Positions 1 through 26,087 of a DNA stretch of 26,087 nt are shown here, in pieces. The DNA is from Chthoniobacterales bacterium. GTDB lineage: Bacteria; Verrucomicrobiota; Verrucomicrobiia; Chthoniobacterales; JBDTJR01. The stretch lies in contig JBDSIH010000252.1 of assembly GCA_039918055.1 (NCBI GenBank), forward strand, positions 1-26,087, in the 5' to 3' direction. Every line of letters starts with the position of its first letter. The stretch's first letter is position 1. The position numbers and the translations under genes were made by a program. The notes below the pieces were generated by a model that was not told where the DNA came from, did not search any database, and worked only from the letters and a program-made list of their open reading frames with translations.

Positions 1-2
1 CG

Positions 3-866
3 GTAATGACGTGCACACTCGCTCAAGCCGCAAAAGTGCCGGAAATCGTGGCGGTGACCCCGGCGGACCGCACTGGCCGCGTCCACCCCGCACTACTTGC
101 CGCACTTCACCTTTGCGGGGCGACGGAAGTTTACCGCATTGGCGGCGCACAGGCCATCGCGGCCATTTCTCTGGGAACAAAAACCATCGCACCCGTGGAT
201 AAGATTTTCGGTCCCGGAAACGCCTACGTCGTGGAGGCAAAGCGCCAGGTGTTCGGACGCGTTGCCGTCGATCTCCTGCCAGGCCCGAGCGAAATTCTCA
301 TTATTGCCGACAGCGGCGCCAATGCCGCCTGGATCGCCTCCGACTTATTGGCACAAGCGGAACACGGGCATGGCAGCATCGCCATCCTCGTCAGTAATTC
401 GGCAAGTCTCCTCACGAAAGTGGAAAAAGAAGTGCTGCGACAATCCGTGACGCTCAATCGTCAGGATGCCCTGCGCGAATCCCTGCGCCACACTTTTCTC
501 GTTCAGGTAAAAACGCTGAATGACGCCGTTGACCTCTTTAATAATTTTGCGCCCGAGCATCTTTCCCTCGCAGTTCGCAATCCGCAAAAGATGGCCAAAG
601 ACATCCGCACTTCCGGCGCGATTTTTCTCGGTGATATATCTCCCGTAGTCGGCGGAGATTTTGTCGCGGGACCCAGCCACGAACTGCCCACCGGCGGCGC
701 GGGCAAATCCTTTCCCGGATTGACCGTGGATCAATTTCAGCGCCGCACGAGCCTGGTGGAGTTTAATAAAGAATCTCTCCGCCGCTCATTAAGCGCCATT
801 CGCATATTCAGCCAGATCGAGGGGCTGGATGCCCACGGTCGCTCCGCTTCCATTCGTCTGGAGTAA
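3..866 (+). CDS. hisD: Histidinol dehydrogenase, C-terminal part; gene begins upstream of the window
   Basis: Motifs GGAQAIAA, DKIFGPGNAYV, PGPSE, DLLAQAEH (metal ligands), APEHL (catalytic Glu-His) and PSHELPT. The frame is open to the window edge and about 140 N-terminal residues of a typical HisD are missing. Confidence 0.96.
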   Translation, partial: VMTCTLAQAAKVPEIVAVTPADRTGRVHPALLAALHLCGATEVYRIGGAQAIAAISLGTKTIAPVDKIFGPGNAYVVEAKRQVFGRVAVDLLPGPSEILIIADSGANAAWIASDLLAQAEHGHGSIAILVSNSASLLTKVEKEVLRQSVTLNRQDALRESLRHTFLVQVKTLNDAVDLFNNFAPEHLSLAVRNPQKMAKDIRTSGAIFLGDISPVVGGDFVAGPSHELPTGGAGKSFPGLTVDQFQRRTSLVEFNKESLRRSLSAIRIFSQIEGLDAHGRSASIRLE

Positions 867-869
867 GCT

Positions 870-1709
870 ATGCTCTGGGAAACCGCCCGCAGAACGCTCG
901 ACCTCTCGGCGAAAGGCGTCATCATGGGCATTGTAAATGCCACGCCGGATTCGTTTTTCGATGGCGGCAGTTACGCCGATCCCACCTCCGCAATCGCGCA
1001 AGGGGAGCGGATGGCCGCTGAAGGCGCGTTGATTATTGATATTGGCGGCGAATCCACCCGTCCCGGCGCGCAGCCGGTGCCTGCGCAGGAGGAAATGCGG
1101 CGTGTTCTCCCTGTGATTCGCGGATTGCGGAAAAATCCGGATATCCTGCTCTCGATCGATACGTCCAAAGCCGAAGTGGCCCGTGCGGCCATTGCCGAGG
1201 GAGTGGATATTCTAAACGACGTCACCGCATTGCGCGGTGATCCGGCGATGATGGCCCTCGCGGCGGAAAGCAATGTCGGCGTTGTCCTCACACACATGCA
1301 GGGCACACCCCAGACGATGCAGGATAATCCGCACTACGAGGATGTCGTCGCAGAAGTGGGGAATTTCCTTCGACAGCAAACTGCCGAAGCCGTAGCATCA
1401 GGCATACGTCTCAACCGAATTATCGTGGACCCTGGAATTGGATTTGGAAAAACACTCGCGCACAATTTGCGCCTACTGCGTTCGCTTGAAGCTTTCGCAG
1501 AGCGTCCGGTATTGGTCGGATTCTCCCGTAAATCTTTTCTTGGGAAACTCGTCGGCTCCACGGAGCTGGAGGATCGCTTCTGGCCCGGGGTTGCGCTTAC
1601 GGCCTATTGCAGAAACAAAGGCGCGCTGATTTTCCGTGTGCATGAAGCACGGCCGCATTGCGACGCCATGCGGATGACCGAGTCGCTCATGGAGGGCCCT
1701 GCTTTATGA
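870..1709 (+). CDS. folP: Dihydropteroate synthase
   Basis: Motifs MGIVNATPDSFFDGG, IIDIGGESTRPG, SIDT, NDV, VDPGIGFGK, GFSRKSF and FRVHE. Starts 3 nt after the hisD stop. Confidence 0.97.
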   Translation: MLWETARRTLDLSAKGVIMGIVNATPDSFFDGGSYADPTSAIAQGERMAAEGALIIDIGGESTRPGAQPVPAQEEMRRVLPVIRGLRKNPDILLSIDTSKAEVARAAIAEGVDILNDVTALRGDPAMMALAAESNVGVVLTHMQGTPQTMQDNPHYEDVVAEVGNFLRQQTAEAVASGIRLNRIIVDPGIGFGKTLAHNLRLLRSLEAFAERPVLVGFSRKSFLGKLVGSTELEDRFWPGVALTAYCRNKGALIFRVHEARPHCDAMRMTESLMEGPAL

Positions 1710-2578
1710 TGAAACCCGTAATGGATTTCATTATAGCGAATTGGCGGGCGGCGGTGGAAATCCTGATCCTCACCACGGCGCTTTATTACAGTTATCTTTA
1801 TCTCAAGGGAACGCGTGGCGCGCGTATCCTCATCGGCATTGCCATCATCTTTCTCACGCTGACGGTTATTTCCGACGTGCTGTCGCTGGCCGTCATCACC
1901 GTCGTTATCAAAAACTTTTCGGTATTTCTTATTGTGGCTCTCGTCGTGATTTTCCAGCCGGAACTGCGGCGCGCACTTACCGAGCTTGGGAGCCATCATT
2001 TTTTCACGTCATCCTTTCAGAAGCGCGAAACGATTGAGGAAATTACGGATGCGGTATTCGAACTCTCCAGCAAAGGTTTCGGAGCGTTACTCGCCATCGA
2101 GCGCGAAATCAGCACGCGACCTTTTGCGGAAACCGGGGTGGATATAGACTGCGAATTTTCCAAGGAATTACTGCTCACGATTTTTCATCCCAAGACAGCG
2201 CTGCACGACGGCGGCGTCATTCTCCAGGGAGACCGCATTGCGGCGGCGGCGTGTATTTTCCCCCTCACCCAGCGTGATGACCTTGACCGTACCCTCGGCC
2301 TACGCCACCGCGCAGCCATAGGCCTGGCGGAGGAATCCGATTCCATTACCGTGGTAGTCTCCGAAGAGACGGGACATGTTTCGATTTGCCATAATGGCAT
2401 CATTGAACGCAATCTGAACGTCGATCGATTTCGCCGACGCCTCAGTCAACTGCTGCTGCTTGATAAATATGATGAAAAGGATACTCCTGAACAACTGGAA
2501 GGCGAAGATCGTATGTCTCGTTCTCGCCACACTGCTATGGTTTCTCATCAAACAGAACGTGGAACCGGTGAACTCTGA
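1706..2578 (+). CDS. dacA: Membrane-bound diadenylate cyclase CdaA/DacA (3 N-terminal TM helices plus DAC domain)
   Basis: Three hydrophobic N-terminal segments, IFQPELRRAL, GALLAIER, LHDGGVI (DGA-like) and GLRHRAAIG (RHR motif). Start placed at 1706 because ATG overlaps the folP stop (ATGA); the listed start at 1658 lies inside folP. Confidence 0.94.
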   Translation: MMKPVMDFIIANWRAAVEILILTTALYYSYLYLKGTRGARILIGIAIIFLTLTVISDVLSLAVITVVIKNFSVFLIVALVVIFQPELRRALTELGSHHFFTSSFQKRETIEEITDAVFELSSKGFGALLAIEREISTRPFAETGVDIDCEFSKELLLTIFHPKTALHDGGVILQGDRIAAAACIFPLTQRDDLDRTLGLRHRAAIGLAEESDSITVVVSEETGHVSICHNGIIERNLNVDRFRRRLSQLLLLDKYDEKDTPEQLEGEDRMSRSRHTAMVSHQTERGTGEL

Positions 2579-2621
2579 ACCCGGCTACCCACGCCCTCTG
2601 CTGAAACAACGTAATGACTGA
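2469..2621 (+). CDS. 50-aa single-TM peptide resembling the N-terminal anchor of CdaR/YbbR (absent from the ORF track because it is <60 aa)
   Basis: Read by hand: MMKRILLNNWKAKIVCLVLATLLWFLIKQNVEPVNSEPGYPRPLLKQRND*. The N-W-x-x-K-(hydrophobic)-LA-x-x-LW pattern and the position between cdaA and glmM match where cdaR normally lies. Overlaps cdaA by 110 nt and the glmM start by 8 nt. Confidence 0.7.
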   Translation: MMKRILLNNWKAKIVCLVLATLLWFLIKQNVEPVNSEPGYPRPLLKQRND

Positions 2622-4005
2622 TTCACAGCCCCGTAAGCTTTTCGGCACCGACGGCGTTCGCGGCATTGCCAATATCGAACCCGTAACTGCGGAAACCGCA
2701 CTGCGCCTTGGCCGTGCCGCCGCGCATGTCTTCAGCAACAGTGGAGGAATCCGCAAACCGCACGGATCGAAATGCAAGATCGTGATCGGCAAGGATACGC
2801 GCCTTTCCGGGTACATGCTGGAAAATGCCATCGTGGCCGGAATCACTTCCCTCGGAGTCGATGCCATCGTGATCGGGCCACTTCCCACGCCGGGCGTTGC
2901 CTACATTACCCGCTCCCTGCGCTGCGATGCGGGCATTGTGCTCTCCGCTTCGCACAACCCTTACGAAGACAACGGAATCAAATTTTTTAACCACGACGGC
3001 TACAAGCTCGACGACAGGATTGAGAAAAAAATCGAGCAGCTCGTCTTTGGCGGTGAGATCGAAGCGATCCGCCCCACGGCGACAAAAATCGGAAAAGCGA
3101 CTCGTATCGAAGACGCGCTCGGCCGCTATGTGGAATTTGCCAAACGCAGTTTCCCGCGTGGAATGACGCTGGAGTCGCTTCGCATCGCCGTGGATTGCGC
3201 AAACGGCGCGGCGTATAAATCCACGCCGTGTGTATTGCGCGAACTGGGTGCGGACAGCATTATTTATCACAATCATCCGAATGGCACGAACATCAATGGC
3301 AACTGCGGCAGCACGTATCCGGAGCAGATCCAGCGCTTCGTTCGCGATACGCATGCACACATTGGCATTACGCACGATGGGGATGCCGACCGCGTATTAC
3401 TCTGCGATGAAAAGGGTGAGCTCGTGGATGGCGATGAGATCATGGCGATTTCCGCGATTGATTTTCTCCGCAACGGCAGACTCTCCTCGAAAAAACTCGT
3501 GTCCACAATCATGAGCAATTACGGCCTCGAGGAGGCGCTCGCAGAACATGGCGGCGAAGTCATCCGCACGAAAGTCGGCGATCGTTACGTGATCGAGGAA
3601 ATGATGCGCTCCGATCTCAATGTCGGAGGCGAACAGAGCGGCCACATGATTTTCCGGGATTACTCCACGACCGGAGACGGCATCGTCAGCGCATTGCAGA
3701 TTCTACGCATCATGATCGAGACCGGAAAGCCGCTCAGCGAGCTGAAAAAGTGCCTGAAGAAATATCCCCAGGCGCAGCGCAATTTGAAAGTTCGCGAGAA
3801 GCCCCCTATCGAAAGCCTTGATGAGGTGAATACACTTATTGAGAAAGCGGAGAAAACGCTCAACGGCAAAGGCCGTGTCCTGCTTCGCTACTCCGGCACG
3901 GAACCCAAGATCCGCCTTCTCATCGAAGGCCGGGACGAAGAGGTCATCGGAAAACACGCGGACGGAATCGCGACCGCGCTTCAGCGTGCCATCGGCGTGG
4001 AATAA
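2614..4005 (+). CDS. glmM: Phosphoglucosamine mutase
   Basis: FGTDGVRG, GKDTRLSG, SASHNP (phosphoserine loop), DGDADR (metal loop), GGEQSGH, RYSGTEP. Confidence 0.98.
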   Translation: MTDSQPRKLFGTDGVRGIANIEPVTAETALRLGRAAAHVFSNSGGIRKPHGSKCKIVIGKDTRLSGYMLENAIVAGITSLGVDAIVIGPLPTPGVAYITRSLRCDAGIVLSASHNPYEDNGIKFFNHDGYKLDDRIEKKIEQLVFGGEIEAIRPTATKIGKATRIEDALGRYVEFAKRSFPRGMTLESLRIAVDCANGAAYKSTPCVLRELGADSIIYHNHPNGTNINGNCGSTYPEQIQRFVRDTHAHIGITHDGDADRVLLCDEKGELVDGDEIMAISAIDFLRNGRLSSKKLVSTIMSNYGLEEALAEHGGEVIRTKVGDRYVIEEMMRSDLNVGGEQSGHMIFRDYSTTGDGIVSALQILRIMIETGKPLSELKKCLKKYPQAQRNLKVREKPPIESLDEVNTLIEKAEKTLNGKGRVLLRYSGTEPKIRLLIEGRDEEVIGKHADGIATALQRAIGVE

Positions 4006-4007
4006 GT

Positions 4008-5603
4008 CTACTTCGTGTTCATCTCCTCGACACCCCGCTGAAGCAGGCGGGCGTAGCGGTGGAGAATCCAGAGAATCGTGCCAAAACTTTCCGCGACAGA
4101 TTCCGCGAGTGGCACGATCTCGCCACCAGCCGCACGGCGTATAATGCGTAGCGCATCGCGAAGAGCCAGGTTCGCCGACTGCTTTTTGCCGCTCTCTGTG
4201 TGAAGGGAAGCAATAGTTTCGCTGTTTAATTCACTACTTGCGGAAACCGCATGGGTAATAAGTGCGTTAATGCGTTCCAGCATTTGCTCGCAGGGAGCGC
4301 GCAATTCCGTTTGCTCCGAAGCCTGCGTGACATATTGGGAAAATTGTTCCCCCGCTTCGCCGAGATGGCGGATCATGGATAATTCCGCACGCTGATACTG
4401 TACGGCGCGTGCCATAACGGCATCCAGATCGCTGTGGCTGACAAGTTCGGAAAGAAAGTGTTCGATTGCCAGCGAGAGATTAATGAAATCCGCACCGGGT
4501 TGAAATTCGTCTCCATTGCCTGTGCTTTGCGAAGAATTGCATTGAGGGCGAATTTTTCGAAGTAGTCGCGCAAGTTCTTTTTGCACCAGCTCAATCGCGG
4601 TAGGCGGGTGATCAAGGGCGGTAACATCCAGAAATTTTGGTTTGGAATGATCCTCGGGCAATTCTCCTGGCCATAGACGGGTAAGCAGACGCAATGCCAG
4701 GTTTCGCCAGGGATGAAGAAGAAGTGCGGGAATAAAATTCGAAAGTAGAAAAATTCCTGCAATCTGGAAATCCACATTACGGGTGACACTTTTTACCAAA
4801 GCCATGACCAATGGCACCCCCATCATTTCCAGCACAAAAAGCAGCGACATCACCAAGCCGCTCCATATACAGAAAAAATCCTCGAAGCGGATAAGACGAA
4901 ATGATGGACGATCCATTCCTATCGACAAAAAGATGCGAAGGAAAATTGCACCCAGATTCGCGCCGTAAATAATCATGGCGGCGGTTTCCAGCGAAAGCGC
5001 ACCGGCCTGCGCCAGCGTTGCTGTCAGCAGCACCGTACCCACATTCGACTGAAGAATGGTGGCAGCAAAAACACCGGCAAGAAAGGCAAGCGCCGGGGAG
5101 GATGTCGTCATTGCCAGTGCTGCATGAAACCACTCGGCTCCTTTGAGCGGAGCGGCGCCCTCGCCCATCGTCTGCAGGCCAAAGAGAATCAGACCCACGC
5201 CAAAGACCAGCCCAGCCCACGGCGTGAGCGAGCGGACTTTCAAAAGACCAAGGGCTATACCGGCAAGTCCTACGATCCACGCAATCGCGGAGTGAATGTT
5301 CAAAACGGCGACAAAACTCAATGCCGTCAGTCCGACATTCGCCCACAGGATGATGGGAAGGGCCACGATGGAAGTGATCAACTCCGTGCGCACCATACTC
5401 ACGAGAATGAAGGTAACCGCCGTAGCACTCTGCATGAGCGCTCCAAACCCGAGCCCCACCGTCCCGCCAAAAAACGGAGATGCCACCCGCTGGGCCACCC
5501 GGTGAAAAGCCACTCCTGTAAGCTGCCGCATCCGATCACCAGTCATCAACAGGCCGGCAAAAAATAAGCCCAGCCCTAAAAAGAATGTGTGCACTCCTAC
5601 CAT
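4008..5603 (-). CDS. Na/Pi-cotransporter family protein (NptA/YjbB-like) with PhoU-like helical C-terminal region
   Basis: Two inverted hydrophobic repeats (GLGLFFAG...LMQSATAVT...WANVG and GVGLILFG...LQSNVGTV...YGANLG), followed by a soluble helical C-terminus beginning LDHPPTAIELVQKE. Confidence 0.85.
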   Translation of the reverse strand: MVGVHTFFLGLGLFFAGLLMTGDRMRQLTGVAFHRVAQRVASPFFGGTVGLGFGALMQSATAVTFILVSMVRTELITSIVALPIILWANVGLTALSFVAVLNIHSAIAWIVGLAGIALGLLKVRSLTPWAGLVFGVGLILFGLQTMGEGAAPLKGAEWFHAALAMTTSSPALAFLAGVFAATILQSNVGTVLLTATLAQAGALSLETAAMIIYGANLGAIFLRIFLSIGMDRPSFRLIRFEDFFCIWSGLVMSLLFVLEMMGVPLVMALVKSVTRNVDFQIAGIFLLSNFIPALLLHPWRNLALRLLTRLWPGELPEDHSKPKFLDVTALDHPPTAIELVQKELARLLRKIRPQCNSSQSTGNGDEFQPGADFINLSLAIEHFLSELVSHSDLDAVMARAVQYQRAELSMIRHLGEAGEQFSQYVTQASEQTELRAPCEQMLERINALITHAVSASSELNSETIASLHTESGKKQSANLALRDALRIIRRAAGGEIVPLAESVAESFGTILWILHRYARLLQRGVEEMNTK

Positions 5604-5650
5604 GGATTCTTAAATTTTACTCCTACGTCAGCGCGATCGAAAATCGCGGA

Positions 5651-6313
5651 CTACTGCAGCTCCTGCGCTTTTTGATAATAGCTCTGAATGTTTTGGATGT
5701 TCTTCTGAAGATCCAAAGGGTTGGGAGATGGTGTAGACGATGCTTCTTCCTGTTTGGCGGTGGCCTTGGGGGATTCCAGCGTGGTGGCCATAGCCGGAAA
5801 TTCCGATTTTGCGACCTGTGGATTGTAAAGGTTGGTGAAAAAAGCAACGAGGGTATCGAGAGCCGTTCGGCGCTTGGCGGATTGCTGCTGTTCCTCGTGC
5901 AGGAGCTTAGGCGGCCTCTTTTTCTCCACTTGCCAGGCATGTTCTATCTTATTTAGTAAGATACTATATTGGGGAAAGCGGCTTTGTGCCGTACTTATGG
6001 CTGCTGAGGCCTCCTCAAAGTCCGCCTCCCCTCGACCGGGGTATGGAACAAAGTAGACATCGCTATTCTTAGTAACTTTCACGCCCGTGCCGTTCTTTGT
6101 GGTGAAAAACTGCGTTTGGCCGTCCACACGAAGGTAGCGGTATTCAAAAACCGTCACGCTGGTATCGGGAAGAAATGCGTGTTTTTTGTAAAAAGCCACA
6201 CCATTTACCCGTTTATCGTCCAAATTTTGAGCATAAAGCCGCCCGCCCGCCATATGAAACAAAGCCACTAGTATAATAAAACGTGGAGTATTCATGGTGG
6301 CAACCAGGAGCAT
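5651..6313 (-). CDS. Hypothetical exported protein (alternative start at 6295, MNTPRF...)
   Basis: Open 220-codon frame filling the gap, signal-peptide-like N-terminus (RFIILVALFHMAGGRLYA), protein-like composition; no family recognised. Confidence 0.7.
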   Translation of the reverse strand: MLLVATMNTPRFIILVALFHMAGGRLYAQNLDDKRVNGVAFYKKHAFLPDTSVTVFEYRYLRVDGQTQFFTTKNGTGVKVTKNSDVYFVPYPGRGEADFEEASAAISTAQSRFPQYSILLNKIEHAWQVEKKRPPKLLHEEQQQSAKRRTALDTLVAFFTNLYNPQVAKSEFPAMATTLESPKATAKQEEASSTPSPNPLDLQKNIQNIQSYYQKAQELQ

Positions 6314-6475
6314 AAAAGATTCCTGTCTGAAAATGAAAGAGAGATTCCGGGTTTTTGCTCTCAGATGGGCGCTTACAGCTCCGTCTAAATGCTTTGTGCC
6401 AATTCCCGGCTTGACCTTTCCCTCTGGATCACGAATCTAACGGTTTTCCCGTGATGGGAAATTGATACTCAGTTA

Positions 6476-8809
6476 ATGAATACTGGAAAGATTTTTGCTG
6501 GAATGGATCGCCTCGTCGGGATCACTATGCTCTGCCTGCTTGTAACAGCATGCAGCCTTTTTGCGCAGACAGGTCCCGCGCCGGGTCCTGGCCCTACGGT
6601 CAAACAGATCGACATTCAGTTCTCCGGTCCTGTTTCCCTGAGTCGTGAGCGCGTCATGTCTAACTTAAAGACGCAGGTTGGCTCCATCTATTCCGAGCGC
6701 GCCATTGAGGAAGATATCAGCACTCTTTATGCGACGGGTGATGTCTCCAATGTAAGAATCTTTTCCGAACCGCTGGGTGACGGCGTTAAAATCAACGTGG
6801 TTCTGATCGGCCGCCCTTCTGTGGAAGAGCTCGTTCTCGAGGGTATCAGCGTGCTGAATGAAGCCAAAGTCCGCAAAGACCTGAGCACAAAGGTCGGCGA
6901 AACCTACAGCGATGAAAAAGTCGAAGAAGATCGTCAGAAAATCCTCAAACAATATCAGGATAAGTATTTTTATAACGTCGATATCAAATCGCACACGCAG
7001 CAACTGCCCGGAACCAACCGCATGCGCGTGGTTCATACGGTGACAGAAGGCCCGAAGCTTCTGGTAAAAGAAATCAGTTTTGTCGGCAATGACTCGATTC
7101 TTCCCAAGGACCTGAAGAAATCCATCAAGACAAAGACGACAAACATTCTTTCCGTCTTCACCAAAGCCGGCCGCGTGCTTCCTGGCCAGTTGGATGATGA
7201 TCGCGCGGGTATTCGCTCCCTTTACCAGAGCCGCGGGTTTGCGGATGCAAGAGTGACGGATGTCCAGATTCAGCCCCTTGCCAAAGACGGCGTAAACGTC
7301 GTCTACACCATTTCCGAAGGCATCCAGTATCGTATCAGCAAAATCGGCATTGAAGGCGTGCAGGTGGGCACTCCTGATCAAATCCGCCAACAACTGAAGA
7401 TGGTGGACGGCTCACTCTATACTCCCCAGGGGATGACGGATGACCTAAAGGCGCTCCGCGATTTCTACGGCAAACAGGGCTACGTGGACATGCAGGCCAT
7501 TCCGGAAATTTCTCCTGCAGGAGAAGGTGCGGTGAATGTTAACTACCGTATCGATGAGGGTGTTCAGTCCTATATCAATCTTATCAGCATTCAGGGGAAT
7601 ACCCGCACAAAGGATCGCGTGATCCGCCGGGAATTGACCATTCGCCCCGGAGACGTTTTCAACTCCGTGCTCGTGGATATCAGCAAGGCCCGCTTAACGA
7701 ACCTCAATTACTTCTCTAAAGTGGAAATGGTGCCCCAAAGCACGATTGTTCCCGGCCGCAAAGACCTGAACGTCATTGTCGAAGAAAAACGCACGGGTTC
7801 GTTTAACTTCGGTGTCGGTTTCAGCACGATTGACAGTTTGGTCGGTTTCGCGGAATTGACACAGACGAACTTCGATCTTTTCAACTGGCCCAGCTTCGTA
7901 GGTGCAGGCCAGCGATTCCGCATTCGTGCGCAGGCCGGTCTGCAACGTAATGACTTTGTAGCCTCGCTTACCGAGCCATGGTTCCTTGGTCGTCAGATTT
8001 CCGTGGGTGGAGAAGCCTTCTACCATGACGCGAACTTCCTAAGCTCTGTGTATGATCAAAGAAACTATGGTTTTGCTCTTCAGACGCGCAAGGCAGTCAC
8101 CAACTTTATCGCTGCTCGGGCAGAGTATCGCATCGAAGCAGTTCAGATTTACAATGTTTCCGGACCCAACCAAGCCGGCCCACAGATTCAGAATGCCGCG
8201 GGCACCCAGACAAAGAGCAGCGTGAGCCTCGGGCTTGTTTACGATACCCGGGATAACCTCATGCTAACCCGTAAGGGCGAGGTGGTGGAATTATCCGGCT
8301 TCATCGGTGGCGGCCCTCTTGGAGGAGATACGCAGGATTATGGCATCTCCCTCAAAGCCTCCAAATTCTTCCCGCTTCCCTGGAATATGATTTTCCAGAT
8401 CAAGGGTGAAGTCTCCGTAGTCGATGGCTGGGGTAATGGGCAAGTGCCGATCTGGGATGCTCTTTATCTCGGCGGTGCCAACAATTTGCGCGGTTTTGCA
8501 TTCCGCCAAGTCGGTCCTAAGGATGAGTTTGGCAACCCTGTTGGCGGAAACTCCCTGGGCTATATAACGACCGAACTTACCTTCCCCATCATTACGCGTG
8601 TCCGGGGAGCTGTCTTTTTTGATGGCGGCTTTGTAAATGCCAACGCCTATGACTTTAATGCTGCGAACTTCAACGCCGATATGGGTGTTGGCCTTCGCCT
8701 GGATTTACCGATCGGCCCTATCCGCATCGATTATGGCTACCCGATTGCTACGGATCCCTATAATAAGACCAGTGGTCAGGTTCAATTCAACGTGGGTTAC
8801 CAATTTTAA
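6476..8809 (+). CDS. bamA: Outer-membrane protein assembly factor BamA
   Basis: Signal peptide, POTRA-type repeats (e.g. GNTRTKDRVIRREL...LTNLNYFS), EEKRTGSFNFGVG barrel start, LRGF lid motif and C-terminal FNVGYQF. Confidence 0.97.
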   Translation: MNTGKIFAGMDRLVGITMLCLLVTACSLFAQTGPAPGPGPTVKQIDIQFSGPVSLSRERVMSNLKTQVGSIYSERAIEEDISTLYATGDVSNVRIFSEPLGDGVKINVVLIGRPSVEELVLEGISVLNEAKVRKDLSTKVGETYSDEKVEEDRQKILKQYQDKYFYNVDIKSHTQQLPGTNRMRVVHTVTEGPKLLVKEISFVGNDSILPKDLKKSIKTKTTNILSVFTKAGRVLPGQLDDDRAGIRSLYQSRGFADARVTDVQIQPLAKDGVNVVYTISEGIQYRISKIGIEGVQVGTPDQIRQQLKMVDGSLYTPQGMTDDLKALRDFYGKQGYVDMQAIPEISPAGEGAVNVNYRIDEGVQSYINLISIQGNTRTKDRVIRRELTIRPGDVFNSVLVDISKARLTNLNYFSKVEMVPQSTIVPGRKDLNVIVEEKRTGSFNFGVGFSTIDSLVGFAELTQTNFDLFNWPSFVGAGQRFRIRAQAGLQRNDFVASLTEPWFLGRQISVGGEAFYHDANFLSSVYDQRNYGFALQTRKAVTNFIAARAEYRIEAVQIYNVSGPNQAGPQIQNAAGTQTKSSVSLGLVYDTRDNLMLTRKGEVVELSGFIGGGPLGGDTQDYGISLKASKFFPLPWNMIFQIKGEVSVVDGWGNGQVPIWDALYLGGANNLRGFAFRQVGPKDEFGNPVGGNSLGYITTELTFPIITRVRGAVFFDGGFVNANAYDFNAANFNADMGVGLRLDLPIGPIRIDYGYPIATDPYNKTSGQVQFNVGYQF

Positions 8810-8899
8810 TCTAACCAATTTTGAACGTTTTCGCCGTCTAACTGTCTTGATTTAATCACCCGAACTACTAAAAAATCCAATAACCCTATTATTCATCGT

Positions 8900-9493
8900 A
8901 TGAAAAAACGCATTATCCTCGCTTCCGTACTCGCCGCCACCCTTTTAGCAGCCCCTTCCAGTTACGCCCAAATGAAGGTCGGAACCATCAGCATGGAAAA
9001 GGTGCTAACGGATTATTATAAGACCAAAGAAGCTCAGGGTAAGCTTCAGGATGTGGAGAAAAGCGCTCAGAAGGAACTCGATGATCGTCTTGCAACTTTC
9101 AAAAGCCTTCTCGAAGAAGTTAAAAAGCTCGAGGCTGATGCCAATAATTCTGCGCTGAGTAAGGATAAGATCGACGATACCCGCAAACAGTTCCAGGCCA
9201 AAGCCAATGAACTCCGCAGCATGGAGCAGGAACTCAATGATTTCAAAAAACTGCGCCAAAACCAGCTTCAGGATCAGATGATCCGCATGCGTAAGGGCAT
9301 CATTGATGAAATTCTCAAAGTCGTAACCGATAAGGTGAAGGCAGAGAATTACGACCTCGTCTTTGATCGCAGCGCAATCAGTGCAACGGGCACACCAGTC
9401 GTTATTTTTGCACGTGATGACATGGATTTCAGTGGCGCGATCGTTACGATTCTGAACAAGAACGCTCCTAAACCAACCAGCGCGACTCAGTAG
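8900..9493 (+). CDS. skp: Periplasmic chaperone Skp/OmpH
   Basis: Signal peptide, KVGTISMEKV, long coiled coil, YDLVFDRS...IFARDDMDFS; canonical position after bamA. Confidence 0.93.
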   Translation: MKKRIILASVLAATLLAAPSSYAQMKVGTISMEKVLTDYYKTKEAQGKLQDVEKSAQKELDDRLATFKSLLEEVKKLEADANNSALSKDKIDDTRKQFQAKANELRSMEQELNDFKKLRQNQLQDQMIRMRKGIIDEILKVVTDKVKAENYDLVFDRSAISATGTPVVIFARDDMDFSGAIVTILNKNAPKPTSATQ

Positions 9494-9515
9494 AAAACGG
9501 CTTACCGTTTTTTCT
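9492..9515 (+). terminator. Weak hairpin with T-tract between skp and lpxD (partial terminator candidate)
   Basis: AAAACGG-CTTA-CCGTTTT followed by TT directly after the skp stop. Only 3 G:C pairs, so it is weak. Confidence 0.35.
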
Positions 9516-9536
9516 CGCAGGGAAGATTAAGGTGTA

Positions 9537-10544
9537 ATGAGGCTCGTCGATGTTGCAGAGCTGACCCAGGGGGAGCTCTGCAAGGGCACTCCGGAGCTTG
9601 AGATCACCGGAGTGGCCTCAGTTACGGAAGCGGTGCCGGGGGACATCACCTTTTTTTACAATCCCCGCTACCTTTCCGCTTTGCGCTCCTGCAAGGCGGC
9701 TGCCGTTCTCGTTCCGCGGGATTTTTCGGAAGATGTTCCTGCAGCTCTCATAAAAGTGGATAGCCCCTCCGCTGCATTCGCGGCGGTGGTCCAGCACTTC
9801 GCCCCTCCTGCCATTGTTTTCGATAAAGGAGTGCACCCCACCGCGATTATCGGCAAGGGTGTGGAGCTTGGTCCCGATGTTTCTGTGCAGGCCTATGTCG
9901 TCATAGAGGCAGGTGCCAGGATTGGTGCCCGCACGATCATTGGCGCTTATTCCTACATTGGCCATGAAAGCCGACTTGGCGACGACTGCTTTCTCCATGC
10001 GCGCGTCACCGTTCAGGACCGCTGCCTCATCGGCAATCGCGTCATCCTTCATCCCGGCTCCGTCATTGGTGCAGACGGATTTGGCTATGAATCGGTAAAT
10101 AAAAAATACGTCAAAATTCCGCAAACCGGCATCGTGCAGATTGATGACGACGTGGAGGTCGGCGCAAATACGACGATAGACCGCGCCCGCTTTGGCAAAA
10201 CCTGGATCCAGGAAGGTGCGAAACTCGATAATCTCGTGATGATCGGACATAATGTAACTATTGGCGCGCACTCGATCCTGTGCGCGAATGTGGGTGTTTC
10301 CGGCAGCTCAAAAATCGGCGCCTATACCACGCTTGCGGGACAGGCCGGTGTTGTCGGTCATGTGGAAATTGCCGATGGCATCATCGTAGCCGCACAGGCG
10401 GGTGTGACCAAGAGCCTGTCGAATAAAGGGATTTACGTTGGCTCTCCTGCGGAACCGATGGAGAGTTTCAAAAAGAAGATGGCTTACCTAAGCCGCATCT
10501 CGAAACTCCACGAGCGCGTAAAAGCGCTCGAGCCGAAAAAATAA
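9537..10544 (+). CDS. lpxD: UDP-3-O-(3-hydroxyacyl)glucosamine N-acyltransferase
   Basis: Hexapeptide repeats, GADGFGY, KIPQTGIVQIDDDVEVGANTTIDR, KLDNLVMIGHN; follows bamA-skp. Confidence 0.97.
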   Translation: MRLVDVAELTQGELCKGTPELEITGVASVTEAVPGDITFFYNPRYLSALRSCKAAAVLVPRDFSEDVPAALIKVDSPSAAFAAVVQHFAPPAIVFDKGVHPTAIIGKGVELGPDVSVQAYVVIEAGARIGARTIIGAYSYIGHESRLGDDCFLHARVTVQDRCLIGNRVILHPGSVIGADGFGYESVNKKYVKIPQTGIVQIDDDVEVGANTTIDRARFGKTWIQEGAKLDNLVMIGHNVTIGAHSILCANVGVSGSSKIGAYTTLAGQAGVVGHVEIADGIIVAAQAGVTKSLSNKGIYVGSPAEPMESFKKKMAYLSRISKLHERVKALEPKK

Positions 10545-10585
10545 TTTTTCCTTTTTACGAAACGCGGCTCGCGCACGCATTTCAC

Positions 10586-11431
10586 TCAACCAAATCGACC
10601 GGTGATATAGTCTTCGGTTTGCTTTTCCTTCGGCTTTGAAAAAATCGCACTTGTCTGATTGTACTCGATGAGTTTGCCGAGATAGAAAAATGCCGTCATG
10701 TCCGAAACGCGCACGGCCTGCTGCATATTGTGCGTGACGATTACGATGGTGAATTCCTTTTTAAGATCATTGATCAGCTCTTCGACTTTTGCTGTGGCAA
10801 TGGGATCAAGCGCCGAGCACGGCTCATCCATGAGCAGTATCTGCGGACGGTTTGCAATCGCGCGGGCGATACAAAGGCGCTGCATCTGGCCACCGGAAAG
10901 GCTCAACGCGCTTTCATGCAGGCGGTCTTTTACTTCCTCCCATAGCGCCGCGCCGCGAAGACTTCTCTCCACGGCTTCATCGAGAACCTTCTTTTTGTTC
11001 TGCCCCGCAATTCTCAAACCAAAAACGATATTTTCATAAATCGATTTTGGGAAAGGATTCGATTTCTGAAAGACCATGCCGATGCTGCGGCGCAGAGCGA
11101 TGACTTCGATTTTAGGATCGTAGATGCTTTGCCCGTTCAGCGTGATGTCGCCTTCATGACGAATGCCATCGATGAGTTCGTTCATGCGGTTGAAATTCCG
11201 CAGGAGCGTGGACTTGCCGCAACCGGACGGGCCGATGAATGCCGTCACCTGGCGCTCGGGGATATCCATGACGATGGAGTGCAATGCCTGCTTGGTGCGG
11301 TAGAAGAAATTAAAGTTTCTCACCGAGATGAAATCCGCACGGCTGTCCGCTGCGTCGGAAGCAAAAGACGCGGTGGATTGGGAATCAAAAGAGAGTGGTC
11401 TGGTTTCGTCTTGCATATGGGTTGTGTTCAT
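10586..11431 (-). CDS. pstB: Phosphate ABC transporter ATP-binding subunit
   Basis: Walker [25 protein letters not shown], signature [21 protein letters not shown]-terminal DYITGRFG. Confidence 0.98.
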
Positions 11432-11442
11432 AGCCCACGGGT

Positions 11443-12342
11443 CTAATTCTTTTTCCTAAAAACGATCTGGGCAAGTACGTTTGTGATGGTCACTAAAACA
11501 ACCAGCACCAGCGAGGCCGCCCAGGCCATTTGAATCTGATGTTTATACGGAAGCGTTGAAAAGTTGTAAATGAGCACAGAGAGGGAAGCCGTGGGCTCCA
11601 TGATGGATTTTACCTTATAATAACTAAAAAGCGCGGTGAATAAGACCGGAGCGGTTTCCCCTGCGGCGCGGGCAACCGCGAGCATGATGCCGGTCATGAT
11701 GGCCGGAACGGCTTCGGGCAAAACGATTTTCCAGATAGTCTGGAAGTTTGTGCCACCCAGACCGTAAGACGCCTCGCGATACGCCTTTGGAACGCCCATA
11801 AGGGCCTGCTCCGCCGTGAGCAGGATCGTGGGAAGAATCAATACAGAGAGCGCCACGCCGCCCGCGAAGGCGGAGAAGCCGGACAGAAACGCAAATTTGC
11901 CCGTCGCCATGACCACGACGGCAAAAGCAAAAACACCGCAGATAATGGAAGGAATACCCGTCAGCATTTTTGCCACGAATCGGACTGCACCGGAAAGCCG
12001 GGAGGCCGGAGCATATTCGTTAATGTAAATCGCCGAAAGAATCCCCAAAGGAACCGCGAGTAAGAGCGCGATCCCGACCATAACTCCCGTGCCAATAATC
12101 GCATTGCTGAATCCACCGCCCGCCACTCCGGGAGCCGGGGGAAGCTGCGTGAAAAGATCCCAGCTGATCAGCGGCAGGCCATTCTTAACGACCAGAAATA
12201 CAATGGAGAAAAGTGGAACGAGCGTCAGAAAGGAAAGGGAAATGCAAATGGCGGTAAGCGTGCGGTTGCGCAAAGCGCGGAATACCGTTTTCGCGTGAAT
12301 TGCACCTGCAAAAAAATCCGGTTTGGCGATTGCGGTATCCAT
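11443..12342 (-). CDS. pstA: Phosphate ABC transporter permease PstA
   Basis: [12 protein letters not shown]-loop (REASYGLG) and ARAAGETAP. Confidence 0.96.
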
Positions 12343-12344
12343 AC

Positions 12345-13301
12345 TTAATTGATCCCCGCCGTTCTTTTTTGCGTATACCTCAGAACCACTTCGCCAAGCA
12401 TATTTACACCCAGCGTCAAAATTACCAGCAGCAGCGCGGCATACATCAGCGCGTTGATCTGCATACCATCCGCTTCAGCGAATTGGTTGGCGAGCAAACC
12501 CGCAAGCGTTCCCGACGGGGAAAGCAGAGACCAGGTCAGCCTCGGACTATTTCCAATAAGCATCGCCACAGCCATGGTTTCTCCCATGGCGCGGCCAAAT
12601 GCCAGGATGGTGGCGGCAACAACTCCGGGAGCAGCGGCCGGAAAGATGACGCCGAGAATGGCCTCCCAGCGCGTGGCACCCAGCGCATACGCGCCCTCGC
12701 GCAATGTCGCCGGGGTGGAGACAAATGCATTTCGGGAAATTGCGGTGATGGTTGGCAGCACCATGAGAGCCAGAACGATGCTTGCGGTAAGCAGACTGTT
12801 TCCAAATGCAGGGCCCTCAAACAACGGAATAAATCCGAGGTATTTGGAAAGGATCGTTCCGTATTGCTGAACGAGAGGAACCACCACAAAAATTCCCCAT
12901 AGCCCGTAAACCACGCTGGGAATCGAGGCCAGTAGCTCGACGACAAACCGAATCGCCTGCCGAATGGAAACAGGAAGAAAATCTTCGCTAAGAAAAATCG
13001 CAATGGAAATTCCCAGCGGGAACGCGATTAGCAGCGCAATGACGGAACTTGCTGCAGTGCCGATCAGAAATGGCAGGACGCCAAATACCTGCCGCCCCGG
13101 CGTCCATGCAGTACCAGTAATAAAATTCAGGCCAAATTTCTTAATGGCCGGCCACGCCTGGCTGAAAATTTCGTATCCGATCCATGCAAGGATGACAACG
13201 GTCAGGACCGATGCCACCCAGCACAGAACTCGAAATAGATCCGGGACAGAACGATAGCGGGCGATTTCCTTTTTTTCGTTGCTGGCCGTGGTTCCGCTCA
13301 C
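12345..13301 (-). CDS. pstC: Phosphate ABC transporter permease PstC (GTG start)
   Basis: ELLASIPSVVYGLWG, REGAYALGATRWE and GRAMGETMAV. Confidence 0.96.
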   Translation of the reverse strand: MSGTTASNEKKEIARYRSVPDLFRVLCWVASVLTVVILAWIGYEIFSQAWPAIKKFGLNFITGTAWTPGRQVFGVLPFLIGTAASSVIALLIAFPLGISIAIFLSEDFLPVSIRQAIRFVVELLASIPSVVYGLWGIFVVVPLVQQYGTILSKYLGFIPLFEGPAFGNSLLTASIVLALMVLPTITAISRNAFVSTPATLREGAYALGATRWEAILGVIFPAAAPGVVAATILAFGRAMGETMAVAMLIGNSPRLTWSLLSPSGTLAGLLANQFAEADGMQINALMYAALLLVILTLGVNMLGEVVLRYTQKRTAGIN

Positions 13302-13347
13302 AAATATTGCTTTCAGATATGAGAGGGAATTATCCGCGTGGGATCAA

Positions 13348-14358
13348 TTATTTAATGCTATCCAGCGCAGCCTGGCATTTAGATACCACTTCTTTAGGAA
13401 GCGGAATGTAGCCAAGGGAAGGTGCGGTAGCTTGTCCGGCGGTAAGGCCATATGTTATAAATTCCTTCAGCGCCTTTAACTTATCGGCATTGTCGTAAGT
13501 TTTATAGAGAAGCAGCCAGGTGAATGTCGCGATAGGGTAATCTTCCGCGCCGGCTGGATCTTCAGGCCAGATGCGAAGATTTGCAGGAAGCTGCACAGAA
13601 GCGAGCGTGGCGGTGCCGCTTTCAAGTGTAGGTTTTACAAATTTTCCGGATTTGTTTTCGAGGGATGCCATGGGGAGCTTGTTATTCTGCGCGTAGCCGT
13701 ATTCCACATAACCAATCGCGCCGGGATTCTGCTGCACGAGAGCGGTAACGCCGTCGTTTCCTTTGCCGGACATGCCGGTCGGCCAGCTCACAGCTTTATC
13801 CGTGCCCACTTTTTCCTTAAATTCCGGGCTGATCGCGCTGAGGTGCTTCGTGAAAACAAAGGTCGTTCCACTTCCGTCTGCACGGGAGCAAACTTTGATT
13901 CCCAGATCAGGAAGCTTTACCCCAGGGTTGCTTTTGACGATTTGCGGATCATTCCACTTGGTGATCGTGCCAAGAAAAATGCCAGCATAAACCGCACGGG
14001 AAAGCTTCAGTTCGCTGACACCAGGAAGATTATACGCCAGGACAATGCTCCCGGCGGTGGCAGGAATCATTACCGCACCTTTGGGAACCTTGGCAATTTC
14101 CTCATCTGTGATCGCCGCGTCGCTCGCGCCAAAATCCACAAGCCCCTGTGTGAACTGTTTTACTCCCGCACCGGAACCGTTCGACTGGTAGTTGATCTGA
14201 ATATCGGGGTGTTGCTTGTTAAAATCCTGTGCCCACCGCTGATAAAACGGAGCAGGAAAACTGGCTCCCGCTCCCTGCAAAGTGGTTTCTGCGGAGGCAA
14301 GCTGGCCGGAGACTGTAAGAGCCGCCAATACAACGAGGGTAGATGCTATTTTTTTCAT
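13348..14358 (-). CDS. pstS: Phosphate ABC transporter substrate-binding protein
   Basis: Signal peptide, GAGASFPAP, YQSNGSGAG, DFGASD, RADGSGTT, KGNDGV and YPIATFTW. Confidence 0.97.
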   Translation of the reverse strand: MKKIASTLVVLAALTVSGQLASAETTLQGAGASFPAPFYQRWAQDFNKQHPDIQINYQSNGSGAGVKQFTQGLVDFGASDAAITDEEIAKVPKGAVMIPATAGSIVLAYNLPGVSELKLSRAVYAGIFLGTITKWNDPQIVKSNPGVKLPDLGIKVCSRADGSGTTFVFTKHLSAISPEFKEKVGTDKAVSWPTGMSGKGNDGVTALVQQNPGAIGYVEYGYAQNNKLPMASLENKSGKFVKPTLESGTATLASVQLPANLRIWPEDPAGAEDYPIATFTWLLLYKTYDNADKLKALKEFITYGLTAGQATAPSLGYIPLPKEVVSKCQAALDSIK

Positions 14359-14469
14359 GGAAGTAAATAAGAAGAAACAATTAGTGATACGTATTCAGCC
14401 TCTTTAAGGTGGAATTTCTCTGCAAAAGTTTAAATGTTACAATCTCGTCAAATTCCTTACAAAAAAGAG

Positions 14470-14475
14470 ATTATA
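14470..14475 (-). promoter_or_regulatory. Candidate -10 element for pstS
   Basis: Perfect TATAAT on the minus strand about 110 nt upstream of the pstS ATG, with no recognisable -35 at 17 nt. Confidence 0.4.
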
Positions 14476-14627
14476 GTTGCTTTCTACACAGTAACCCTAG
14501 GCTGACGTCCCAAAAAAAGCGAGAATTCAGCCCTGCCAACGATAACTTTTTGTCAGATTCCCTTAATTGGATCATTTCACCTCGCACCTGTGCCAACAGA
14601 CTTGTTCCTAAAGAGATTTTATGAAAT

Positions 14628-14837
14628 ATGTCTCGAATGCTTAGGACCGCCTCCTGCCTTCTTCTGGTCATTTGTTTGAGCGCCTGCGCAAACCATAATA
14701 ATGACTCCGTGCCCAGTCGTGTCGCAAACAAGACCGACCGCGTCATCAATCAGACCGGCGCAAAGATCCAGAACGATACGGAGAAACTCGGCCGTAATAT
14801 CCGGCATATCGGAGACGATATCGAAGGAGTCGAGTAG
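14628..14837 (+). CDS. Small predicted lipoprotein (69 aa)
   Basis: Basic N-terminus, hydrophobic core and lipobox LSA-C (Cys20), followed by an amphipathic helix with roughly 11-residue periodicity. Confidence 0.72.
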   Translation: MSRMLRTASCLLLVICLSACANHNNDSVPSRVANKTDRVINQTGAKIQNDTEKLGRNIRHIGDDIEGVE

Positions 14838-14841
14838 ACTC

Positions 14842-15370
14842 TTAGCGGACATAAGGACAGCCAGAACATGGCCATCCGCGTAGAGAATATTCTGGCTTCC
14901 GAAATGCACGGGATCGAAATCGATCACCAGTCTTAACCGGCGCGGGTTTACCACATGCACTCCCCGGCGCGAGTAAATCTTCGGATCGACCTGTTTCTCC
15001 TCATCTATTAAGGGCTTCCACTCGTAGCTCGTTCCCAAAGAAGCAAACCGCTGATTATTTTTCATATCAGTGGGGCACCGAAGCATTTGGGCGCCAGACC
15101 ATAAGTAGAAAACGTATCCGCCATCCCCGGGACCGTCTCTCCCTGGTATTCGGGGTAGGAGGGATTGGTTTCGACCTTCGGGTACTGACCATCATGATCG
15201 TTTAAATAACTGGCTGCCATGGTTCCCAACTGGCGCAGATTACTCATGCAGACCACACTCTGGGAACGCTGCGTCAGTTGCTCCATATGAGGAAAACCAA
15301 CTACGATGAGGATGCCCAGAATAGCTACGACCAGTAGCATTTCGATGAGCGTGAACCCGCGGGAATTCAT
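14842..15370 (-). pseudogene. Prepilin-type N-terminal cleavage/methylation protein with C-terminal H-X9-DG motif, split by frameshift(s)
   Basis: Frame A (15370-15062) has G^FTLIEMLLVVAILGIL...CMSNLRQLG. Frame B (from 15086) has LRCPTD...SYEW...H-FGSQNILYA-DGHV. These are the two halves of the PVC-type pilin-like family. Confidence 0.8.
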
Positions 15371-15376
15371 GACCCC

Positions 15377-15670
15377 CTAATGGTCTGTCCGCTGCAGATA
15401 ATTTCGGTATCGCTCCACCCGCTGCTCGGGAGTTAAACCCTGCAGGCTTGCCCAGAACTTACGGCGCTCATCAAACTGCTCCTTCGCTTTTTGCTTTTGC
15501 ACCGTGGAAAGCGTAGCCGTCGTGATTGCCTGGCGGTCATTCACCCAATCCTGATTAACCGTGCCGCCGCTTCGCCCACCGCCAAATCCTCCACCCATCC
15601 GCTGATCCAATTGGCAATAACCCAGATCACGCACAGTGAAAATAAGGCTATAAGTACGCGGCCGAGTCAT
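15377..15670 (-). pseudogene. Degenerate membrane-anchored Gly-rich hypothetical protein, probably co-transcribed with the prepilin-like gene
   Basis: The 97-aa ORF has a GGGFGGGRSGG tract and a charged helical C-terminus (LTPEQRVERY). The +1 frame at 15660-15595 encodes a hydrophobic anchor, RVLIALFSLCVIWVIANWISGW. The stop lies 6 nt before the prepilin ATG. Confidence 0.5.
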
Positions 15671-15680
15671 CGCTATATTT

Positions 15681-15780
15681 AAACCATAAACAATTAGAAA
15701 AGTTGCATCAAAAACCCAATTTCATGATTCTATTTAATTATTTGATATTCAGTATCTTATATAAATATTATGCGCCAAAA
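15681..15780. promoter_or_regulatory. AT-rich stretch in the divergent intergenic region, containing an IHF-consensus match
   Basis: Hand count gives 23 G+C in 100 nt. The minus strand at 15747-15735 reads TATCAA-ATAA-TTA, matching WATCAANNNNTTR. Confidence 0.4.
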
Positions 15781-16140
15781 AGGCTTCCTTAAGCAAATCC
15801 GGCTATATAGCGATATAACTTGCATCTCTCCGTTAGGTTGGATTAGGTTCTGCCCTTCAGGTGCTTAAAGAAATGCCACTGGGAAATTGTATTTTCAGGT
15901 TTCTCCTCCATGTAGTTGACCGGCTTGCCGGTGCTATGGGCGGATTCCTGCCGACTTCACCCCTTTCCGGCATCAGCGCTCTTCATTCCATCGTGTCACA
16001 GCCAGAATCTACGCTTGGTCACGGGATGAGTTTCGCACCTGAATCCCTTGGGGAGGCGGCTCCGGCAGACAGCGTGGTCCGGATCGCATTCAATACTGGT
16101 ATGTCTCCAAGCCAACAAAACAGTCAACTAATTCGAAAAA

Positions 16141-16767
16141 ATGTCAGACAATTCAAATCAAGGTTCCAACAATCGCTCTTCTTCTCGCGGGGGGCGCCAA
16201 CGCTCCCGCCGTGGTGGAAGCAGCAACAATCGCTCATCCTCATCCCGCTCCGGTGAGCGCCGTCCTCCACAGCAAAAGCAGAAAAAGCTGACGCTGTGGC
16301 AAAAAATCCTCTCCTTCTTCAGTGGCAAGTCGTCTGCACCGGAAACATCCTCCCGTCCAGCACCTGCTCAAAGAAAAGACTCCGAGCCTGCCTCCTCTAC
16401 GCGTGAGCGTGAGCCTCAGTCGTCCATTCGGAAACCCGAGCCGATTGAAGTAACTACGCCCCGCATCTATGTGGGAAATCTCTCTTTCGACGCTACAGAA
16501 AGCGACCTGACAGAGCTCTTCAGTGGAATCGGCAGTGTGCAAAATGTTGAAATCGTTTTCAACAAACACACACATCGTTCCAAGGGATTCGGCTTCATTC
16601 AGATGCAGTCCGTCGCCGAAGCAAGCCGCGCCGTGGATGAACTTCACGACAAGGAATACATGGGCCGTAAACTCGTAGTCAGTGGCGCCAAAGTCGTGCA
16701 GGAATCCCGTTCCAGCCGTCCGTCTCAGGAGGAAACTTCCTCCGAAGAACAGTCGCCTGCTGCTTAA
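16141..16767 (+). CDS. RNA-binding protein with a single RRM domain and an N-terminal Arg/Ser/Gly-rich disordered region
   Basis: RNP2 IYVGNL and RNP1 KGFGFIQM, with RRM at about residues 108-185. Low-complexity N-terminus contains a duplicated SNNRSSS. Confidence 0.93.
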   Translation: MSDNSNQGSNNRSSSRGGRQRSRRGGSSNNRSSSSRSGERRPPQQKQKKLTLWQKILSFFSGKSSAPETSSRPAPAQRKDSEPASSTREREPQSSIRKPEPIEVTTPRIYVGNLSFDATESDLTELFSGIGSVQNVEIVFNKHTHRSKGFGFIQMQSVAEASRAVDELHDKEYMGRKLVVSGAKVVQESRSSRPSQEETSSEEQSPAA

Positions 16768-16779
16768 GTAATCGCGCCT

Positions 16780-17688
16780 GTGAACCAGGCAGAATTTATC
16801 GTTCTTGCCGGCCCCACCGGGGTCGGCAAGTCCGCTGCAGCCGCCGAGCTGGCGGAAGCGCTCAATGGAGAAATCATCGGTGCAGATGCTTTCCAGATCT
16901 ATAAAGGATTAAGCATCCTGACGGCACAACCGGATGCCGCTCTCCTCAATCGCATTCCCCATCATCTGATCGGGTCGGTTTCGCCCACAGAATCCTTCGA
17001 CGCAGGAATGTACAGCAAGCTCGCGGAAGCGGCCATTGCCTCCGTCCGCGGTCGCGGGAAAATCCCCATTCTCACCGGAGGTACCGGTCTTTATATCAAA
17101 GCGCTTACGCATGGGTTAATTGAAACTCCGCAGATTGACCCGCAGATTCGAGAGGAGTTGAACGCCCTTTCCCTGGAAGAACTTTTAAAGCGCCTGGAAA
17201 AGCACGACCCGGAAATAATAGGCAACATCGATATCAAAAACCGGCGCCGCGTTCAGCGTGCTCTGGAAATAAGTCTCCAGACCGGAACTCCTGCTTCCGT
17301 ACTTAGACAGGAATGGGAGCAACCCATGCGCCCTTGCAAAGGCGTTCTACTCACGCGCGATCGGGAGGACCTCATTGAACGTATTCATTGCAATGTCGCA
17401 AAAATGCCGGAGCTTGGAGTGATGGAAGAAATTCATAACATTGGTCACGTGGGCCTGACGGCGCGCAAAGCTATCGGCTATGAAGATGCACTGCTGCATT
17501 TGAACGGCCAACTTAATCTCGCGGAGTGGATGCAGCGCACCGAGCAGGCGAGCAGACGTTACGCCAAAAGGCAATTGACCTGGTTTAAAAACCAGACTAT
17601 ATTTCTCCCGTTGAACTTAAGCGCAATCTCAAATGTTCGAGATTCCCTCATGGCAGCACTCGCTACGCCACTCGCGCAAACTGAATGA
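16780..17688 (+). CDS. miaA: tRNA dimethylallyltransferase (GTG start)
   Basis: P-loop GPTGVGKS, DAFQIYKG, IPHHLIG, GGTGLYIKAL, RRVQRALE, KAIGY and YAKRQLTWF. Confidence 0.97.
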   Translation: MNQAEFIVLAGPTGVGKSAAAAELAEALNGEIIGADAFQIYKGLSILTAQPDAALLNRIPHHLIGSVSPTESFDAGMYSKLAEAAIASVRGRGKIPILTGGTGLYIKALTHGLIETPQIDPQIREELNALSLEELLKRLEKHDPEIIGNIDIKNRRRVQRALEISLQTGTPASVLRQEWEQPMRPCKGVLLTRDREDLIERIHCNVAKMPELGVMEEIHNIGHVGLTARKAIGYEDALLHLNGQLNLAEWMQRTEQASRRYAKRQLTWFKNQTIFLPLNLSAISNVRDSLMAALATPLAQTE

Positions 17689-18977
17689 TGGACTCTACTG
17701 CTCATTCTCCGGAAAAAGCTTTTTTAATCGGACTGGAGCACAGCCGTGCCGACCATTGGGAACTTGAGGATTCTCTCTCCGAATTAAAGCAGCTTGCCTC
17801 GACGGCGGGCGCGGAAGTTGTCGATACCGTTATTCAGAAACTGGATCGTCCCACCGCTCCTTACTATATCGGAAAAGGAAAAGCCGAAGACATCGCCAGA
17901 AAATGTTCGGAGCAGCATGTCAGCTCTTTAATTTTCGATGACGAACTTTCTCCTGCACAGGGTCGTAATCTTGAAAAACTGACATCCCGCAAAGTGCTGG
18001 ATCGTACGCAGCTCATCCTGGATATTTTCGCGAAACGCGCGCGTTCAAAAGAAGGCCGTCTTCAGATCGAGCTCGCGCAATTGCAATATCTGCTTCCACG
18101 CCTCACCCGTATGTGGACGCACCTTTCGCGTCAGAGCGGCGGCATCGGAACGCGTGGACCGGGTGAAACGCAGCTGGAAGTCGATCGCAGACGTGTGCAG
18201 GAACGCATTGCACGGCTTGAGCGCGATCTCATCGAAGTTCGCAAAAACCGCACCGTGCAACGCGAAGGCCGCCTGCGGCGCAACTGGCCCGTCGTGGCGC
18301 TCGTCGGTTACACCAATGCCGGTAAATCCTCTCTTCTCAATCGCCTCACCGGCGCGGAAGTCCTCACAGAAGATAAGCTTTTTGCAACACTGGACCCTAC
18401 CACCCGCCAGCTTGTTCTTCCTAATCGCCAGAAAATTTTGCTTACGGATACGGTGGGCTTCATTCGCAAGCTGCCGCACACGGTCATTGAATCTTTTAAA
18501 GCAACGCTGGAAGAAGTCGGCCTTGCCGATCTTCTGATCCACATCGTCGATGTCAGCCACCCCCAATTTCATGAGCAGATGGAAGCGGTTGATAAAGTGC
18601 TTCTCGAACTCGGTGCGGATGGAAAACAAACGCTGCTGGTCTTTAATAAAATCGACTGCCTGAGCTGCCCGGAAATCGCGGAATCCCTTGTTCACCGCTA
18701 TCCGGGAAGTGTCGCGGTTTCCGTGAAGCACGATCAGGGAATCGATGCGCTTATCGACGAGCTGGAAGCGCGCCTGAGCGCCTGGCGGTTAAAGGTCGAG
18801 TTTCGGATTCCCATTACCGAATCCGCGCTGCTCGCCGAAGTGCATCGCGCAGGTCATGTTCTCTCCATTAAGTATGATGAGGATATCGCCGTCATGCATG
18901 CGCACATTCCTCCAGAGCTGAAGAAACGCCTCGCGCGTTACGAATTTCCGATCCCGATTCCGCCAGAGACCTGGTAG
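17685..18977 (+). CDS. hflX: Ribosome-splitting GTPase HflX
   Basis: LILDIFAKRA, GPGETQLE, G1 GYTNAGKS, G2 FATLDPT, G3 DTVG, G4 NKID; ATGA overlap with miaA. Confidence 0.98.
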   Translation: MMDSTAHSPEKAFLIGLEHSRADHWELEDSLSELKQLASTAGAEVVDTVIQKLDRPTAPYYIGKGKAEDIARKCSEQHVSSLIFDDELSPAQGRNLEKLTSRKVLDRTQLILDIFAKRARSKEGRLQIELAQLQYLLPRLTRMWTHLSRQSGGIGTRGPGETQLEVDRRRVQERIARLERDLIEVRKNRTVQREGRLRRNWPVVALVGYTNAGKSSLLNRLTGAEVLTEDKLFATLDPTTRQLVLPNRQKILLTDTVGFIRKLPHTVIESFKATLEEVGLADLLIHIVDVSHPQFHEQMEAVDKVLLELGADGKQTLLVFNKIDCLSCPEIAESLVHRYPGSVAVSVKHDQGIDALIDELEARLSAWRLKVEFRIPITESALLAEVHRAGHVLSIKYDEDIAVMHAHIPPELKKRLARYEFPIPIPPETW

Positions 18978-18989
18978 GACTTCTCCGGC

Positions 18990-19568
18990 CTAATGCTTTT
19001 TAGAATGCGGCTGCGTATCTGCAGATGATGGCAGGCGAAGGTTTGGCTGCATCATGATAGGCACAGTCTTGACTACCTCAAGCTTCACTTTGGAAAGCCC
19101 GCGTTCGTAAACACCGATTTTCTTCGCGGAGATTTCGCTCAAATCAATAATGCGGTTCCGGATGTAGGGTCCACGGTCATTGATTCGCACAATGATGGAT
19201 TTGCCGGTAGTAATACTCTGAACACGCACGAGCGTATTAAAAGGAAGTCGCAGGTGTGCCGCCGTGACATCCGTGGGGCGATACGTTTCACCATTGGCCG
19301 TCTTCCGGCCCACATCCCGACCGCCATACCAGGAAGCGACACCTATTTCGCTGTATCCCGGCTGGACCAGGTACAGGACATTCGGCTTTGTAACAGGAAT
19401 ATACTTGCTGTTTTTTGAGGATTTTGATTTGGACGTGGAGTGGCGCCTGCCACTCGAGTGATGTTTTTTTGTCGACGCAAAGCCAGCCGATTGCCCGCAA
19501 ATCAGCACGGCGATGACAAGGGTCACCCACGTGCGAACGCCGTTAAATCTGGGGGGATTAACTGGCAT
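18990..19568 (-). CDS. rlpA: RlpA-family (DPBB) lytic transglycosylase without SPOR domain
   Basis: GVASWYG, TANGE, TAAHLRLPFNT, VRINDRGPY and RIIDLS. Start placed at 19568, where TGATG couples it to the rng stop, rather than at 19628. Confidence 0.88.
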   Translation of the reverse strand: MPVNPPRFNGVRTWVTLVIAVLICGQSAGFASTKKHHSSGRRHSTSKSKSSKNSKYIPVTKPNVLYLVQPGYSEIGVASWYGGRDVGRKTANGETYRPTDVTAAHLRLPFNTLVRVQSITTGKSIIVRINDRGPYIRNRIIDLSEISAKKIGVYERGLSKVKLEVVKTVPIMMQPNLRLPSSADTQPHSKKH

Positions 19569-21154
19569 CAGGCGGTAAGGGCTTCTCCGGTTACTGCGTT
19601 CGTAATGATAAATTTCTCCAGGTGGCATGTCGGATCGGAGCGGAACGTAAGCCTTCCGGCATATTTACGTTCGATTTCTACCAGCAAATTTTCATCTTCC
19701 GAGCGCAAACGGTTTAGCACATCAGGATGCACGGTGACTTTCAACTCATGCACATTATCCTGATGATTGCGCAGGATGCTGTGCAGCGTGCGCTGAAGCT
19801 CCACACTCATAGTCATCGGGCTCTTGACGATTCCACTGCCAGCGCAATACGGACAGGCCGTGTAATGGGAATCGGTAAGGCTTTCCTGCGCGCGCTGGCG
19901 GGTCATCTCCATCAGTCCGAGGGAGGAGAGCGGAAGCACATGCGTGCGCGCCTTGTCGCTACGCAGGCGTTCCTTCATCCGGTTAAAGATGGCCTGCTGA
20001 TCCTTGCGATTTTTCATGTCGATGAAATCCGCAACGATAAGACCACCAATGTTTCGCAGACGAAGTTGTCGGGCGATTTCATCCACCGCCTCGAGGTTCG
20101 TCGTGAAAATGGTTTTATCCATATCCTTCCCGCCCTTGTTACGGCCGGTATTCACATCGACAGCAATCATGGCTTCGGTTTCATCAATGACAATGTAGCC
20201 TCCGCAGCGTAGCCAGACCTGGCGGCGAAATGCCTCATCGATCTGTGACTGCACGCCGTAATGCTCAAAAATCGGCTTTACGTCATGATAATACTGCACC
20301 TTTTTGCGTGCGCGCTTGGAAATCTGGCCGATCAGGTCCTGCATGCGGAGAGTCGACTGCTCATCATCAATGATAACCTCGCCGATATCCTCGGTAAGGA
20401 AGTCGCGCACCGTGCGCTCGATGACATCGGGCTCCTGAAAGAGAAGACTTGGGGAGGGCTGCTCTTTAAGCTTCTGCTCGATCATCGTCCATTGCTCAAG
20501 AAGCAGGCTCAGATCGCGGACAAAATACCGCGCCCGCTGGCCTTCGCCGACGGTGCGCATGATGACGCCCATTCCTTCGGGAATTTCCAGCTCGCGGAGA
20601 ATCGTGCGCAGACGTTCGCGCTCCTTGGGATCTTCGATCTTACGGGAAATACCGCACTGCGAACTGTAGGGCAGGAATACGAGATAACGCCCGGGCAGGC
20701 TGATGTTGGTCGTGATACGCGGACCTTTATTACTGATGGGGCCCTTCGTTACCTGAACAATGACGTCCGCCCCCGCAGGATAAATGCTCGGGATATCTTT
20801 TGCCGTGATGCGCTTTTCCTGCTGTTTCTTGCCGGAATTATTTCCGCCGCGACGCACTTCCTCAATGCCGCTGTCGAGAGCGGCTGGCAGTGCATCCCAA
20901 AAATGCAGGAACGCATTTTTTTCAAATCCGATATCCACAAACATCGCCTTGAGACCGGACTCGACGTTCTTGACCTTTCCCTTGAAGATGCTGCCGACGA
21001 TATTCCGGTCTGTCTCCCGTTCCGTGGTATATTCCTCGAGCCGACCGTTTTCGATCAGGGCGACGCGTTTTTCGAGTTTCTCACAACTGACGATGATCTT
21101 TGTTTCTGAAGTTTTCTTCTTCAGGCCCAGCCATCGCTTTACCGTTTCAATCAT
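19568..21154 (-). CDS. rng: Rne/Rng family endoribonuclease, RNase G-sized (catalytic domain only)
   Basis: S1 domain (GSIFKGKV...FVDIG), KGPRIT, catalytic VDVNTG and ADFIDM, EMTRQR, Zn-link CPYC; no long C-terminal scaffold. Confidence 0.92.
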   Translation of the reverse strand: MIETVKRWLGLKKKTSETKIIVSCEKLEKRVALIENGRLEEYTTERETDRNIVGSIFKGKVKNVESGLKAMFVDIGFEKNAFLHFWDALPAALDSGIEEVRRGGNNSGKKQQEKRITAKDIPSIYPAGADVIVQVTKGPISNKGPRITTNISLPGRYLVFLPYSSQCGISRKIEDPKERERLRTILRELEIPEGMGVIMRTVGEGQRARYFVRDLSLLLEQWTMIEQKLKEQPSPSLLFQEPDVIERTVRDFLTEDIGEVIIDDEQSTLRMQDLIGQISKRARKKVQYYHDVKPIFEHYGVQSQIDEAFRRQVWLRCGGYIVIDETEAMIAVDVNTGRNKGGKDMDKTIFTTNLEAVDEIARQLRLRNIGGLIVADFIDMKNRKDQQAIFNRMKERLRSDKARTHVLPLSSLGLMEMTRQRAQESLTDSHYTACPYCAGSGIVKSPMTMSVELQRTLHSILRNHQDNVHELKVTVHPDVLNRLRSEDENLLVEIERKYAGRLTFRSDPTCHLEKFIITNAVTGEALTA

Positions 21155-21212
21155 TAAAATTATTGGGGTGACCCGCCTCCCTGTTTCCAGAGTGCGGTGG
21201 TTAAAATTTCAC

Positions 21213-23417
21213 TCAGCGAGCGGAAGGTTTCCGTTGCTGGTTGTTCGAATTGTTATCTTTTTTCTTTCCGCCGAAAAGGTTTTTAAAAAATCCTTCCAGA
21301 CCCTTTTTATCGGGCTTTTTATTTTTGACGCGACCGCCTTCATCGGCTTCATCCCGGATATTCGGAGCCGCATCAGGTTTGCTCTCCTGAGCACGTGCAT
21401 CACTGTCCACGGGTGCGGTTTCATCATCCGCCGCAGTCGTCGCAGCAGGAACGCCCCGTCCAAAATCAATACTCTCCACAAATTTGAAATTGCCCTTAGC
21501 CGGTTCCAGCGCAACGAGCTCGGGAATCTTTCCTTCATCCATGGCAAAGATGTCCGTATAAATTTTTGCGGCCAGCGGAGCGCAGACGCCACCGCCGGAG
21601 TTTGCCCCCTGAACCAGAAGACATATGACGTAGCGAGGCTTGTCATACGGCGCAAACGAAAGGAACCAGGTATGGTTGTCTTTTACCTTTCCGCGCCAGA
21701 ACTGCGCCGTTCCGGTTTTGCCAGCCACCTGGATTCCTTTGACACGCCCCTTGCCCGCAGTGCCACCCTCTTCATTAACAACCCGGAACATCCCTTTGCG
21801 GACAATCTCGATCTGCTCGGCAGTAAGCCCGCCATCCTTGATCATGTCGGAGCGAATCTTAATCGGTGTTTCAGAGACCAGCGTGCCGTCCTGAGCGACG
21901 ACCTTATCAACCAGGCGGGGTTCATAGCAGATGCCTCCATTCGCGAGCGTGGCGCCTATCATGGCCATTTGGAGAGGGCTCGCAAGCACATCACCCTGGC
22001 CGATGGAAGTATTCGCTGTTAATCCCGCCGACCAACGTTCGTTGGGCTTGTTTTCCGTCAACCACTCCGGCCCGGGAAGCACACCCGGCGCCTCGCCGGA
22101 AAGAGGGATTCCCGTTTTTGAGCCAAGCCCGAGCAGGGCTCCCGTGGAATCGATAATATCAATACCTGCCGCATTCCCGTATTGGTAGAAAAAGCCATTA
22201 CAAGAGAGCTTGATAGCGGTGGGTAGATTCAGGACTCCGTGATTACCCCCCTTGGCGGCGATCCAGCATTTCATGAAGGTATTGCCATAGGTCACCCCGC
22301 CACCGCAATTGAAGCTTCGGCTGCCAACGCCTTTGCGCAAGCCCGCAAGGGCCACCATTAACTTATACGTAGAGCCCGGCGCGTAAGCGCTGATGGCGCG
22401 ATTCAGCATCGGGTTCGTTTCGTCTTTATTGATATCTACCCAATCCTGCGTAGATATACTCGGAATGAATGTGTTCGGGTCGTAGGAAGGCACCGATGCC
22501 ATGGCGAGAATGTTGCCATTATTAGGATCCACTACCACCGCCGCGCCACGGCCCACCGAACGCAGGGCCTGCTCCACGATAAACTGAATCCGCGCATCGA
22601 TAGTTAAATAAACATTCGATCCCTGCTTGGGCTCTACCATGCCAACCTCGCCCTCAATTACTCCTTTGGCATTACGCTGAAGAATTTTAACGCCTGGAGT
22701 GCCCTTCAGTTCATCATCGAGAGTAAGCTCGAGGTTTACCTGTCCCTGAAGATCCGGCTGATAGAAATTATATTTTTTGCTCTCTTCAATATCCGTCCTC
22801 TTTTCTGGCCCCACATACCCCAGAAGATGAGCGGCAAACGCTCCATAAACATAATTACGCACGGGCTTGACCGTGACATCGACTCCGGGCAGCCCGATGT
22901 TGTTCTCCGAAAATTTGGCCATCGTCTCGAAGTCGAGATCCTGAATATAGCTGTACGGCACCAGCGTATTATTCCGGTAATGCATCTGAAGCTTGTGGCT
23001 GTTGTAATCATGCGCAATGCCCAGCTCTTCAAGGCGAGGCATGATGGCTTCGTTCACAATTTTCTGCACGTCGGCCTCACCATGCTCTTTCGGCATATCG
23101 TGCACATTTTGCCGATATTTAACCACCGGCACGACGCCTTTATGCAGCGCACGGTAGGCCTGAACCATGGCGGGTAGATAAAAATCCACTTCAAAGCTCG
23201 AGCGGTTCTGAACCAGGGAAATCCCGTTTTTATCAAGGATCTCCCCACGCACTGCCGGGAGCCGCACAGTCACCTGTGACTTCCCGTTACTTTTCACGAT
23301 ATAATCGCTCCCATGAGCGATCTGCACATACCACAGCTTAAACAACAGCCCGCTCAGCCCCATCAGGATGATTCCTGCAAAGATGTAGACCTTCAGTCCT
23401 GGAATAGCTCTGCGCAT
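21213..23417 (-). CDS. mrdA: Penicillin-binding protein 2 (class B transpeptidase)
   Basis: N-terminal TM helix, RGEILD, intact STYK / SCN / KTG motifs; lies downstream of mreBCD. Confidence 0.94.
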   Translation of the reverse strand: MRRAIPGLKVYIFAGIILMGLSGLLFKLWYVQIAHGSDYIVKSNGKSQVTVRLPAVRGEILDKNGISLVQNRSSFEVDFYLPAMVQAYRALHKGVVPVVKYRQNVHDMPKEHGEADVQKIVNEAIMPRLEELGIAHDYNSHKLQMHYRNNTLVPYSYIQDLDFETMAKFSENNIGLPGVDVTVKPVRNYVYGAFAAHLLGYVGPEKRTDIEESKKYNFYQPDLQGQVNLELTLDDELKGTPGVKILQRNAKGVIEGEVGMVEPKQGSNVYLTIDARIQFIVEQALRSVGRGAAVVVDPNNGNILAMASVPSYDPNTFIPSISTQDWVDINKDETNPMLNRAISAYAPGSTYKLMVALAGLRKGVGSRSFNCGGGVTYGNTFMKCWIAAKGGNHGVLNLPTAIKLSCNGFFYQYGNAAGIDIIDSTGALLGLGSKTGIPLSGEAPGVLPGPEWLTENKPNERWSAGLTANTSIGQGDVLASPLQMAMIGATLANGGICYEPRLVDKVVAQDGTLVSETPIKIRSDMIKDGGLTAEQIEIVRKGMFRVVNEEGGTAGKGRVKGIQVAGKTGTAQFWRGKVKDNHTWFLSFAPYDKPRYVICLLVQGANSGGGVCAPLAAKIYTDIFAMDEGKIPELVALEPAKGNFKFVESIDFGRGVPAATTAADDETAPVDSDARAQESKPDAAPNIRDEADEGGRVKNKKPDKKGLEGFFKNLFGGKKKDNNSNNQQRKPSAR

Positions 23418-23421
23418 GGTC

Positions 23422-23961
23422 TTAGTAGCGTCGGGCCTTTCCCTGCGCCGGTCTTACCCCCAGCAGCATTGCTATAAAGTAGACGACCGGTGCCAACAGA
23501 AACGCAATGCTTCCGGGAACCAGAATTTTCGTAATCGCGAGAGGAGGTATTTCAACGCCGCCGCGTCTCGCTGTAATCATGATAAATTGCCCAAGAAGAA
23601 AAATGATGGCGCAGATGCCGCTGGCGAAAGCATGAATTTCCCAGCGTCCGCGTAAAAAGACCGGGCGCAGACCCTGTAGGATGCATGCGAATAGCACATA
23701 CAGGAAAATAGACCATCCGAGCGCAATTTCAACATGGCCGGAAAGAATTTGCAGATTGGCAAGATCCACCAGAAGCCCGGTAAAGAGTGCGAGGATAACC
23801 GCGAAAGAAAAAGGCAGCAGCAAGGCTCCGAAACAAAAGAAAACAGGAACCAGGTCGACGCGCGCACTACCCAGCACCTTCAGGGGCGGAATAAACTCCT
23901 GAAGTACAAGGGAGAGAAAGATGCAAAGAAGCAACCCGAAAAAAATACCCAGATTTTTCAT
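23422..23961 (-). CDS. mreD: Rod-shape-determining membrane protein MreD (inferred from position and hydropathy)
   Basis: 179 aa, about 5 TM segments, GLLVD motif, located between mreC and pbp2, ATGA overlap with mreC. Confidence 0.75.
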   Translation of the reverse strand: MKNLGIFFGLLLCIFLSLVLQEFIPPLKVLGSARVDLVPVFFCFGALLLPFSFAVILALFTGLLVDLANLQILSGHVEIALGWSIFLYVLFACILQGLRPVFLRGRWEIHAFASGICAIIFLLGQFIMITARRGGVEIPPLAITKILVPGSIAFLLAPVVYFIAMLLGVRPAQGKARRY

Positions 23962-24764
23962 TTCGCCCCCATAACGACAAACACATCCTCCACATTAGGA
24001 ATGTCCACCGCTGGCGTTAAAATGGCCTGACTGTCCAATTCCCGAGTGTGAAAGCTCTGGATGGTCCCCAGTGCTATTCCGGGAGGGAAAACGCCTCCGC
24101 TCACACCCACCGTATCCACTTTCTGCCCCTGCGCCAGCGCGGCATTTTTGGTCAAATAATTCAGCTGCAGCTGCGGCTTGTCGGAACTCTGCACGCGCAA
24201 TCCGCTCAGGATTCCCTGTTCGTGCAGTCCGTCGATTTTTGCGGCCACTTTGCAGCTCTCATCCGTCACTAAAAGTACGATGGATTCGTTCTTTCCGATC
24301 GTGGTCGTCTTTCCCACAAGTCCGTCTTCGGTAACAACCGTCATGTCTTCCTCCACGCCATCTTCAAACCCACGATTGATCTTTACCGTATTCCACCACG
24401 CGGAAGCATCGCGGCTGATCACGCGTGCGGGGAGAAGTTTGTATTTCGCGCGTTCGCGATATTCCAGCGCCTGCCGGAGCTTCTGGTTTTCCTTTTCGAT
24501 ATCGCGGAGAATTTTATTTTCCGCGAGGAGCAACTTGTTATCGGTTACGAGCTGCGCATTTTCCGTTTCAAGCTGATCGAGACTCTTGAGGCCCTTGCCG
24601 ACGGATTCGATTTGTTTCTTCACGACATTGCCGCCTTTTAAAAGCGGCGCTTCAGTAGAGACAAACCGAGCTCTCCAGGCGCGCATCGGTCCTGCGCCGA
24701 TGGTCGAAAGAATCACCGCCACAAGCAGCACGATGACTACGATCACCCAGTTAATATGCCGCAT
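23958..24764 (-). CDS. mreC: Rod-shape-determining protein MreC
   Basis: TM helix, coiled coil (ENQKLRQALEY), ARVISRD, INRGFEDGV, GLVGK, GGVFPPGIALG. Confidence 0.94.
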   Translation of the reverse strand: MRHINWVIVVIVLLVAVILSTIGAGPMRAWRARFVSTEAPLLKGGNVVKKQIESVGKGLKSLDQLETENAQLVTDNKLLLAENKILRDIEKENQKLRQALEYRERAKYKLLPARVISRDASAWWNTVKINRGFEDGVEEDMTVVTEDGLVGKTTTIGKNESIVLLVTDESCKVAAKIDGLHEQGILSGLRVQSSDKPQLQLNYLTKNAALAQGQKVDTVGVSGGVFPPGIALGTIQSFHTRELDSQAILTPAVDIPNVEDVFVVMGAK

Positions 24765-24824
24765 AATGGTTCTGCGTAAAAAAGTTAAAATTGAAGCGTA
24801 TGGAGCTCTGCTCGCACGTCGCGC

Positions 24825-25865
24825 TTAGCTACGGTTTACCTTGTCGGAAGAAGACACTGCCCGGAGAAACTTCAATTCCTGCAGGGCCTTGCCGGTTCCT
24901 TCCGCTACAGCGCTCAATGGATCATCGGCGACATGCACGGGCAGTCCGGTTTCTTCTGCAAGAAGCTTGTCCAATCCGCGGAGTAATGCGCCTCCACCTG
25001 CAAGCACCAATCCCCGGTCGACCAAATCGGCGGATAGCTCGGGCGGGCAGCGTTCCAACGTGATACGCACGGAATCCACAATCGTTGAAATAGGTTCCAG
25101 AAGCGCTTCGCGCACTTCCTGCGAGGTAATCGTAATCGTGCGGGGAAGTCCGGCTACGAGATCGCGGCCCTTGACCTCCATGCTCGTTTCCTTCTCCAGC
25201 TTATAGGCTGAGCCGATTTTGATTTTGATATCTTCCGCCGTACGCTCACCAACCATGAGGTTATAGGCGCGTTTCATGTATTGGATGATGGCTTCATCAA
25301 GCTCATCACCGGCTACCCGCACGCTACGGCTGAAAACAATTCCGGAAAGAGAGATGAGCGCGACTTCTGTCGTGCCACCACCGATATCGATAATCATGTT
25401 GCCTGCGGCGTCCTGCACGGGTAGTCCCACCCCGATGGCTGCTGCCATGGGCTCTTCGATCAAATAAACTTCACGGGCTCCGGCATGCGTGGCCGAATCT
25501 TTTACCGCACGCTTTTCCACTTCAGTAATACCGCTTGGTACGGCAATGACGACGCGGGGACGAACCATGCGGCGGCGATTGTGAACCTTGCTGATGAAGT
25601 GGCGAAGCATCGCCTCCGTAATTTCGAAATCTGCGATCACGCCATCCTTCAGCGGACGAATGGCAACGATGTTTCCCGGCGTTCGGCCGAGCATTCGTTT
25701 TGCCTCATCGCCCACGGCGAGTACCCGGTTCGTTCCCGCCTGGACGGCAACGACCGATGGCTCACGAAGAACAATTCCGTGATCCTTTACGTAAACAAGA
25801 GTATTGGCCGTTCCGAGGTCAATACCGATGTCATTTGAAAAAAGCCCTAAAACACTGTCAAACAT
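24825..25865 (-). CDS. mreB: Actin-like protein MreB
   Basis: [47 protein letters not shown]. Start placed at 25865 ([10 protein letters not shown]), the usual amphipathic N-terminus. Confidence 0.98.
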
Positions 25866-25938
25866 CTTAAATTGTTGGTTTTGTGCGAATCGAAAGCGGG
25901 ACAATTTGGCATGCCTCCCGATCTTTAGTACGCCCGCC

Positions 25939-25968
25939 AAACTAGGAGTCTTTCAAAACAACCGTCAA
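25939..25968 (-). promoter_or_regulatory. Candidate sigma70-type promoter of the mre operon
   Basis: TTGACG (25968-25963), 18-nt spacer, TAGTTT (25944-25939), about 75 nt upstream of the mreB ATG. Confidence 0.5.
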
Positions 25969-26087
25969 GGCAAACCTTACAGAGAGGCTAAATAAATGCC
26001 AATCCTGCCAAATTTGCCCGATTTTGGCGCAATTTCCCAATTTTTTGCCGGTTTTAGAGTGCTTCGGCAATTGCCGTGCCCATTTCC

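Follow-up and report, generated by a model that had tools for sequence, protein, structure and literature searches.

A putative anchor-only CdaR peptide encoded at the end of the diadenylate cyclase gene cdaA in Verrucomicrobiae

The end of the diadenylate cyclase gene cdaA in a Chthoniobacterales bacterium (GCA_039918055.1, contig JBDSIH010000252.1) is overlapped on the same strand by a 50-codon open reading frame which runs on into the start of glmM, raising the questions of whether this frame is a gene, from which protein its product is descended and what that product might do beside the cyclase. The window, i.e. the whole stretch of DNA analysed, comprises 26,087 nucleotides, and the sequencing runs found to contain its sequence were of rhizosphere metagenome DNA only.

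Positions 3-4005 of the window are occupied by genes of the + strand alone. A partial gene (3-866), which by eye resembles the C-terminal part of histidinol dehydrogenase, is followed after 3 nt by folP (dihydropteroate synthase, 870-1709; PF00809 Pterin_bind, E 4.3e-85), then by cdaA (1706-2578), coding for a membrane diadenylate cyclase of 290 amino acids that carries a transmembrane domain at its N-terminus and a DAC domain (TIGR00159, PF02457 and PF19293), by the frame in question (2469-2621, stop codon included), hereafter called mini-cdaR, and by glmM (phosphoglucosamine mutase, 2614-4005; TIGR01455, 594.6 bits, E 1e-178). Start and stop codons overlap at three junctions, an ATGA being common to the stop of folP and the start of cdaA. 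Mini-cdaR opens with the ATG at 2469, with a second ATG at 2472 and a TTG at 2460, ends with the TGA at 2619-2621 and is read in the +1 frame relative to cdaA ((2469-1706) mod 3 = 1); its product of 50 amino acids begins MMKRILLNNWKAKIVCLVLATLLWFLIKQNVEP. The initial annotation had given this frame the same start, stop and relative phase, with overlaps of 110 nt with cdaA and 8 nt with the start of glmM, and its coordinates are exact; the region read twice, as cdaA tail and as mini-cdaR, is accordingly 2469-2578 (+ strand). No promoter-like or terminator-like site was found on the + strand from folP to glmM, an Rfam search of the window gave no match anywhere, and no Shine-Dalgarno-like sequence precedes the mini-cdaR ATG, at which initiation would fall 110 nt inside cdaA.

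A 50-codon ORF in an alternative frame is not significant by itself, since the first 6 kb of the window contain 68 ORFs of at least 30 amino acids; mini-cdaR stands above chance because it is conserved in relatives. CdaA was used to search 40 genomes of the order Chthoniobacterales, from 16 families, and 30 loci were fetched, all of which (30/30) have an ORF of 46-87 amino acids directly at the end of cdaA, starting with ATG in 29 loci and GTG in one. When the fetched loci and the genomes checked separately are counted together, the mini gene is present in 37 of 39 cdaA-bearing Chthoniobacterales genomes, and two genomes of the order that have no cdaA have no mini gene either. The consensus of the 30 sequences is MKxLxLxNWxAKLxSLxLAxxLWYLIKxNV, with W10, K13, A20 and W24 invariant. 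Both the overlap with cdaA (-25 to +122 nt, n=30) and the relative frame (+1 in 23 loci, +2 in 7) vary among the loci, so the peptide is not a shadow of cdaA coding. At codon positions 1, 2 and 3 of the mini frame the 30 sequences have 5246, 2696 and 7108 differences, respectively, and pN/pS across the 30 loci, in a comparison with synonymous sites near saturation, is 0.44 in the mini frame, against 0.94 in one of the alternative frames and 1.47 in the other. In the nine loci in which the conserved core lies wholly inside cdaA, pN/pS was 0.46 for the mini frame versus 1.55 when read in the cdaA frame; only the mini frame is thus under purifying selection where the two are shared, not both frames as in dual coding. 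Conservation of this frame under purifying selection, which the initial annotation had proposed as a check, was thus found across the order and, as described below, the class. On this comparative evidence 2469-2621 is identified as a genuine protein-coding gene of a putative folP-cdaA-mini-cdaR-glmM operon with overlapping start and stop codons, and the predicted anchor which it encodes is kept under purifying selection wherever cdaA is kept, with two exceptions.

The mini peptide had no match in Pfam or NCBIfam. With a profile built from the 30 mini peptides, the six-frame translations of a 201-genome sample of the phylum Verrucomicrobiota were searched, and outside the class Verrucomicrobiae the profile matched 34 genomes (E <= 0.01). 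The best match in 33 of these was the first ~30 codons of an ORF of roughly 320-450 amino acids directly downstream of cdaA; the four such ORFs that were tested have 2-3 YbbR domains each, and the full-length CdaR at one locus (L059) has the NCBI name "CdaR family protein". With these same-phylum proteins from sister classes as the comparison set, a comparison by hhalign of the mini alignment with 13 N-termini of full-length CdaR gave a probability of 98.4% (E 7e-15, 38 columns), and the control, in which the mini profile was compared with CdaA including its own N-terminal membrane helices, gave only 29% (E 6e-4), so that the match to CdaR is more than hydrophobic composition. An N-x3-K-x6-A-x3-W motif is common to the mini peptides and the full-length CdaR N-termini, the N-W-x-x-K of the former aligning with N8 and K12 of the latter. 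The full-length CdaR proteins of Kiritimatiellia and Lentisphaeria (e.g. that of L059) have this motif and the same position downstream of cdaA, but are 308-324 amino acids long with 2-3 YbbR domains, whereas the window protein ends at the point at which a first YbbR domain would otherwise start. Mini-cdaR leaves no room for a YbbR domain ahead of glmM, and the window genome as a whole has no significant match to this domain (PF07949, best E 0.45).

Sequence profile and gene position directly downstream of cdaA thus form the basis on which the predicted product of mini-cdaR is identified as the N-terminal anchor of CdaR (YbbR) with all YbbR domains gone. The earlier suggestion that CdaR is here cut down to its membrane anchor agrees with these results, both in the specific similarity to CdaR N-termini and in the loss of the YbbR domains from the genome. 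By descent and position the gene is cdaR, and as the domain that defines YbbR is missing, its product is best called an anchor-only CdaR variant. A split CdaR, with the YbbR domains encoded elsewhere, was considered and rejected: PF07949 is absent from the window genome and from 100 of 101 genomes of the order, the one borderline match among the 101 lying in a 742-amino-acid frame. It was also observed that the N-terminus of CdaA, FIIANWRAAVEILIL (1706-1790), weakly resembles that of the peptide, LLNNWKAKIVCLVL (2469-2550), which may reflect shared interface chemistry or chance.

Residues 1-13 of the peptide (2469-2507, +) form a basic flank, MMKRILLNNWKAK, which from its charge and the alignment is probably cytoplasmic and includes the conserved N-W-x-x-K motif. 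They are followed by the hydrophobic core of a single membrane helix, residues 14-27 (2508-2549, +), IVCLVLATLLWFLI, delimited by Kyte-Doolittle values and containing the invariant A20 and W24; the most hydrophobic stretch of 15 residues is 13-27 (mean Kyte-Doolittle value 2.53). Residues 28-50 (2550-2618, +) are a short, Pro-rich tail, variable in the alignment and probably periplasmic, which replaces the YbbR domains. One transmembrane helix and a short tail had been described at the outset, and the hydrophobic stretch followed by 23 residues bears this out, identifying the mini peptide as a predicted single-pass membrane peptide. Over 30 homologues the mean net charge is +3.0 before the helix and +0.6 after it, which fits the positive-inside rule and, we infer, an N-in, C-out insertion, as in CdaR. 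In one Akkermansia species (L043:610-1635, +) cdaA and the anchor are fused in frame, giving a protein of 342 amino acids that forms a cluster of three members, from several contigs, in public collections; the fusion matches the N-in topology, because a helix that follows the DAC domain, which is cytoplasmic, has to run through the membrane from its inner to its outer side.

Among relatives the tail is 20-61 amino acids long, with 81% disorder-promoting residues. Many Chthoniobacterales tails have an aromatic-Pro pair 10-15 residues past the helix (in the window GYP, residues 39-41), and Akkermansiaceae tails (L039, L043-L051 and L053) end in a conserved EIRRSHP or EIRLSIPE, the former also being found at the end of the fused protein. 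The conserved tail features, EIRRSHP and the aromatic-Pro pair, therefore suggest some constraint outside the membrane and hint at a partner there.

With under about 60 amino acids and a single membrane helix the mini peptide belongs among the small membrane proteins. KdpF, AcrZ, MgrB and CydX, small proteins with one helix that serve larger membrane proteins as subunits or regulators, are similar to it in length (about 50 amino acids), in the single helix and in having their genes beside that of the presumed partner or in its operon. For these four partner binding has been demonstrated, whereas for the window peptide it is predicted, and to our knowledge none of them is derived from a larger regulator by domain loss.

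The same 201 genomes, at least 64 of which belong to the class Verrucomicrobiae, were searched for cdaA and the YbbR domain. No YbbR domain was found in the Verrucomicrobiae genomes of this sample (at least 64), while 115 sampled genomes of other classes have one. The mini gene lies beside cdaA in 29 of 29 cdaA-bearing Verrucomicrobiae genomes, which come from the order of the window, from family f20 (17 genomes, 16 of them of the genus Akkermansia) and from three further families; the 35 Verrucomicrobiae genomes without cdaA gave a single match, marginal (E 0.0065) and broken by a stop. The absence of YbbR domains from the sampled genomes of the class marks the truncation as old, and as no full-length cdaR was found in any of them either, a point on which the initial annotation had made its reading depend, mini-cdaR is not a recently decayed remnant. 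Most simply read, this distribution reflects a single ancient event close to the base of the class, in which the YbbR domains were lost; thereafter the anchor would have been retained wherever the cyclase was.

The two exceptions are species of one genus with genomes of ~1.8-1.9 Mb (G013, locus L100, and G040, locus L102), from which the mini gene has been cleanly lost, so that cdaA abuts or overlaps glmM, while a sister species (L101) keeps the gene. The mini gene is therefore dispensable in some backgrounds. Compared with the CdaA of the sister, only S56A, L94F and R245C are common to the CdaA proteins of both species, too little to interpret as contacts.

Shortened forms were also found next to cdaA in gut Kiritimatiellia MAGs, where CdaR forms a graded series from full length (L076) through 170 amino acids with one YbbR domain (L075) and 142 amino acids with a low-complexity tail (L073) to anchor-only forms of 52-65 amino acids (L069, L070, L072 and L074). 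This CdaR truncation is independent of the one in Verrucomicrobiae. Several of the tails in L069, L070 and L072-L076 carry a common short MKG(T/A)VD-like motif.

As regards function, the nearest described systems are those of Firmicutes and Chlamydia. The CdaR of Firmicutes (B. subtilis, L. monocytogenes, S. aureus and S. pneumoniae) has the same place, after cdaA and before glmM, and likewise a short basic N-terminus and one membrane helix, the comparison being of descriptions and not of aligned sequences. Past the transmembrane domain, Firmicutes CdaR has four extracellular YbbR domains (PMC10636490), whereas the window peptide has 23 residues, and in streptococci and other Firmicutes there is a C-terminal disordered region (PMC12041528). 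Two sources (PMC8316131, PMC12974146), both with reference to Rismondo 2016, the primary study of the interaction, describe CdaR of Firmicutes as contacting the transmembrane domain of CdaA. The DacA-YbbR pair of Chlamydia trachomatis, a relative within the PVC group, likewise operates in a Gram-negative type envelope and consists, as here, of a cyclase with three transmembrane helices and a single-pass partner; chlamydial YbbR is a monotopic membrane protein and cyclase regulator, of which an anchor-only form is not described there (PMC12422730). In Chlamydia YbbR is needed for the activation of DacA, and an excess of membrane DacA without YbbR is harmful (PMC12422730). The effect of CdaR on CdaA is disputed even among Firmicutes, CdaR being an activator in B. 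subtilis, an inhibitor in Listeria and in S. aureus, and without effect in L. lactis (Table 1, PMC10117814), and no dissection of which part of CdaR carries the effect was found in the literature searched.

Because CdaR contacts the CdaA transmembrane domain and chlamydial YbbR is needed for DacA, a role as CdaA subunit is the most likely one, and the mini peptide is probably a CdaR-derived small subunit that binds the membrane domain of CdaA and permits or tunes its activity. It would insert N-in, C-out, as CdaR does, would bind the three-helix membrane domain of CdaA, which is the site of CdaR contact in Firmicutes, and would act as a small membrane subunit setting or permitting cyclase activity, while extracytoplasmic sensing would be lost or be reduced to a short disordered periplasmic tail. 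Co-occurrence with cdaA and the natural fusion give indirect support to the predicted binding and regulation of CdaA. A complex prediction for CdaA residues 1-254 with the peptide, run with custom alignments and without controls, gave a score of 0.01 and counts neither way.

It is unlikely, though not negligibly so, that the peptide is instead a CdaR-derived small membrane protein which no longer acts on the activity of CdaA, and which might hold GlmM or a c-di-AMP phosphodiesterase to the membrane or do no more than aid the insertion or stability of CdaA. Such a role would suit the translational link of mini-cdaR to glmM as well, through the 8-nt overlap in the window, and the two species that manage without the gene; the CdaR of S. 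pneumoniae, moreover, interacts also with Pde1 in two-hybrid assays, and the effects of depleting it go further than those seen when CdaA is depleted (bioRxiv 10.64898/2026.09.06.749708). The gene nevertheless stays with cdaA and not with glmM in Akkermansia, where the next gene codes for an AAA_26 domain protein (PF13500), the anchor is fused to CdaA in one species, and within the class the mini gene occurs only in genomes with cdaA, all of which argue for the predicted CdaA subunit.

A more far-reaching form of CdaA regulation is a tentative suggestion that we regard as somewhat more doubtful again, namely that helix and disordered periplasmic tail would make up a complete minimal envelope sensor, in which the tail would signal to CdaA, by way of the membrane helix, what state the periplasm or peptidoglycan is in. 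Signalling of this kind is reportedly carried out in B. subtilis by the disordered extracellular part of CdaR (Brogan 2025, as cited in bioRxiv 10.64898/2026.09.06.749708). If the sensor reading were true, the YbbR domains would be dispensable for the core signalling step, and a 50-amino-acid peptide could serve to tune how much c-di-AMP Akkermansia puts out.

Readings in which the frame has no function as a gene are improbable even when taken together. That it has no function and is a stub remaining from the 5' end of a deleted cdaR, open by chance, has precedent in that truncated cdaR does arise, a cdaR pseudogene being present in L. lactis MG1363 (PMC10117814), and the gene is fully deleted in two genomes. 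A stub is, however, very improbable and already contradicted by the conservation data, given a frame open with its own ATG in the 37 of 39 order genomes and in each of the 29 sampled class members with cdaA, over several orders and with cdaA identities as low as about 40-50%, four invariant residues, and a pN/pS of 0.44 with near-saturated synonymous sites.

The second of these readings turns on the cdaA tail in the overlap. CdaA scores 222 bits on TIGR00159 (cut-off 188.8), with residues 12-245 of 290 covered, and since the mini frame opens at codon 255, beyond the end of the profile match at residue 245, the overlap touches only a part of CdaA outside the family. Residues of about 255-290 are an unconserved tail which reads through the mini gene in another frame, and the position of the cdaA stop drifts among relatives. 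EQLEGE and VSHQ recur in this tail as the other-frame reading of NNWKAK and WFLIKQ, and only where the frames overlap. The overlapping tail would seem to be unconstrained read-through without a second functional product. A programmed frameshift joining CdaA to the anchor was rejected, as each homologue begins at an ATG of its own, with K or R as the next residue, and the variation between +1 and +2 frames and the several loci without overlap speak against it too. That the conservation is due instead to the C-terminal tail of cdaA or to some RNA or translation signal serving glmM, with the alternative frame open only as a by-product, could appeal to the window and eight further loci in which the core lies wholly inside cdaA and these tail strings recur, but is likewise highly improbable and already contradicted by the data, because the peptide is equally conserved in 19 loci with <=30 nt of the core overlapping cdaA and where there is no overlap, the cdaA-frame strings are tied to the overlap with a cdaA-frame pN/pS of 1.55, the window has no Rfam match, and Akkermansia retains the gene without glmM downstream.

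An anchor-only form of CdaR was not found described in full-text searches of the literature. The initial annotation had expected such a gene to be missed through size cut-offs, which proved right in part. A profile search of 1.84 billion representative proteins returned 422 clusters at E <= 0.001, the best 150 of the 422 being 37-154 amino acids long, and many relatives are already called as hypothetical proteins of 46-50 amino acids, some under the name "YbbR domain-containing"; the Akkermansia copies are "hypothetical protein" in RefSeq and "YbbR domain-containing protein" in one source. Size as such has thus not hidden the family, but copies with long overlaps are missing: of those looked up in a collection of 15 billion proteins, none of seven with overlaps of 110-116 nt was present, the peptide of the window included, while two of four short-overlap copies were. 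It is therefore suggested that the long same-strand overlap, and not size, hides them, i.e. that gene callers drop the long-overlap cases. For annotation, the lesson is that same-strand overlaps of 110-116 nt go with missing protein entries (0/7).

Expression data were available for a relative. The mini gene of Akkermansia adjoins cdaA, and three RNA-seq runs of an Akkermansia strain yielded assembled contigs over cdaA, the mini gene and the gene that follows, one contig spanning all three, with coverage falling to zero just upstream of cdaA. Co-transcription of cdaA and the mini gene in this relative is thereby indicated by assembled contigs, which have no bearing on translation.

Reports on how CdaR controls the essential c-di-AMP synthase conflict, activation being claimed in some and inhibition in others, and a whole class that has lost the YbbR domains and kept the anchor under selection would represent a natural deletion experiment on this question. 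It suggests that the membrane helix is the conserved part that does the work, and may offer a handle of 50 amino acids for testing. Akkermansia is a member of this class; a link between its c-di-AMP and STING-dependent responses of the host has been reported (PMC12901056), and a genetic handle on its cyclase would be useful.
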